64,000 nucleotides of DNA from Minisyncoccia bacterium (GTDB taxonomy: Bacteria; Patescibacteriota; Minisyncoccia; 2-02-FULL-40-12; IGHO2-01-FULL-4-A). Every line of letters begins with the position of its first letter. Positions within the stretch are counted from its first letter, which is position 1. The translations under genes and the position numbers were made by a program. Below, piece by piece: positions 1 through 64,000 of the stretch. Under the pieces are notes generated by a model. That model ran no database searches. It saw only the letters and a program-made list of their open reading frames with translations, and had not been told where the DNA came from. Where the stretch lies: NCBI GenBank assembly GCA_050015375.1, contig JBEKBN010000003.1:16127-80126 (forward strand). The letters run 5' to 3'.

Positions 1-791
1 TTGGCTTATGGATACCCTTAATCCAAATTCCACTTCCACTCGGATATTCAAATGAGCCGTAATAAAACGGACTACTGAAAACATGATAAAGCGTATTTCG
101 GCTCATCTCTTTTCCGGCTGGCCGTTTCTTTGTCGGCGGCATTTTGAATTTCCACTCTTCGTTGGCAATCTCGACTATTTTCGGAACGGTGTAGTTCCCC
201 GTGAGCATCATATCAAACATCCTTCTGACCGTATCAAATCGCTCCTGGTCAACCAAGATGGTTTTGGTGCCCCGTTCTGCATATTTGTCGTTTGTATAGC
301 CAACTGGTGCTGGTGCTGGATATATGCCCGCTTGAACCTTAGCCCTTAACCCTCTTTTTACATCCTCGCCCTTATTATCATTTTCGAGTTTGGCCTGACT
401 GCAGAAAAGGTTGAGCAGGAATTTGTCATTTGGCGTGTTACGGAATGTTTGGCCTGGCGTCCGGACTTCGTGCAATTTACCAATGTCGAAAAGATAAACG
501 ATTTTGCCTGTATCAACCGAATTTCGAGAAATACGGCTTGGATTCCAAACTAGCAGGCCATTGGCTTCTCCCTGCTCAATCCGTTCGACCATCTTATTGA
601 ATATCGGCCTGCCTGGGTATTTGGCCGAGTGAGATTCTTCCAAAATTTCAATTATATTCAGTCCTTCTCTCTTTGCCAGTTCGCCAAGTTCCGATTTCTG
701 GGAATCAATAGACGCAACCTGTCGGTCTTCTTGCTCCGAAGATTTGCGAGGATATTCAAAGTATTTAATTTTACCTGGTTCTTGTTTCATA
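1..791 (-). pseudogene. large serine recombinase, partial at window edge, apparently disrupted by a 1-nt insertion near 719-721
   Basis: A minus-strand ATG at 791-789 gives MKQEPGKIKYFEYPRKSSEQEDRQ, which carries the catalytic Ser motif RKSSEQ. That frame hits TGA at 707-705. The remaining 230+ codons read VASIDSQKSELGELAKREGL...GSGIWIKGIHKP without stops in the adjacent frame and run off position 1. This part is collinear with the 496-aa recombinase at 18519-20009. Confidence 0.6.
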
Positions 792-939
792 AACTAAAAG
801 GGGGCCCTGGTTGCCCAATCCACTTGCTCCCAAAGGAGTAGCCATACTGGCAGGGCCCCCGTTTAGGGGCACTATGGCTAATAAAAAACCTTTGGGAAAA
901 CTTATGGATTTAGGCAACATAACCATTATACCATATTGG

Positions 940-2142
940 TTACACTTGCCAATCATATTTATCAAATTTTTCCACAGTTATCTGTATGTCGCTTATTACA
1001 TGGCTGGGTGCTAATTCTTTCAAAATTCCAGCCGTCCTTTTGATTTTGAACGATAACCTTTGCCAGCTTTTCGGCGTCCAGTTTTTTTCGATTTTGTCTC
1101 TGAATTTCCGAGACCCGCACCTATTCACGAGAGTATAAATGGCGAAATCCTGCAATGCCTTATTCAGCGAATGGGCTTTTTTCTTACCTATTTCGATATA
1201 GCTTTTAATGATTGCATCAAAAATCTCATCTGCCGGACTGTCGATTTTCAGGGCGAGTTGGCTCGCCGGATTCTTTGTAATCTCACTCCAAACTTTTAAC
1301 ATAACCTTCCTGCACAAATCCTTATTGAAGATTTCCTCGAATGTTATGGCCTTAACCTTTTTGCCTATTATGTCCGAAATGAAAGCATTGAGCTTTTGCT
1401 GTTTTGCTAACCTAGCCTCGAATCGAAGTAGCTCTTGGTTATGAGCCCTGCTTTCGACAATCATCCTTTCCTGTTTGAATTTATCTTTATCTACTGCTTT
1501 ATTTTTTGGCGTTGCAATGTCTCTCAATTTATCGTAAAAGACAACCTGATATGACGAAGAATAGAAATATAGAGCTTGACCGCCGTTTTCATAATGTCGA
1601 ATACTGATGTGCTTGCCTCTGCCAATATCTGCCTTATATAGTTCAGAAATGGCGTCTTGGGATGTTATTGGACTTTGCAAAGGTATGTTTTTTCCGAAGT
1701 GAGCTTTGGTAACTATGGCCTGACGAATAGCGTTATCCGTTAAAACCACACTCATTTTTTGAAGTTGGAATTTTAATGTGCTAATAACTCGCTCGAAGTC
1801 GCTATTAGACAGTTCTTGCAAACTTTGTTTGAAAAGAAGTTTTGGAATTGAAAACTCAACGATAAGGTCAAAATATGGTTTATTCTCGTCATCGCATCTC
1901 ATGTAACCGGTCAGGCGGGGTTTATAATCTTCCAGTTGTTTATCGTGCAATGTCGGGTTTTGCTTGAATGTCTTGTAACGATTGAAACCAAAACTAAAGT
2001 AACTATCCTGGCTTAGTTTTTGAATATCAAAAGCCGGTGTGAAAAGATTCGGGTTTGAAACCTTGAAATCGGGGTATCTTATTCTTAATGCGACTGTATC
2101 AAGCATGTTATCTTTTATTTTTTGTTTGTTTGGAGTATTCAT
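940..2142 (-). CDS. hypothetical protein (possible replication/initiator-like protein of the recombinase-bounded segment)
   Basis: 400-aa ORF downstream of recombinase 1 on the same strand. It contains HISIRHYENGG (an HUH-like motif) and Tyr-rich segments. No confident family assignment. Confidence 0.35.
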   Translation of the reverse strand: MNTPNKQKIKDNMLDTVALRIRYPDFKVSNPNLFTPAFDIQKLSQDSYFSFGFNRYKTFKQNPTLHDKQLEDYKPRLTGYMRCDDENKPYFDLIVEFSIPKLLFKQSLQELSNSDFERVISTLKFQLQKMSVVLTDNAIRQAIVTKAHFGKNIPLQSPITSQDAISELYKADIGRGKHISIRHYENGGQALYFYSSSYQVVFYDKLRDIATPKNKAVDKDKFKQERMIVESRAHNQELLRFEARLAKQQKLNAFISDIIGKKVKAITFEEIFNKDLCRKVMLKVWSEITKNPASQLALKIDSPADEIFDAIIKSYIEIGKKKAHSLNKALQDFAIYTLVNRCGSRKFRDKIEKNWTPKSWQRLSFKIKRTAGILKELAPSHVISDIQITVEKFDKYDWQV

Positions 2143-2201
2143 TGTTGGTTTAATTAGCTAATTTTGTTGTCCAGAAATTTCTGGGAATACTCCAGCCAAT
2201 C

Positions 2202-2408
2202 TCATTCCGAGGGTTTTTCCTGTCTTTCTGTTGAGGGTTCCAATGCGTTTTTAATCGGGCCCGCTTCTTGCTCGCCGTAAACGATTTTGTAAAGATTGAC
2301 TAGGTTATTCGCACGAAAAGACGCCTCGGCATCAGTAAGCTGGATTTTGAACCTTTTTTGGTATAGATTCTTAAACTCTTCGATTGCTTCTTTGGGCAAC
2401 AGGCTCAT
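2202..2408 (-). CDS. small hypothetical protein
   Basis: 68-aa ORF with no recognisable motif. Confidence 0.3.
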   Translation of the reverse strand: MSLLPKEAIEEFKNLYQKRFKIQLTDAEASFRANNLVNLYKIVYGEQEAGPIKNALEPSTERQEKPSE

Positions 2409-2522
2409 ACTTCAATCGTATCTAGGCCGAGCCGTTGCCTGACATAATCTCAAGGTATTTTTAGGAACAAAAAAACGGCTATTTTAGCCGTTTTCAATTT
2501 GCGTTATTAACAGTAGCTTAGG

Positions 2523-3752
2523 TTATCTTGTGAGTATCTTTATCTTTATACCTGGGCTGATACGATAACCGCTTCCCTGTTTACCATCTAAAAGTTTTAA
2601 TTTGAGTTTGCGTTTTGTTATTCCGTTAATTTTTCCCTTCTCACTCCTAACATAATCAACATCTTTGCCAAGAGATATAGCAAGTTCCTTTGTCGGAAAA
2701 TAATCGCTTGTTTTAGCCTGGTGTTTAACCAATAATTTAATGATATTAAGTCTTTCTCGTGATTCCATCATCGGATAACAGTATTTACTTTTTGGCTCTC
2801 TCCATAAATCGCCGGATTTATCAAGGTTGAGAGCAAACTCCAATTTGTCGCTTTTCGTATCTTGAGTTTTCTCATCTTTCAGGGTCAGCTCCTTCAGAAG
2901 GTAAGTATGTGCTCTGGTTGCAAACCATCTAAATTTATCAATCGTTAAGTAATGAATAGCAGTTGATTGCGGATGATGGCCTAAACTCATTTCACTCATA
3001 ATCCTTAATTCCTCAATGGCAAATATGATATCAACCACTTCCTTTGTTTCCAGATAACTCCGGCTTTTTTCGGAAAACATTTTTATTGCCTCTGCAAAAG
3101 TAGTGTTTTTTGTTATTTCAGAAAACGCCTTTTGAAATATAAAAAATGCGTCAAAAGATGGCCACAATTCGAATCCCTTTTCCCTTTCAATAACTTGCGT
3201 CTTTTCCCATCTGCGGGGAAGAGTTTTAGAAAAAATAAAATTACCTCTTATATTGCGAAAAGCTATTGGGTGGTATTCACGATATTTGTCATCAGATACA
3301 ATGAATTGTTTTACTAATTCCCGATGACCTTGTTCACTGATACTAGCGGCAATTTCAAACAGGTAACCCTCTAAAGCGTCTGACTTAAAGTTGTGGCTAC
3401 TTATTTCTCCCTTTTCAAATCTTCTCAACTCATCAAGCAGATTTTCTGAATAACCAGGAACTGCTGGCCAATGAGGCTTAAATGAATCTGAAGGCATACC
3501 GTTGTCCTTGATGATTTTCAGTAATATATTTTTTGCCCCATTTAATTCCTCAAGAGATTTTTGTTCCAACTTATTTATCTCCTCATATTCTTCATGTTTT
3601 TTTTGTAATACTTTTTCGGCTATTTCCTTAAGTGCAGGAGTTTCCAAAATATAACCAATATAATCAGCTAATCCGGTAAAAAACTCCATCGGCAGATTTC
3701 GGTCAATGAATAACTTATAATATCTATCTAGGTTTTCAGATATTGAGGTCAT
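2523..3752 (-). CDS. hypothetical protein
   Basis: 409-aa ORF in the same orientation as the recombinase/Rep-like genes. No recognisable catalytic motif. Confidence 0.45.
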   Translation of the reverse strand: MTSISENLDRYYKLFIDRNLPMEFFTGLADYIGYILETPALKEIAEKVLQKKHEEYEEINKLEQKSLEELNGAKNILLKIIKDNGMPSDSFKPHWPAVPGYSENLLDELRRFEKGEISSHNFKSDALEGYLFEIAASISEQGHRELVKQFIVSDDKYREYHPIAFRNIRGNFIFSKTLPRRWEKTQVIEREKGFELWPSFDAFFIFQKAFSEITKNTTFAEAIKMFSEKSRSYLETKEVVDIIFAIEELRIMSEMSLGHHPQSTAIHYLTIDKFRWFATRAHTYLLKELTLKDEKTQDTKSDKLEFALNLDKSGDLWREPKSKYCYPMMESRERLNIIKLLVKHQAKTSDYFPTKELAISLGKDVDYVRSEKGKINGITKRKLKLKLLDGKQGSGYRISPGIKIKILTR

Positions 3753-3848
3753 TTTCTATACCCTAGCAATTTGTGGCTAATTTCTCAATGTTGTCCTTGA
3801 GAACTTGTAGTTGCTTTATTTTTGGTCAAATTTAGGTTATTTTATATT

Positions 3849-3986
3849 TGTGCACCCACAATTATAGATTTCCCTTGTTTTGGTCTCGGAGGGCTGTCCC
3901 TTCTGTCCGATTTGCGGACGGAAACGGGGCAGTTAACCTCCACAAATCGGAACCCTTCGGGCTAACGAGGAACAGTGGGTGCACAG
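3849..3986 (+). ncRNA. structured leader / candidate ncRNA upstream of the mod gene
   Basis: An 11-bp perfect inverted repeat tgtgcacccac (3849-3859) / gtgggtgcaca (3976-3986) encloses a 9-bp IR tccgatttg/caaatcgga and a C(UUCG)G-type hairpin cccttcggg (3953-3961). Three GTGCAC hexamers occur at 3850, 3979 and 4039, the last overlapping the mod start region. Confidence 0.35.
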
Positions 3987-4046
3987 GTTAGCTGTCCCTT
4001 TTTTGATATAAGCGAAAGGACAACTTAAAAAGCATAGCGTGCACCT

Positions 4047-5888
4047 ATGCCCAGATTACAGAAAAATGCCGTCAAGGATGAGGTCAATATTCAAAACCAG
4101 ACCAATGGCAGTTTTGTAGTTCCTGACGAGCCGGAGATTCCCGTTCAAGAAGAGTTTTATCAAATGCCGACAAGGTTCGGCAATGTGCCGGTAGATAAAG
4201 CTCCTCTTGGCTGGGATGAGCAAAGAAGATTTGAGAAAGTTTATCCCAGGGTCTCGCTGCCTTTTCAGCAAATTGAGAGGGTCTCTTTTGGTCATCCGGA
4301 GCTTGAACCAAACAAGCTTTTTTTTGGTGATAATTTACATGTAATGCGAATGTTGCCATCCAAGTCAATTGACCTTATTTATATTGACCCGCCGTTTTTC
4401 TCTGGCCGAAATTACAACATCCTCTATGGCGATAAAAATGAGCTTCGTTCTTTCAGAGATATTTGGGAGGGCGGTATGCCTGGCTATTTGATTTGGCTTA
4501 ATGCTCGGCTGTTCGAGATGAAGCGATTACTTAAAGATACCGGCTCAATTTATGTTCATCTCGATTGGCACGCAAGCCATTATGTGAAAATGGAGATGGA
4601 TAAGATATTCGGATACGATAATTTTAGAAATGAAATAATCTGGCGTTATCGAACTGGCAATATTTCTAAAAAGCAATTCCAAAGAAAGCACGACGCAATA
4701 CTACTTTATTCAAAATCACAAGATTGGAAATATAATATCCAGATGCTCAAGGAATATTATGTTCAAGTATTTGGCCCAGATAAGAAGATAAGTTTCAAGA
4801 GTGCGGGCGAACAAGAAGATAAATATGGAAAGTTTAGGATGAGTCAGGTTGATGATGTATGGGATATTTCGGCCGTCTTTACACTAGGAAAGGAGCACAT
4901 TGGTTATCCGACACAAAAACCAGAAGCACTTTTAGAGCGAATCATTAACGCCTCTTCAGATAAGGGCGATGTTGTTGCTGACTTCTTTTGCGGCGGTGGC
5001 ACTACTGCGGTTGTTGCCCAAAGATTGGGACGAAAATGGATTACTTCAGATATTTCCCGTGTCGCCATAGCCATAACCGCTGACCGATTATCTAACGCCG
5101 TCGTGGAGGGAGACAAGGATGGACAAAGAAAAATACAGCAATCTTTAATTGATGAAATTCCAGATTTTGTTATCGAGCACTGGGGTATATATGAAATTCA
5201 AAAACTGGGCAAAATGAAGCCGTTACAATTCAGAAAGTTTATCATCGAAGCATATAATGGCCGTCCCGATACGACGTCTGACAATATACACGGATATAAA
5301 AATGGCGAACCGCTTTTTGTTGGAGACCCAGAGCCGGATGACCGAATTTCCAAAGAGGAAGTTGTTGCTTTTGCCAAAACAATTCTTACCAAAAAAGGCA
5401 TACATAGAGGCACTATGCTTGGCTGGGCTTTCAGTCCGGATGCCAGAGTTGTAGCCGAAAAATTAGCGGCCAGAGAAGGTATCACTTTGGATTTTGTGAA
5501 GCTCAATTTGATACCCATAGATTCACCGGAATTTAAGAGCCATATCACCGATAAAAACCCGTCTTATGTTGATTTGGTTTCATTCATTTTACCGCCTTTG
5601 ATTAGATTTGGTTTCCATAAAACCGGAGCTTTGAAATACGAGTTTGATGTTTCCGAATCAACCTCGATGAACTCCAATGGCAGGATAATCAATGTCCAGT
5701 GGGATTTTGATTATAGAAACCGATTTAGCTCAACTCATGGCTACTCGTTTTTACGAGGTAAAAAGAATGAGTCTTTATTGAAAACAGAATACACTTTTTC
5801 ATCGGCTGGCAAGAGGAAAATAGCTTGCAGAGTTCAAGATGACTTGGGCGGTGAAGCAACCTTAATAAAAGAAATTGATGTTGAATAA
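4047..5888 (+). CDS. mod: Type III restriction-modification methyltransferase (Mod), beta-class N6A/N4C MTase
   Basis: Motif IV DLIYIDPPF lies N-terminal to motif I FFCGGGTTAV. The large region between the motifs is a probable TRD. The res-like helicase gene follows immediately. Confidence 0.8.
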   Translation: MPRLQKNAVKDEVNIQNQTNGSFVVPDEPEIPVQEEFYQMPTRFGNVPVDKAPLGWDEQRRFEKVYPRVSLPFQQIERVSFGHPELEPNKLFFGDNLHVMRMLPSKSIDLIYIDPPFFSGRNYNILYGDKNELRSFRDIWEGGMPGYLIWLNARLFEMKRLLKDTGSIYVHLDWHASHYVKMEMDKIFGYDNFRNEIIWRYRTGNISKKQFQRKHDAILLYSKSQDWKYNIQMLKEYYVQVFGPDKKISFKSAGEQEDKYGKFRMSQVDDVWDISAVFTLGKEHIGYPTQKPEALLERIINASSDKGDVVADFFCGGGTTAVVAQRLGRKWITSDISRVAIAITADRLSNAVVEGDKDGQRKIQQSLIDEIPDFVIEHWGIYEIQKLGKMKPLQFRKFIIEAYNGRPDTTSDNIHGYKNGEPLFVGDPEPDDRISKEEVVAFAKTILTKKGIHRGTMLGWAFSPDARVVAEKLAAREGITLDFVKLNLIPIDSPEFKSHITDKNPSYVDLVSFILPPLIRFGFHKTGALKYEFDVSESTSMNSNGRIINVQWDFDYRNRFSSTHGYSFLRGKKNESLLKTEYTFSSAGKRKIACRVQDDLGGEATLIKEIDVE

Positions 5889-5890
5889 AT

Positions 5891-7879
5891 ATGTTTAATT
5901 CATTTCTACCATACGAAAAACAATTCCGAACTTGGATTGATAACAAGTTCCAACACGAGAAAATCAAACCCGAAACTAGGGAGTTCATTTTGCATATCTT
6001 GAATCCGGAACGAGAAAGAAAGCTTTGGCCAAATCAACAGGAAGGAATTTTGCGGGCAATTTTTGCGTATGAGGTTCTCGGTAAGAAAACCCTGTTGCTC
6101 AACATAGTTACCGGTGGCGGTAAAACAGCAATCATTGCCGGTGTCATTGCTTGGCTTCGGATGGCTCATCAGATAAGACATTTCATCATCCTTAACCCGA
6201 ATGTAATCGTCAGGGACAGATTAGAGCAGGACTTTAGAAAGGCAAAGATTTTCAGAGATTTTAAGTTTTTCCCAGCCGTTTATTCAAATCTATTAGACGA
6301 CTTGGATTTGCATATTCTTGGCGACAAACAAGCTCCGCAAGGCATGCTTGAATCTGGTGTCGTTTTGGGTAACATACAACAGCTCTATAGCAGAGGCGGT
6401 AAGGTTAGCCGTAACCTTGCCTACATAATGAATTTTCTTGGCGACTTGGCCGTTTTCAATGATGAGGCTCACAATACGCCGGCTCCGGAATATACGAATA
6501 TCTTGATGCAGTTGGCAAAGAAATCAAAGTTTCGTCTTGATACAACAGCAACGCCGGATAGAGCTGACAATCAAAACCCAGATTCAGAAATGATTTATGA
6601 ATATGGCATCCAAGATGCCCTGGCTGATGACCTCGTTAAATCTGTTGTTGTATATCAGCCGGACATAAGACGAGTTGAGCTTACTTATACAGATGTGGAT
6701 ACTGGCAAGAAAGCGAAGGTTGAAGAGATTGACTGGGATGAAATAGATAAAAGAGGTATCAGCGCAACTCAATGGGTTACAGATGATAAGCCGTTAAAAC
6801 AACAAATCAAAATAGCCATCCAAAGGCTGGACGAGCAAAAAGAGAGGGCCAAAGGACGATATAAACCGGTTCTGTTTGTTGTGGCTGTTTGTATCAGGGA
6901 TGCCAAAAATGTTGTGAGTGTCATGGAAAAGAAATTTGGCCTAAAAACCCTCTTGGTTACAGAGGAATCCGAAGAAGCACAGAGGAGAGAGGCGGCTCAC
7001 ATTGGCCATCTGGATAGCCCCTACGATGCTGTGGTAAGCGTTTTAATGCTCCGTGAGGGTTGGGATGTGCCTCAAGTATCGGTTATCATATTATTGCGTA
7101 AATTCTCATCACGGGTCTACGGCCAACAGGTAATTGGCAGAGGTTTACGGAAGGTCATCAGAGAGGGCGATGAGCGGGAGATATTGGCGGTTGTTGACCA
7201 TCCAAAACTTGAACACGGCTGGTTGTGGAAATTGGTTGGAGCGAGAATTAAAAAGGATGTATCGGTTGATGATAAATTTGATGTTGAAGAAGATTTGCCG
7301 GAGAGACAACAGAAACAAGAGCTGATTGACCCAGATAAACTGATTGAGGTTCCGGAACTTGAAGGCGAAATTGAACCGAATTTTGATGATTTGTTGCAAG
7401 AGATAAAAGAAGTTCCGGTTACTGAAGATTGGCCAAAGATACTCGATGCTGTAGTTTATCCGAGAAACAAGGTTGAGATTACTGGTCTGAAATTACGAGG
7501 CATCAGAAAAATGGATTTGGGTGGTAAGCAATATGTTGAATACGAACCAACGGAAGATGAAGAAGAAAAAACAATCGAAACACAAGAACAGGAAACAACA
7601 TATTCACTCGATGACTTGCGGGAAGAACTGAAGGAAGAAGTTTTAGAACTTGGCTCTGAATTGCTTTTCATGATGGGTTTCGGTTCAATTTACAAAGAGC
7701 TACTTTACAACACGATAATGAATCACATTGATAAAAGATTATTTAATGGAAAGACACTCGGTTTAGCAGAACAAAAAGATTTGGAATTTGCTTTGTATAA
7801 ATTACCGGAAATAAGACGGGTATTTATGAGGCCTGGTTTAGTGCCGAGTATCATCCGTTATCCCAATGCAACAGAGTGA
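5891..7879 (+). CDS. res: Type III restriction enzyme Res subunit, SF2 helicase part
   Basis: Walker A VTGGGKTAIIAG, DEAH box FNDEAHN and motif VI QQVIGRGLR. Starts 3 nt after the mod stop. Lacks the C-terminal nuclease domain (see next ORF). Confidence 0.75.
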   Translation: MFNSFLPYEKQFRTWIDNKFQHEKIKPETREFILHILNPERERKLWPNQQEGILRAIFAYEVLGKKTLLLNIVTGGGKTAIIAGVIAWLRMAHQIRHFIILNPNVIVRDRLEQDFRKAKIFRDFKFFPAVYSNLLDDLDLHILGDKQAPQGMLESGVVLGNIQQLYSRGGKVSRNLAYIMNFLGDLAVFNDEAHNTPAPEYTNILMQLAKKSKFRLDTTATPDRADNQNPDSEMIYEYGIQDALADDLVKSVVVYQPDIRRVELTYTDVDTGKKAKVEEIDWDEIDKRGISATQWVTDDKPLKQQIKIAIQRLDEQKERAKGRYKPVLFVVAVCIRDAKNVVSVMEKKFGLKTLLVTEESEEAQRREAAHIGHLDSPYDAVVSVLMLREGWDVPQVSVIILLRKFSSRVYGQQVIGRGLRKVIREGDEREILAVVDHPKLEHGWLWKLVGARIKKDVSVDDKFDVEEDLPERQQKQELIDPDKLIEVPELEGEIEPNFDDLLQEIKEVPVTEDWPKILDAVVYPRNKVEITGLKLRGIRKMDLGGKQYVEYEPTEDEEEKTIETQEQETTYSLDDLREELKEEVLELGSELLFMMGFGSIYKELLYNTIMNHIDKRLFNGKTLGLAEQKDLEFALYKLPEIRRVFMRPGLVPSIIRYPNATE

Positions 7880-8213
7880 ACACGGCGTATTTGAACACCC
7901 AACAAAAAGTCCTTTCTCGCTGGAAAAATATGATTCTCGCTGGGAGCGGGAATATATGGATGAGCTGGAGTTATATTCTGATGTCGCTAAATGGACTAAA
8001 AGCCACAACATCAGGATTCCTTATGTGGACGATGCGGGATATAGGAAATTCTTTGAACCGGATTTCTTGGTTGAAAAAATTGACGGCACAAAGGAAATTC
8101 ATGAGATTAAAGGTAGCCATTTAATGAACCGAGAAACCGAATTGAAAGTGAATGCGGCCAAGCTGTTTTGCGAGGCAAGAAATATGAAATTTCGCCTGAT
8201 TACAAAGCAATGA
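7866..8213 (+). CDS. PD-(D/E)xK nuclease domain ORF, probable detached or frameshifted C-terminal endonuclease part of Res
   Basis: 115-aa ORF overlapping the res end by 14 nt in another frame. It contains VDDAG...EPDFLVEKIDGTKEIHEIKG (PD...EIK). Confidence 0.5.
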   Translation: MQQSEHGVFEHPTKSPFSLEKYDSRWEREYMDELELYSDVAKWTKSHNIRIPYVDDAGYRKFFEPDFLVEKIDGTKEIHEIKGSHLMNRETELKVNAAKLFCEARNMKFRLITKQ

Positions 8214-8458
8214 AAACCTTTGCTGAAGAACTTAAAGAACTCAACGAGCATGGTAATAAAATGACAGAAGAAATAAATCGGTTACTTTTCGTTATTAAAA
8301 ATACTCCCGATACTAATAAAGCAAAGGCCCTCATGTCCAAAGCTGATGAGCTTTTTACTTCATTTGACCAAAAAATGAAAGATTTTGATTCAAAACACGG
8401 CGATGAACTTAAAAGATTGGTGAAATATCTTGATGATAAAAAACGGAGCAGAAACTAA
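8168..8458 (+). CDS. hypothetical acidic coiled-coil protein
   Basis: 96-aa ORF. Confidence 0.3.
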   Translation: MRGKKYEISPDYKAMKTFAEELKELNEHGNKMTEEINRLLFVIKNTPDTNKAKALMSKADELFTSFDQKMKDFDSKHGDELKRLVKYLDDKKRSRN

Positions 8459-8681
8459 TTCAGAAATGATTTCAGAAGAGGCATTAGACGAATTTAAGAG
8501 CATTTGGAAAGAGGAATACAATGAGGACATTTCAGATGATTTTGCGATGGAAACAGCTACCGCACTGCTAACCATGATGAACCATATTTATAGACCAGTT
8601 AAGAAAAGCTGGCTCAAGGAGTTTGAAGAACAAAATGGTGAAACAAAAGTCGAAGAGAACAAAATCGAAAAAATAAAATGA
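8430..8681 (+). CDS. hypothetical protein
   Basis: 83-aa ORF. Confidence 0.3.
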   Translation: MMIKNGAETNSEMISEEALDEFKSIWKEEYNEDISDDFAMETATALLTMMNHIYRPVKKSWLKEFEEQNGETKVEENKIEKIK

Positions 8682-8815
8682 AACCCTTTATCAGATTAGT
8701 CATAGGATTAGCGGCGTTATTTTTCATAACAATTATGTCGGCCATTTTTGGCGTAGGCGGTTTTCTCTTTACGGTTGGACTATACGCCGTCATTTATTTT
8801 GCCTTTGCGAAATAG
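8678..8815 (+). CDS. small hydrophobic membrane peptide (45 aa)
   Basis: ATG 8678 to TAG 8813-8815, encoding MKPFIRLVIGLAALFFITIMSAIFGVGGFLFTVGLYAVIYFAFAK. Below the ORF-track size cutoff. Confidence 0.3.
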   Translation: MKPFIRLVIGLAALFFITIMSAIFGVGGFLFTVGLYAVIYFAFAK

Positions 8816-8902
8816 TGGATAGCAAGGTGGGGTAAATTGAGTATTTATAGCATTTTATGCTATTATGATTTTAGAAATGCAAAAACAATACTTCAGAAAC
8901 TA

Positions 8903-8957
8903 AAACCGCCCAACGAAGAACCGCATAATCTCTGCGGCTTCTTGGCGGTTTTTTGTT
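8903..8957 (+). terminator. imperfect long hairpin plus T-run
   Basis: aaaccgcc...ggcggttttttgtttg, directly upstream of tRNA-Phe. Confidence 0.4.
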
Positions 8958-8958
8958 T

Positions 8959-9030
8959 GCCTTTGTAGCTCAACGGCCAGAGCACGCCTCTGAAAAGGGC
9001 GGGAAAGAGGTTCAACTCCTCTCAAAGGCA
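8959..9030 (+). tRNA. tRNA-Phe (GAA)
   Basis: Acceptor GCCTTTG/CAAAGGC, D-arm GCTC..GAGC, anticodon stem CGCCT/GGGCG with loop CTGAAAA, T-arm AGAGG-TTCAACT-CCTCT. 72 nt, CCA not encoded. Confidence 0.85.
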
Positions 9031-9033
9031 CAC

Positions 9034-9106
9034 GCCCTCGTAGCTCAATGGACAGAGCGGGACGCTTCTATCGTCAAGGTTGCAGGTTCAAGTCCTGCCG
9101 AGGGCA
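9034..9106 (+). tRNA. tRNA-Arg (UCU)
   Basis: Acceptor GCCCTCG/CGAGGGC, D-arm GCTC..GAGC, anticodon loop CTTCTAT with a G-A mismatch at 27-43, T-arm GCAGG-TTCAAGT-CCTGC. Confidence 0.75.
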
Positions 9107-9341
9107 CTCTAATAAAATAATAAAATTGGACTCATACCAAAATCATAGCGGTATGTTACAAGGAGAAGACATTAGCCAAAATGGACATCTGGGGATAACT
9201 ATTTTGTTGGTAATTATGTCTCGTTTAGTATAAAATATAGGATAGCAATACTTCGTGATTTTTGTTCTATTTTTATGTGGGACATTGACATTTTTTATTC
9301 TCTTGCTAAATTAAAGCACTATTAGTTTAATGTAAGATATT

Positions 9342-9671
9342 ATGCCCACTAAATCAGCATCCATACAAGCTATTGACTTAACGAGAGCCGTTTTTGAGTC
9401 TATACACGGTAATATCGGGTTACTTAAGTTTAATGTTGAAGAACTTACCCCCAAGAACGGAAAGAACGGAGAGGATTCAAAAAAATGGGAAATAGTTTGT
9501 AGTTTTTTAGAAACCCTTGGAAGTTCATCACAATCTCGCTATAGGGTATTTGTCGATTTGAATGATAGAACCGTAACTATCAAGAAACTAAGCAGTGGGC
9601 AGGGAGAGGCTGGATTAAATGAGCCGGAGAAAAAGTTTGTTGTTACAGAAGAAAAAGAGGAGAAAAAATAA
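9342..9671 (+). CDS. hypothetical protein (possible antitoxin-like partner)
   Basis: 109-aa ORF whose stop overlaps the start of the next gene (ATGA-type overlap at 9671). Confidence 0.35.
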   Translation: MPTKSASIQAIDLTRAVFESIHGNIGLLKFNVEELTPKNGKNGEDSKKWEIVCSFLETLGSSSQSRYRVFVDLNDRTVTIKKLSSGQGEAGLNEPEKKFVVTEEKEEKK

Positions 9672-10225
9672 TGTTATTAGAAATCGGAAATATTACCAAT
9701 TACGATAGAGATATAATCCCATTTACAAAAAATGGGATTGTTATTGATACAAGCATAATAAAAATTCTCATAGACGGTATCATAGCCACAAGGATAAGCA
9801 AAAAGAATCTAAACGAACTACCAGAATACAAAAATCTATTAGATTTCCTTGCCCTAATCAAGATGAACAATAAATGGGAAAAACTTTTTGTTACCCCACA
9901 TATTCTATCGGAGGTATGTAGACATTTTCGAGATGACTATTCGGACTATAAAAATTATAGAAACATTGTAGGAGAGGTTTTCCCCTTATTAAAAATCATG
10001 GAAGAACACATGGTAAGCAAGGAAAACATCATTGGCCATATTGATTATGATAATCCCGTGATTGAGATAGGCGACATATCTATATTTGCAGTCGCACAGG
10101 ATTTCATTAGTGAAAAAAAGAAAACTGCCATATTGGCCAAGGATAAAAGGATAAATGATAAGTATAAGGACGACTCCTATATTATGGTTATGGACTATCA
10201 AGCAATAATGCTAAGCCTCTTATAG
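9671..10225 (+). CDS. PIN-domain-like protein (putative VapC-like nuclease)
   Basis: N-terminal GIVIDTSIIKILIDG resembles the PIN hhhDTShh motif. Translationally coupled to the upstream small ORF. Confidence 0.35.
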   Translation: MLLEIGNITNYDRDIIPFTKNGIVIDTSIIKILIDGIIATRISKKNLNELPEYKNLLDFLALIKMNNKWEKLFVTPHILSEVCRHFRDDYSDYKNYRNIVGEVFPLLKIMEEHMVSKENIIGHIDYDNPVIEIGDISIFAVAQDFISEKKKTAILAKDKRINDKYKDDSYIMVMDYQAIMLSLL

Positions 10226-10572
10226 TCTTACCAGTTCTTGACGATTCCAAACGGCGAAGAGCCAGTTATGGCCATTAAAGCGGTTCTGACTTGGTTCAAC
10301 GCCCAGAGCTTTGGGGTTTTGTTCAAAACGACCGTGCCCTGTCACGGTTGGATGTTCAAAAAATACCCGAAAAAGGGTGTTTTTTGATTTTCAAGATCCA
10401 GCCGACTTAGTTCGAGTCCGTTTCCCATGAGGATCGAGATAAGTCCGCTGGTCTCCTGAAATTGATACCAAGTTGGTTACTTGTTTATAAGTTTTTAAAC
10501 AAACAAATACACCTATGATATAATAAAAACGGTCGTTTCTATTAAAACAATAACTAAGTAGTTATATTTATT

Positions 10573-11214
10573 ATGAATTATTTAGTATTTTTCTTCTTTT
10601 TGCATAATGTTTTAGCCACGTTCGTTTTAGGTATGAAGTTCGTAAAGCGCACTAGTGGTGTTTTTAAGAACTTCGGTATTGCTTTATTGTTAGATGCTGT
10701 TGCTTTCCTGGTGTGGTTATTCGGAATAATGCAACAAGGCAGTTTATTGATAAGTGTCACAATAGGTGCAGTGGTTTTTCTTGTTTCCCTGGTCTTTATG
10801 TTACGTGCCGCTTTCGAAGATACGCAAGCAAGCACTCGTCGGTTGGCAACGATAATAGGCGCCATTGCGGTAGTCGGTATATTCTATGTTGGACACATTC
10901 AGCCAGAAACAGCATATATTTCCCAAGAGGGCTTCTTTTTCTTTAACTTAGGGCCGTTGATGCAGATGCTATATATTTTTGGATTGGCGTTTACTGCTCT
11001 CCCGGCAATTGATTTATTGACTGATAAATTTAAATCATCTTATGCCGTACTCGTCCGCTATGGTTTTATCGCTGAAGTGGTCACCGGCATTATGCTTATT
11101 ACAAGCAAAAACACCCAGGTCCTCTATATTTCCGGGTGGATCTCTGGACTTATGTATCTTCTTCTCTGGACAACACTTCTCTTCAGTCGAAAAGCTTGGG
11201 CAAGCACTAGCTAA
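10573..11214 (+). CDS. multi-pass membrane protein
   Basis: 213-aa ORF with about 6 hydrophobic helices. Confidence 0.5.
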   Translation: MNYLVFFFFLHNVLATFVLGMKFVKRTSGVFKNFGIALLLDAVAFLVWLFGIMQQGSLLISVTIGAVVFLVSLVFMLRAAFEDTQASTRRLATIIGAIAVVGIFYVGHIQPETAYISQEGFFFFNLGPLMQMLYIFGLAFTALPAIDLLTDKFKSSYAVLVRYGFIAEVVTGIMLITSKNTQVLYISGWISGLMYLLLWTTLLFSRKAWASTS

Positions 11215-11302
11215 CCCCGTCATAATAAAGTAGGATTTATTTAGAACTTTAGTGTTAAAGTGTGTTTAGATTTAAAGAAAACTAGAGGGTAAAATAAGTC
11301 CA

Positions 11303-12412
11303 ATGGATAAACAAATTATAAATTATAGTAACTGTTGGGAGGATTCGGATGTATTGACTAAAGCGCTTAATATAAATTCTGGCGATGACATCTTGTCTAT
11401 TACTTCAGGGGGGTGCAATACTCTTGCACTTTTATTACAAAATCCAAGAAGCATTGTCGCGGTGGATTTTAATTCAGCGCAAAATTACCTTTTAGAATTA
11501 AAGGTTGCATCTTTTCGCATTCTTTCATACGACGAATGTCTTGCTTTTTTTGGAATAACGAAATCAGATGAGCGTTTACAAATATTTGACCGCTTGAAGA
11601 ATGGAATTACTCACGAAGCGCGACAGTGGTGGATGAAAAACACGGATTTGATAAATAAAGGGATTATTAATGTTGGGAAATTTGAACACTACCTCTCAAT
11701 ATTTAGAACAAAAATTATGCCGCTTATTCATTCAAAAAAGACTATCCGAAATTTATTTTTGTCCGATTCTCTAGCTAATCAAAAGAAATTTTATGATGAG
11801 ATATGGAATACATGGTTATGGAGGTTCGCATTTAGAATATTTTTTAGTCGCATGATAATGGATCGATTTGGCCGAAGAAAAGGTTCGTTTGCCCATACTC
11901 AAATTGATAATGTAGCAAACCATTATTTTGAACGAGCGAGGCATGGTCTTATAGAGATATCAATCCAGAATAATTATTTAATAAATTATATTTTTACCGG
12001 CACATTTAATAGAAACAATATGCCCCCGTATTTGCAGAGGAATAATTATAATACTTTGAAGACCCGTCTTGGTAGATTAAAAATTGTAACCGCGGGTATT
12101 AATGAATTTCTTCAAACATCCAAAGATAATGCTTTTTCAAAGTTCAATTTATCTGATATTTTTGAAACCATGAATCAAGATGAGGCAGATTCTGTATTTG
12201 AAGAAATCGTCAGAGTAGGCAGGAATAATAGTATTTTTGCATTTTGGAATAACTTGGTAGATCGCAAGCCCCCGGATACCTTAAAGGCCTCCGTATTTGA
12301 AAATCGTGAAATTTCTAATAAATTATTCAGCGTTGACAGAGGATTTATGTACAGTGATTTTTTAGTATATTTTATAAATAAAGACATTGAAAAACCTCAA
12401 TATGCCTTATAA
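11303..12412 (+). CDS. BtaA-like (DUF3419) S-adenosylmethionine-dependent 3-amino-3-carboxypropyl transferase family protein
   Basis: N-terminal YSNCWEDSDVL...GDDILSITSGGCNTLALLL...VAVDFNSAQNYLLELK matches the characteristic DUF3419/BtaA N-terminal block (CWED, SxxSGGCN, AVDxNxxQ). Confidence 0.55.
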   Translation: MDKQIINYSNCWEDSDVLTKALNINSGDDILSITSGGCNTLALLLQNPRSIVAVDFNSAQNYLLELKVASFRILSYDECLAFFGITKSDERLQIFDRLKNGITHEARQWWMKNTDLINKGIINVGKFEHYLSIFRTKIMPLIHSKKTIRNLFLSDSLANQKKFYDEIWNTWLWRFAFRIFFSRMIMDRFGRRKGSFAHTQIDNVANHYFERARHGLIEISIQNNYLINYIFTGTFNRNNMPPYLQRNNYNTLKTRLGRLKIVTAGINEFLQTSKDNAFSKFNLSDIFETMNQDEADSVFEEIVRVGRNNSIFAFWNNLVDRKPPDTLKASVFENREISNKLFSVDRGFMYSDFLVYFINKDIEKPQYAL

Positions 12413-13562
12413 AAATTTGTCCGATTTAACAAAGGGTATTTACCTTTTACCATGGAATAGAAGCGACAATCCTAACGGATGGGTTGAGCCCTCCACTTTT
12501 TGCCAGTTAAAATGCCCGGGATGTTATCGTGCTTTGAATAAGGACGGTGCCGTTCGTGTCCATGAGGATTTGTCAGACATGAAAAAACAAATTGATATGT
12601 TCGTAAAAACTCGTAATGTTCAGACAATATCAATTTCGGGCGGAGAACCGTTGCTATATCCCAAACTCAAAGAACTTTTATCGTACATAAAATTGAAAGG
12701 ATTAAAGACTAAAATCTTTACTAACGGAATTGCTTTAGACGAGAAGAATCTCCGGGAACTAAAAAATCACGGGGCTAATGAATTTATAATTCACATCGAC
12801 AAATCTCAAGGCAGACAAGGTTATCATAATGAAAACGAACTTAATAAATTAAGAAGATATTATTGTGATTTATTCAGAAAAATCGGCGGTGTTAATTTAA
12901 GCTTTATCATGCCGATTTCGAAAGAAACATTGTCAGATATAAAGCCGGTATTATCTTTTTGCAGAGAAAATGCTGATATTGTTGGCCTAATTGTTTTTAC
13001 ATTGTATAGCGATGTTGTCTGGAATGAAAGTGAAAAGAAGAACATTAACACAGACCTCGCCATTTTGGATATTGTAAATCAGATACAGGAGAATTTTAAA
13101 TTCAAACCATGTGCATATCTTGGAAGCACAGAAAACTTGGCTTATCCATCTTGGCTTTTTTCAATGTCGATTGGTTTAAAGGACAAAATACTTGGTTTTT
13201 TTGACGGCAGAGTATACAAAGCAATTCAAGAAAAACATCATTCTCAACACGGTACGTATCTATATACCAAAATTAATAAACCAATTCTTGCCCGGCAATT
13301 GATAAAACTTCTTGGTTTCAGCTCAATTCGCCGCATTCTGGCTAATTATTCAAAAAATGTAATTATAAATCCTAAAAAAAGAGAAAAGTTATATATGCAA
13401 ACCTTGCTAATACTTCGCGGCCCAAAATTTGCCTCTGACGGCAGTAGGAATCTCTGTGCCGGCTGTCCCGATGCAATGTACTACAATGGTAAACTGGTTC
13501 CTTCATGTATTTTAGAAGAAGTTAAGCAGGGTGAACATAAAAATACAGAATTTACACTATGA
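12387..13562 (+). CDS. radical SAM enzyme (possibly with a C-terminal SPASM/twitch-like Cys cluster)
   Basis: CQLKCPGC (CX3CX2C) and SISGGEPLLYP. C-terminal CAGCPDAMYYNGKLVPSC. Overlaps the upstream gene by 26 nt. Confidence 0.8.
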   Translation: MKNLNMPYKNLSDLTKGIYLLPWNRSDNPNGWVEPSTFCQLKCPGCYRALNKDGAVRVHEDLSDMKKQIDMFVKTRNVQTISISGGEPLLYPKLKELLSYIKLKGLKTKIFTNGIALDEKNLRELKNHGANEFIIHIDKSQGRQGYHNENELNKLRRYYCDLFRKIGGVNLSFIMPISKETLSDIKPVLSFCRENADIVGLIVFTLYSDVVWNESEKKNINTDLAILDIVNQIQENFKFKPCAYLGSTENLAYPSWLFSMSIGLKDKILGFFDGRVYKAIQEKHHSQHGTYLYTKINKPILARQLIKLLGFSSIRRILANYSKNVIINPKKREKLYMQTLLILRGPKFASDGSRNLCAGCPDAMYYNGKLVPSCILEEVKQGEHKNTEFTL

Positions 13563-14443
13563 TTCTGGAAAACTATTCCTTAGTTAAGCGAATAATAAAA
13601 TATAGTAATGAGCGTTTTCCAATAATACTATGTTTAACCACAGCGTCGGTAGTTTTTAGTTCATTTGTTATTTCAACAGGAAAACTAGTACCGGAAATAA
13701 ATACAAATTTTGTCGTAGGATTTGTAACTGGATTGCTATATTTATTTCACATTAGGTTATTCGATGAATTAAAGGATTTTGAGCATGACTCTAAATACTA
13801 TCCGAAAAGACCTGTAATAAGAGGGCTGCTTTCATTAAATGAAATAAAGAACATCGCAATTGTTGCAATATTATTTGAATTTATCGCAAATCTGTTTGTT
13901 CCGACTAAAGTTTTCCTTTTTTTTCTAATCCTATTTGCCTATTCCGCTGTATGCAGATATGAGTTTTTTATCAGTGATTTGTTGAGACGTAACTTTTTCG
14001 TCTACAATATACTTCATTATTTCCAGATGTCATTGGTGGTCGTTTATCTTTATATTCTCGCCGGGGTGGATCTGCGTCATCTGGATAAATTGTTAATTCT
14101 ACATTTTATTTTTACTAATCTGACTTTTACTCTCATAGAATGGGCGCGAAAAATGAGGATTATTTCAGAAGAAAATGAGAGCAAGGACACATATTCAGCC
14201 CGCTTGGGTATAAGAGGAGTTTCTTTAGTATTTCTTATAATGGCGGCATCGACTTTTATTTGCTTCGGTTTTATCAAGGCAATGGTTGGATCATTCGGAC
14301 ATTCTATGTTTCTTTCTATATTGGGATTCATTCTCGTAATAACAGCAACACTTCTTTATGCTATAAAAAGGACAAAACTTTCAACAAATGCGCTTCAAAT
14401 ATCCTCTATTATATTTTTTGTGCTACTTCATTTTTCGGTTTAA
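13559..14443 (+). CDS. UbiA-family prenyltransferase-like membrane protein
   Basis: FDELKDFEHD (Asp-rich motif) and YPKRPVIRG (UbiA R-P-x-x-x-G motif). About 8 TM helices. 4-nt overlap with the upstream gene. Confidence 0.5.
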   Translation: MILENYSLVKRIIKYSNERFPIILCLTTASVVFSSFVISTGKLVPEINTNFVVGFVTGLLYLFHIRLFDELKDFEHDSKYYPKRPVIRGLLSLNEIKNIAIVAILFEFIANLFVPTKVFLFFLILFAYSAVCRYEFFISDLLRRNFFVYNILHYFQMSLVVVYLYILAGVDLRHLDKLLILHFIFTNLTFTLIEWARKMRIISEENESKDTYSARLGIRGVSLVFLIMAASTFICFGFIKAMVGSFGHSMFLSILGFILVITATLLYAIKRTKLSTNALQISSIIFFVLLHFSV

Positions 14444-14452
14444 ATAATAATC

Positions 14453-16888
14453 ATGCTATACACGCTTTCCAATATTATCGATAAGGACCTGGTTAAATTG
14501 GGTGGCAAAGGACTTAATCTGTACCTTCTTACAAAAGAGGGGCTACCGATTCCAGAATGGTTCATAATCCCGGCGGATGCAGATCTAAAAGAAATAGAAC
14601 CTCAAATCATGGCTCACTACAACCGATTAGCAAAAGATGGAGGTGTCGCGGTTAGATCATCTGCCAATGTGGAAGATGCGAAAGATATGTCTTTCGCAGG
14701 CCAATTCAGTAGTTACCTTAACATAAATACCTTTGAAGATTTGCACGAAGCGATTCAAAAAGTAAGAGAATCGGTAAATTCAAAAGTTGTTTCGAAATAT
14801 TTAAAAAATAATAATCTTCAGAAGGAGTCGATTAAAATGTCAGTTATTGTTCAAAAAATGATTTGTAGCGATATTTCCGGCGTTATGTTTACTGCCAATC
14901 CTATAACTGCCAATACCGACGAACTTATAATAAACTCTGCAACTGGTGTAGATTCTGTTGTGAAAGGAATAAAAGCAAATGTTCATATTTTTAATAAACG
15001 CAAGGGTTTAATTTTGGATACTGGATCTAAAATTCAAAACGGACTTAATAATGGACTTCTTGATAAACTGTTTAAAATTGGTATAAAAATTGAAAATATA
15101 TTTAACTCCCCGCAAGATATTGAATGGGCGATCAAAGACAAAGAAATATTTATTCTACAAAGCAGACCCATAACAAAGCTGAACAAATTTGAGGAACAGC
15201 TTTGGGATAATTCTAATATTTCCGAAAGTTATAGCGGGGTTACGATGCCCTTAACGATATCTTTTGCCAGGCGAATTTATTCGACCGTATACCGGGAAGT
15301 TGCCTTAACTTCAGGTGTTTCTAGACAGGTTATTGAGGATAACAAGCAACTTTTTGATAATATGCTTGGTTTTTTTAGAGGCAGATTTTTTTATAACATG
15401 GATAATTGGTATCGTTTGCTTTTATTTTTCCCAGCATTCGGTTTTACCAAAGGTTCCATGGAACAGATGATGAGCGTAAAAGAATTTCATAACTTTGATA
15501 AAACGATAAACAATTCATGGTTTTTTAATGTTAGATATATTCTTAGGGCAACTTACAGGTTTTTTAATTTTAACCATGAAATTAAGTCTTTTAAAGAAAT
15601 ATTCCATCAAACTTACGACCCTTTAAAAACCCTTGACCTATCGACCCTAACGGAGTTGGAATTATTGGCTTTATATAATAAAGTCGAGAGCAAAATTCTT
15701 CGACCATGGCACACGGCAATAGATAATGATTTTCTGGCAATGATCTTTTATGGACTTCTCCGGAAATTAACCGATCGTTGGGGACTTAATAAAATAAACC
15801 CGTCAATTTATAACGATCTTCTTTCGGGTATGAATAATGTCGCAAGTGCGGAACAAACCGAACAATTGTTAAAAATTACATCTCTCATCCGGGATAATAA
15901 AAAAGTACTAGAACTCTTTAATCAGGCAAACAGTGGGGTTTTGTATAATAAATATAAGCAAAAAGAATTTAATCCAGAGCTTCTAGGAGCAATCGATATT
16001 TATTTAGACAGATTTGGCGACCGTTTTGCTAATGAACTTAAATTGGAAGAACCAAATATAAAAGAGTCACCGGAAAAACTATTTAGTTTGATTAGGGTGT
16101 ATTTATCTATATTGCCCGAGAAGTTTGATGAGAAAATCAAAGGAAGAAATTCAATAAAATTACAGGCTATCGAATATCTTAAATCCAATTTAAACCCAAT
16201 AAAAAAGTTATTAATATTTTATGTTCTAAAACAATCTGAACGGTTCTTGAAAAATCGAGAACAGATGAGGTTAATGAGAGCAAAAATTTTCGGGTTTATC
16301 AGAAATATTTTCAAGGAAATTGGAACTAAATTTGAGATGAATAATATCATTGATAAATCAGATGATATATTTTTTCTGGAAATTGACGAAATTGCTAGAT
16401 TTATTGAAGGTTCTTCGTGCTGCTCAAACCTTAAAGATTTAATAAAGATTAGAGAAAAAGAATTTGATATTTATAAGCGCGAAAACATGGATGACAGATT
16501 TTATACTCACGGTGTCCCGTATTTAGATATTCCTTTATCAAAACCTGATTATGAGGTGGGGCAACAACCTAGAGTACTAAAGGGATTGCCAAGCTCTCCC
16601 GGAAAAGCTTGGGGTAAGGTTCAACTCATGGAAGAATTCAGCTATGAAATTGACGGGGGCGCAAGAATATTGATAACAAAGCATACAGATCCCGGCTGGA
16701 CGCCTATATTCAGTCGTTTCAGTGGAATTATCGTCGAAAATGGCGGGCAGCTTTCGCATGCCTCCATCGTATCACGAGAACTCGGCATTCCTTGCATTGT
16801 CGGAATTAAAGACGTGACGAGGATTATTAAAAATGGCGCCATGATAACCATGGATGGATCAAGAGGAGAATTGATAATTGGAAAATAA
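14453..16888 (+). CDS. PEP-utilizing enzyme family phosphotransferase (PEP synthase / rifampin-phosphotransferase-like three-domain architecture)
   Basis: N-terminal ATP-grasp KLGGKGLNLYLLTKEGLPIPEWFII. C-terminal phosphohistidine mobile domain GGQLSHASIVSRELGIPCIVG. 811 aa. Confidence 0.75.
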   Translation: MLYTLSNIIDKDLVKLGGKGLNLYLLTKEGLPIPEWFIIPADADLKEIEPQIMAHYNRLAKDGGVAVRSSANVEDAKDMSFAGQFSSYLNINTFEDLHEAIQKVRESVNSKVVSKYLKNNNLQKESIKMSVIVQKMICSDISGVMFTANPITANTDELIINSATGVDSVVKGIKANVHIFNKRKGLILDTGSKIQNGLNNGLLDKLFKIGIKIENIFNSPQDIEWAIKDKEIFILQSRPITKLNKFEEQLWDNSNISESYSGVTMPLTISFARRIYSTVYREVALTSGVSRQVIEDNKQLFDNMLGFFRGRFFYNMDNWYRLLLFFPAFGFTKGSMEQMMSVKEFHNFDKTINNSWFFNVRYILRATYRFFNFNHEIKSFKEIFHQTYDPLKTLDLSTLTELELLALYNKVESKILRPWHTAIDNDFLAMIFYGLLRKLTDRWGLNKINPSIYNDLLSGMNNVASAEQTEQLLKITSLIRDNKKVLELFNQANSGVLYNKYKQKEFNPELLGAIDIYLDRFGDRFANELKLEEPNIKESPEKLFSLIRVYLSILPEKFDEKIKGRNSIKLQAIEYLKSNLNPIKKLLIFYVLKQSERFLKNREQMRLMRAKIFGFIRNIFKEIGTKFEMNNIIDKSDDIFFLEIDEIARFIEGSSCCSNLKDLIKIREKEFDIYKRENMDDRFYTHGVPYLDIPLSKPDYEVGQQPRVLKGLPSSPGKAWGKVQLMEEFSYEIDGGARILITKHTDPGWTPIFSRFSGIIVENGGQLSHASIVSRELGIPCIVGIKDVTRIIKNGAMITMDGSRGELIIGK

Positions 16889-16890
16889 AC

Positions 16891-17904
16891 ATGAAAATTC
16901 AGAAATATAATTTTGATGTGAAACAGGTTAACTCCTTTTTGAAATTAATTGATATATTATACTTGAAAAACCAGAATACAAATCTATACAAAAATTTCAT
17001 TTTGGATTCTCTTAAACCTAAAAATCATTTTTATAAATTTGCTGATATCCAGAATTTCTTTGCTTTGGAACACGATTCTCCCCAGGGTCATATCTCCGCA
17101 ATGATTGATAACAGACTTCCTGGAGTCGGGCTCGTTGGTTTTTTTGAATCCTCAAACGCCGAAATTGCTGATAAACTGATAGATTTATCTATTGAATATT
17201 TTCGGGAAAAAGGTGTCACAACTATAAGAGGACCAATTGATTTATCAATTTGGCACAGATATAGATTTGCAAATCCGGCAGATACAGGAAATATATTTTT
17301 ATTCGAACCCTTTAATAAACCCAAATACCCGGAATATTTCTCAAATTATGGATTTAAAATTGCCGAAAAATATTTTTCAGGCTTACGCACTGATTTTAAT
17401 GACATTATCAATTATACGAAAGACGGATACGATAAAGCTTGTCAGAAAGGATTTAAAATAAGAACCATTAAACTCAATGAGTTTAATGAAGAATTAAAAA
17501 TAATTCACAGGCTATCCCTAGAAATATTTAAGGAAAGTTGGTCATTTGTTCCAATATCATTTGAAGAATTTAGTTCAATTTATAAAGGCATTGAGAAAAA
17601 AATTAACCCGCGTTTTTGCGAGTTTATTTGTGACGGAAAAAAGGAAATAGGCTTTTGTTTTAGTATTCCGGATTTTACGAGCCGTGAAAAAAAGTTGATT
17701 ATTAAAACGATAGGCGTACTGCCTGAATACCAGGGTCAAAATTTAGGCTTGGCCTTGATTTACGATCAGCATGTTAAAGCCAAAGCGGACAATTTTGAAA
17801 CAATAGTGTATGCACTTATGAAATATGGCAACAGGGCCTCACAGATTAATCCTTACGGAGCAAAAATATTTCGGGATTACGAGATATACGAATTAGAAAT
17901 ATGA
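16891..17904 (+). CDS. GNAT-fold acetyltransferase-like protein
   Basis: C-terminal VLPEYQGQNLGLALI (Q/RxxGxG/A acetyl-CoA motif). Starts 3 nt after the upstream stop. Confidence 0.4.
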   Translation: MKIQKYNFDVKQVNSFLKLIDILYLKNQNTNLYKNFILDSLKPKNHFYKFADIQNFFALEHDSPQGHISAMIDNRLPGVGLVGFFESSNAEIADKLIDLSIEYFREKGVTTIRGPIDLSIWHRYRFANPADTGNIFLFEPFNKPKYPEYFSNYGFKIAEKYFSGLRTDFNDIINYTKDGYDKACQKGFKIRTIKLNEFNEELKIIHRLSLEIFKESWSFVPISFEEFSSIYKGIEKKINPRFCEFICDGKKEIGFCFSIPDFTSREKKLIIKTIGVLPEYQGQNLGLALIYDQHVKAKADNFETIVYALMKYGNRASQINPYGAKIFRDYEIYELEI

Positions 17905-18530
17905 ATACAATCTTAACATCTTTGGTTTTTCTAGCATCTTTCGTTTTAGTCGAAGCAATTCAGCGAAAAACCAAATTAGAAAACGAATATTCCAGAAAAA
18001 TAGTTCATATAACCTCTGCGATTATCGTTTTTTTAATGCCTTATTATTTGAATCGCCTCGACATTATCGGGTTATCATTATTTTTCATCATTTTTTTATT
18101 AGTAACCAAGAAGTTAGGTTTTTTACAAAGCATTCACAGAGTCGGGCGGCACAGTCTGGGAGAAATATATTTTCCGCTTGGAGTTGGTTTAACAGCTTTT
18201 TTCTTTCTGCCGAATAACATTATTTCATTTCAGTTCGGCTTTTTAATTCTGGGGTTTTCAGATGCCATCGGGGGTCTAGTAGGATACTCACTCGGTAATC
18301 GTAAAACAATATTGCTTGGAAACAAAAGCATTGAGGGAACTGCCACCTTTTTCCTGACAACATTTCTGATATTTATATTTTTCATTTACTCAAAAACGAG
18401 CACAAATCTAATCTCTGCCTTTCCTGTTGTCTTGTTGATCACCCTTACAGAACTTATATTTACTGGCGGTTTAGATAATCTCTTCTTGCCAATTTTATCA
18501 GCAGTCCTTATTAAAGTGCTATTGAGTTGA
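17901..18530 (+). CDS. CTP_transf_1 (CdsA/CarS/dolichol-phytol kinase) superfamily membrane protein
   Basis: GYSLGNRKTILLGNKSIEGTATFF resembles the KxSxEGTxA motif of polyprenol/phytol kinases. About 6 TM helices. 4-nt overlap with the upstream gene. Confidence 0.4.
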   Translation: MNTILTSLVFLASFVLVEAIQRKTKLENEYSRKIVHITSAIIVFLMPYYLNRLDIIGLSLFFIIFLLVTKKLGFLQSIHRVGRHSLGEIYFPLGVGLTAFFFLPNNIISFQFGFLILGFSDAIGGLVGYSLGNRKTILLGNKSIEGTATFFLTTFLIFIFFIYSKTSTNLISAFPVVLLITLTELIFTGGLDNLFLPILSAVLIKVLLS

Positions 18531-20009
18531 TCGGGTAACTATGAACTTTTTCAAATATATCTTCCTGTCCTTTATAAATATCTCATCTTTCAGGCAAGAC
18601 AGCAGCTCTCTCTTCTCCTCTCGCGATCCTTCCTTGAGGATATACTTAGCATAGTTTTTTATATTCACTTCATTGATATTCGCTTCATTCTGATACTTCT
18701 GTCCAAGGACATTACCTATAAATTGCCGGTGTCGTGCCAGTTCTCTTTCAAGCTTCTCTTTCGCTCCGATCTTATCTATCGAAATTTCATCAATTAATTC
18801 CAGGAGCTGGCCGACCAGCTCCTCTTCACGTATGTATTTCTGTCCGCAATATTTGTCGTGGTATTTAGTACAGTGATAATAAATATATTTGGTTATACCT
18901 CCGTTAGCCAGCTTTTTATACTTCTCCGTTGCCGTGATGCCTGATCCGCAAGCTCCGCATTTGAATATTCTTACAAAATTAAATTCTTTTGTTCCCGGTC
19001 TTAACTTCGGAGTGGCTACTATTGCTGTCTGAACCTTGTTGAACAGATCCTGATCTATAATTGGCTCATGGGAACCGTTATAGAATATTCCGCTTCCTTC
19101 AGGATATTCGAACTTACCATAATAATAGTGGCGCTTAAGAGTGCAGTAAATCATACTGAGGGTTATTCTCTTTCCGGTTCGTGTCCTAAAGCTTGTTTCA
19201 TTATTAAGCCAGGCAAGTAAATCCCGTCCGCTGTATCCCTGATATGCGACCTTTTCGAACATCTGTTTTATAAACGGCGCTCTTATCGGGTCCAAAATAA
19301 CTATTTTCTGTCCCTTTTTTGCTGTTGTATCGTGTATATAGCCCAATGGAGGAACTCCCGGCCGCCAGCCCATTTCGCATTTGGTTCGCAATCCGCGTTT
19401 CACATTCTCGCCTTTGTGGTCGTTCTCCAGTTTCGCTTGTGAACACAAGATCATAAGAAGGAACTTCTCGTTCGGTGAATTAGTGAATCGCTGACCATGC
19501 GTCCGAATTTCTTTCAGGACCCCAGCATCCATAAGGTCAACAACTTTACCCAGATCTCCGGCATTTCTTGATATACGGCTCGGATCCCAGGCAATGATGC
19601 CATCGAACTTTCCGTTTCCGATATCTTTTAATAATTCATTGAAGACCGGCCGTAAGCCAGAATCCTTTGCTGAATGGCTTTCCTGTTTAATCTCAGAGAC
19701 GGTCAAACCATCCCGATTTGCCATCTGGATCATCTCCTTTATCTGAGACTCAATAGAGAGCGCCTGACGCTCGTCCTGCTCGCTTGATTTGCGGGCATAG
19801 AGGCAATACCTCAAAGACCCCTTCAAAGTCTTGCGAAAGATGGTTAGAGACCTGCTTGGGGAGCTTACAAAACAAAACAACCCAGTTGGGTTGTTTTGTT
19901 TTGTAAGATTCCGTCGGGGAGAAAGCCGACTTCTCGGCTTTCGTTCGGACTCGAAGGGCGCAAACGATATTTTTTCAGCAGAAAAAATCGTGCGCCCGTG
20001 GTCAGACAA
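18519..20009 (-). CDS. large serine recombinase (true start probably near 19821, not 20009)
   Basis: Catalytic LRYCLYARKSSEQDERQ, resolvase core, and a large C-terminal recombinase domain with a Zn-ribbon-like CGACGSG...CTKYHDKYC. The ORF-track start is a TTG at 20009, and the ORF reads through a 44-bp palindrome. A TTG giving MKGSLRYCLY lies just downstream of the palindrome. Confidence 0.85.
   Translation of the reverse strand: MSDHGRTIFSAEKISFAPFESERKPRSRLSPRRNLTKQNNPTGLFCFVSSPSRSLTIFRKTLKGSLRYCLYARKSSEQDERQALSIESQIKEMIQMANRDGLTVSEIKQESHSAKDSGLRPVFNELLKDIGNGKFDGIIAWDPSRISRNAGDLGKVVDLMDAGVLKEIRTHGQRFTNSPNEKFLLMILCSQAKLENDHKGENVKRGLRTKCEMGWRPGVPPLGYIHDTTAKKGQKIVILDPIRAPFIKQMFEKVAYQGYSGRDLLAWLNNETSFRTRTGKRITLSMIYCTLKRHYYYGKFEYPEGSGIFYNGSHEPIIDQDLFNKVQTAIVATPKLRPGTKEFNFVRIFKCGACGSGITATEKYKKLANGGITKYIYYHCTKYHDKYCGQKYIREEELVGQLLELIDEISIDKIGAKEKLERELARHRQFIGNVLGQKYQNEANINEVNIKNYAKYILKEGSREEKRELLSCLKDEIFIKDRKIYLKKFIVTRSTQ
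19864..19907. repeat. 44-bp element: perfect 21-bp inverted repeats flanking a central non-palindromic GT (candidate serine-recombinase crossover/att or res site)
   Basis: cttacaaaacaaaacaaccca GT tgggttgttttgttttgtaag. Located immediately 5' of the recombinase catalytic domain coding region. Confidence 0.6.
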
Positions 20010-20035
20010 AACCAGCTGACCGAGCGGGTTTTAGC

Positions 20036-20060
20036 CGCGACCGAGTCCTACCCGTGGAGC
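20036..20060. repeat. 25-bp direct repeat, copy 1 (gcgaccgagtcctacccgtggagc)
   Basis: Recurs at 21085-21109 with one mismatch (T/C). Confidence 0.7.
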
Positions 20061-20169
20061 TAGATAGCAAACAATATAGCGTTTTTTCATCGATTCACTG
20101 CATTGATTTTGATAAAAAAGCCCACTTTGTGTGGGCATGCAGATTGTCAGCTATATTGTTTTTCTATAT

Positions 20170-20958
20170 TTATTTCTTCAAAAAATTATATTCCAGAAAG
20201 ACCTGAATAATCGGCAGCTGCTGATTAGAAGGATATTGTAAACCAACAATGTTTGCATCGGCATAGTTTCGCCTAAAAGCTAAACCACCACTAAAGCCCA
20301 GCATTCCCCGACCTTCTTTTGTGTCGCAATCGCTTACGCAGATCTTGAAACCACCAAGCAAAGTCATCGGCACACGATAGTAGGCGACTTGTTTTTTTAA
20401 TAAGGTCTCATCGCCACCATACTCGCTATAACCTTGCCTAAGAGAAACATTCATCCAGAATGGAAATGATGTGTAGGCCTCACTTGTAAGCCAGAACCGG
20501 CCCCCTAAACGAACCGATGTTTCACCAAATGCACCGAGACGTACGGGCGAGCTTTTTAATTCGAAATAAGTAACCGTGCTCCCGATACAATAACACCCAT
20601 ATTGAACTTCGTTTGAATGGTCGCCGTTAAAAATTATCATCCCTCCGGCAGCTAGTTCAAGGCGATTTCCAAAATTCAGAGTCGGTCCAAACTCTCCGGG
20701 TATCATAATCATTCCCGAATGCAACTTAATCCGATCAATCGCATATATGCTTAAATACCCCGATGGGTATTGGACAGTTCTAAGAACTTCGGGAAAGTTA
20801 CTATATGAAGTGATCCTCCAAGGGTTAGGCGCGTATCCACCTTTAAACTTAAAGCCCAGGATAACGCCATGCGGTTTATCATTTTGTTGGGCATTTTGCG
20901 CCCAAGCAACTGGCGCCAATAGACAAAAAAGTAAAACAGCCACGGCACGTTTTAGCAT
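20170..20958 (-). CDS. secreted protein with N-terminal signal peptide (beta-rich, OMP-like composition)
   Basis: MLKRAVAVLLFCLLAPVAWAQNAQQ signal peptide. Gly/aromatic-rich alternating pattern. Sits between the two 25-bp direct repeats. Confidence 0.5.
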   Translation of the reverse strand: MLKRAVAVLLFCLLAPVAWAQNAQQNDKPHGVILGFKFKGGYAPNPWRITSYSNFPEVLRTVQYPSGYLSIYAIDRIKLHSGMIMIPGEFGPTLNFGNRLELAAGGMIIFNGDHSNEVQYGCYCIGSTVTYFELKSSPVRLGAFGETSVRLGGRFWLTSEAYTSFPFWMNVSLRQGYSEYGGDETLLKKQVAYYRVPMTLLGGFKICVSDCDTKEGRGMLGFSGGLAFRRNYADANIVGLQYPSNQQLPIIQVFLEYNFLKK

Positions 20959-21084
20959 TTTCCTACCTCTCTTCCTTTGTTAAAGATAAGCCAATACTAC
21001 CCTTACTTTTTCGGGTAGTCAAGGCGTTCATTACCCACACCTTAAAACTTGAAAATCCATGGAAATAAGTGCAAGGTGAGAGTC

Positions 21085-21109
21085 GCGACCGAGTCCTACC
21101 CGCGGAGCC
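21085..21109. repeat. 25-bp direct repeat, copy 2
   Basis: cgcgaccgagtcctacccgcggagc. Confidence 0.7.
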
Positions 21110-21163
21110 CTAATTTGACAAATACCACAGTGATGTGGTAGTATTGTTGTAAAAGGAGGGGGT

Positions 21164-21442
21164 ATGGCAAAGGTACCTAAGTCGTATCTTAATAAACGTC
21201 GTCCGCCGATTCAAGAAGCAGTGTTTCTGGAAGGGGACATTAGCTTGATCGACGCAATAAAGTCACTCGAAAAAAAGGGGTATTTCACCCCTCGCCCAAG
21301 ACCGTGGAAGCCAGGGTTCAACAATCGTGGGATGGGTCACGGCGATTATGCCATCCTTGATCGTTTTGGGGACATCGTGGCAGAAAAAGTCAGCAAAGAA
21401 GACGCCGGATTCATCATCTCTGCGGTCAATGCAAAGAAGTAG
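21164..21442 (+). CDS. hypothetical protein
   Basis: 92-aa ORF preceded by aaaggaggggg RBS-like purine tract. Confidence 0.45.
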   Translation: MAKVPKSYLNKRRPPIQEAVFLEGDISLIDAIKSLEKKGYFTPRPRPWKPGFNNRGMGHGDYAILDRFGDIVAEKVSKEDAGFIISAVNAKK

Positions 21443-21446
21443 TGGC

Positions 21447-21512
21447 ATCTCGTCGTTACACAAGAAGTCGTCCATTGGGCGCACTTCCCAGTGTGACGAC
21501 TTTTTTATTTCA
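21447..21512 (+). terminator. rho-independent terminator
   Basis: aagtcgtcc...gacgacttttttatttc hairpin followed by a T-run. Confidence 0.55.
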
Positions 21513-21688
21513 AAAAGCTAAAGCATATTTTAATAATTGAAAATCTATAACAGCTTTAGCCCAATCCGGTGTTCTGAACTTGTCTAGGTTGCGGAGCATT
21601 TATTTCAGCATTGTTTTTCTGTGCATATTTTGATACTCTTTTATGGGGTTCTTTTTTTATGGTTTTTTAAAAAGAAAGGGATTTAGCA

Positions 21689-22072
21689 ATGAGCCGCGAT
21701 ATAAAGATTTTGTCAGCATTTAATGGACGGCTGCATGAATCGACAATCCATAGAGCGGAAGCACTTATATGTATTGAGGTAGACGGCAATGCTTTCTATT
21801 TCGACAAGAAAGAAGCAAAAGAGTATGGCGTGACGATTGAAGGAGGTTCTAAAAATAACCCAGAAGAACTTATTTCCCCCCTCTTGGTTATTGCTGCCGA
21901 CGGGCTCGCTATGTCTGTTAACAAATTGGTTAAGGAGGGATTCCTTGACTCCCGCTCTGACGCGGCTGACCGGTTACTCAATTACGCTTCTATGCGTTTT
22001 GGCGACAGAGATCCCATTGGTGACCTAGAAAAAAGTGTGACCGAATATGAGAATCGACCCGCAAAAGCATGA
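21689..22072 (+). CDS. hypothetical protein
   Basis: 127-aa ORF. Confidence 0.4.
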   Translation: MSRDIKILSAFNGRLHESTIHRAEALICIEVDGNAFYFDKKEAKEYGVTIEGGSKNNPEELISPLLVIAADGLAMSVNKLVKEGFLDSRSDAADRLLNYASMRFGDRDPIGDLEKSVTEYENRPAKA

Positions 22073-22478
22073 GAGCCCAACCGGCTCTTTTTATTTTTTC
22101 AATAGGTTCTGACATCAATGCTTCCCCGGAGCAGAGAGAATTTTGAAATGACTTTATGATTAAAAAATGATATAATTATTGAAGGGTCGATATATTTAAT
22201 TAACCTAATTATATCCTATATAAGCTCCTCGGCTCGGAAATGAAAACTTAAGACAGTTTTCATTTCTCTCGCTCTACGTCGCTTATAAAACTATGGTAAA
22301 AGGAAACTTCATTGGTGCGGCGATTGTTGCAATAATCTACACCGTCTATATTGTATGGAATCCTCTTGCATCGCGCTCGCAAACAGCAATATTATTAGTG
22401 GTTCTTAACGCTTTGACCATCGTGTTGATGGCTTTTGCATTCAGATAAAAAAGAGAAATAAGAATTTACCGCTAAAAT

Positions 22479-23222
22479 ATGAAAAAGAATCTTGTATTTA
22501 TTTTTCTGATAATAATTATTCTTGTATGCGCGGGAGTTTGGTATGTCAATAAAAAGGAAAACAAAGGTTTGTCTACTTCGCCATCCCCGTCTCCCATAGC
22601 TCAAGCCACTTATATTTGTAATGGCGGCAAAACAATAAACGCCGCATTTTATAAGGGAGAGCCCAAACCGGTAGAATCGGGTCAACCGCCGATTCCTACG
22701 GGAAGCGTAAAGATCGTTTTGAGCGACGGGCGAAGTTTTGATTTGCCCCAAACCATTTCCGCTGACGGGAGCCGCTATGCCAATAGCGATGAATCATTCG
22801 TTTTTTGGAGTAAAGGAGATGGCGCGATCGTGCTGGAAAACAATGTCGAAAAAAATTATACAGGATGCGTTGTGTCCGCCAATAATACCGGAGTTCAGGG
22901 TATAAAAGTCATTTCGCCCAATGGCGGAGAGATCTGGTCAAAGAACCAAAAAGTCCAAATATCGTGGAGCGCGGCAAAAGAAATAAAATCCGTAAATATT
23001 CGGCTGGCAATTTCGGGAAGCGCAGACAGCCAAAATTTCAACGCCGCCATCGCCTCGAATGTTCCCAACACCGGCAGCTACGACTGGACCGTACAGGATT
23101 TGTATGCGGAGGTATTAGGCATAAAAGCTTTGCCCGCATCAAACAAATATCTCGTTACCGTGGAAGATAATGAGCACAACAATATATTCGATACGAGCGA
23201 CGCGACTCTTACTATTAAATAA
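22479..23222 (+). CDS. lipoprotein with MliC-like (lysozyme-inhibitor fold) N-terminal domain
   Basis: Signal/lipobox-like N-terminus (LVCAG). ATYICNGGKTINAAFY...VLSDGRSFDLPQTISADGSRYANSDESFVFWSKGDGAIV matches the MliC pattern (YxC, SGSGARY-like, WxKGDEA). Confidence 0.55.
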   Translation: MKKNLVFIFLIIIILVCAGVWYVNKKENKGLSTSPSPSPIAQATYICNGGKTINAAFYKGEPKPVESGQPPIPTGSVKIVLSDGRSFDLPQTISADGSRYANSDESFVFWSKGDGAIVLENNVEKNYTGCVVSANNTGVQGIKVISPNGGEIWSKNQKVQISWSAAKEIKSVNIRLAISGSADSQNFNAAIASNVPNTGSYDWTVQDLYAEVLGIKALPASNKYLVTVEDNEHNNIFDTSDATLTIK

Positions 23223-23374
23223 TCCCATCACGCCCTCTAATTTCCCGAATAAAACAGAACTTGTTCCAGAGATTCTGCATGTATTCAGCATCTGATATTC
23301 ATCAAACAAAGACCGGCATTCAAATTTGAGGCCGGCCTTTTTCATTTCAGGCAGTTTTTTGCTAGGATGATAAA

Positions 23375-24001
23375 ATGTTGGTCACGAAAGGCAAAACCAA
23401 CTGGAAATATTTGCTGACGGTGGTAATACTTGCCGGAGCGGTCCTCGCAATTTTATTGCCGGTTCAGATCAACTTGTTGAACAATGACCTATCGGCAGAA
23501 ATTTCGGCTTCTATGCAGGGTTTTGTTCCGCGGGCGACGGGGCTTGACCCGAATTTTGCGAAACAGGTCAGCGAGTGTCTTATTCCTGTAGCCGGTATCT
23601 ACGGTTACACATTGCGGGTCGTGTCGGGTTTTCGGAGTATTTCCGACCAGCAAGCCATCTATCAATCGGGCCGGACTGTGGACGGCCACATCGTCAGCTG
23701 GGCCGAACCCGGGCGGAGTTTGCATAATTATGGTTTCGCCGTGGACATCGTGGACAGGTGGCGGGGTTATGATATTGATTTTGACAAGCTCGCCAAGATC
23801 GGCAAATATTGCGGGCTGGAACAAGTTGACCCTCCGCACTTCGAACACCGGGCTGGGCTCACCACGGGCCAATTTGAGGCCGGCAAGAGGCCGCCGCCAC
23901 TTACTCTACCGTGCGCGGTCATGGACGAACGCGCAAAAACCAGTCAGACATTAACGCTGGCCGATTTGAAAAATAACAACTGCGGCACGCCGGAATTTTA
24001 A
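23375..24001 (+). CDS. peptidase M15 (VanY / D-Ala-D-Ala carboxypeptidase-like) family protein
   Basis: SGFRS...SLHNYGFAVDI zinc-binding motifs. N-terminal TM anchor. Confidence 0.7.
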   Translation: MLVTKGKTNWKYLLTVVILAGAVLAILLPVQINLLNNDLSAEISASMQGFVPRATGLDPNFAKQVSECLIPVAGIYGYTLRVVSGFRSISDQQAIYQSGRTVDGHIVSWAEPGRSLHNYGFAVDIVDRWRGYDIDFDKLAKIGKYCGLEQVDPPHFEHRAGLTTGQFEAGKRPPPLTLPCAVMDERAKTSQTLTLADLKNNNCGTPEF

Positions 24002-24016
24002 ATTGCAGGGAGAAGA

Positions 24017-24931
24017 TTATAGACGAACTCTTCCGCCCATTCTGAAGAAGGATTGCCAGTAAAAAACTATCGAACGCGCCGGACGGGTGTTTTTTGGTGT
24101 CGGATTAAAACCCTGAACGCCGACCGCGACTCTCAAAGTTCTGATTCGGGCAACATTCGGTTGTCTGGCGGCGATAGGCGAAATGGCGGCATTGTTCCTG
24201 GTGACGCTAAAACTTGCTCCATCAATTCCAAGAGAAGAAACACCGGCCAGGACCTGATTATTGCCGGTTTCCATGGTGATCGGGTCGGCGCCTGCTTGCA
24301 ATAAATTGAACGTCTGGCCGTTTTCAACGATTGAACAATTGGAGAAATTGATGGTTCCGAAATTATCCAAAGGAATGAAACTTCGGGTGGAATCCAAAAT
24401 GGGCATTTCCTCGATCCATTCGGCCGATGATTCGGACGAAGAATATTGAACCGTAGTTTGATAATTTTGGCCGGTGGTGTTGTCGGTGAGCGAGACCAGC
24501 CATTGATTTCCAGATTGGTTCGTAATGACGGCGGAAATAGAATCACCCGGATGAACCGCCAGCGACAACGGCCGTAAGGAACTCGGCAAACTTTCTATCC
24601 AGGCCTGATAAACCATTTGGCCATTGGAGCCGGTGATCGCCTGGGTGCCGATCTGCAACAAATCGCTTCCACTCACTCCGCCGATGCCGACCCAGGTGGC
24701 ATCTGAAGCCAAAGAAGCCGACGGGTTGCTGACCGACGGAATGACCCAGCTTCCCATAACGGAGGTGATCAAACTTCCAGTTGCGGCATAACCTGACCAA
24801 TTGAGAGAGGCATTCGGATTTCCGGCTGCGGAAAACGGCGATTGTTCAGCAAATACCCGAGAGATATTCGCCAGCAAAAAACCCGGAATTACGGTCAAAA
24901 ACAAGAGCAAATATAATATGGTTTTTTTCAT
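24017..24931 (-). CDS. peptidase G1 (eqolisin / glutamic peptidase)-like secreted protein
   Basis: Signal peptide. NWSGYA, ATWVGIGG, QAWIE and AEWIEE resemble G1-family blocks around the catalytic Gln and Glu. Confidence 0.55.
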   Translation of the reverse strand: MKKTILYLLLFLTVIPGFLLANISRVFAEQSPFSAAGNPNASLNWSGYAATGSLITSVMGSWVIPSVSNPSASLASDATWVGIGGVSGSDLLQIGTQAITGSNGQMVYQAWIESLPSSLRPLSLAVHPGDSISAVITNQSGNQWLVSLTDNTTGQNYQTTVQYSSSESSAEWIEEMPILDSTRSFIPLDNFGTINFSNCSIVENGQTFNLLQAGADPITMETGNNQVLAGVSSLGIDGASFSVTRNNAAISPIAARQPNVARIRTLRVAVGVQGFNPTPKNTRPARSIVFYWQSFFRMGGRVRL

Positions 24932-25047
24932 GTTGTTGATGAATTAAATTCAACGTTTTAGAAATTCCGCTGATTTTGCATACTACAACTAATACGATAT
25001 AAATGTCAAAAATGGTGCGCCTTGCCATGATTTGGTATAATTAAAAT

Positions 25048-25245
25048 GTGGATGGGCTAGAACCAAAAATCGAAGAACTGGAACAAAAAATGGATAAGCT
25101 CCAGAAGTCCATTGACCGGATGAACAAGATTTTTTTGTGGACGCTGATACTCGGCATCGCTTTTATTGTCATCCCGTTGATTGGCCTGGCGTTCGTCTTG
25201 CCCTCTTTCATGAACAATTATGTTAACACACTCCAATTGCCGTGA
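25048..25245 (+). CDS. small membrane protein
   Basis: 65-aa ORF with a coiled N-terminus and one TM helix. Confidence 0.3.
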   Translation: MDGLEPKIEELEQKMDKLQKSIDRMNKIFLWTLILGIAFIVIPLIGLAFVLPSFMNNYVNTLQLP

Positions 25246-25322
25246 TGCTTTGTCCGGGAAAGAACATCCGACAAAAAACTTCCGCCTCGCGGAAGTTTTT
25301 TGTCGGACCCATCGGCAAGAAA

Positions 25323-26126
25323 TTAGAAACCAAATAATTTAGAAAAGAAATTGCCGATCCTGCCGAAGAAACCGAGATTTTGATTTGGTTTGGCGCCCGG
25401 TTGGGAAGTGGCCGTGGTTGTCGGCGCGTGCTGGTCAATGATCGAGGAAGCCGTGACCGAGGTGCCGTTGACCGTGCCTTGGATGACCACTGAATCACCG
25501 ACGCTGATACTCGAGATCGTAATAGTGTTTTGACCCTGGACAATTTTAGCATTGGTGGCGTCAACTGTGTAGGTGATATTGCTCTTATTGGTAACAGTGA
25601 GAGTCGAGCCGCTGATTGCCGAAATAGTGCCCGCGATAACTGGTTGGCCATTGCCGGTGATCGGAAGCGGAACGGGCGTTTGTCCGGGTTTGCCGATTCG
25701 GCCGCCCATTATGCCATCATGGATCATCGTAGCGGTGACGGACGTACCACTGACCGTTCCCTGAACCATTATTGTATCTCCCACAGCTATGCTCGCAATT
25801 GTACCCGCTGCGTTGTTCTTTGTTATCTTGGCGTTTGTCGCGTCAACTGTGTAAATTGTAGCCACCGGAGTCGCGGTTGGCGTCGGGTTAGGGCTCGTGC
25901 GTGGCCCGCGATTGAAACCTCGGTTTTCGCTGACCGTGATCGTATCGCCGCTAATCGCCGTAACCGTGCCGAAAACCGCCGGTATCGCTCTATTGGCCGC
26001 CATATTCACGCCGTTTTTTGAAACCGTCTGACTTGAGCTTGCATGGGCCACCAAAGTTAAAACCGTGTAAAACACAGAACTTACTACCGTAAAACTCACC
26101 AACCCCAACAAAATTTTGTTCTTCAT
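25323..26126 (-). CDS. secreted repeat protein
   Basis: Signal peptide and an internal duplicated ~90-aa module (TYTVDATNAKI...VGD.V.VQGTV.GTSVTA). Confidence 0.5.
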   Translation of the reverse strand: MKNKILLGLVSFTVVSSVFYTVLTLVAHASSSQTVSKNGVNMAANRAIPAVFGTVTAISGDTITVSENRGFNRGPRTSPNPTPTATPVATIYTVDATNAKITKNNAAGTIASIAVGDTIMVQGTVSGTSVTATMIHDGIMGGRIGKPGQTPVPLPITGNGQPVIAGTISAISGSTLTVTNKSNITYTVDATNAKIVQGQNTITISSISVGDSVVIQGTVNGTSVTASSIIDQHAPTTTATSQPGAKPNQNLGFFGRIGNFFSKLFGF

Positions 26127-26232
26127 GAATTTTCATTAAGTCGGATTTCGCTTCGTAAAGCAAAATGCGACTTGTTATGTTACTAAATAATACGGCCAAA
26201 ATATGACAAAGGTGCACCCTTTAATTGACTCC

Positions 26233-26323
26233 GTCCCGATTTTCTTCCCGCCGAAAGCGGGATTAGAAAATCGAGGATCCTCGATTTGTAACCCACCGAC
26301 TTTGTCGGTGGACAAATCGGGAC
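26233..26323. other. 91-nt cloverleaf-like (four-way junction) inverted-repeat element
   Basis: Outer 10-bp stem gtcccgattt/aaatcgggac encloses three hairpins: cccgc-cgaaa-gcggg, the 20-nt perfect palindrome aaatcgaggatcctcgattt, and ccaccgac-ttt-gtcggtgg. Confidence 0.4.
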
Positions 26324-26363
26324 AATATATGATAAACTAGTCAAGTCGCGTCAACACCAAACA

Positions 26364-26960
26364 ATGAATTCTCTCTCATCTTTTTTCTTTTTCTCGTGGC
26401 TTCTCAAATATCGTTATCTGGCGATCTTTCCGATAGCGGTTTTTGAAGGGCCGATCTTGACGGTCATTGTCGGTTTTTTGGCTTCGCTGGGCATTTTTAA
26501 TTTGCTCATTTCCTATACGGTCATTGTCCTTGGCGATCTGACCGGAGATTCATTACACTATGCCGTCGGCCGCTATGGCGGCAGAAAATTCATTGAAAAA
26601 TGGGGCCGTTACGTCGGCTTGTCTTTTGAAAAGATCGAGCCGATCGAAAGACAATTTGAAAAAAGAGGCAATACGTTGCTCTTTTGGGGTAAAGCCATGC
26701 ACGGTCTTGGCGGCGCTTTTCTCATTGCTGCCGGTTTGATCCACATGCCGTTCAGAAAATTCATTCTTTCTAATTTTTGGCCGACGCTTCTTAAGTCGGC
26801 GATTCTATTGATGGTCGGCTTCTTTTTCGGCCAATCCATCACCCACATCAAATCGATCTTGGATTTCATAGCTTACGCCGTTGCCGGTGCTGTCGCTCTG
26901 GCTGTGGCAATTTATTTTTTCTATGTCCGAGGCAAAACAAAAACCGATGAACTCAAATGA
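26364..26960 (+). CDS. DedA / SNARE-associated (TVP38) family membrane protein
   Basis: FPIAVFEGP...GRYGGRKFIEKWGRY typical DedA blocks. Confidence 0.65.
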   Translation: MNSLSSFFFFSWLLKYRYLAIFPIAVFEGPILTVIVGFLASLGIFNLLISYTVIVLGDLTGDSLHYAVGRYGGRKFIEKWGRYVGLSFEKIEPIERQFEKRGNTLLFWGKAMHGLGGAFLIAAGLIHMPFRKFILSNFWPTLLKSAILLMVGFFFGQSITHIKSILDFIAYAVAGAVALAVAIYFFYVRGKTKTDELK

Positions 26961-27816
26961 TTTGAAATTCGTCGAAACGGGAAAGGGGAGGATATATTAT
27001 AAATTTATTGCGGGCGCGATTTCGCGCTCGCGCGAAATCGCGCCCGCGGCCGAGCCAATTTTCGCGAAACCGACTCTCATTTTTCTCCATGGCCTTTCGG
27101 CTAATCATACGACCTGGACGGCGGTTGCGGAACAATTCAACCGCCTGGGCTACGATTGTTTATTGCCCGATATGCGCGGACACGGATACTCTGACAAGAC
27201 AAAATCCCGCTCGCTCTACCATCTGCCGGTTTTCGCCGATGACCTTGACCTGATTTTTAAAAAAGAAAACCTTTCGGAAGTTGTTTTGATCGGCTATTCT
27301 TTCGGCGGTTCAGTAGCGCTCCGGTACGCTGTTGATCATCCCGGATCGGTCAAAAATTTAGTCCTCATCAGCACTAATTTCGTCAGCCCGCTGGATTATC
27401 ACGGTCTTGGTTTTTTGAACTTTTTGGCCTATACTTTTGTGAACGGTTTTGCTTGGTCAATGTTTTGGCAAGGCCGCCGAAATTACTATTATTACGACCA
27501 TGCCACCGCCAAGGGTTATTGGCACAGCACATTCACAGGTTGGACGGCAATGCCCGTTTGCGTCAATCATTGGCTCTTAGCCGAATTGTTAAAAGTCGAT
27601 TTTTCCGCCGATCTGGGAAAAATCAAATGTCCGGTCTTGATCGTCCGCGGCGGCAACGACCCGTTCCTGACCAAAAAAGAAGCCGTGAAAATGGCGGAGG
27701 GCATTTCCAGTTCGAAGCTCGTCCAGCTTGATGACTCCAGCCACTTCCTGGCTTCAAAAAATCAAGAGCAAATTTTCCAAGTTATCAGCGGATATCTTAA
27801 CGAACAAAAAAAATGA
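26947..27816 (+). CDS. alpha/beta hydrolase
   Basis: LIFLHGLSANHTTW, GYSFGG (GxSxG) and a C-terminal His region. The track start at 26881 is probably an upstream extension, so MNSNDLKF at 26947 was used. Confidence 0.65.
   Translation: MNSNDLKFVETGKGRIYYKFIAGAISRSREIAPAAEPIFAKPTLIFLHGLSANHTTWTAVAEQFNRLGYDCLLPDMRGHGYSDKTKSRSLYHLPVFADDLDLIFKKENLSEVVLIGYSFGGSVALRYAVDHPGSVKNLVLISTNFVSPLDYHGLGFLNFLAYTFVNGFAWSMFWQGRRNYYYYDHATAKGYWHSTFTGWTAMPVCVNHWLLAELLKVDFSADLGKIKCPVLIVRGGNDPFLTKKEAVKMAEGISSSKLVQLDDSSHFLASKNQEQIFQVISGYLNEQKK
27010..27047. repeat. 38-nt GC-rich perfect palindrome inside the hydrolase CDS
   Basis: gcgggcgcgatttcgcgc tc gcgcgaaatcgcgcccgc, in frame, encoding AISRSREIAPA. Confidence 0.8.
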
Positions 27817-28985
27817 AAATAGCCATTTTCAGCGATTCATTCTATCCAGACATCAACGGCGTCGCCAACACCGTTCTTGAGTCAGCTCAGAATCTTTCCG
27901 ATGCCGGCCACTCGGTCTTGGTTTGCGCGCCGTCAAGTTGCACGAAAGAACAGCTTACAGACCGTTTCGGAGAAAAATTCGAGGTTCGGAAAATTCCTTC
28001 AGTGCCGTTTTTCGGCTACTCCGATGTCCGGATGGCGTTTCCTAACGGCTCGGCTTTTTTCCGTTTCATCAAAAATAAATTCCGTCCCGATATAATCCAC
28101 TCCCACACTTTTTTCGGGGTCGGCTGGGAAGCCGTCGCCCACGCCAAGCTTTTGAAAATTCCTCTCATCGGCACCCACCACACTTTTTACGACCATTATC
28201 TGAAGCATGTGAAATTGGATTATTCTTGGGCTAAAAAACTTTCTTGGCGGGTCACGGTTGCTTATTACAATCTTTGTGATTCGATAATCAGTCCGTCCAG
28301 AGCTTTGGGCAAAGAACTCAACAGCCGCGGTTTGAAAAAAAATATCGAATTCATCCCCAATTCCATTAATGAACTTTTTTTCAAACCGATGCCAAGCGCT
28401 GGCGAGAAAAAAGAATTGGCGAAGAAGCTCGGTTTAAACCGGCCGGTGGTGGTTTATATGGGACGGGTCAGCTACGAAAAAAGCATTGACCAAGTTCTTA
28501 AGGCCTTCGCCATATTTTCAAAACGGATTCCGAAAGCGATACTGATGATCATCGGCGACGGTCCGGAGAAAAAAAATTTGGAAAAATTGGCAAAACGGCT
28601 CTGCATCGAATCAAAAACCAAATTCACCGGATTTCTCAATGGCCAAGAATTGCTCAAGGCCATGCAAGCAAGCGATATTTTCGTGACCGCCAGCAAAAGC
28701 GAGAACATGCCTTTGTCGGTCCTGGAAGCCATGGCCGCGGGTTTGCCGGTGGTGGCGGCAGCCGAGAAAGGACTGCCCGAGATCGTCAAGGATGGCGTCA
28801 ACGGTTTTCTAGTTGAAGCCGATCGGCCGGATTTGATGGCTCATAAATTATATAAGCTCGCCAGCCAACCGAAGTTGATGTTAAAATTCGCTATGGCATC
28901 GCAAACTGAAGCCCGCCAATATTCAAAGGAAGCCGTAACCCAAAAATTGGTCAACACCTATAACCAATTGATAAAAACCATATGA
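27813..28985 (+). CDS. GT4 family glycosyltransferase
   Basis: GT-B fold with C-terminal EX7E motif (ENMPLSVLEAMAAGLPVV). Confidence 0.8.
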   Translation: MKIAIFSDSFYPDINGVANTVLESAQNLSDAGHSVLVCAPSSCTKEQLTDRFGEKFEVRKIPSVPFFGYSDVRMAFPNGSAFFRFIKNKFRPDIIHSHTFFGVGWEAVAHAKLLKIPLIGTHHTFYDHYLKHVKLDYSWAKKLSWRVTVAYYNLCDSIISPSRALGKELNSRGLKKNIEFIPNSINELFFKPMPSAGEKKELAKKLGLNRPVVVYMGRVSYEKSIDQVLKAFAIFSKRIPKAILMIIGDGPEKKNLEKLAKRLCIESKTKFTGFLNGQELLKAMQASDIFVTASKSENMPLSVLEAMAAGLPVVAAAEKGLPEIVKDGVNGFLVEADRPDLMAHKLYKLASQPKLMLKFAMASQTEARQYSKEAVTQKLVNTYNQLIKTI

Positions 28986-29983
28986 AAGTTTGTTTGTATC
29001 TTGAATTTCTTTATTTTTGGGACGGATTTTTATACAAAAAGATCGGCACCGGACTTTTGTCATCCTATAAAAATCAGAAGATCATGCTCGAGAGGATGGG
29101 TATTGAATATGTTGAAAAATGGGATGACTCTTGCGACATCCTGCAGATAAATACTCCCTGGCCGAAATCGCTTTGGCTGATGAAAAGAGCCAGGAGAAAA
29201 GGTAAGAAAATAATCGTCTGGTCGCATGTTACAGCCGAGGACACTCAAGGCGTGTTCAAGATAACCAAATATATTTTCGGACTGATAAAATGGTATCTCA
29301 AACACGCCTACGATTCAGCCGATTTGATATTGGCGCCAAGCGAATACACCAAATCGCTTTTGGTCGCCTACGGCATCAGCCCTGATAAAATTGTCGCCCA
29401 GTCGAACGGCGTTGACCTGAAAAAATATTATCCCGACCGCGAGCGTGGTCTGAAAACACGGGAACAATTCGGTTTGAACAAGACGGTCGTCGGCACTGTC
29501 GGCTTGGTCATTCCCAGGAAGGGGATAGATATTTTCATTGAGCTGGCGAAAAAATTTCCTGATTGCCAATTCATTTGGTTCGGGAAAATTTACAGCACAG
29601 CGCTGGTGAGATCATTGCCCAAAGAAATTCCCGCCAATTGCCGATTTACCGGTTATGTTGACGATATTCTGGGTGCGTTCAATGCTATTGATATTTTCAT
29701 ATTTCCATCGGTCGAGGAGAATCAGGGAATGGTCATTCTGGAAGCGGCGGCCGTCGGTTTGCCGATCTTGGTGCGGGATATTCCCGTTTATCGGGGCTGG
29801 CTGGAGCACGAGAAAAATTGCCTTAAGGCCAATAACGACGGCGATTTCCAAAACGAATTGGCTCGTCTTATCGCCGGCAAAGAGTTTCGCCAACAGCTGG
29901 TAAATGGCGAAAAAGATCTGGTTTACCAAAACGACATTGACCGGTTAGGCGAAAAAATGATGATATTGTACCAAAACTTTTAG
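28982..29983 (+). CDS. GT4 family glycosyltransferase
   Basis: EENQGMVILEAAAVGLPIL EX7E motif. 4-nt overlap with the upstream GT gene. Confidence 0.75.
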   Translation: MKVCLYLEFLYFWDGFLYKKIGTGLLSSYKNQKIMLERMGIEYVEKWDDSCDILQINTPWPKSLWLMKRARRKGKKIIVWSHVTAEDTQGVFKITKYIFGLIKWYLKHAYDSADLILAPSEYTKSLLVAYGISPDKIVAQSNGVDLKKYYPDRERGLKTREQFGLNKTVVGTVGLVIPRKGIDIFIELAKKFPDCQFIWFGKIYSTALVRSLPKEIPANCRFTGYVDDILGAFNAIDIFIFPSVEENQGMVILEAAAVGLPILVRDIPVYRGWLEHEKNCLKANNDGDFQNELARLIAGKEFRQQLVNGEKDLVYQNDIDRLGEKMMILYQNF

Positions 29984-30645
29984 CCCTCTTCGCGGGAGAG
30001 TTTGAAGTCGCGGGAGAAAAAGTAAATCGCAAGAGAATAAATGCTATAAGCCATGAACGGAGCGGCGAAGACATCGATCGAATAATGGATGCGGGCGATG
30101 AGCATACTGGCGCCGAAAAACACAGTGGCCAAAAGATAAAGATAACGCCATATCTTTTCCGGCCAAAATATCAGCGCCATCAGGAAGGGAACGCCGGTAT
30201 GGGCCGAAAAGAAATAGTCGTTGCTGGTATTGTAAAGAATATTGTAAAGCCAATAGCCCCAGTCATTGTGATTTAAAACCAACTGATTGGGATATGCGCC
30301 CAAGTGGGTCAAACTTATCAGAACCGCCCGGATAACCAGAAAAAGGGCGTATGATTTTAGAACAAAACTAAGATACTTCGGTTTGTATAAACAAAGAAAG
30401 ACAGTCAGGAAGGTTATGAACAGCGTGCTTTGGATGATCAAACTATCAATATCCAGTATCGGCAAACGACTCAATAGGATATCGCCGGCAGGAGCTGCGG
30501 GGACATGGCTGACATAGCGGTCGGCGAAGCCCTGGATGACCAAGGCAATAGCTAAAAGGCAAACGCCAACCAACAACGACCCGGCATTCTTCCAGGTCCA
30601 GAACTTCTTGTGATATTCGTGAACTTTTCTGACTGATCTGTGCAT
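29980..30645 (-). CDS. PAP2 / sphingomyelin-synthase-like membrane protein
   Basis: SAHTGV and RIHYSIDV correspond to the SGHT / HYTxDV motifs. Multi-TM. Confidence 0.5.
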   Translation of the reverse strand: MHRSVRKVHEYHKKFWTWKNAGSLLVGVCLLAIALVIQGFADRYVSHVPAAPAGDILLSRLPILDIDSLIIQSTLFITFLTVFLCLYKPKYLSFVLKSYALFLVIRAVLISLTHLGAYPNQLVLNHNDWGYWLYNILYNTSNDYFFSAHTGVPFLMALIFWPEKIWRYLYLLATVFFGASMLIARIHYSIDVFAAPFMAYSIYSLAIYFFSRDFKLSREEG

Positions 30646-30691
30646 AAGCGATCTTATTATGGTATCTTAATTGTAAAAAAGAATAAATATA

Positions 30692-31450
30692 ATGTCAAAA
30701 TACTACACTCCCAACAAACAACGGAATCTCTATAACCCCGCCTCGGCCGTGCCCTTTCGATTAAGTCGGAGCCGGATAGACAAATTTCTCAATTGTCCGA
30801 GATGTTTTTATATTGACCGGCGCCTGGGCGTTGATTGGCCTCCCGGCTATCCTTTCAGTTTGAACTCGGCCGTGGATGCGCTTTTGAAAAAGGAATTCGA
30901 CATCCACCGCGCCAAAGGCACGGCCCACCCGTTGATGAAAAAATACGGCATTGACGCGGTGCCATACGATCACGAGAAGATCGAGGAGTGGCGGGATTCG
31001 TTGAAAAGAGGAATAACTTATCATTTCGGTAAAACGAATCTGATGATCACCGGAGGAGTGGATGATGTTTGGGTCAACCCGAAAGGGGAATTGCACATCG
31101 TTGATTACAAAGCCACTTCCAAAAAAGATGAAGTTAATCTGGATGCCGAGTGGCAGATCGGTTATAAGCGGCAGATGGAAATTTACCAGTGGCTTTTTCG
31201 GAAGAACGGTTTCAATGTCTCCAAAATCGGTTATTTCGTCTATTGCAACGGCAATAGCGACAAAGAGGCCTTCGACGGCAAACTGGAATTCGATATCAAA
31301 GTTATTCCCTATGAAGGCGATGATTCCTGGGTTGAGAAAACCCTACAAGACATCCACAAATGCCTTAACAGCGACAAACTGCCGGCTTCCGGCCCTGATT
31401 GTGACTATTGCAAATACCGCTCGGCGGTGAGAAAACTTGGCGTGGAGTAG
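30692..31450 (+). CDS. Cas4-like PD-(D/E)xK nuclease (DUF83-type, 4-Cys)
   Basis: N-terminal CPRC, core LHIVDYKATSKK (D..K), QxxxY-like EIYQW, C-terminal CDYCKY. No CRISPR array or cas genes in the window. Confidence 0.55.
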   Translation: MSKYYTPNKQRNLYNPASAVPFRLSRSRIDKFLNCPRCFYIDRRLGVDWPPGYPFSLNSAVDALLKKEFDIHRAKGTAHPLMKKYGIDAVPYDHEKIEEWRDSLKRGITYHFGKTNLMITGGVDDVWVNPKGELHIVDYKATSKKDEVNLDAEWQIGYKRQMEIYQWLFRKNGFNVSKIGYFVYCNGNSDKEAFDGKLEFDIKVIPYEGDDSWVEKTLQDIHKCLNSDKLPASGPDCDYCKYRSAVRKLGVE

Positions 31451-31453
31451 ATT

Positions 31454-32188
31454 TTAGATTTCGATTTCGGCGGAAATCTTATCAATGAAAGAAAAGAAAT
31501 GTTCCGAACGCATGTCGCGGGGACGAGTTAAATTTATCTCGTGGATTTGTTTGACACTGGAAGGGCGTTTCGAGACAACCACCACTCGGTCCGACATTTG
31601 AAGGGCTTCTTCGATGAGATGGGTGACCATAACGATAGTCATGCCGTATTTTTCCCAGATGTTCAGAAGATCGGTCCGTAATTTTTGGGCGGTGAAAGTG
31701 TCCAAACTGGAGAACGGCTCGTCCATCAAAAGTAATTCCGGACTGACGGCTAGAGCCCGGGCTAAACCGACGCGTTGGCGCATGCCGCCGGAAAGTTCCT
31801 TGGGCAACTTCTTTTCAAAACCGGCCAGGCCAACTTCGGCGACTTTTTCGTCAACGATCATTCGCCGTTGTTTTGTCGGCATACCGGCCATTTTCAATCC
31901 AAACTCGATATTCTCCGAAACCGTCAGCCACGGAAAAATAGCGAAGTTCTGGAAAACCATCGCCATCTTTTTCACGTTTATTTCCAATCTGCCATGAGTC
32001 GGTTTCAATAATCCGGAAATGATCCGGAGCAAAGTTGATTTTCCGCAACCGGACGGACCGACGATTGATAAGAATTCACCCTTGCCGACATCGAACGAAA
32101 TATTTTTAAGGATTTCAAAATCCTTGCGATTTTCCTCTTTGACGCGATACGACAGATCCTCGATTTTTAGAACCGTTTCATTCGGCAT
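31454..32188 (-). CDS. ABC transporter ATP-binding protein (NitT/TauT-like)
   Basis: Walker A GPSGCGKST, signature LSGGMRQRV, Walker B LLLMDEPFSSLD. Confidence 0.85.
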   Translation of the reverse strand: MPNETVLKIEDLSYRVKEENRKDFEILKNISFDVGKGEFLSIVGPSGCGKSTLLRIISGLLKPTHGRLEINVKKMAMVFQNFAIFPWLTVSENIEFGLKMAGMPTKQRRMIVDEKVAEVGLAGFEKKLPKELSGGMRQRVGLARALAVSPELLLMDEPFSSLDTFTAQKLRTDLLNIWEKYGMTIVMVTHLIEEALQMSDRVVVVSKRPSSVKQIHEINLTRPRDMRSEHFFSFIDKISAEIEI

Positions 32189-32915
32189 AATTTTGAGATT
32201 TTTTAAGCAAAGGCATCCAAATCAACTTGTTTATTGAAAACACGAGCAGGAGCAAGGCCACTACTCCAAAGATAAGGGTTCCTTTATTTACGCCGGCGGC
32301 GGAATTGAGGAAGGCGCCGATGCCATTGGAAAGACCGATTATCTCGATGCCGATGATCGCTTCCCAACCGATACTGATGCCGACGATCGAACCGGTGATT
32401 ATCGCCGGGAAACTCAAGGGAATGAGGTAATTAAAAACCCGTTTGGCGCCGACAGCTCCGAAAACCGTGGCCGCTTCGTTTAGATCGCTTTTGGCCGTTC
32501 GGAAAGCGCTTAAGATGCTGAACAATATCGGCCAAAGAATGGATGAGGTGGCAAATAGTATCGCCATCTGATTTGTGTAACCGAACGCAAGCACGAAAAT
32601 AGGAATGAGCGCGAACGAAGGCAAGTTTTGGAGAAGATCAAAAACCGGCACGAAGAAATCGCCGACTTTGCCATGGCCCAGAAGCACCGCCAAAATTATG
32701 GCGGCAACCAGTGAGATAATGTAAGCGACAAGCAGGCGGTACAGCGACAGACCCAAACCGATGGCCAAAGCCGCGGAAGAAACTTGGCTGACCCGGCCGA
32801 TCAGCAAAATAAAAACTATCGGCAAAATAATAACGCCAAAGGCGATCAAAACATGAGCTCGTTTTTTGTAGACCCTGAATCCGTGCGATGAATGAACCAC
32901 GGTACTATTATACAA
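32178..32915 (-). CDS. ABC transporter permease (NitT/TauT-like)
   Basis: 6-TM permease. Overlaps the ATPase gene by 11 nt. Confidence 0.7.
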   Translation of the reverse strand: MYNSTVVHSSHGFRVYKKRAHVLIAFGVIILPIVFILLIGRVSQVSSAALAIGLGLSLYRLLVAYIISLVAAIILAVLLGHGKVGDFFVPVFDLLQNLPSFALIPIFVLAFGYTNQMAILFATSSILWPILFSILSAFRTAKSDLNEAATVFGAVGAKRVFNYLIPLSFPAIITGSIVGISIGWEAIIGIEIIGLSNGIGAFLNSAAGVNKGTLIFGVVALLLLVFSINKLIWMPLLKKSQNYAE

Positions 32916-32970
32916 TTATCCGAAATCACAAACAATTGTCTTTTTGCGATTCGCAATCTATAATTAAAAA

Positions 32971-33513
32971 ATGCTTCCGCCCGGACACATCGCCGCCGGC
33001 TATCTGGCGGCCTATGCTTTGATAAAAATCACCAAGCCGGTTCTCACCACTGGTCAGATCGATCAGCTTTTGTGGTTTGGGGCGCTGATGGGGTTTGTTC
33101 CCGATTTGGATACTTTTTTTAGTTTCACGCGAGTCGGCTCTTTTACTTTTAACGCCGACAAAACTGATCATAGGAAATATTTTACCCATGCGCCGATCTT
33201 TTGGCTGGTTGTCGGTTTGTCGATCTTTTTCACAGCGCCATCTTTGTTCATAAAATACGTCGGACTTATTATTTGGCTCGGACCGTGGTCGCATTTTTTT
33301 TGGGATTCACTACAATACGGTATCCCGTGGCTTTGGCCTTTCAAAAAAGATATTTACGCTTTCAGGGACAAAGAAATGAATTATGAAGGGCCGCCGGAAC
33401 CGTTTTTCAAATACTGGTTCTCGTTTTTAAAATTATATATCACTAAAGCCAAAATGACGTTTTACACCGAGATAATCTTGATCGTCTTGGCGCTAATTTC
33501 TCTGGTGAAATAG
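32971..33513 (+). CDS. membrane protein (possible DUF457 metal-dependent hydrolase-like)
   Basis: MLPPGHIAAGYLAAYAL. Hydrophobic. Confidence 0.3.
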   Translation: MLPPGHIAAGYLAAYALIKITKPVLTTGQIDQLLWFGALMGFVPDLDTFFSFTRVGSFTFNADKTDHRKYFTHAPIFWLVVGLSIFFTAPSLFIKYVGLIIWLGPWSHFFWDSLQYGIPWLWPFKKDIYAFRDKEMNYEGPPEPFFKYWFSFLKLYITKAKMTFYTEIILIVLALISLVK

Positions 33514-33522
33514 AAAAACCCC

Positions 33523-33933
33523 ATGGTCATCAAAAAAATATCCGTTTTCGGCAATCCGGACCTGAAATCGGATTCTTTACCCCTTGGAATTTTGCCGCGA
33601 CTCCAGAAAAAATTTCCGGAAATCGAATTTTTGGTTGAAGATCCGAATGAGTTGAATTTACCGGCGTCCGATACATGGATAATTGTTGACACCGTGGCCG
33701 GCATAAAACAAGTTCAACTGCTCGCCCCCGAAAATATCAAATCCTTCGCGAAAAGCCGGGTCTCAATGCATGATTTTGATTTGAAAACCCATCTGTTCTG
33801 GATAAAAAAAATAAAGAAGAATTTAAAAATAAAGATCATCGGTATTCCGCCGATGATCTCGGAAAAGCTAGCGCTCAAAGAAGCGTCCAATATCATTGCC
33901 ACTTTATTTCCAGAAAATGGGCGGCGCAACTGA
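33523..33933 (+). CDS. hydrogenase maturation protease (HycI/HyaD-like)
   Basis: VFGNPDLKSDSLPLGILP...WIIVDTVAG...SMHDFDL...IIGIPP. Confidence 0.6.
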   Translation: MVIKKISVFGNPDLKSDSLPLGILPRLQKKFPEIEFLVEDPNELNLPASDTWIIVDTVAGIKQVQLLAPENIKSFAKSRVSMHDFDLKTHLFWIKKIKKNLKIKIIGIPPMISEKLALKEASNIIATLFPENGRRN

Positions 33934-35212
33934 TGCAGGGATCATAAGCTCGGATCAATTTCTCGATCTCATGCTGGATCTCGCCTTTTAACTCGCCGAA
34001 GTTTTTAACGGAGGTGGCTTTTAGGTTTTCATTAATCATTGATTCAACCAGCCGGGCGATATCCTCCTCGATGTTCAACTGATTTTGGCCCGTCGGGACG
34101 ATGATGGCGCCATCTTTGACGATACCGTCCGCGCCGACGACGACTTTGTGGTAGAGCGTGCCCCGCGGCGCTTCAATGACACCAACGCCGATACCGGCGG
34201 CGATCGGTTTAGTCACGATTGGTTCATTGACAAATTTATTTGTTCTTAAAATATCTAAAGCGTCGTCAATGGAATGCAGGATCTCGATCGCTTGAGCGAG
34301 ATTATTCAAATAAATATCGGTTGATGGGAAAAGATCAAGCAACGCGCCGAGAGTTTCTTTTGTTTTCGGATTCAACAGATCCTTCGCCAGATTCATGCGG
34401 GCCAACGCGCCGACCATATAAGAATCGCCTTCGTGTTTGTAGGCCGAGGCCTGGGAGTAGGGAAGAACAACGCGCTCAAGATAGGACGCGTAGTTTTCTT
34501 CACTGATCTCTTCGCCGTCGCTGTTCTTAATAACACCATTCAAAAAGCCATACCTTTCCGGAACCAGAGCCATGAAGCCCGTCTTGCGGTCGAAATGCCA
34601 GGGGGCATTTTTGAAAATATCGATCAGCCGCAAAACCGCCGGCCGGATCTCCTCCAATTTTTTGATGGCACCGTCAATTCCGGCTTGATCCGGAAAATGA
34701 GTGAAACCACCAATGGTCGGATAGGGCGCGTGAACCGAACGACCGGCGATCAGCATTGAGAGAAAATTACCGGCGGCTTTGATGTCAAAAGCGTCGTGAA
34801 GGATCTGATGTTCGGTTTCGATATTTTCGTCAAAATCAAGGAACGAATCTTTGTTATAGAGGTCGGGCATCACGAACAAATATAGATGCAAAGCGTGATC
34901 GCGGATCATCAAACCGTACATGGTCAGCGTCCTCAACAAAACCGTCTGGGATGACGGCGTGATGCCCAGCGCTTTCTCGCAGGCCTCAATGGAGACCATG
35001 ATGTGGGCGTTCGAACAGGTGCCACAAATCCGCGATAACAACTGAGGCAGGGCGGCAATGGGTTTGCCTTTCATGGCTTCGGTGTAGAACCTTTTATATT
35101 CGCTGATGATGAATTCAACTTTCTCGACTTTGCCGTCGTTGATTTTCACGTTCAAAGACGCCTCGCCCTCGATCTTGGTCAACGATTCGATTGTGATGTC
35201 GGTTGTGTGCAT
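33893..35212 (-). CDS. [NiFe]-hydrogenase large subunit (group 3-like, 439 aa)
   Basis: N-terminal RICGTCSNAH and C-terminal DPCISCAAH nickel-binding motifs. Confidence 0.85.
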   Translation of the reverse strand: MHTTDITIESLTKIEGEASLNVKINDGKVEKVEFIISEYKRFYTEAMKGKPIAALPQLLSRICGTCSNAHIMVSIEACEKALGITPSSQTVLLRTLTMYGLMIRDHALHLYLFVMPDLYNKDSFLDFDENIETEHQILHDAFDIKAAGNFLSMLIAGRSVHAPYPTIGGFTHFPDQAGIDGAIKKLEEIRPAVLRLIDIFKNAPWHFDRKTGFMALVPERYGFLNGVIKNSDGEEISEENYASYLERVVLPYSQASAYKHEGDSYMVGALARMNLAKDLLNPKTKETLGALLDLFPSTDIYLNNLAQAIEILHSIDDALDILRTNKFVNEPIVTKPIAAGIGVGVIEAPRGTLYHKVVVGADGIVKDGAIIVPTGQNQLNIEEDIARLVESMINENLKATSVKNFGELKGEIQHEIEKLIRAYDPCISCAAHFLEIKWQ

Positions 35213-35692
35213 TTATTTTCTTAATTCGGTTATCAACGCGGTGGCTTTATTAACAAAATCCTCCGGGTCCATTGGACATCCCGGAACTTCGGCATCAACT
35301 TTGACAATGTCCGAGACCTTCAGAACTTTCGGCAGTGCGGCGAATTGATCCAAAAACGGCTGGATGCTTTGTTTTTGTTCGACGTTGAAAAAATTCCTTT
35401 GGCCTGACGGCATTCCGACTACGGCGCAGGCGCCGACGGCGACAAGTTTTTTCGATAGGTCGCGGATCTGTTTAAGTTTGTCGATTTGTTTTTGGGAGGC
35501 GATAGAACCTTCAATGAAAGCGATGTCGAACGGTTCCATTGTATTTTTGGTTTTCAAGGCCCGGAAATTCTTAAATTCCAAAATTTTGCTCCATTCTAAC
35601 CAATGGTCGTTCAAAAGCTCAGTCATCACGATCGTGTTGTCTTCGCAGCAGGAAAATGTGAACCAAGCGCATTTTAGTTTTTGGTCGGCCAT
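35213..35692 (-). CDS. [NiFe]-hydrogenase small subunit (group 3-type, 159 aa)
   Basis: FSCCEDNT, GACAVVG and PGCPM Cys motifs of the proximal FeS cluster. Abuts the large subunit gene. Confidence 0.75.
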   Translation of the reverse strand: MADQKLKCAWFTFSCCEDNTIVMTELLNDHWLEWSKILEFKNFRALKTKNTMEPFDIAFIEGSIASQKQIDKLKQIRDLSKKLVAVGACAVVGMPSGQRNFFNVEQKQSIQPFLDQFAALPKVLKVSDIVKVDAEVPGCPMDPEDFVNKATALITELRK

Positions 35693-35702
35693 AATTTTGT
35701 TT

Positions 35703-35872
35703 GACGGATGATACCTCCTATCACCACTTGAATCCCCAGCGAGGATTCTACGTTCTCTCGAAGTTTGTGGATTCTGGCGAGAGAAAAAATGATTATTGAA
35801 ATATTATATCATTTTTTCTCTCGCCAGACCGTGCAATCCACAACTTCGAGAGTGCTAGGAAGTATCATCCGT
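35703..35872. repeat. intergenic imperfect-palindrome element, copy 1 (family with conserved CCCAGCGAG and GACCGTGCAATCCACAA bulges)
   Basis: Arms gacggatgatac/gtatcatccgtc. ~90% identical to copy 2, with compensatory stem changes. Confidence 0.8.
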
Positions 35873-36669
35873 CAAGCCCTATCGTTATTTGCAAATCTAG
35901 TACTCATTCTAGTATATTTTTCCAAATATTTCACTTGACGATTTGTTAATATCTCGCAGGGCTGGTCCCAGTGGATCGAAATCATGTCTCCTGGCTTCAC
36001 CTCTTCCATAAAATCGTCATGCAATTTCCGGTGAATGATTTTGTCATATTCTGACCCGAAAGTAAAACCGGCAGGTTCAGAAAAAACCAGTGACTGAGTT
36101 TTTACGGTTAGCGCCGGCCCGTCAATTTTGATGATTTTTCCCCAGCTAACTCGGCAATGGTCGACATCGTCATAAGTTTTCAGTTCCATGAAATCCTGTT
36201 TTTTCTTCCAAATGTTATAAACATGAAAAGTGTGGTGCATTCTTGCCCCCACACCAAACAAGGATTGTTTGAACCCTGCGCTTGAAGCGCTTATCCTTGT
36301 TTGGTGTGGGGGTGAACCCCCTAGTTTATCTCTTAATATTTTAAATTCCTTTGGGCTTAATTTTTTATCAACTTGTGTCTCGATCAAGTGTTCATAAAAA
36401 TTTTTTTTGCCGATATTTTCCAGAAGTTCATTGCCCAGCCAGTATGCCTCAACAACTTTGTCGTCAAAGGGGTCTTTGATCTTATTGGCTTCGGCGATCT
36501 TTTGTAAATACGGATACATGGTTTTGAATTGTTTTAATAATAAAACCAATCCCTTGTCGGGACTTTGTTCGGTGATGTAACTCAAAACTTCTTTATTCGC
36601 TTCCGGCCCGCAAAGATGCAACCGGTTGGGTCCGAAAGCATAGCGGACGCAGCGCTGGAGGCCGTCCAT
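35872..36669 (-). CDS. hypothetical protein with an in-frame palindromic insertion
   Basis: 265-aa ORF. The 36246-36312 palindrome encodes ...GSPPHQTRISASSAGFKQSLFGVG... Confidence 0.4.
   Translation of the reverse strand: MDGLQRCVRYAFGPNRLHLCGPEANKEVLSYITEQSPDKGLVLLLKQFKTMYPYLQKIAEANKIKDPFDDKVVEAYWLGNELLENIGKKNFYEHLIETQVDKKLSPKEFKILRDKLGGSPPHQTRISASSAGFKQSLFGVGARMHHTFHVYNIWKKKQDFMELKTYDDVDHCRVSWGKIIKIDGPALTVKTQSLVFSEPAGFTFGSEYDKIIHRKLHDDFMEEVKPGDMISIHWDQPCEILTNRQVKYLEKYTRMSTRFANNDRA
36246..36312. repeat. GC-rich perfect inverted repeat (20-bp arms cccccacaccaaacaaggat / atccttgtttggtgtggggg) inside a CDS
   Basis: Arms are exact reverse complements. The spacer contains gcgcttgaagcgc. Confidence 0.8.
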
Positions 36670-37965
36670 TTATGTTTTTGGTAAAAGGGTTTTTAAATCA
36701 AAATTGGGATTAGCCAAATCCGGTTCCAAGCCGATGACTTTGGTGTCTTTTTCAATCAATTTTGATATAGTGGTCAATTCGTCCATGCCATTGATGGCCG
36801 TGGCGCCCACAAGTTCGCCGTACTGGATCAAGAGGCGAACATGGCTTTTTTCGATCGGCTCATCTCGTTCGACAATGATCCGATCGGGCTTAATCCCAAC
36901 GTCACCGACAAAAGCGATATTAATACCAAAGCCGGAAGTATTGTAGGAAGAGACGAGTTTGAATGGAATTTTCTTGCCGGCCATGTTCAAACCGGCGGTT
37001 TTGCCCTGGACTTGGGCATTGACCCAATTGCCCAACTGAACTTTTTCTTCCAAAATCACGTCGCTGTATTCGCTGGAGTCACCGGCCGTCCAGACATCAG
37101 GCAGATTGGTTTCCAAATATTCATTGGCCAGAATTCCGCGATTGACCTCAAGTCCGGAATTTTTCAGCCAGTCCATCTGGCAGAAGTTGCCGATGCCGAT
37201 AATGATCAGATCGCAGGGGATAGTCGTGCCATCCTTTAATTTTACATTTTCAACTTTTTCTGTGCCAAGCACCTCGTCCACTTCCGAATTGAGCATAACC
37301 TTCGCTCCACCTTTATCGATCGCTTCCGTAACCATCCGGCCCGAAATCGGGTCTAATATCGGATCCCAGAAATGCGGTTCGCGGATGATCATCGTAACCG
37401 GCAAGCCAAACGTCCTCAAAATATCGCACATTTCAAAACCAATGAAACCTCCGCCGACAATGACGGCGCTCTTGGTTGTTTTCAAACCTTCTTTTATTTC
37501 TTTGTAATCATCAATCGTCCGCAAAGAAAAAACACCGGCCTTGTCGGCGCCTTTGACTGGCCATTTCCGGGGTGTGCTACCCAAAGCCAAAAGCAGTTTT
37601 TCATACTGGATCTGCTGACTTGCCCCGTTAAAAATCTGATTCGCTTGCGAATCAGTGGCTTCATTTCTAATGGGGCCGTCATTGAGCGTGATGGTTTTGG
37701 TTTTCGGATCAAGCGCGGTCGCAACCTTGCCGCCTAAAAAAACGATGCCTTGTTGCTGATACCATTCCGGCGTTTTCAAAAATGCTTTTTCGGAACCGAT
37801 CTTATCTAAAAAATAATTCGGTTTGGAAAGCATGACCTTGGAATATAAAACATAATTTTCGTCATTGACGATGGCGATGCTTCCGGCCGGGTCAGTGGTC
37901 TTGATGCTTTCCGCGGCAGAAGTGCCGGCCACCCCACCCCCGATGATTAAATATTTGAAGTTCAT
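36670..37965 (-). CDS. FAD-dependent pyridine nucleotide-disulfide oxidoreductase (NADH oxidase / ferredoxin-NAD(P) reductase-like)
   Basis: N-terminal IIGGGVAGTSAAE, a second Rossmann VIVGGGFIGFEMCD, TAGD. Confidence 0.75.
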   Translation of the reverse strand: MNFKYLIIGGGVAGTSAAESIKTTDPAGSIAIVNDENYVLYSKVMLSKPNYFLDKIGSEKAFLKTPEWYQQQGIVFLGGKVATALDPKTKTITLNDGPIRNEATDSQANQIFNGASQQIQYEKLLLALGSTPRKWPVKGADKAGVFSLRTIDDYKEIKEGLKTTKSAVIVGGGFIGFEMCDILRTFGLPVTMIIREPHFWDPILDPISGRMVTEAIDKGGAKVMLNSEVDEVLGTEKVENVKLKDGTTIPCDLIIIGIGNFCQMDWLKNSGLEVNRGILANEYLETNLPDVWTAGDSSEYSDVILEEKVQLGNWVNAQVQGKTAGLNMAGKKIPFKLVSSYNTSGFGINIAFVGDVGIKPDRIIVERDEPIEKSHVRLLIQYGELVGATAINGMDELTTISKLIEKDTKVIGLEPDLANPNFDLKTLLPKT

Positions 37966-38213
37966 GGAAATATTTGTTTTCCCGTCTTGTCGAAAAGAAT
38001 TATCGCCTGAGTCGGACAGGATTGAGCGGCCATTGTGATAAGCTGGTCGTCAGTCAGGTCGGGATTGATGACAATTACTTTGTGCTCGTCATCCAATTTG
38101 AACATTTCCGGATCAACCGAAACGCACGACGCCACGCCAATGCACAAGTCGCGGTCTATTACTATTTTCCCGATATTCGACCCTTCTTTGTTCCTGACGT
38201 ATTCTATTCGCAT
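37962..38213 (-). CDS. single-cluster ferredoxin (Pyrococcus Fd-like)
   Basis: DRDLCIGVASCVSVDP...AAQSCPTQAI cysteine pattern. 83 aa. 4-nt overlap with the oxidoreductase gene. Confidence 0.6.
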   Translation of the reverse strand: MRIEYVRNKEGSNIGKIVIDRDLCIGVASCVSVDPEMFKLDDEHKVIVINPDLTDDQLITMAAQSCPTQAIILFDKTGKQIFP

Positions 38214-38264
38214 ATATTTTAATTATATAATAATTTTAAAAAAATTTAATGTAAAATTGATCTT

Positions 38265-38813
38265 TTACCAATAAAAAGTCTGCATAACTAATTCAATTTC
38301 TGAATATTTTTTCAATTTATTTACCCATTCCTGCTCCGTCCCAACAGGTACTTCTACACCCACGGTTAATACGGCCTTGATATCCAGTGACATATTACCG
38401 ATTTCCGATACGGCTGTTTCTATAGCTTGCAAAGGCATAGTTGGATTTAATTCACATTCAATCCAAAAAGCAGATGATATTTTGCATTTGCTAACTATAT
38501 TTTTAGTTGATAATTGTTTGATATAATAATTTAAATTCGGTGGCGAGCTGTTAGGAGCATCATCGCTTAATATTTTAAATATGCGGCTATTATAAATTTC
38601 AGATGTAGGTTTGAGGTTATTTTTTGATAAAAATGAAACCATATCATTAATACTAAGGGTTTTTTTGAATTGTATTGTTAATTCTCCATCAACAAGTTTG
38701 TGAACGTTACTGAAATTAGACATTCGCAGTCTCAAAAATATTATGATTCCCACAATGACAACCAGCGAGATAATTATTATAAATATAGGTATTTTTCGTT
38801 TAAAGATAGCCAT
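38265..38813 (-). CDS. membrane-anchored hypothetical protein
   Basis: N-terminal TM helix. 182 aa. Confidence 0.4.
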   Translation of the reverse strand: MAIFKRKIPIFIIIISLVVIVGIIIFLRLRMSNFSNVHKLVDGELTIQFKKTLSINDMVSFLSKNNLKPTSEIYNSRIFKILSDDAPNSSPPNLNYYIKQLSTKNIVSKCKISSAFWIECELNPTMPLQAIETAVSEIGNMSLDIKAVLTVGVEVPVGTEQEWVNKLKKYSEIELVMQTFYW

Positions 38814-38872
38814 TATTTAATTATAAAGCATTTGTTATACTTTTAAAACAACGGCCTGGTCCGGGTTTTTGA

Positions 38873-39526
38873 TTATTTAGAATATTTCTCTGAATAAAAT
38901 CGAATTAGTTCCTCGACTTCTGGGAGACAGGTGGGATTGCCGATGCCGACTTTGGTTCGTTTTTGGACGTCTTCAAGAGTCCGCGCGCCCTCGATGACCG
39001 CCGTTTCGATATCAGCTTCGGTGACTTTGGTTTGGGAGTCGATGACTTTTCCGCCGTCAACGATTATCCGGTCGTATTGGCCGGTTTTTTTAAACCAATC
39101 ATTGACCGCGCCTCTCAACGCCTTGTCGCCAAGGACCGAACAATGTATTTTTCTGTCAGGCAAACCGCCGAGACGCTTGGTTATATCTTGGGCTTTAATG
39201 GCCATGGCCTTATCCAATTTCATTCCGCCTTTTTCGGTGGCCATGACTGATAGCATCGAAGTCGCCGCGATTGCCGAAGCACAACCGAAGGTTCGCCATT
39301 TGAATTTCTTTATCCTTTCGGTTTTGGGGTCGATTTTCAGCCAAATTCTCATGACATCACCGCAAGCCGGCGAACCGATGATACCTTCGGCGTCAAAACC
39401 GGTGGTCTTAGAATCATCAGACAAAAAATTCCGCGGTTTGAAAAAATGTTTGCGGACATTTTTCGAGTAAACCCAGCTTTTGCCGAGGAATTGGTTGATT
39501 ATGTCGGGTTTCTTCACTGAACTCAT
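38873..39526 (-). CDS. NifU/IscU-like Fe-S cluster scaffold protein with C-terminal extension
   Basis: GSPACGDVMRIWLKID...RTFGCASAIAATS IscU Cys motifs. Confidence 0.75.
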   Translation of the reverse strand: MSSVKKPDIINQFLGKSWVYSKNVRKHFFKPRNFLSDDSKTTGFDAEGIIGSPACGDVMRIWLKIDPKTERIKKFKWRTFGCASAIAATSMLSVMATEKGGMKLDKAMAIKAQDITKRLGGLPDRKIHCSVLGDKALRGAVNDWFKKTGQYDRIIVDGGKVIDSQTKVTEADIETAVIEGARTLEDVQKRTKVGIGNPTCLPEVEELIRFYSEKYSK

Positions 39527-39545
39527 GGTAATAAAATAAATAATA

Positions 39546-39695
39546 TCTTCCCATCACCACTTGAATCCCCAGCGAGGATTCTGCGTTCCCTTGAAGATTG
39601 TGGATTCTGTCGAGAGAAAAAATGATTATGAAATATTATATCATTTTTTCTCTCGACAGACCGTGCAATCCACAACTTCAAGGGTGCTGGGAAGA
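39546..39695. repeat. intergenic imperfect-palindrome element, copy 2
   Basis: Same conserved bulges as copy 1. Stem differences are compensatory (tctgtcgagag/ctctcgacaga versus tctggcgagag/ctctcgccaga). Confidence 0.8.
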
Positions 39696-39701
39696 CATTA
39701 T

Positions 39702-41009
39702 TTATTTTTTCGCAAAAAAATGCGGGGTTTGGTCACCGACAAACGCTTTCGGCTGGGAAGTTTTTTCAGAAAAATTAGGATTGAGATTGATGGGCGACAT
39801 TTGGCGGAGTTTTCGGACGACTAACGGCAATTTTTTCAAGACATAATCAACATCGGCAATCGTTGTATATTTTCCGAGAGTGAAACGGACACTACCGTGG
39901 GCGAATTCATAAGGCCGGCCGAGGGCCGTCAAAATATGCGACGGCTCCAGCAATTGGGAATTGCAAGCCGAACCGGTGTTGACGATGATATTTTCTTTAT
40001 CCAGATACAAAACTGCCGCTTCGCCTTCAATGTCTAAAATGGAAACATTCAAAAAATTCGGCAGGCGATTTGTCGGATGGCCGTTCAAAATGACTTTCTG
40101 AATTTTGGAGAAAATACCCATGGTCAATCGGTCACGAAGTTTGGCAACTCGGGCGCACTCGGAATCTTTTTCATTGTGAACGAGCCACAGCGCCTCGCCA
40201 AAGCCGACAATACCGGGAACATTTTCAGTGCCGGAACGTACTCCGCTTTGCTGACCGCCGCCGAAAATTATTGGCCGGATCACCGTTCCTCTCCTTATAT
40301 ATAAACCGCCGATGCCCTTGGGTCCGCAAATCTTGTGAGCCGAAAGAGTCAACAAGTCAACGCCCAGTTTTTGAACATCCAGATCAAGATAACCGGCGAT
40401 CTGCGAAGCATCGGTATGAAAATATGGAATTCGTGATTCATGATTCATGATTCGTGATTCTCTGGTAGTTTTTACTAGTTTGGCGATCGGTTGGATCGTG
40501 CCGGTTTCATTATCGGCTGAAGTTATTGAGATCAAAATCGTCTTTTCATCGATCAATTTTGCCAGATCTTCCGGGTAAATTAACCCATCGGGTCTAACCT
40601 TAACTTCGACAATTTCAAAACCTTCTCTGGCAAGCTGTTCCGCGGCGGCAATGATGCCTTTATGCTCAATGTTGGAAATAATTATTTTGTTGCCATATTT
40701 TTTGTTGGCGCGGGCAGTTCCCAGAATCGCCAAATTATCAGCTTCGGTCGCCGAACCGGTGAAAACGAATTCACTTGCCCCCACACTCAAGGATTGAGTG
40801 TGGGGGTGAACCCGGCAATTCAAAACCGCTGAAATTTTATCAAGCGAATCATTGATGGCAATCTTTGAACGGTGGCCGAGAGCGTCAAGGTTGGAAGGAT
40901 TGCCGAAACTCTCGCTGAAGAACGGCATCATCAATTTCAAAACCTCCCGCCTGACCGGCGTCGTCGCGGCGCAGTCGAAATAATGGATGGATTGTCCTTT
41001 TCCCTTCAT
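39702..41009 (-). CDS. cysteine desulfurase (NifS/IscS class) with two short in-frame insertions
   Basis: PLP-Lys motif SAHKICGPKGIGGLYIRRG, class V aminotransferase fold. Insertions: the palindrome 40778-40806 (encoding HPHTQSLSVGAS) and the heptamer repeat 40433-40460 (encoding ESRIMNHESRI). Confidence 0.85.
   Translation of the reverse strand: MKGKGQSIHYFDCAATTPVRREVLKLMMPFFSESFGNPSNLDALGHRSKIAINDSLDKISAVLNCRVHPHTQSLSVGASEFVFTGSATEADNLAILGTARANKKYGNKIIISNIEHKGIIAAAEQLAREGFEIVEVKVRPDGLIYPEDLAKLIDEKTILISITSADNETGTIQPIAKLVKTTRESRIMNHESRIPYFHTDASQIAGYLDLDVQKLGVDLLTLSAHKICGPKGIGGLYIRRGTVIRPIIFGGGQQSGVRSGTENVPGIVGFGEALWLVHNEKDSECARVAKLRDRLTMGIFSKIQKVILNGHPTNRLPNFLNVSILDIEGEAAVLYLDKENIIVNTGSACNSQLLEPSHILTALGRPYEFAHGSVRFTLGKYTTIADVDYVLKKLPLVVRKLRQMSPINLNPNFSEKTSQPKAFVGDQTPHFFAKK
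40433..40460. repeat. 4 x 7-nt tandem repeat RTGATTC inside the cysteine desulfurase CDS
   Basis: gtgattc atgattc atgattc gtgattc. Confidence 0.8.
40778..40806. repeat. 29-nt GC-rich perfect palindrome cccccacactcaa-gga-ttgagtgtggggg inside the cysteine desulfurase CDS
   Basis: 13-bp exact arms. Confidence 0.85.
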
Positions 41010-41050
41010 ATGTCATATAATATATCAGTAAATCAAAGTTATTCAATATA

Positions 41051-42262
41051 ATGGAAAGATTTCCGAATTTCGAAAATTCTCCCAGTAAAGAAACACCCGA
41101 ACAAAAGAACAAGAGATATGCAGGGGGCCAAATAACGGAATCAGAGATTTTTGAGTATCAAAAAAACCCGGACAGTACTCTTTTTGAACACGAGCTGTCA
41201 AAAAAAATGGCATCTGGCGCGGAATACAAAATCAAGTTTCAGGTTAAGAGCCTTACAAAAAACTCGCTTGAAAAAACACTAGAGGGCGTTAGTGATTCGT
41301 GGGACGATGTATCGTTTGAGAACCTAAAGGAAACCCTGAAGCTTTATTTTGAACAAAAAGAATCAGGGATTCCCGGTCTTTTGAACGCGGAGTACTACAT
41401 TGCGGTTGACGGGGATGACATGCCAATAGCGATGACCGGTCTTTATTCTGTCGACATCCAAGGCACATCAGGATTCGCAACAAGGAACGAGCTTGATCCA
41501 AAAAAACATAATATGATTTTAGGCCTCGGCTGGTTCTCGGTCAGTAAAAAAATTGAAAGCCCGGGAATGGGCAAATATCTGCTTGATTGGACCGAAAACT
41601 TAGCGCGAACAAGAGGTGCCAATTTCATGGAGATCGAAACAGATGATTGGGATAATTCAAAAATGGCCGTGGCGCTCTACAGAAGATCGGGTTATCAGGA
41701 GGGCCATCCAGTGAAAGACTATTATGGGGCAGGCCGCGATCTAAATGCCTATTATTTTGATGCCGCAGGAGAACTGGAAAGCGAGCCAGTGGCGCCATCT
41801 GAAATAACCCGACAAGATGTTGGCGATTTGCTTAAAATTGCGGCCAAGATTAATTCCCCGGATCGGGTCGAGGAGTTTAAGGTTTGTCTTGAGCTTTTCT
41901 TGAAACAGCAGGAGGATAAAAGTGCTATTCTTAGTGGAAAATCGCTGGTTCTCCGAGACGCATCGGGCCATCCTGAGAGTTTCGCTATTTATTCGGACGG
42001 CATATATGATAATGAGCTTTTGATCTTTTGGGAGGGCGCCGATCCCGAGAGAGATGGCGCCCGAGAAAGATTGATTTCCAAACTGAAAGAAACCGCAAAA
42101 AGTTGCGACCAAAATGTCGTAGTCATTATGAAGGACAAGGAAGACCCCAAACTTATCAATCTTGGTTTTACATCGGCTGGCCAGGGAATCCCGGGGGTTT
42201 TTGGCAAAGATGATCCAACAAAATTACTCCATTTCATAAAACCATTAAATCCTGTAAAATAA
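41051..42262 (+). CDS. GNAT-fold-containing hypothetical protein
   Basis: LGLGWFSVSKKIESPGMGKYLL motif A-like. 403 aa. Confidence 0.4.
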   Translation: MERFPNFENSPSKETPEQKNKRYAGGQITESEIFEYQKNPDSTLFEHELSKKMASGAEYKIKFQVKSLTKNSLEKTLEGVSDSWDDVSFENLKETLKLYFEQKESGIPGLLNAEYYIAVDGDDMPIAMTGLYSVDIQGTSGFATRNELDPKKHNMILGLGWFSVSKKIESPGMGKYLLDWTENLARTRGANFMEIETDDWDNSKMAVALYRRSGYQEGHPVKDYYGAGRDLNAYYFDAAGELESEPVAPSEITRQDVGDLLKIAAKINSPDRVEEFKVCLELFLKQQEDKSAILSGKSLVLRDASGHPESFAIYSDGIYDNELLIFWEGADPERDGARERLISKLKETAKSCDQNVVVIMKDKEDPKLINLGFTSAGQGIPGVFGKDDPTKLLHFIKPLNPVK

Positions 42263-42267
42263 ATACC

Positions 42268-43338
42268 ATGGAAAAGATGCCAACAATTGGAAGCCGAATG
42301 GAAGAGCAAGCATGCAAACATGGCGTTGTGAAGGGCGAATTATGCGATGCATGCGAATTGGAAAAACAACCATCTTGGAACACGATCGAAAATCTCAGAA
42401 AGAAGAGTCATTTCAAGCGTTCGAACGAAGTTTTCCCAAACTGTTTCATTGAGATTGAAAACAAAAAGTTTAAGATTGAAATAATTGAAAACGGCAAAGA
42501 CCCATCGTTAAGCGATGTCCAGGCATTGTTTGAAAATACTTTTGGAAAAGAAGAGGTTGATCCGGAAGAAATTTTGCGTTCAGCGGTTGACGGCATAACT
42601 CCCTGGGAGACGGAAGACACAAAGTACAGAGTAGTTACTATCCGCGATGACGAGGGAAAACTGGTTACGACTGTTGCCGGCGCATCGCTGGATCTATTTG
42701 ATGAAAAAGGTGAACCAACTGGCGAATGTGCCTACTATGTCGGTTACGCCGTAACAGATCCCAATACTAGACAGGGCGGACTGGCTCGAGAGGCCTACAT
42801 TTCTGCTCTCTTGGATGTTGCCAGAGAAGCTCAGAAAAAAAATAAAGTTCTGAAGTTTGCCGTTGGCGAGTGTACTTACACTTCAGAAAAATTTTGGAAC
42901 AATGTCGGATGGAAGCGGGTTTATGCCCAAACAGGCGATAAGCGGGAATATACTGAGCTGAAATATATTCAACCCGCCCTGGAATTCGATGAGGATACCG
43001 GCGAGATTGCTGAAGGATCAGGCGAAGCACCCGAACACCTTATGATTGATGCTTTCGGACCCAAAACTCCCGGGAAAGAGGATGTCATGAGAGCGTATGA
43101 ATCGCTAATCTATTTTTGTAATGATTGGCCGCGCGAAGCCTTCAATAATGATCGAGCCGAAAAAAAGAAGACGGAATATCTGAACGGAATTAAAACAAAT
43201 TTTAAAGATTTTATGGATTCTAATGGCCAGCTGATCTATCTTGATGCCGATAACCGTGAAAAAGCGGTTAAGGAAGGTGTGGCCGTTATCGGATACACCG
43301 AAGCTGACCGCGGACAAGCCGGCGAAGAAGATTTCTAA
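42268..43338 (+). CDS. GNAT-fold-containing hypothetical protein (paralog-like to the preceding gene)
   Basis: TRQGGLAREAYISALLDVA motif A-like. 356 aa. Confidence 0.4.
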   Translation: MEKMPTIGSRMEEQACKHGVVKGELCDACELEKQPSWNTIENLRKKSHFKRSNEVFPNCFIEIENKKFKIEIIENGKDPSLSDVQALFENTFGKEEVDPEEILRSAVDGITPWETEDTKYRVVTIRDDEGKLVTTVAGASLDLFDEKGEPTGECAYYVGYAVTDPNTRQGGLAREAYISALLDVAREAQKKNKVLKFAVGECTYTSEKFWNNVGWKRVYAQTGDKREYTELKYIQPALEFDEDTGEIAEGSGEAPEHLMIDAFGPKTPGKEDVMRAYESLIYFCNDWPREAFNNDRAEKKKTEYLNGIKTNFKDFMDSNGQLIYLDADNREKAVKEGVAVIGYTEADRGQAGEEDF

Positions 43339-43568
43339 AATATTCTAAACAAAAATCCGTGTTCGAGCACGGATTTTTGTTTAGACGCGGTATCCTTAAT
43401 CATAACTTCAAGATAATATTATAACTTCCGTAAAGTTATCCACTTTTTTGTTAAAAAATATTTTTTAAGTGGTATAATTAAAGTATAAAATAATTCCTAA
43501 TAAATATTTTTCTAAACAAAAATTAATTTCTTGAAAAATCGGCAAAGAATTTTTTAAGAAAATATAGA

Positions 43569-44792
43569 TTGAAAAAATTTGACTATTTAATTCTCGGTGC
43601 GAGCGGAATGCAAGGCAGAATAGTCGCCCGAGATCTTCTAGAAAAAGGCAATGAGGTCTTATTGACCGATATCTACAAGGAAAACTCGCGGAAAAATTTG
43701 AAAATATTTCCAAGAGCAGCTTTTAGGTATCTGGATGTCCGGGAATTTCGCCGAATGATAGATCTGATCCGTGAGTCCGGAACAGACATCGTCATCAATT
43801 GCGCCGAATCGGACTGGAATCTTAGTGTTCACCGAGCTTGTCTGATCGCGGGCGTTCACGTGGTTGATATGGATTCCGACGTTGCCACGACCGAAAAACA
43901 ACTGGCCCTGGACGGCCAATTCAAGAAAAAAGGACTGACGGCGATCACCGGTTGCGGTTCAACTCCGGGCATCAACAATCTGATGCTGAATCACGCCGCC
44001 CAGTTTTTTGATACTCTGGAATCTGTCAATGCCGGTTTTGTCTGGGATTCAAACATGGATATTTTTGTCGCTCCGTTCTCGATCCCGAGCATCGTTTGGG
44101 AATTTACCCATCCGGCGACCGTCATTGAAAACGGAATTGTCCGCTTCAAGAAACCGCTGTCCGAAACGATCACGGTTGATCTGAGGGTGGTCGGCCGTCA
44201 GACCGGCTATCTTGTGGAACACGCCGAGGTCGCCACCTTCAATCATTATTTCAAAAACAAAGGTCTGAAAAATATTCATTTTTACGCCGGCTTTCCGAAA
44301 TACTCCGCCGATGTTTTTGAAAAATTAATTTATCTTGGATTGGCGAAAAGTGAAAAGATTGCCGTTGACGGAGGATTAAAAGTTTCTCCTCTTGATCTGG
44401 TGACCCAAGTCATCAAACGAATTGACTATCCGGAAAATTATTTTGAAAAAGAAAATCTTTGGGTGGAAATCATTGGCAAAAAAGACGGCCAGCCAAAAAA
44501 AATTCTCATGGAATGCATTGTGCCGCCGCTGGAGGGTTGGGAAGACGCCGGTTGCAATATTGATACCGGTTTTCCCGCTTCCATCATCGCCCAAATGATA
44601 AAAGACGGGCGGATCTCGGAACGGGGCAGTTTTTCGCCCGAGGCCGGCATCGTGCCTGAAGAAGATTTTTTCCGCGAACTTCGCTTGAAAGGCATGACCG
44701 TTTATCGGGGCGGCATCGCTATAAATTTGTTGAAGAACGAGATCACCATGCCCAAGCGAGCAAAGACCGAGCGAGTGGAGACGTATATTTAG
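43569..44792 (+). CDS. saccharopine dehydrogenase-like NAD(P)-binding oxidoreductase
   Basis: N-terminal Rossmann LILGASGMQGRIVARDL. 407 aa. Confidence 0.6.
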   Translation: MKKFDYLILGASGMQGRIVARDLLEKGNEVLLTDIYKENSRKNLKIFPRAAFRYLDVREFRRMIDLIRESGTDIVINCAESDWNLSVHRACLIAGVHVVDMDSDVATTEKQLALDGQFKKKGLTAITGCGSTPGINNLMLNHAAQFFDTLESVNAGFVWDSNMDIFVAPFSIPSIVWEFTHPATVIENGIVRFKKPLSETITVDLRVVGRQTGYLVEHAEVATFNHYFKNKGLKNIHFYAGFPKYSADVFEKLIYLGLAKSEKIAVDGGLKVSPLDLVTQVIKRIDYPENYFEKENLWVEIIGKKDGQPKKILMECIVPPLEGWEDAGCNIDTGFPASIIAQMIKDGRISERGSFSPEAGIVPEEDFFRELRLKGMTVYRGGIAINLLKNEITMPKRAKTERVETYI

Positions 44793-44793
44793 A

Positions 44794-45138
44794 ATGGATA
44801 AGACAATAGAAATGATTACCTACGACGATTTCGCCAAAGTTGAACTCAAAATCGCCAAAGTATCGGAAGCCGAGAGAATTGAAGGTTCAGAAAAACTATT
44901 GAAATTGCAAATTGACATCGGCGAACCGGAGAAGCGCCAGATCATTGCCGGCATCGGCAAGATTTATTCGCCGGAAGAACTTATCGGCAAAGAAATCGTC
45001 ATTGTCGCCAACTTGGAACCCAAGTCATTGATGGGTTTGGAAAGCAGTGGTATGCTTTTGGCGGCGACAGACGGCGAAGGCCGACCGATATTGCTTACGC
45101 CTGACAAAGAAATCGCGCCCGGAAGCAAGATCAAGTGA
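44794..45138 (+). CDS. tRNA-binding domain protein (CsaA/Trbp111/MetRS C-terminal-like)
   Basis: FAKVELKIAKV...LQIDIGEPEKRQIIAGI...VANLEPKSLMGLESSGMLLAA. Confidence 0.7.
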   Translation: MDKTIEMITYDDFAKVELKIAKVSEAERIEGSEKLLKLQIDIGEPEKRQIIAGIGKIYSPEELIGKEIVIVANLEPKSLMGLESSGMLLAATDGEGRPILLTPDKEIAPGSKIK

Positions 45139-45213
45139 TTAAAAAATATCGGAAAAATTAAAGTTTCAAAAACCTTGTTGTTCTTGAAACGTTGAAATTT
45201 ATCCGAAAGTATC

Positions 45214-45462
45214 ATGCAAGGTTATCCTAATTTTGTCGGTGTTCCCGGATACGGCTGGAATGCGCCGGCGTGGGTTGGCTGGCTTGTCGCGGTCGTTGTC
45301 ATCTGGTCGATAATTTGGAAGGGGATCGCTTTGTGGAAAGCGGCCGAAAAAAGAAGCAAGCCGTGGTTCATCATTTTACTTTTGGTCAACACCATCGGTA
45401 TTTTGGATATAATCTACATTTACGCCGTCAGCAAGAAATCGAAAGGGCAGGCGCAAGTTTAG
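45214..45462 (+). CDS. small membrane protein
   Basis: 82 aa, two TM helices. Confidence 0.35.
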   Translation: MQGYPNFVGVPGYGWNAPAWVGWLVAVVVIWSIIWKGIALWKAAEKRSKPWFIILLLVNTIGILDIIYIYAVSKKSKGQAQV

Positions 45463-45504
45463 CCCTCGCGCCATTTCCGAAATTCCAATTTTAATCTTCA
45501 GCTA

Positions 45505-45666
45505 GCTTCGGTGATCGCCTCTCTGATCACCACTCCAAAACCCAGCGAGTTTTGTTCGTTCCGTCAAAATTGTGGATTCAGCTTTTGGTTTGGCAGAACA
45601 TTATACCAAAAGCTGACCGTGCAATCACACAATTTTGACGGTGCTCCGAGAGGCGATCACCTCGCT
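45505..45666. repeat. intergenic imperfect-palindrome element, copy 3 (diverged)
   Basis: Retains CCCAGCGAG on the 5' side and GACCGTGCAATCACACA on the 3' side. Its own complementary stems: ggtgatcgcctctc/gagaggcgatcacc and ccgtcaaaattgtg/cacaattttgacgg. Confidence 0.65.
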
Positions 45667-45806
45667 TAATCGCCGGAATATTATTGAAGTTCGGAAATAG
45701 CTCAAATTGATTGTCAGGTACTTATCTGCGCGGTCGCTCGAAGAGGGTTGGCTTGCTCACCATCTCCCAATTTGTAAAATCCGCCAGCGGATGATTAAAT
45801 TGAGGT

Positions 45807-46478
45807 ATGAACATAAACGAAATATATCTGAAAATTGTTGCTCTGAACAAGGGTAAAATCACCGTTGCAATTGATGGCTATATTGGTTCGGGGAAAACAT
45901 TTATCGCGAATCAAATCATCAAAGATCATGAAAACGAGATTGTCTTGATTCACGGAGATGATTTTCTAGTTTCCGGCGCAGGAAGGAAAACCGCACTTGA
46001 AAAATATGGTCCGGATTTGGCGATGTCGGTATATGGAAATCGCTGGCAAGAAATTAGGCGTTTAGTGAAAGCATTCAAAAGAGGAGAAAATGAATTTAAA
46101 TTCAAGGGATTCGATCATGAGTCGGGTGAATGTAATATTGAGATGAGTTATAATTTCACGGGCAAGAAAATTTTAATTGCCGAAGGCGTATTTTTAATTC
46201 ACCCAAAAACAATTACCGATATTTGGGATTATAAAATTTATGTAAAAGGGGATATCGAGAAAATAGACAAACGGAGAATTGAAAGAGAAAAAGCCCGCTG
46301 GGGTGAAAAATATTTCCCCGAAACTCGCCCCGATTCCCACATGGGCATGGCCGTCCGCGCCTACAAAAAATTTATTGAGGAATACAATCCAGAACATCTC
46401 GCTGATTTGGTAATAGATAATTCCAATAAATTATGTCTTCGCGTAATTAATAAACTATTTGAAAACAAGAGTTTTTGA
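45807..46478 (+). CDS. P-loop kinase (uridine/cytidine kinase / PRK-like)
   Basis: Walker A IDGYIGSGKTFIA. Confidence 0.5.
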   Translation: MNINEIYLKIVALNKGKITVAIDGYIGSGKTFIANQIIKDHENEIVLIHGDDFLVSGAGRKTALEKYGPDLAMSVYGNRWQEIRRLVKAFKRGENEFKFKGFDHESGECNIEMSYNFTGKKILIAEGVFLIHPKTITDIWDYKIYVKGDIEKIDKRRIEREKARWGEKYFPETRPDSHMGMAVRAYKKFIEEYNPEHLADLVIDNSNKLCLRVINKLFENKSF

Positions 46479-46592
46479 GGGCTTGACGGCTGGTATTGAG
46501 GTTTGGTATAATGGAGGCATAGGTAAATTGAGCATCGTGCTTGCGAGCCATGAGTAGCGGAAGTTCTTTTAACTAGTTTACGGAGGAAAACT

Positions 46593-47030
46593 ATGCCGGA
46601 TTTGGAGAAAGAAGATTTGGATGCCTGGCTGGAAGCCATGAACGAAATGACAATTACTCGAGTGGAGATGTTGGGATTTTCGTCGAGTGCCATGACTCTT
46701 TCTCGAGCTGGTTTTTGCAGGATGGTGTCGAAAAACACCAAGTTTTGCGATGACCTCGAACTGCGAACACGAGTCCTCGAGTTGCTCGCCGATGAGGATG
46801 TCGATGTCAGAGCGGCAGCTTGTCAGACCGTTCTAGATCTAAATTTGGATGCTTCCGGTTACTGGGTGAGAATTCACAAGGACGAGACGCGAGACTGCAT
46901 CCGACCCAGTCGCATGTGGCAATTGGTATATAATCCTACCCTCACAGCCGAAGAAGAGAGGGCGCATATCAAATCATGTCGCTATTGCAAACGGTCTCTA
47001 AAATTCATGGAGGACGAGAAAACCACTTAA
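46593..47030 (+). CDS. hypothetical protein
   Basis: 145-aa ORF, locally GC-richer. Confidence 0.4.
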   Translation: MPDLEKEDLDAWLEAMNEMTITRVEMLGFSSSAMTLSRAGFCRMVSKNTKFCDDLELRTRVLELLADEDVDVRAAACQTVLDLNLDASGYWVRIHKDETRDCIRPSRMWQLVYNPTLTAEEERAHIKSCRYCKRSLKFMEDEKTT

Positions 47031-47094
47031 GTCTGACAGTTTTTGTCCCCGTTGATCTGTGATTCAAAGGAGAACCCAAGGGGAGCAGAACCTC

Positions 47095-47125
47095 AGCCGA
47101 TCTAGCAAGGGTCGGCTTTTTGTTT
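47095..47125 (+). terminator. rho-independent terminator
   Basis: agccga-tctagcaagg-gtcggct followed by ttttgttt. Confidence 0.6.
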
Positions 47126-47412
47126 GGAAGAAAATAATCGTCCGAAACGGATTAGTATTGAATCTTGAAACCTCAATAATTAATCAGCAACTAAGCGAGG
47201 CGATCGCGCCTCCAAGCAGTTCCAAAATTGAGAGCCGGCAAGGTCGGCTCAAGTGGCATAATGGTTGCCCGAAGGGCAACCCACCACGAGCCGCGTCTCC
47301 AATTTTGAAACAACGAGGCGAATCGCTGGTGAGCCGAGTGGTGACCAGAGGTACAATTGCCGAAGCTGGCAGAAATTAAAAATGGAATTTCAGAAATGAG
47401 ACGAGGCGAGCA

Positions 47413-48729
47413 TTATTTGCTGGTGACCAACTCATTGACCGCGTTGACCAGTGCGGGATAATTGAAATAAGCCAAAAGTTGTTTTTGCCAGTCCTTGTCA
47501 TTGATGTTGACGTCCGGATCCACGCCTCGGCCTTCGATGGGTAGGCCGTCGTCACGAAGAGTGATGCTGTTAACCAGAAACACTGAATATTTGTCGGTGT
47601 CGGTGAGCTGATTTTGAAGCGGCATATCCTGCTCGACCGTGCCCCAGCCCTTGGTCGTCGTGCCGACCAAAACCCCGACATGATATTTTTTCAATGTCGC
47701 CGCCATGACTTCGGCCGACGACTGGTCCTGATTGTTAATCAAGATGACGACTTTTTTGTATCTAACCAAACTGTCGAACCAGCCATACTGGGTTTTATAC
47801 GGCGTAGTGTTGCCCTGATGAAAAAAATCATAAGCATAATTATTCGGCCCGATGAACGGCCCCAAAAAATATTGCAAGATATCAATGTCTCCGCCGATGT
47901 TGCCCCGCAAATCAAAGATGAGCGAAGTCGGTCCGTTCTTTTCGTTCGGGTCTATCTTGTCGGCGGCTTTTTTCAATTCATCGAACGATTGCGGAGAAAA
48001 TTTGGATAATTTTATGTAATAAATATCGGGGCTGATCAATTTTGAAGTAACCGTTGGCTCGACGCCGGTCGCATCATAAATTATCTTGCTGTCCGTCGTT
48101 GAAAGAGCGTCATAAGCGCGCTGAACCGTCGCTAACTGCTGTTGGGCTGCTGCTGATTTATCGGTTTTCAATTCCTGTTCTTTTTTGGTGTAAGCGGTTT
48201 TGATGTCTTGGGTGGTGGCGTCCTTTGTTACGCCCAAAGCCGAATACAGGTCAGTATTCGGGTCTTTGTTTTGAACCGTGTTGGTCAGAGCTTGGGTCTG
48301 CTTCTCATTGTATAGCCGGCTCCGGCCGAATGGTTTCAAATTTGCCAAAACAATATCGGCTAACTGGGTCACAAACCCGACTTTTTTATCGTCTGGTTTA
48401 TCTTTGATGATTTGCTCGATAAGATTGCCGACATCGTCACGGGACTTTGGATCGAAAGAGGCCGAAGCGGTTACGATCTTTTGAGCGCCAAGTTTGTATA
48501 GATTCGCAAGGTCAGAATCCGAAATTTTGTCCCAGTAATTTTGTTTTATCTTATCCCAGACCTCAAAAGAAAAAGCCAGATATTTATCAGGTGTAGGCGT
48601 CGGTGAAACAGCGACCGCCTGATGGCGGAAGAATTTTTTACTGAGAGAAGAAGATGAATAGGTCAAACCCCCGACAATTACTACGCCGATCAACAATGCT
48701 AAAAATATGCTTTTCTTTGATAACTTCAT
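47413..48729 (-). CDS. S41 family C-terminal processing peptidase
   Basis: LIFDLRGNIGGDID, SAEVMAATLKKYHVGVLVGTTTKGWG. N-terminal TM anchor. Confidence 0.8.
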   Translation of the reverse strand: MKLSKKSIFLALLIGVVIVGGLTYSSSSLSKKFFRHQAVAVSPTPTPDKYLAFSFEVWDKIKQNYWDKISDSDLANLYKLGAQKIVTASASFDPKSRDDVGNLIEQIIKDKPDDKKVGFVTQLADIVLANLKPFGRSRLYNEKQTQALTNTVQNKDPNTDLYSALGVTKDATTQDIKTAYTKKEQELKTDKSAAAQQQLATVQRAYDALSTTDSKIIYDATGVEPTVTSKLISPDIYYIKLSKFSPQSFDELKKAADKIDPNEKNGPTSLIFDLRGNIGGDIDILQYFLGPFIGPNNYAYDFFHQGNTTPYKTQYGWFDSLVRYKKVVILINNQDQSSAEVMAATLKKYHVGVLVGTTTKGWGTVEQDMPLQNQLTDTDKYSVFLVNSITLRDDGLPIEGRGVDPDVNINDKDWQKQLLAYFNYPALVNAVNELVTSK

Positions 48730-48798
48730 GATAATATTTTTTTGCGACTAATTCAGTATATAAGAATTTTCGGAATGGTGAAGGGGATAAAGATTTTT

Positions 48799-48832
48799 GA
48801 GGGCCGCCCTCAAGCACTTGAGGGCGGCCCTC
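48799..48832. repeat. 34-nt GC-rich near-perfect palindrome (intergenic)
   Basis: gagggccgccctcaag-ca-cttgagggcggccctc. Confidence 0.8.
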
Positions 48833-48855
48833 GCCTATGTTATAATATTCACGTC

Positions 48856-50531
<1,676 letters not shown>

Positions 50532-50570
50532 ATTTGCAAAAGACGATTTTTCATGTTAGATTAAATTACC

Positions 50571-51293
50571 ATGCCGACTTCCGAAAAAATCCAACTTCAA
50601 GCCGAGCCCCGAACCATTATCGGCCGAAAAGTCAAAACCGTCAGAAAAAACGGTCTTTTACCGGCCGTGATTTACGGCCACGGTTTTGAGGCGCTCAATA
50701 TTCAGATCTCGCTCAAGGACTTTGAGAAGATTTATACCAAAGCCGGAGAATCAACTTTGGTTTATTTGAATGTTGGCGGTGAAACCTACCCGACTATTAT
50801 TCACGAGGTATCTCGCGACCCGCGGAGCGACAAACTCCAGCACGCTGATTTTTACAAAGTCCGGCTCGATGAAAAGATAAAAGCCGATATTCAATTGAAT
50901 TTCATCGGCGAGTCGCCGGCGGTCAAAGGAATGGCCGGAATTTTGGTTAAGAATATTTCTCAATTGGAAGTCGAGGGTTTCCCGCAAGATCTGCCGAATA
51001 AAGTAGATGTTGATATTTCCAAACTTGTGGATTTTAAATCCCAAATTTTGGTCAAGGATCTGCAGTTTTCGCCGAAAGTTGCCGTCAAAGCCAAGCCAGA
51101 AGAGATCGTTTGTCTGATCCAGGAACCGATCTCTGAAGAAGAACTCAAAGCCCAATTGGAAACCCCGGCCGCCGGCGCACCCGAGGAAGTTGAAGTCATC
51201 AAGAAAGAGAAACTGGAAACCGAACCCGCCGAAGGTGAGACCCCGGCGCCGGCGGCACCAGCTCAACCCGAGAAAAAACCCGAGAAAAAGTAA
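50571..51293 (+). CDS. rplY: ribosomal protein L25 / general stress protein Ctc form
   Basis: RKVKTVRKNGLLPAVIYGHG and a long acidic/Pro-Ala C-terminal tail. Confidence 0.85.
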   Translation: MPTSEKIQLQAEPRTIIGRKVKTVRKNGLLPAVIYGHGFEALNIQISLKDFEKIYTKAGESTLVYLNVGGETYPTIIHEVSRDPRSDKLQHADFYKVRLDEKIKADIQLNFIGESPAVKGMAGILVKNISQLEVEGFPQDLPNKVDVDISKLVDFKSQILVKDLQFSPKVAVKAKPEEIVCLIQEPISEEELKAQLETPAAGAPEEVEVIKKEKLETEPAEGETPAPAAPAQPEKKPEKK

Positions 51294-51305
51294 CTCAACT
51301 AACAG

Positions 51306-51851
51306 TTATCTGATACCGGCGGTTTTTGCATAGCCATCCCATTTGATGAGCTGACCGGCGGTGAGCTGTTTGGAGTCATCGAGAAGGGATTTGATTTTGT
51401 CGGAATTAAAAGTGATGGTATTGCCGATCTTGAATGTTGATTTATCGATCGTGGCGGCCAGAGCCGTTTCGGCATAAACCCGTTGTCCGGGCGTGGCCGT
51501 CTCAAGCGGATTTGATAATAAATAGGAAGCAATCGCTCGGCGGGTGATATTGATCATGCCATCGCCTTTGCCAACGACTTCGGAAATAGCAGTATTGTTC
51601 ACGGCAATCGGTGTCTCGGTAGGCGATATGCTTTCAGTCGGTTTTTGCCGGGTTGAAATCCCGTAAATTATCAGAGCTAAAATAATTATCGGGAGGACTA
51701 CTTTATAAAAATATTTACCCAACCATTTTTTAACTTTCATGCCCCAGCCCGGCCCTGATTCAAAAACAGGACCCTCGGATGATCTATTTTCCCTCGGCTC
51801 CCTTAATAATATCGGTTGTTGCTCGGACATAGTTTCCGAATCAAGAATCAC
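51306..51851 (-). CDS. membrane-anchored hypothetical protein
   Basis: Non-ATG (GTG) track start. One TM helix. 181 aa. Confidence 0.4.
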   Translation of the reverse strand: MILDSETMSEQQPILLREPRENRSSEGPVFESGPGWGMKVKKWLGKYFYKVVLPIIILALIIYGISTRQKPTESISPTETPIAVNNTAISEVVGKGDGMINITRRAIASYLLSNPLETATPGQRVYAETALAATIDKSTFKIGNTITFNSDKIKSLLDDSKQLTAGQLIKWDGYAKTAGIR

Positions 51852-51907
51852 GAATTATGAATCACGAATAACAATCCCGTGATTCATGATTCTTTTTTCA
51901 TGATTCA
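51843..51907. repeat. cluster of RTGATTC heptamers in both orientations (intergenic/5' region)
   Basis: gaatcacgaattatgaatcacgaat ... cgtgattcatgattc ... catgattc. Same heptamer as inside the cysteine desulfurase gene. Confidence 0.7.
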
Positions 51908-51910
51908 ATT

Positions 51911-52807
51911 TTACGATTGCTTAGAAAGTTCCTCAATTATCGACTCAAGATTTCCATCAAGTATTTTTGAAATGTTGCCCCAACTTTTTTTGACTCTGTG
52001 GTCGGTGATGCGGTCTTGGGGAAAATTGTAAGTTCTGATCTTCTCCGAACGGTCAGCGGTGCCGATCTGACGACGTCGCTCCGATGTCAGCGCGCCTTCC
52101 TCCTGATTTCTTTTTATATCTAACAACTTCGTCCGCAAAATTTCAAGAGCCCGTTCTTTGTTTCTGGCTTGGGATCTTTCCTCTTGAGAACTTACCACCA
52201 AACCTGACGGTTTGTGAACCAGCCGGACGGCAGTCGAGACCTTGTTGACATTTTGGCCGCCCGGGCCGCCGGAGCGGTAAAAAGAAATTTCAATGTCGTC
52301 GGGCTTGATCTCAATGTCGGTTTCTTTGGCTTTCGGCAAGACCGCCACCGAAACGGTGGAGGTGTGAACCCGGCCACCTTTCTCGGTATCGGGTATCCGT
52401 TGAACTCGGTGAACGCCGGATTCATATTTCATTTTTTCCAAAACGCCGTTGCCGCTAAGCTCGAAAACCATATTTTTGTAACCGCCAAGAGAAGATTGGC
52501 TATAATCCAAAATAGTCAAATGCCAACCCTGGATCGCGGCGTATTTTTTATACATTTCAAAAAGCGTTGCCCCGAATAATCCGGCTTCATCACCGCCGGC
52601 GCCGGCGCGGATCTCGACGATGGCTTCACTATAAATGGCGGCGCCCGACGGCGCGCCGTCGGGCGCCGCCAAAAGTCGTTCTATCTCGGCATATCTTTTT
52701 GACACTTCAGCCACCTTCTTATAATCTAAAACAAACCCAGGGTCGCTGAGCTGTTTCTGGATAGCGTCGAGTTCCTGTTTTAATTCCTCCTTGGAAGCCA
52801 TTGGCAT
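51911..52807 (-). CDS. prfA: peptide chain release factor 1 (short form, 298 aa)
   Basis: GGQ motif (SGGPGGQNVN) and a PxT-type tripeptide (RIPDTEKGGRVHTS). No SPF motif and no internal frameshift site. Confidence 0.75.
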   Translation of the reverse strand: MPMASKEELKQELDAIQKQLSDPGFVLDYKKVAEVSKRYAEIERLLAAPDGAPSGAAIYSEAIVEIRAGAGGDEAGLFGATLFEMYKKYAAIQGWHLTILDYSQSSLGGYKNMVFELSGNGVLEKMKYESGVHRVQRIPDTEKGGRVHTSTVSVAVLPKAKETDIEIKPDDIEISFYRSGGPGGQNVNKVSTAVRLVHKPSGLVVSSQEERSQARNKERALEILRTKLLDIKRNQEEGALTSERRRQIGTADRSEKIRTYNFPQDRITDHRVKKSWGNISKILDGNLESIIEELSKQS

Positions 52808-52813
52808 TAAGAT

Positions 52814-53074
52814 CTATTTGGAGGTCTTCTTTAAACGAGGTTTCTTAACCAATTTGTTCTTTATCTTTTCCTCCGATTTCGAGGCGCGTTTTTTGAATTT
52901 ATCCACTCGACCCCGAGTATCAACCAGTTTCTCCTTGCCGGTATAGAAAGGGTGGCACTTATCGCAGATTTCCACGCTAATTTCCGGCAACGTAGCGCCG
53001 GTCTTCCAGTGATTCCCGCAAGCGCAACGAACAGAGGCCTCGGGATAGTATTTGGGGTGAATGTCAGATTTCAT
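52814..53074 (-). CDS. rpmE: ribosomal protein L31
   Basis: MKSDIHPKY...CACGN...[11 protein letters not shown]. The track start at 53134 is likely an extension. Confidence 0.85.
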
Positions 53075-53153
53075 ATACGGTAGCTTATCATTAACTTCAA
53101 TGGATGACAAGGCGAACTTGCTCATTCTCTTCAATTTTGTTATGCTTTAACTT

Positions 53154-53843
53154 ATGTCAAAACCCGAATCACAAATGCCCGCTTACGAAGACATGATCAA
53201 AGCCGGTATGCATTTTGGCAGGAAAAAAACGATTTTCCATCCCCGCATGGAACCGTTTGTTTATACTCTGAAGGACAATATTTACATTATTGACCTTATC
53301 AAAACGACTGGCGCCCTTCTAAAAACCATTGATTTCCTTAAAAAATTAATAGCCGAGGGCAAGATGGTTTTATTTGTCGGCCAAACCAAGCAATCCACCG
53401 AGGCCATCAAGGCCACCGCCGAAGCGCTGGGCATGCCTTTCGTGATCGATCGCTGGCTGGGAGGCACATTCACGAATTTCAAAACCATCAACGCCCGGGT
53501 GAAATATCTCGAAGACCTGGAGAAAAAACAGGCCTCGGGCGATTTCGAGAAGTATACCAAACGGGAAAAAGCGATGAAAGAGAAAGAGATCGCCACTCTT
53601 CGCAAAAATTTTGACGGTATCAGAAAACTGACCCGAGTACCGGACGCGGTCTTCGTTTCCTCGCTCAAAGAAAGCCAATTGCCGGTCAGGGAAGCTAAGC
53701 TTTCCGGCGTTAAGATCATAGCTATCGTTAACACCGATAGCGACCCGAAGCAGGTTGATTATCCGATCCCGGCGAACGACAATTCAAAAAAAGCGGTTGA
53801 GATGATCCTAGAAACGATCAAAAACGCGCTTATAACCAACTAA
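53154..53843 (+). CDS. rpsB: ribosomal protein S2
   Basis: GMHFGRKKTIFHPRM..., VIDRWLGGTFTNF, IIAIVNTDSDP. Confidence 0.9.
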   Translation: MSKPESQMPAYEDMIKAGMHFGRKKTIFHPRMEPFVYTLKDNIYIIDLIKTTGALLKTIDFLKKLIAEGKMVLFVGQTKQSTEAIKATAEALGMPFVIDRWLGGTFTNFKTINARVKYLEDLEKKQASGDFEKYTKREKAMKEKEIATLRKNFDGIRKLTRVPDAVFVSSLKESQLPVREAKLSGVKIIAIVNTDSDPKQVDYPIPANDNSKKAVEMILETIKNALITN

Positions 53844-53846
53844 CCA

Positions 53847-54296
53847 ATGTCTGACATCGAAACGATCAAACAACTTCGCGATTCCACCGGTTTTTCTTTC
53901 AATGAGATTCGCAAAGCGTTGGAAGAAGCCGGCGGCGACAAAGCCAGAGCCATCGAGGTTTTGAAAGCCCACGGCGCCAGCATTGCCGAAAAAAAATCAA
54001 CCCGGACGACAAGCCAGGGAATAATCGAGGCCTACATCCATTCGACCAAAAAAGTCGGAGCGATGGTGGAAATTTTGTGCGAAACGGATTTTGTCGCCAG
54101 AAATCCCTTGTTCAGTGAACTGGCTCACGAGCTGGCAATGCATATCGCCGCCATGGATCCGGCGGACTCAAAAACCTTGATGGCCCAGCCATACATAAAA
54201 GATCCGGACCAAACCGTCGCCAATTTCATCCAAAATTATATTGCTAAGCTCGGAGAAAACATCAAGGTCGGCAAATTCGCAAGGTTTCAATTATAA
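53847..54296 (+). CDS. tsf: elongation factor Ts (short form)
   Basis: IKQLRDSTGFSFNEIRKALEEAGGDKARAIEVLK UBA-like N-terminus. rpsB-tsf synteny. Confidence 0.85.
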   Translation: MSDIETIKQLRDSTGFSFNEIRKALEEAGGDKARAIEVLKAHGASIAEKKSTRTTSQGIIEAYIHSTKKVGAMVEILCETDFVARNPLFSELAHELAMHIAAMDPADSKTLMAQPYIKDPDQTVANFIQNYIAKLGENIKVGKFARFQL

Positions 54297-54299
54297 TCC

Positions 54300-54932
54300 A
54301 TGTATCTTTATCTTCCCCTAGGCATTTTCGTGGTTTCAGTGGTTTTGATAATCTGGATCATTTCCCGTAAATTTGTGTACCTCAAAAAACTCACCCCCGA
54401 AGCCATTGAATCGGTCTCCGGCGAGCCCGGCTTTTGGAGCGAGATGTTTCCCGAAATATCAGATTATTTCAAAAAAACCAATTTTAGACAACACGGCGTC
54501 ACGCTTTTATCGGAATTTGAGAAAACACTTCGAAGGATCAGGTTGCTTTTCATGAAATTCGATACTTTCACAGGCAAAGTCATTCATTCGGTCAGAAAAA
54601 CTACCAAACAACAAGAGGCAGTGATCATCAAACAAGCCGAAAAAGCCGAAGAAGAAAAACCGCAAGAGATCGACCCCTTTGAGCTAGGCGAAGCGAGCCG
54701 TGAAGAATTGAAGCAAAAAGAACAATATCTTATCATTGAAATAGCCAAGAATCCCAAAGATGCTCCCTTGTACAAAGAACTCGGTTCGTTGTACATGCGG
54801 ACAGGCGAGCTGGAAGATGCCAAACAATCCTTTGAAAAAGTTTTGGAACTCAACCCCGAAGATGAAACCACAAAACGAAAACTCGGCCGTGTTCTGGCCA
54901 AGCTCGAAGAACAGAAGAGGGGAGAAAAGTAG
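54300..54932 (+). CDS. membrane-anchored TPR-like protein
   Basis: N-terminal TM, C-terminal TPR-like (LGSLYMRTGELEDAKQSFEKVLELNPED). Confidence 0.45.
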   Translation: MYLYLPLGIFVVSVVLIIWIISRKFVYLKKLTPEAIESVSGEPGFWSEMFPEISDYFKKTNFRQHGVTLLSEFEKTLRRIRLLFMKFDTFTGKVIHSVRKTTKQQEAVIIKQAEKAEEEKPQEIDPFELGEASREELKQKEQYLIIEIAKNPKDAPLYKELGSLYMRTGELEDAKQSFEKVLELNPEDETTKRKLGRVLAKLEEQKRGEK

Positions 54933-54936
54933 GATT

Positions 54937-55010
54937 GCCGGAGTAGCTCAACGGTAGAGCAGCACTTTTGTAAAGTGAAGGCTTGTCGGGTTCGAATCCC
55001 ACCTCCGGCT
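54937..55010 (+). tRNA. tRNA-Thr (UGU), with aberrant T-stem (1-nt bulge) and a 27-43 mismatch
   Basis: Acceptor GCCGGAG/CTCCGGC, D-arm GCTC-AACGGTA-GAGC, anticodon loop TTTGTAA. T-arm gtCggg-ttcgaat-cccac needs a bulged C. Confidence 0.6.
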
Positions 55011-55011
55011 C

Positions 55012-55656
55012 ATGTCTTACGATTTTTATAAATCCGAAGATTATAGACAAAGACAAAGTATATTAACAAAACTAAATTGGCAGAAAGGAGTTTTTGATCA
55101 TCGGATAAGGAATGAAAAGAGAATTTGTAAACGAAGGGGATGCCATAAAGTATTCTATGCCAAACCTAGCAATCCCAAAGTTTTTTGTTCCATATCCTGC
55201 GCTGCAATATACAATAATACAGGGCGGATTCGACGCAGAATAACTTATTGCTTAAATTGCAACAAAAAAACTCCACGCTCTGGCTATAAATATTGTAGTA
55301 ATGCGTGCCAAATCGGTTTTCAATACAAAACATACATTCAAAAATGGAAAGAAGGCAAAAAGAATGGATTAAACGAAAGTATCGGAGTCGTAAATAAGTA
55401 TGTTAAAAGATATTTAAGAGAAAAATATAAAAATGAATGTTGTTTGTGTGGTTGGTCACAAATAAATCCAAGAACAAATACAATTCCCTTATCAGCTGAT
55501 CATATAGATGGAAATTGGCGGAATAATCGAGAAGAAAATTTAAGATTACTTTGTCCAAATTGTGATTCTTTAACTCCAACCTATAAGAACCTAAATAAAG
55601 GTAGAGGAAGGAATATTAGATTGCTTGGACTAAAGAAAGTGAGTAAGTTAGTATAA
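55012..55656 (+). CDS. HNH endonuclease (free-standing, inserted within tRNA cluster)
   Basis: CCLCGW...ADHIDGNWRNNREENLRLLCPNCD HNH/Zn motif, plus N-terminal CxxC pairs. Starts 2 nt after the tRNA-Thr end. Confidence 0.75.
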   Translation: MSYDFYKSEDYRQRQSILTKLNWQKGVFDHRIRNEKRICKRRGCHKVFYAKPSNPKVFCSISCAAIYNNTGRIRRRITYCLNCNKKTPRSGYKYCSNACQIGFQYKTYIQKWKEGKKNGLNESIGVVNKYVKRYLREKYKNECCLCGWSQINPRTNTIPLSADHIDGNWRNNREENLRLLCPNCDSLTPTYKNLNKGRGRNIRLLGLKKVSKLV

Positions 55657-55670
55657 ATTTTATCAAATTT

Positions 55671-55753
55671 GGGCGGTTGGGTGAGTAGCAATACCAGCGC
55701 GCTGTAAACGCGCCGACCATCGGTCTTCGGGGGTGCAAGTCCCTCACCGCCCA
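55671..55753 (+). tRNA. tRNA-Tyr (GUA), class II with long variable arm. Unusual T-loop (TGCAAGT)
   Basis: Acceptor GGGCGGT/ACCGCCC, anticodon stem GCGCG/CGCGC with loop CTGTAAA, variable arm gacc-atc-ggtc, T-stem GGGGG/CCCTC. Confidence 0.6.
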
Positions 55754-55790
55754 CAAGAAATTTATATTATAACAACAGATGACATGATTA

Positions 55791-55862
55791 GCCGGGGTAG
55801 TTCAGTGGCAGAACGCTTTCTTGGTAAGAAAGAAGTCGTGAGTTCGATTCTCACCTCCGGCT
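55791..55862 (+). tRNA. tRNA-Thr (GGU)
   Basis: Acceptor GCCGGGG/CTCCGGC (one G-U), D GTTC/GAAC, anticodon stem CTTTC/GAAAG with loop TTGGTAA, T-arm GTGAG-TTCGATT-CTCAC. Confidence 0.85.
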
Positions 55863-55903
55863 CAGTAATTATTTGCAATTATAAATTTTCGATGATCATT
55901 TAT

Positions 55904-55933
55904 TTGAAAATTGAAAATTGAAAATTGAAAATT
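55904..55933. repeat. 4.3 x 7-nt tandem repeat TTGAAAA
   Basis: ttgaaaattgaaaattgaaaattgaaaatt, upstream of rpmG. Confidence 0.8.
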
Positions 55934-55939
55934 ATATTC

Positions 55940-56104
55940 ATGTCACAAGACAGCTTGATAAAATTAAGATGTTCAGTGTGTAAGAAGGGGATGAGCTTTA
56001 CAACAAAGAACAAGAAGTTGGTTACAAGAAAATTGGAATATAAAAAATATTGCAATGTTTGTCGGAAGCATAATCTATTTAAAGAAGTAAAACTCACCGC
56101 TTAG
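55940..56104 (+). CDS. rpmG: ribosomal protein L33 (zinc-ribbon form)
   Basis: MSQDSLIKLRCSVCKKGMSFTTKNKKLVTRKLEYKKYCNVCRKHNLFKEVKLTA. 54 aa, below the track cutoff. Confidence 0.85.
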   Translation: MSQDSLIKLRCSVCKKGMSFTTKNKKLVTRKLEYKKYCNVCRKHNLFKEVKLTA

Positions 56105-56113
56105 GTGAGCATC

Positions 56114-56149
56114 GGGGGCGTCGTTCAGTGGCAGGACGCTGGTCTCCAA
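56114..56149 (+). pseudogene. orphan 5' half of a canonical-type tRNA-Trp (acceptor, D-arm, anticodon stem, loop up to CTCCAA)
   Basis: gggggcgtcgttcagtggcaggacgctggtctccaa resembles typical bacterial tRNA-Trp 5' halves but has no complementary 3' half downstream. It shares only ggtctccaa with the intact tRNA-Trp 18 bp away. Confidence 0.6.
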
Positions 56150-56167
56150 TCCCATCACATTCAAAAT

Positions 56168-56238
56168 GGGGATGTCGGTTAACGGCAAACCAACGGTCTC
56201 CAAAACCGTGACTGTAGGTTCGATTCCTACCATCCCCG
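56168..56238 (+). tRNA. tRNA-Trp (CCA)
   Basis: Acceptor GGGGATG/CATCCCC, D GGTT/AACC, anticodon stem ACGGT/ACCGT with loop CTCCAAA, T-arm GTAGG-TTCGATT-CCTAC. Confidence 0.85.
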
Positions 56239-56256
56239 CGTTAAGAATGTGAGGGA

Positions 56257-56361
56257 CGATTCCTTGCGCCCCCGCAAAATCAAAAACAGCCCTGCGGCTG
56301 TTTTTGATTTGAGGAGCAAGGAATCGAACGTCGGAGCGATATTTCGTTAGAAGACGAAATC
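56257..56361 (+). other. nested long hairpins downstream of tRNA-Trp (possible terminator / element-end structure)
   Basis: Outer cgattccttgc/gcaaggaatcg and inner aaaatcaaaaacagcc-ctgc-ggctgtttttgatttg. A second hairpin cgatatttcg...cgaaatcg. Confidence 0.4.
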
Positions 56362-56490
56362 GCGAGATGGTGCCCAGACCGAGGCGAGAGACGGCAAGCC
56401 GAGAGTCGAGGGAGATTTCATTGCGCACCCCTTAAAACGATTAAATTAAAAAACCTCTTTAATGAGGCTTTTTAATTATAACAGTTTAAA

Positions 56491-56685
56491 TTATTTATTA
56501 ATGTTCACACTCACTTCGATTCTCTTCATGAGGTTTTCAACATCCTCAACTTTATAAAGCCGGTAGTTATTCACAGGGTTGCGGAATGCAACAAGCCGCC
56601 CTTTTTTGTCCCAATTGCGGACTGTCAAGGGCGTAACACCGAAAATTTTTGCGACTTCATTAACGGACAAATATCTCTTTGGCAT
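56491..56685 (-). CDS. excisionase/MerR-like helix-turn-helix DNA-binding protein
   Basis: YLSVNEVAKIFGVTPLTVRNWDKKGRLVAFRNPVNNYRLYKVEDV HTH_17-like. Confidence 0.55.
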   Translation of the reverse strand: MPKRYLSVNEVAKIFGVTPLTVRNWDKKGRLVAFRNPVNNYRLYKVEDVENLMKRIEVSVNINK

Positions 56686-57189
56686 GTTACAGGGTCATCA
56701 TAAATTATTAAAAACACCTAAATTTTGATGTAATGAACAAAAAAATTCGTTAATTTATGATAAATGTTTATCAAAAAAGTATTATCAATGTTTATTAATG
56801 TATACATATGATAGTATAACTTTCTTTTATTTTAAAGGCGAGGGGATAACTTTTTGATTTCCGGGAACATCCTAACATTATTTGAAGTAAAAAGATTTAC
56901 CAGGTATTAGAATCCCATTATAGAAGAAGAAAGTTATCAACAAATTTTAAAAACGATGCTCTATAATTAGTACATGATTTTATTATCGGATATCGCATCG
57001 GATTACGCATCCGATATATGAGAATAAATCAATGAATCCCAAGTTATTTATAAACATCCGATAACGCACAGCGACCCCGATAATATCGGGGTCGCCTGGA
57101 ACGCGCGTTTATGACTTTAGTGAGTCATAAACTATAACAATTTTACTAAAAATAAGTACCCGTGTAAACACTAAAAAAGAAGACGTCTG

Positions 57190-60100
57190 ATGCCAAAATA
57201 TTTCGAAGAAAAAAAATACATTTCTCTTCAAGAGGCCTCAAAACTTTGTTCGTATTCTCCGGAGTACCTTCGTCTTTTAGCGCGACAGAAAAAGATCATT
57301 TCAAAACGCATCGGTAGAAATTGGTACACAACCGAGGAAGCGGTTCAAAAATATGTCGCCAAACAAAGTTTGACGATTGTCATTCCGAAAAGTGTATTTA
57401 CCGGAACAAATGGGGAGGAAGAACAGAGTGCCGAAATCAAATTAACTTCGAATGGATCAGAGACCGGCCAAGAGGTGATAAAGTTGGTTTCTGAAGCTGA
57501 TCTTAAGGACACGATTGAAAAAGCAAAATATGAAGAAGAAATAAAAGAAAAAAAGACGGAAAGTATTCTGGAAAATATACACGCGGATCTTGCGAACATT
57601 TCAGAATATAATTTGAGTAGCAGACAAGAGTTAAATGAAATAAAAAGCGGAGTGAAACTTCAAGAAAAAGTAGCCGGTGATCTTGGAAGCATTTCCATGA
57701 GTCTGGAAAAACTCTCCGAACTTCAAAACCAACAGCTGTCGCATATCCAGAGAATGGAGATAGAACAGATCCATTCCCAAAAGGATAAAGAAATACCGGA
57801 GCAGATCGCTATTTCACTCGCGGCACTATCGGAAAATCTAAAACAGCTTTCTTCGATTCACGACCTGCAATTAAAACAGGTTGAAATGCAAAAAGAAATG
57901 ACGGATTCGAAAATGGCTGAAATGCCGAAGCTTATTGATGTTGAGAAAATTCAAAAATCAATCGACGGAACCAATGAAAGAACCGAAAAAATACTTGAAA
58001 AAATTAATCAGGGGTTATCGGGATTAATGGAAAAAAATAACGCTGAAAGGCCGGTTCAAATCATTGAGCATGAAACCGCGCCGAAAGTTATCAATGTTCA
58101 TTACGATACAAAATCGCAGGATGAAATAAAGGAATCGCTCGATAAAATAACCGAAAACCTGAAGCAGCTGTCGCTGATTCAGAATGTTCAATTAAAACAG
58201 ATTCAATTGCAACAGCAGTCGTTTGATAAAGCGATCATTCAAAATCTTGAATTAAAACAGGAGCAACTGCAAAGTCAAAACGCTCAGCCGGCAGTTCAAC
58301 CTGTTGCTTCAATGTTGCCACAAGTATTTAATCCCGAATTCATTTCTGAAAGAACTGACAGGATTCTCGAAAAAATCTACACTTCGGTGGACAGATTGGT
58401 TCAGGCGCAGGAAACGCAATTGCTTGAAAAAACAATTAGACCCGAACCCCAGATAATTCAAGTTCAAGTTCCCACTCCTTCGACTCCGGCTTACAGATTT
58501 CAGACGCCGATCTACGAATCAACTCCGCCAGTCGTCGCGCTTCCTCCGAAGCTTGAAGAATTTCTCGATGTCCAGGCCGGTAGCATTGATTACAAATTAA
58601 AAAAACTCGACAAGGAAGGTAAAAAAATATTCAGCGACCGGAAAAAAAGCATGGCTTTGGTTTTTTCTGTGGTCATTGTTATTTTTCTTCTCGTCGGCGG
58701 ATTCAGTTTTGGAAATTTCAACGGCATCGGCATGGCCATCAAAGGGGTTTTCAAGAACGCCGACACCATTCAGGGGCATTTTGCTGGCACTCATCCCAAC
58801 GAAGTTCTACTTCTTGACGCTAACGGTAACATCGCCATCGCCGGCCATGTCGAGACCACGGCCGTCCAGTTAGATTCCACCGACGGTTCAGCGCCGATCA
58901 TCGTTGACCAGAATTTTTTGAAGAATCTGAAAGGCGGAACGATAAACATCAATGGCGTGGATTCAGGCAAATTCACTCTGGCTTTTGTTACGGCTAACGG
59001 CAATGTAACTTATCAAGATGTGAAATTGGAGGGAAATATTGAGGTCGGAAAAACTCTGATGGTCAAAGGCGCGACCCAATTATTAGCTTCTCTGACAATT
59101 GCTAAGGGTGATCTGAATATCGCCAGCGGCAATTTGAATCTCGGCACCGGCACCATCACCACCAACAACAAAACGATGGTGAAAAACTTGAATGCCGAAT
59201 ATTTGCAGGGCAAGACGCCGGCGGATTTTGTTACTGGTGTGGCGAATACCGTGGCAAACACCGTTGCCGGCAGTCAAACCCTTGATTCCGTTGTCACTAA
59301 CGGCAATTCAACAAGCCACACCGCGTTTTTCAATGGCGGGCTATACGGCGGCGCCGGCAGTTTTGCAACCTTGGGCGTCGGCGGCGATGTCGGGTTGGGC
59401 AAGCAATCTGACCCGAGCAGTGTCACAATGACATCCTATTTCAAGAACTTTACTCTTGATTCGAGCGGTAATAGTTCATTTACTGGCAATGTCGGTGTTG
59501 GAGGAAACCTAAATATCTCCGGCACAACGACAACACAAAACTTGGATGTTAACGGCACAGCGGACATTAATATTGCATCTGTTTCGGCGTATTTTGGAAA
59601 TGGAATGCCGACATCCGATTGCAGTAGTGTTGGTCAGGCGTTATTGTGGAACAAAATTACCGGAAAATTTTCTTGCGGTATCGCCGGTACTGGTTCGGGT
59701 GGCGGCTGGGTAACCGTAAAATCAGGCAATACTGAAGTTTTAGCGTCATCATCAATCCTAAATTTTAATAGCGGCAAATTCACCGCAACGGCGAGCGGAG
59801 ATAGTGAAACATTACTAAACCTTAATTGGGGAAATGGAGGACCGGCATCGCGTTCGCAAGAAAATACCTGGACCGCCCTCAATACTTTTAGCAATATCAG
59901 CATGGGCACTGTGGTCAGCGGGTCTTGGCACGGAACAGCCATTGGCGCTCAATATGGCGGCACCGGATTATCCGCTATTACTAATAATCAGCTTTTGATC
60001 GGAGGCCCGGGCGATACAATTGTTCAAGTTGCCACATCTTCTTTGGGCTTGATTGGCGATAACGATTTTACCGCCAACGGTCTTATGGCCAGAACATCAG

Positions 60101-63100
60101 CCGGCGCATATACTTCGAGAACCATAACGGGAACAGACAATCAAATAGCAGTCGCGAATGGCAACGGCGTTTCTGGCAATCCGACGATAAGTTTACCGAG
60201 TGTTGTTTATTTGGGCTCATCTGGCAAGCTTGGCCGGGACGCTAATAATCTTTTGGACTTTTCAACCGACGGTCAGATAACTTTTCGCGCCAACTCCACC
60301 AATGAAATGGTTATGAATGGGACTGGCCTGTCGGTCAGCGGCACATTGGCTGCCGGCGCCACTACGCTTTCCGGCAATTTGGCGATGGGCGGTTATAAAA
60401 TAACTGGGCTGGCGATGCCCTCCGCTTCTCAAGAGGCAGCCACAAAAGGATATGTGGACGCGGTGGCGCAAGGCCTCCAGCCAAAAGACGCCGTCCGAGC
60501 GGCCACGATTGAAAATATTACTTTGAGCGGCGAACAAACGGTTGACACGGTAAGTTTAGTTGCCGGCGACAGAGTTCTGGTAAAAACCCAAAACGACGCG
60601 GCAACCGATGGCATTTATGTGGTTTCTGCCGGCGCCTGGTCTCGTTCCGCCGATGCCGATACGAGCGCGAAAGTAACTTCCGGCATGTACACATTCGTGG
60701 TTGAAGGAGACAAAGACATAGGAAACGGTTATGTATTGTTAACTCCCAATCCGATAGATCTTGGCGTCACCCCTCTTACATTCACTCAATTTTCTGGTGC
60801 GGGGCAGATCATCGCCGGCAACGGTCTCCTAAAATCCGATTCAAACACCATTGATGTCGTCGGCACAGCCAATAGGATCATTGCTTATCCCGATTCCATT
60901 GATATCGCGCCCACGTATGTTGGCCAAAGCTCAATTGCCACTGTCGGAACCCTTAACTCCGGTTCTATTATCCCGGGTTTCGGAGCCATCAATATCGGAA
61001 CCGAACCGCTGACTGCCGGTGTTGGCTCGTTCAGTTCGATCACCGCCTCCAGCACCTTAACGGTTAACAGCACAGCTACATTCAACGGAAATGTCGGTGT
61101 TTCCGGAACTTTGTCGGCGGCCACGGTTGCGCTTTCCGGTAATTTGGCAATGGGCAATCATTACATCACCGGCTTGGCCAGCCCTCTTAGTGCGCAGGAT
61201 GCCGCCACCAAAGGATATGTTGACGCGCTGGCCCAAGGCCTGACAGTTAAAGACGCCGTCCGGGTGGCGACGACCGGAGATATCACTTTGAGCGGTGAAC
61301 AAACAATTGATGGCGTAGCTGCGGTCGCCGGAGACAGAATTTTGGTGAAAAACGAAACAGATAAAAAAACCAATGGCATTTATGTGGTTAGCGCCGGCGC
61401 CTGGTCTCGTTCCGCCGATGCCGATACAAGCGCGAAAGTAACTTCCGGCATGTACACTTTTGTGACCGATGGAACAACCCAAGCCAACACCGGCTGGAGC
61501 TTGATCACTCCCAATCCCATTGCTTTGAATACAACCCCTCTTGATTTCACCCAATTTTCCGGCGCCGCCGAAATAATAGCCGGCAACGGCTTGGTCAAGA
61601 CAGGCAACACCATCAATGTCGTCGGTACCGCTGATAGGATCATCGCCAATGCCGATTCCATTGATATCGCGCCCACATATGTCGGCCAGAGTTCAATTAA
61701 TACCGTTGGTATTCTTAACACCGGTTCCATCACCTCCGGCTTCGGTTCGATCAACATTGGAACTAAACCTCTGACCGCCGGTATTGGCTCATTCAGTTCG
61801 GTTTTAAGTTCGGGTTCAGGTGTTTTTGATAGCCAGTTGACTGCCGCCTATTTTACGGCCACATCAACAACCGCCAGTTCCACTTTTCCGTACCTTGAAG
61901 TCAGCGGACGGTCCAAGCTGGGGACGGTAACCGGCGGAACCTGGAACGGTTCCATTGTCGGCGTTCCTTACGGCGGCACCGGCGTGTCGAGTTTTACCAC
62001 AAGAGGAATACTTTACGGAAATGGTACCGGTAACATCGCGGTAACTACGGCTGGAACCAACGGCGAGGTGCTTATGGCCGGCATCGGCGGCTTGCCTTCC
62101 TTTGTTGCCACTGCTTCTCTCGGACTTTTGGGCTCATCAATCACCAGTTCTCTGACCAGCAATTACATTCCCAAATGGACCGGTTCCGCTTTTGGCAACT
62201 CCCTGATTTACGACAATGGAACAAACGTCGGCATCGGCACCATTTCCCCCGATTCAGTCCTTGAAATCGCCTCCAATTCTGCCAAGTTCATCATCCGGTC
62301 AACCGGTTCAAACAACTCCACTCTTACTTTTGAACCCTCCAACCTCGGCTCGGCGAGTACCAATGACGGGATGTTCAGTGTCGTGGCAAGTGGTGGAGCG
62401 GGAAAAGACGATTTAATTATCAAAAACGCCACTAATACCAATCTTGTTACCGTTGCCTCCACCGGTTTTGTTGGCATCGGCAGTCCCTCCTCAACATTCG
62501 CCAAATTGGATGTTGCCGGCACGATCAGAGGCCAGAACTTCATGACTTCCGGCGGTTCTCCGGTTAACGATATCCTTCTTCCCCAAGATGTCCAGAATTA
62601 TTCCATCAACTCCCTCAAGGGCACAACCGGCCTTGATATGGCTGATATTCATCAAAAAGTCGCGGCTACTGATTTTACCGGCAACCATGAATCATACAAT
62701 GAATCCGCTACCGCCTTGGCCAATGGCAATGTCCTGATCGCTTACGAGGATGGCGGCAATTCCTGGCGCGGCACTTTTGTGATCTACGATTCAGCCGGAA
62801 ACCAGATCAAATCACCGACCGTGTTTTCCGGAACTCATGGAGTAACCCCCAAATCCGCCATCACCCTCACCAATGGCAATATCCTGATCGCTTACGAAGA
62901 TGGCGACAATTCAAACTATGGCACTTTTGTGATTTACGATTCAGCCGGCAATCTTGTCAAAGCCCCGACAGTGTTCTCCGGAAATCATGATACAGAATTT
63001 AGTTCCGCTGTCACCTTAACCAATGGCAATGTCCTAATTGTCTATGGGGATGCCGACAATTCAGTTTACGGTACTTTTGTGATCTATGATTCTGCCGGAA

Positions 63101-64000
63101 ACCGAGTCAAAGCCCCGACTGTATTTTCCGGAACCCATTCAATAAACTTTGACTCCGCTACCGCCTTGGCCAACGGCAATGCCATGATTACTTATCAAGA
63201 TATCCCCAATTCAACTCGCGGCACTTTTGTCATCTACGATTCAGCCGGCAATCAGATCAAAGCCCCGACCGTATTTTCCGGAAGTGATAGTGCGTATTTC
63301 GAATCTGCCACCACCTTGATCAATGGCAACATTCTGATCGCTTATCAAGATACCAGCAATTCAAATTATGGCACTTTTGTGATCTACGATTCAGCCGGTA
63401 ACCAGATCAAATCACCGACCGTATTTTCCGGAACTCATGAAGCTGACGCCAACTCCGCCGTCGCCTTAACTAACGGCAATGTCTTGATCGCTTATGAAGA
63501 TGCCGGCAATTCATATTATGGCACATTTGTAATTTATGATTCAGCCGGAAATCTTGTCAAAGCACCAACCGTGTTTGCCAGCGCGAATACATTTTGGGAC
63601 AAGTTATTCACCACCACCCTGACTAATGGCGATATTGCCATGGGTTATGGCACATACGCCGCCGGCGTGTCAAAAGAAAAATTCGTCATCTACGAAGGCA
63701 CCGGTTCATATTTTGCCCGCAACGTCGGCATCGGCACCACCACTCCCGCCACCCGTCTCCAAGTCGAAGGCACCGCCTCCGCCTCCTACCTCTTAACGGG
63801 TAATACCCTCCAAGTAGGCGGTTATTCCTCTGCCGCCTTTAATCGGTTTGGCACCGCTACCATAGCTCATTCCAACTATATGTCCTCTAACAACGATGTC
63901 ATGATAGGCGGCGACCTATATACCGTAGGTACCGTGTCTGCCAATATCGTCTCCGCCTCTGCCTTCTTTGGTCTGGGTCTACCCACAAGTGATTGCACCG
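57190..64000 (+). CDS. giant membrane-anchored surface protein (partial, >2270 aa, continues beyond window)
   Basis: A single frame with no stop from ATG 57190 to the window end. N-terminal excisionase/MerR-like HTH, about 450 aa of coiled coil, one TM helix (VFSVVIVIFLLVGGFSFGNF, near 58650-58720), then Gly/Thr/Asn-rich beta-helix-like sequence, two ~255-aa tail-fibre-like modules, and six to seven 50-aa tandem repeats. Confidence 0.8.
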   Translation, partial: MPKYFEEKKYISLQEASKLCSYSPEYLRLLARQKKIISKRIGRNWYTTEEAVQKYVAKQSLTIVIPKSVFTGTNGEEEQSAEIKLTSNGSETGQEVIKLVSEADLKDTIEKAKYEEEIKEKKTESILENIHADLANISEYNLSSRQELNEIKSGVKLQEKVAGDLGSISMSLEKLSELQNQQLSHIQRMEIEQIHSQKDKEIPEQIAISLAALSENLKQLSSIHDLQLKQVEMQKEMTDSKMAEMPKLIDVEKIQKSIDGTNERTEKILEKINQGLSGLMEKNNAERPVQIIEHETAPKVINVHYDTKSQDEIKESLDKITENLKQLSLIQNVQLKQIQLQQQSFDKAIIQNLELKQEQLQSQNAQPAVQPVASMLPQVFNPEFISERTDRILEKIYTSVDRLVQAQETQLLEKTIRPEPQIIQVQVPTPSTPAYRFQTPIYESTPPVVALPPKLEEFLDVQAGSIDYKLKKLDKEGKKIFSDRKKSMALVFSVVIVIFLLVGGFSFGNFNGIGMAIKGVFKNADTIQGHFAGTHPNEVLLLDANGNIAIAGHVETTAVQLDSTDGSAPIIVDQNFLKNLKGGTININGVDSGKFTLAFVTANGNVTYQDVKLEGNIEVGKTLMVKGATQLLASLTIAKGDLNIASGNLNLGTGTITTNNKTMVKNLNAEYLQGKTPADFVTGVANTVANTVAGSQTLDSVVTNGNSTSHTAFFNGGLYGGAGSFATLGVGGDVGLGKQSDPSSVTMTSYFKNFTLDSSGNSSFTGNVGVGGNLNISGTTTTQNLDVNGTADINIASVSAYFGNGMPTSDCSSVGQALLWNKITGKFSCGIAGTGSGGGWVTVKSGNTEVLASSSILNFNSGKFTATASGDSETLLNLNWGNGGPASRSQENTWTALNTFSNISMGTVVSGSWHGTAIGAQYGGTGLSAITNNQLLIGGPGDTIVQVATSSLGLIGDNDFTANGLMARTSAGAYTSRTITGTDNQIAVANGNGVSGNPTISLPSVVYLGSSGKLGRDANNLLDFSTDGQITFRANSTNEMVMNGTGLSVSGTLAAGATTLSGNLAMGGYKITGLAMPSASQEAATKGYVDAVAQGLQPKDAVRAATIENITLSGEQTVDTVSLVAGDRVLVKTQNDAATDGIYVVSAGAWSRSADADTSAKVTSGMYTFVVEGDKDIGNGYVLLTPNPIDLGVTPLTFTQFSGAGQIIAGNGLLKSDSNTIDVVGTANRIIAYPDSIDIAPTYVGQSSIATVGTLNSGSIIPGFGAINIGTEPLTAGVGSFSSITASSTLTVNSTATFNGNVGVSGTLSAATVALSGNLAMGNHYITGLASPLSAQDAATKGYVDALAQGLTVKDAVRVATTGDITLSGEQTIDGVAAVAGDRILVKNETDKKTNGIYVVSAGAWSRSADADTSAKVTSGMYTFVTDGTTQANTGWSLITPNPIALNTTPLDFTQFSGAAEIIAGNGLVKTGNTINVVGTADRIIANADSIDIAPTYVGQSSINTVGILNTGSITSGFGSINIGTKPLTAGIGSFSSVLSSGSGVFDSQLTAAYFTATSTTASSTFPYLEVSGRSKLGTVTGGTWNGSIVGVPYGGTGVSSFTTRGILYGNGTGNIAVTTAGTNGEVLMAGIGGLPSFVATASLGLLGSSITSSLTSNYIPKWTGSAFGNSLIYDNGTNVGIGTISPDSVLEIASNSAKFIIRSTGSNNSTLTFEPSNLGSASTNDGMFSVVASGGAGKDDLIIKNATNTNLVTVASTGFVGIGSPSSTFAKLDVAGTIRGQNFMTSGGSPVNDILLPQDVQNYSINSLKGTTGLDMADIHQKVAATDFTGNHESYNESATALANGNVLIAYEDGGNSWRGTFVIYDSAGNQIKSPTVFSGTHGVTPKSAITLTNGNILIAYEDGDNSNYGTFVIYDSAGNLVKAPTVFSGNHDTEFSSAVTLTNGNVLIVYGDADNSVYGTFVIYDSAGNRVKAPTVFSGTHSINFDSATALANGNAMITYQDIPNSTRGTFVIYDSAGNQIKAPTVFSGSDSAYFESATTLINGNILIAYQDTSNSNYGTFVIYDSAGNQIKSPTVFSGTHEADANSAVALTNGNVLIAYEDAGNSYYGTFVIYDSAGNLVKAPTVFASANTFWDKLFTTTLTNGDIAMGYGTYAAGVSKEKFVIYEGTGSYFARNVGIGTTTPATRLQVEGTASASYLLTGNTLQVGGYSSAAFNRFGTATIAHSNYMSSNNDVMIGGDLYTVGTVSANIVSASAFFGLGLPTSDCT
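60415..61840 (+). repeat. tandem duplication of a ~770-bp module inside the giant gene
   Basis: The two modules share KGYVDA.AQGL..KDAVR.AT...ITLSGEQT.D.V..VAGDR.LVK...D..T.GIYVVSAGAWSRSADADTSAKVTSGMYTFV. They contain a near-identical ~67-nt DNA stretch at 60627-60694 and 61393-61460. Confidence 0.8.
62704..63750 (+). repeat. 6 exact-period 150-bp (50-aa) tandem repeats plus a degenerate 7th, inside the giant gene
   Basis: Units SATALANGNVLIAYEDGGNSWRGTFVIYDSAGNQIKSPTVFSGTHGVTPK at 62704, 62854, 63004, 63154, 63304 and 63454. Confidence 0.85.

What the first reader, a model, noticed from the sequence alone, without database searches (positions are those of the whole stretch)
57190..64000. 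Giant (>2270 aa) membrane-spanning protein with cytoplasmic HTH and long coiled coil, and extracellular fibre/propeller-like repeats
- The N-terminus carries the same excisionase/MerR-type HTH as the small gene at 56491.
- After a single TM helix come tail-fibre-like duplicated modules and seven 50-aa blade-like repeats.
- The architecture suggests a signal-transducing or adhesion fibre, plausibly for host-cell attachment in an episymbiont.
- It may be cargo of the element inferred at tRNA-Trp.
Basis: partly seen in the sequence, partly recalled or inferred. Interest (0 to 1): 0.6.

Follow-up and report, generated by a model that had tools for sequence, protein, structure and literature searches.

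The report
Membrane-anchored giant fibre with DNA-binding head
A tiny symbiotic (Patescibacteria) bacterium encodes a real, very large surface fibre built partly from phage tail-fibre parts, anchored in the membrane by a cytoplasmic DNA-binding domain. That domain probably controls the fibre's own gene, and the design recurs in thousands of undescribed relatives.

Summary
Window 57190-64000 is one open frame of 2270 codons that runs off the window end. It encodes:
- an N-terminal MerR/excisionase-type winged HTH;
- a heptad-rich helical region;
- one transmembrane helix, with the N-terminus inside;
- a conserved juxtamembrane domain;
- two copies of a phage virion-surface module, 63% identical to a phage protein;
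- a seven-bladed beta-propeller.

A syntenic orthologue of 3866 aa shows the likely continuation: three more propellers and a C-terminal Peptidase_S74 intramolecular-chaperone domain, as in trimeric phage fibres. That orthologue lacks the 2.7-kb phage-module cassette.

The N-terminal HTH defines a large family, almost all from Patescibacteria (7755 cluster representatives). Most members have a single TM helix, and some reach 6890 aa.

New here: paired ATC[CG]GAT sites, usually 12 nt apart and just downstream of a TATAAT box, lie upstream of this gene and of family genes in general. Their density is about 20 times background. This suggests the tethered HTH, or the conserved divergent BldC-like gene, regulates the locus.

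The "mobile-element cargo at tRNA-Trp" idea is not supported. Adhesion to a host is plausible but inferred. I rate it a new variant of known kinds, of fairly high interest.

The parts
56491..56685 (-). Small (64 aa) BldC-like MerR/HTH_17 gene, transcribed divergently from the giant gene.
   Evidence: Pfam MerR E 6.5e-10 and HTH_17 E 1.7e-8. The family profile hits BldC structures 6amk/6ama at E 4e-6. The best NCBIfam hit is HTH_BldC, below its cut-off. A divergent homologue lies 270-1100 bp upstream of the A1-type gene in 31 of 83 loci, and in 13 of the 14 closest.
56962..56967 (+). TATAAT box (-10-like) just upstream of the operator-like sites. Probable promoter of the giant gene (inferred).
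   Evidence: Read directly from the sequence. A TAnwAT box (nearly always TATAAT) lies 11-39 nt upstream of the first site in 14 of 16 orthologous intergenic regions.
56985..57062 (.). Four ATC[CG]GAT sites: 56985-56991, 56997-57003 and 57009-57015 (12-nt spacing), plus 57056-57062. Candidate operator.
   Evidence: Present in all 16 orthologous intergenic regions, often as the palindrome TATCCGATA-N3-TATCGGATA. Across 79 loci the density is 3.89 sites/kb in the 400 nt upstream of family genes against 0.19/kb elsewhere. Adjacent pairs number 42 against 11. Permuted 7-mers average 3.25 hits against 123 observed. This is the only cluster in the 64-kb window.
57071..57132 (+). Two perfect hairpins (57071-57095 and 57107-57132) in the presumed 5' leader.
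   Evidence: Inverted repeats I8 and I15. The stretch is identical in the orthologous locus L001. No Rfam family matches. Function unknown.
57190..64000 (+). 5' part (2270 codons) of the giant gene. The ORF runs off the window end.
   Evidence: The orthologue P0001 is 3866 aa and complete. dN/dS is 0.09 over aa 1-781 against the orthologue.
57217..57369 (+). Cytoplasmic MerR/excisionase-type winged HTH (aa 10-60).
   Evidence: It defines a family of 7755 cluster representatives.
57487..58434 (+). Heptad-rich helical (coiled-coil-like) cytoplasmic region, aa ~100-415, with internal repeats and Pro-containing breaks.
   Evidence: E/Q/K/L-rich composition.
58651..58713 (+). Single transmembrane helix (aa 488-508), N-terminus inside.
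   Evidence: In the family, 89 of 127 members have more K/R on the N-terminal side and 11 have fewer.
58720..59532 (+). Conserved juxtamembrane extracellular domain (aa 511-781), specific to this Patescibacteria family.
   Evidence: 36-53% identity to about 20 homologous loci. No PDB, PHROG or NCBIfam match.
59533..62223 (+). Strain-variable cassette (aa 782-1678), replaced by 523 bp in the orthologous locus.
   Evidence: DNA comparison with L001: 92% identity up to 59534, then no match, then 100% identity from 62224. The right boundary falls in a linker module that recurs at least 3 times in the orthologue's gene.
60280..61023 (+). Phage virion-surface (tail-fibre / head-decoration type) module A, aa 1031-1278.
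   Evidence: PHROG hits at E 1e-77 to 1e-24. More than 3244 homologues, the best listed mostly 57-65% identical, some named 'phage-related tail fiber protein'. 63% identity over 196 aa to P0015, which is encoded on a phage contig. PDB hits: 9nx3 capsid decoration protein and 23sh tail fibre gp9.
61054..61785 (+). Phage virion-surface module B, aa 1289-1532, a duplicate of module A.
   Evidence: 61-77% identity to module A. PHROG best stretches fall here.
62608..63705 (+). Seven 50-aa repeats forming a seven-bladed beta-propeller, aa ~1807-2172.
   Evidence: AF2 pTM 0.63, blade pLDDT 60-83. Foldseek: CylK propeller at E 4e-12 and Photorhabdus PLL/PHL lectins at E ~1e-10, target-normalised TM-score 0.62-0.69.
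63715..64000 (+). Recurring linker/junction module (GIGTTTP...LQVEGTASASY...SAFFGLGLPTSDC), aa 2176-2270.
   Evidence: aa 2247-2270 resemble aa 789-812. aa 2178-2250 are 53-66% identical to segments in L004, L005, L007, L008, L009 and P0006.

Best explanation
**What it is.** This is the 5' two-thirds or less of a chromosomal Patescibacteria (CPR) gene. It encodes a giant single-pass membrane protein with its N-terminus inside the cell and its C-terminus outside.

**Cytoplasmic part.** The first ~487 residues stay in the cytoplasm. They are a MerR/excisionase-type winged HTH followed by a heptad-rich helical stalk.

**Extracellular part.** After the transmembrane helix, a family-specific juxtamembrane domain carries a long modular fibre. 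The fibre consists of phage virion-surface modules, linker modules and lectin-like beta-propellers. By analogy with the syntenic orthologue, it ends in a Peptidase_S74 intramolecular chaperone. In phage fibres that domain drives trimerisation and then cuts itself off.

**Proposed function (inferred).** The fibre projects from the symbiont's surface and binds glycans or other surface structures of the host cell. Strains vary the distal cassettes by recombination between repeated linker modules.

**Proposed regulation (inferred).** The tethered HTH binds the paired ATC[CG]GAT sites that sit just downstream of the gene's own -10 box. The protein would therefore act as a transmembrane transcription regulator that limits or tunes its own expression. 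The conserved divergent BldC-like protein is a co-regulator or the alternative binder.

**Shown versus inferred.**
- Shown: the ORF, the domain content, the family and its taxonomic spread, the synteny, purifying selection, the cassette difference between strains, and the motif enrichment.
- Inferred: trimer formation, host adhesion, and which protein binds the motif.
For: **ORF and topology.**

**HTH fold and family membership.**

**Family size and shape.** The HTH profile finds 7755 cluster representatives, 100-6890 aa long, often with 2-3 tandem HTH copies. Of 156 top members, 111 have a TM-like segment and 99 have exactly one. All 22 top genomic loci show HTH + one TM + a long ORF, and 18 of the 22 run off the contig end.

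**Taxonomy.** 470 loci were found in species genomes. About 65 of the best 80 carry CPR lineage names.

**Conserved juxtamembrane domain.**

**Orthologue.** P0001 (3866 aa) sits in the same neighbourhood: S2, EF-Ts, a TPR gene, four tRNAs and the small HTH gene. It carries LVIVD, EPTP-like and BNR-like repeats. It also has Peptidase_S74 at aa 3581-3637, preceded by S-S-Q-R-F-K.

**Other family giants.** P0152 and P0203 also carry Peptidase_S74, and P0203 has a collagen repeat after its TM helix.

**Phage modules.**. Their closest relatives sit in phage genomes, one of them next to a Peptidase_S74 fibre gene.

**Propeller.**

**Functional constraint.** dN/dS is 0.09 across the HTH, the helical region and the juxtamembrane domain.

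**Mosaicism.** Identity to the orthologous locus is 92%, then a cassette indel, then 100%.

**Operator-like motif.**. At least 2 sites are present upstream in 28 of 50 loci that lack the small gene.
Against: **No experimental data.** Adhesion and host specificity rest only on domain content.

**C-terminus not seen.** It lies outside the window. The Peptidase_S74 domain is seen only in the orthologue and in 3 of 29 long family members; many of the others are truncated by contig ends.

**Binder of the motif unresolved.** The motif could be bound by the small BldC-like protein, or by another factor acting in trans, rather than by the tethered HTH. The difference in wing residues between genes with and without the motif is confounded by phylogeny.

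**Weak points in the models.**
- The propeller model was made from a single sequence and has only moderate confidence (mean pLDDT 59.7).
- The HTH profile finds no PDB sequence, and the Foldseek E-values are weak because the domain is small.
- The helical region is discontinuous, and its oligomeric state is unknown.
Confidence: 0.55

Rival explanations
1. The protein is a surface fibre or adhesin only, and the tethered HTH is not a transcription regulator. The HTH would instead anchor the nucleoid at the membrane or host-contact site, as RacA does (a MerR-type HTH plus coiled coil that tethers the chromosome). Alternatively it is a protein-interaction module. The ATC[CG]GAT operator would then be read by the small divergent BldC-like protein, which is the real regulator.
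For: - RacA and BldC are among the best structural matches of the HTH.
- HTH followed by a heptad-rich region is the RacA/MerR layout.
- The small BldC-like gene is conserved divergently in 13 of the 14 closest loci, and the motif lies in the shared intergenic region.
- At least 2 motif sites occur upstream in 26 of 30 loci that have the small gene.
Against: - The motif is also present (2 or more sites) upstream of 28 of 50 family genes that have no adjacent small gene.
- The only motif cluster in the 64-kb window is at the giant gene. A chromosome anchor would be expected to have many sites.
Confidence: 0.25
2. The protein is a contact sensor that works by regulated proteolysis. Binding of the fibre to a host triggers cleavage near the membrane, which releases the HTH-plus-helical fragment as a soluble transcription factor.
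For: - A DNA-binding domain sits on a long cytoplasmic linker with Pro-rich breaks at aa 416-460.
- An operator-like motif is present.
- Many family members have the same layout.
Against: - No protease site and no partner site-2 protease gene was identified in the window or in the related loci examined.
- Known transmembrane regulators of the ToxR/CadC type work without release (established knowledge; survey PMC10269533).
- Nothing here tests cleavage.
Confidence: 0.1
3. The gene is a phage or prophage tail-fibre gene, or cargo of an integrative element inserted at tRNA-Trp.
For: - The modules at aa 1031-1532 are 57-65% identical to phage proteins.
- The gene lies ~950 bp downstream of tRNA-Trp, next to an excisionase-family HTH gene.
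- A Peptidase_S74 domain is present in the orthologue.
Against: - The neighbourhood is housekeeping: RF-2-like, S2, EF-Ts and tRNAs.
- The same order, tRNA-Trp ... small HTH ... giant, is kept in 13 of the 14 closest loci from different species.
- No integrase or other phage genes were seen.
- No tRNA-Trp-derived repeat of 12 nt or more lies downstream of the gene in L001.
- The N-terminal HTH, the TM helix and the family-specific juxtamembrane domain are cellular, not virion, features.
- Only the 2.7-kb internal cassette looks phage-derived.
Confidence: 0.03
4. The long ORF is an assembly chimera or a decaying pseudogene rather than a single functional gene.
For: - The sequence is highly repetitive.
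- 18 of the 22 homologous ORFs examined run off contig ends, so such genes assemble poorly.
Against: - There is no stop in 2270 codons.
- An independent assembly has the same fusion as one 3866-aa ORF.
- dN/dS is 0.09.
- HTH + TM + juxtamembrane domain occur in one ORF in more than 20 species.
Confidence: 0.02

Closest known systems
Transmembrane transcription regulators (one-component, ToxR/CadC/TcpP type; surveyed in PMC10269533)
   Same: A DNA-binding domain and a single TM helix sit in one polypeptide, with an N-in topology and an extracytoplasmic C-terminal part. An operator-like element lies at a promoter.
   Different: The DNA-binding domain is a MerR/excisionase-type wHTH (Pfam HTH_17), not the OmpR/PhoB type. 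The ectodomain is a fibre of 1760 to more than 3300 aa, not a small sensor domain. The main text of the survey mentions neither HTH_17 nor Patescibacteria. DNA binding is untested.
RacA (Bacillus chromosome anchor) and BldC (small MerR-like regulator)
   Same: The wHTH fold is the same: rmsd 1.7 A to BldC and 2.7 A to RacA. As in RacA, the HTH is followed by a coiled-coil-like region. BldC binds repeated sites cooperatively (established knowledge), and the sites here are tandem and regularly spaced.
   Different: RacA and BldC are soluble and lack a TM helix or an ectodomain. Sequence similarity is only at superfamily level; the A1 profile finds no PDB sequence.
Phage tail fibres and tailspikes with a C-terminal Peptidase_S74 intramolecular chaperone (e.g. 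K1F endosialidase, T5 pb1), and COG5301-type 'phage-related tail fiber' / head-decoration modules
   Same: Modules A and B are homologous: 63% identity to a phage protein and PHROG E values down to 1e-77. The orthologue and two paralogues carry Peptidase_S74 with an S-x-x-R-x-K motif.
   Different: The protein is not part of a virion. It is anchored in a cell membrane by an N-terminal TM helix, and it is several times longer. It is chromosomal and syntenic across species. The S74 domain is not within the window.
Giant surface proteins of other ultrasmall episymbionts (e.g. SPEARE proteins of Ca. Nanohaloarchaeum antarcticus, PMC6642349)
   Same: It is a multi-thousand-residue, mosaic, presumably host-contact protein in an organism with a very small genome.
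   Different: No sequence relationship was detected, and the domain content differs (SPEARE has protease and restriction-endonuclease domains). SPEARE has no cytoplasmic HTH. The comparison is by concept only and was not tested here beyond finding the paper.
Seven-bladed beta-propeller lectins (Photorhabdus PLL/PHL) and the CylK propeller
   Same: Seven ~50-aa blades. Foldseek E values are 4e-12 (CylK) and 2e-10 to 5e-9 (the lectins), with target-normalised TM-scores up to 0.69.
   Different: Sequence identity is only 8-18%. Sugar-binding residues were not examined. The model is of moderate confidence.

Membership tests
Pfam HTH_17 / MerR-excisionase winged HTH | Sequence match at or above the curated gathering score | tested here: met
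   28.6 bits against a cut-off of 27 when aa 1-68 are scanned alone; 10 of 13 family members match. In the full-length protein the score is 21 bits, below the cut-off.
Pfam HTH_17 / MerR-excisionase winged HTH | beta-alpha-alpha-beta-beta(wing)-alpha fold | tested here: met
   AF2 with a 13-sequence alignment gives core pLDDT ~90. Foldseek probabilities are 0.96-1.0 to GlnR, NmlR, BldC, Pukovnik Xis, RacA and BmrR, at rmsd 1.7-2.7 A.
Pfam HTH_17 / MerR-excisionase winged HTH | Sequence-specific DNA binding | tested here: inconclusive
   A conserved, regularly spaced palindromic motif lies upstream of family genes. Which protein binds it cannot be decided by computation.
Transmembrane transcription regulators (TTR, as defined in PMC10269533) | A predicted DNA-binding domain plus at least one TM region in one protein | tested here: met
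   HTH at aa 10-60 and TM at aa 488-508 in one ORF.
Transmembrane transcription regulators (TTR, as defined in PMC10269533) | The DNA-binding domain faces the cytoplasm | tested here: met
   Positive-inside rule: 6 K/R on the N-terminal side against 2 on the C-terminal side. In the family, the N-terminal side has more in 89 of 127 members. There is no N-terminal signal peptide; residues 1-60 are the hydrophilic HTH.
ToxR/CadC family proper | OmpR/PhoB-type winged-helix DNA-binding domain | tested here: not met
   Pfam finds HTH_17 and no Trans_reg_C. Structural matches are MerR/Xis type.
Phage tail-fibre / virion-surface module (PHROG 11518, 2647, 24595; 'phage-related tail fiber protein') | Sequence homology of the module | tested here: met
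   PHROG E values from 1e-77 to 1e-24, with two stretches each. More than 3244 homologues, the best listed mostly 57-65% identical. 63% identity to P0015.
Phage tail-fibre / virion-surface module (PHROG 11518, 2647, 24595; 'phage-related tail fiber protein') | Encoded within a phage or prophage genome as a virion component | tested here: not met
   Housekeeping neighbours, and cross-species synteny of tRNA-Trp, small HTH gene and giant gene. No phage genes were seen nearby.
Peptidase_S74 (intramolecular chaperone) trimeric fibres | C-terminal S74 domain with a Ser-Lys dyad | not testable with these tools
   The C-terminus lies beyond the window, and the source contig was not found. The orthologue P0001 has the domain at E 5.8e-10, preceded by SSQRFK. 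P0152 and P0203 also have it.
Seven-bladed beta-propeller lectins | Seven blades of four strands each closing into a ring | tested here: met
   Seven 50-aa repeats, about four strands per repeat, pTM 0.63. Top Foldseek hits are seven-bladed propellers. Confidence is moderate.
Seven-bladed beta-propeller lectins | Conserved sugar-binding pockets between blades | not tested
   Identity to the PLL/PHL lectins is only 8-12%, and pocket residues were not compared.
Integrative element at a tRNA gene | Integrase gene and a direct repeat of the tRNA 3' end at the far border | tested here: not met
   No integrase was seen in the ORFs examined. No repeat of 12 nt or more from tRNA-Trp plus flank occurs in the 5.8 kb downstream of the gene in L001.
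Integrative element at a tRNA gene | Presence/absence polymorphism among related genomes | tested here: not met
   The gene pair lies downstream of tRNA-Trp in 13 of the 14 closest loci from different species. Only an internal cassette varies.

The most novel reading that the evidence does not exclude
The N-terminal HTH-TM module defines a large and, as far as I could find, undescribed Patescibacteria-specific class of membrane-tethered MerR/Xis-type DNA-binding proteins. Their ectodomains range from short stubs to fibres of more than 6000 aa. In the giant members the HTH, the first part translated, would bind the operator next to its own promoter while the ~12-kb (or longer) gene is still being transcribed and the nascent chain inserted into the membrane. 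That would give cis-acting, co-translational autorepression and tether the locus to the membrane. Host contact by the phage-derived fibre could then relieve or alter this state, linking attachment to gene expression in organisms that have almost no classical signalling systems.
Probability: 0.2. Interest if true: 0.85.

Novelty: new variant of a known kind. Interest (0 to 1): 0.7.

Why it matters
How ultrasmall CPR/Patescibacteria recognise and hold on to their hosts is largely unknown beyond type IV pili. So is how organisms with so few regulators sense contact.

This locus offers a concrete candidate. It is a surface fibre whose distal parts are borrowed from phage host-recognition hardware and are swapped between strains. 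It is physically joined to a DNA-binding domain, and a conserved operator sits at its own promoter.

The family has thousands of members and no curated annotation beyond 'HTH domain-containing protein'. It is probably under-counted, because these genes break assemblies.

The motif, the HTH and the small BldC-like partner give directly testable predictions (EMSA, DAP-seq, reporters). The cassette structure suggests a route by which host range may evolve in episymbionts.

Tried and rejected
**Searches for the rest of the gene.**
- An exact 60-mer from the window end was absent from genome contigs and metagenome contigs, so the true C-terminus could not be fetched.
- A protein-guided metagenome scan gave only two distant (38%) loci, so there is no population-level view of the cassette.
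- The whole-protein homology search was swamped by low-complexity words and returned only 2 hits. Segment queries worked.

**Searches that found nothing.**
- Profile searches of the HTH (A1) and the juxtamembrane domain (A3) against PDB sequences found nothing.
- PHROGs and NCBIfam gave nothing meaningful for the juxtamembrane domain.
- The cluster look-up gave no organism names for the phage-like homologues.
- Rfam found nothing credible in the leader.
- Literature searches found no description of this family. This covers only the held library.

**Analyses that were not decisive.**
- I considered GC/GC3 as evidence that the cassette is foreign. I rejected it because the whole ectodomain, including the conserved juxtamembrane part, has raised GC3 (0.51-0.55 against 0.39).
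- I compared HTH residues between genes with and without the motif. The wing Gly is present in 48/48 against 9/19, but this is confounded by phylogeny and I do not count it as evidence.

**Reading rejected.**
- The small gene is not a mobile-element excisionase, because its pairing with the giant gene is conserved across species.
Full report
**1. The observation**

Window 57190-64000 on the + strand is a single open frame of 2270 codons with no stop. An in-frame TAA lies at 57172, so the ATG at 57190 is the first available start.

Hydropathy shows exactly one strong membrane-spanning segment, at aa ~488-508. It is preceded by RKKS. There are 6 K/R in the 15 residues before it and 2 after, which puts the N-terminus in the cytoplasm.

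- aa 1031-1278 against 1289-1532, at 61-77% identity;
- seven ~50-aa repeats across aa ~1807-2172;
- smaller recurring linker modules (789-812 ~ 2247-2270; 904-956 ~ 1576-1648);
- an internal repeat in the cytoplasmic region.

The 'long coiled coil' needs qualifying. Heptad periodicity is clear in aa ~100-240, 300-345 and 380-415, about 3 sd above shuffles. Proline-containing linkers break it up.

**2. The N-terminal domain**

Pfam HTH_17 matches aa 10-60. The score is below the gathering cut-off in the full-length protein (21 bits) and above it when the domain is scanned alone (28.6 against 27).

An AF2 model built on 13 homologous domains has core pLDDT ~90 and a beta-alpha-alpha-beta-beta-alpha layout. 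Its best structural matches are MerR/excisionase-type DNA-binding domains: GlnR, NmlR, BldC (rmsd 1.7 A), mycobacteriophage Pukovnik Xis, RacA, CarH and BmrR.

The small divergent gene at 56491-56685 is a clear MerR/HTH_17 protein. Its closest match is BldC. The two HTHs are not close copies. BLASTP finds no alignment, and the profile-profile comparison gives only 35% probability. 'Same HTH' is therefore right only at superfamily level.

**3. The family**

A segment query with aa 1-537 found homologues with the same N-terminus. One is annotated as from a Patescibacteria-group bacterium.

An exhaustive HMMER search with the HTH profile gave 7755 cluster representatives at E <= 1e-3 and 2548 at E <= 1e-10. 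They often carry two or three tandem HTH copies at the N-terminus, and they range from ~100 to 6890 aa.
- Of the 156 best, 111 have a TM-like segment and 99 have exactly one, usually 140-300 aa from the N-terminus.
- Across the family the N-terminal flank of the TM helix is the more basic one in 89 of 127 members.

In GTDB species genomes 470 loci encode the domain. About 65 of the best 80 are labelled with CPR lineages (Yanofsky-, Nealson-, Parcu-, Komeili-, Wildermuthbacteria and 'Saccharibacteria').

All 22 top loci show HTH + one TM helix + a long ORF. In 18 of the 22 the ORF runs off the contig end, so these genes are systematically truncated in assemblies.

The ~270 residues just outside the membrane (aa 511-781) are conserved at 36-53% identity in about 20 loci. 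They match nothing in PDB, PHROGs or NCBIfam. This is a family-specific domain.

**4. The orthologue and the missing C-terminus**

P0001 (3866 aa, JGI contig, locus L001) sits in the same neighbourhood: ribosomal protein S2, EF-Ts, a TPR protein, tRNA-Thr/Tyr/Thr/Trp, the small HTH gene, then the giant gene.

At DNA level the comparison runs as follows:
- window 55786-59534 is 92% identical to L001;
- window 59535-62223 has no counterpart, and L001 has 523 bp there instead;
- window 62224-64000 is 100% identical.

The right boundary falls in a linker module that recurs at least three times in the orthologue's gene. That offers homology for in-frame cassette exchange (inferred).

Over aa 1-781 dN/dS is 0.09, and it is similar for the HTH, the helical region and the juxtamembrane domain. 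The whole N-terminal fusion is therefore under purifying selection.

Beyond the point where the window ends, P0001 continues with three further propeller-type repeat regions (EPTP/BNR-like and LVIVD). It then has a Peptidase_S74 domain at aa 3581-3637, preceded by S-S-Q-R-F-K, and a Pro/Ser/Thr-rich tail.

Two other family giants also carry Peptidase_S74, and one has a collagen repeat right after its TM helix. In phage fibres and tailspikes this domain chaperones trimer assembly and then removes itself (established knowledge). I therefore infer a trimeric fibre. For the window's own protein this step is not shown.

**5. The ectodomain modules in the window**

The duplicated modules give PHROG hits at E 1e-77 to 1e-24 to families called tail fibre, head decoration or virion structural protein. 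PDB sequence hits are to a capsid decoration protein and a tail fibre.

A focused search returned more than 3244 homologues. The best listed are mostly 57-65% identical, ~410-446 aa long, and several are named 'phage-related tail fiber protein'.

Two of these were traced to their contigs, which are evidently phage genomes (Thy1, RusA, a CHAP lysin, Lsr2, a holin). In one, the homologue lies next to a Peptidase_S74 fibre gene. Identity to that protein is 63% over 196 aa.

These modules lie entirely inside the strain-variable cassette.

The seven 50-aa repeats model as a beta-propeller (pTM 0.63, blade pLDDT 60-83, single sequence). The best Foldseek matches are the CylK propeller and the seven-bladed Photorhabdus PLL/PHL lectins.

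**6. Surroundings and the mobile-element idea**

The nine closest related loci checked all have tRNA-Trp upstream of the giant gene. Across 83 loci, a divergent small BldC-like gene lies 270-1100 bp upstream in 31. In the 14 closest loci, 13 have both the small gene and tRNA-Trp. The position is therefore a conserved chromosomal neighbourhood across species.

No integrase was seen, and no tRNA-Trp-derived repeat of 12 nt or more occurs downstream of the gene in L001. The 'cargo of an element at tRNA-Trp' reading is not supported. What is mobile is the internal cassette.

**7. A conserved operator-like element (new)**

The 504-bp intergenic region is 97% identical to L001, which is more conserved than the adjoining coding sequence.

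K-mer comparison of 16 orthologous intergenic regions from different species singled out TATCCGATA/TATCGGATA, present in 15-16 of them. The core ATC[CG]GAT occurs as two or three copies. They are usually exactly 12 nt apart and often form the palindrome TATCCGATA-N3-TATCGGATA.

In the window the sites are at 56985, 56997, 57009 and 57056. This is the only cluster in 64 kb.

A TAnwAT box (nearly always TATAAT) lies 11-39 nt upstream of the first site in 14 of 16 regions; in the window it is at 56962-56967. This places the sites at or just after the likely transcription start, which is the position typical of a repressor (inferred).

Across 79 family loci:
- site density is 3.89/kb in the 400 nt upstream of the HTH-TM gene against 0.19/kb elsewhere;
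- adjacent pairs number 42 against 11, in 26 times less sequence;
- composition-matched permuted 7-mers average 3.25 hits against 123 observed.

Two or more sites occur upstream in 26 of 30 loci with the small gene and in 28 of 50 without it. The motif therefore tracks the HTH-TM gene rather than the small gene. This favours binding by the tethered HTH itself, but a trans-acting BldC-like protein is not excluded.

A difference in wing residues between genes with and without the motif exists but is confounded by phylogeny.

**8. Interpretation**

The best-supported picture is a membrane-anchored, probably trimeric, modular surface fibre of a Patescibacteria episymbiont. Its distal modules are taken from phage virion-surface proteins and lectin-like propellers and are exchanged between strains. 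Its cytoplasmic end is a DNA-binding domain that, alone or with the BldC-like partner, controls the locus.

Formally it belongs to the broad class of transmembrane transcription regulators defined in PMC10269533. It is not a ToxR/CadC family member, because its DNA-binding domain is of a different type. Its cytoplasmic layout resembles RacA. Its ectodomain resembles phage fibres with S74 chaperones. Conceptually it parallels the giant SPEARE proteins of nanohaloarchaeal symbionts (PMC6642349), with no sequence relationship.

I found no description of this family in the searchable literature and no curated model beyond HTH_17.

**9. Limits**

Host adhesion, trimerisation, DNA binding and the identity of the operator-binding protein are all inferences. 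The gene's 3' end is outside the window and could not be retrieved. The propeller model is of moderate confidence.

**10. Verdict**

- The mobile-element suggestion is rejected.
- Novelty: a new variant of known kinds.
- Interest: about 0.7. This rests on the size of the undescribed family, the phage-derived swappable host-contact modules, and the directly testable operator.

Noticed in passing
window 55012-55656 (within 55014-55785): A 214-aa ORF lies between tRNA-Thr(tgt) and tRNA-Tyr. It is absent from the otherwise 97%-identical orthologous locus L001. It has a weak HNH_3 hit (E 5e-4, below the cut-off). It may be a strain-specific homing-endonuclease-like insertion in the tRNA cluster.
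   Followed up: partly
window 56756-56798: A tandem 19-nt direct repeat (TATGATAAATGTTTATCAA / TATTATCAATGTTTATTAA, 24-nt spacing) lies near the small HTH gene's start. Each copy contains a GATAAA...TTTATC palindrome. It is identical in L001. It could be a second operator.
   Followed up: no
window 57071-57095 and 57107-57132: Two perfect hairpins lie 60-120 nt upstream of the giant gene's ATG. They are identical in L001, and no Rfam family matches. They may be leader RNA structure or protein-binding palindromes.
   Followed up: partly
window 57190-64000 vs L001 3459-8103: Identity is mosaic within one gene. It is 92-93% over the first 2.3 kb, then a cassette indel, then 100% over the last 1777 bp. 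The flanking housekeeping genes are 96.5-97.8% identical. This suggests recent recombination or gene conversion of the distal part between strains.
   Followed up: partly
window 57190-58650 vs 58651-64000: Composition changes sharply inside the gene. The cytoplasmic part has GC 39.5% and GC3 0.39. The whole ectodomain has GC 49-52% and GC3 0.51-0.55, including the conserved juxtamembrane domain. The cause is unexplained.
   Followed up: no
L024, L032 (Woesearchaeota), L036 and L071 (Spirochaetales), L051 (Omnitrophica), L054 (Bacteroidales), L055 (Pirellulales): A few loci encoding the same HTH domain are labelled with non-CPR taxa, including DPANN archaea. This could be mis-binning or horizontal transfer; I did not examine it.
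   Followed up: no
P0010 (309 aa): A Fic-domain protein (PF02661) carries this family's HTH at its C-terminus and has no TM helix. The HTH therefore also occurs in soluble contexts.
   Followed up: no
L084 10001-13815: In a phage contig, the 446-aa homologue of modules A/B is immediately followed by an 805-aa gene with Peptidase_S74. The phage keeps as two adjacent genes the kinds of parts that the giant protein family combines in one chain.
   Followed up: partly
L001 15214-20765: Downstream of the orthologue's giant gene lie a 117-aa ORF with no domain hit, a 643-aa protein with three Laminin_G_3 (ConA-like lectin) stretches, and an 882-aa TPR protein. They may be further surface or host-interaction genes. 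The equivalent region is beyond the window.
   Followed up: no
L004 1615-7921: The closest GTDB homologue is a 'complete' 1222-aa ORF followed by an overlapping 918-aa ORF on the same strand. This may be a frameshift, real or from assembly, splitting one larger gene.
   Followed up: no
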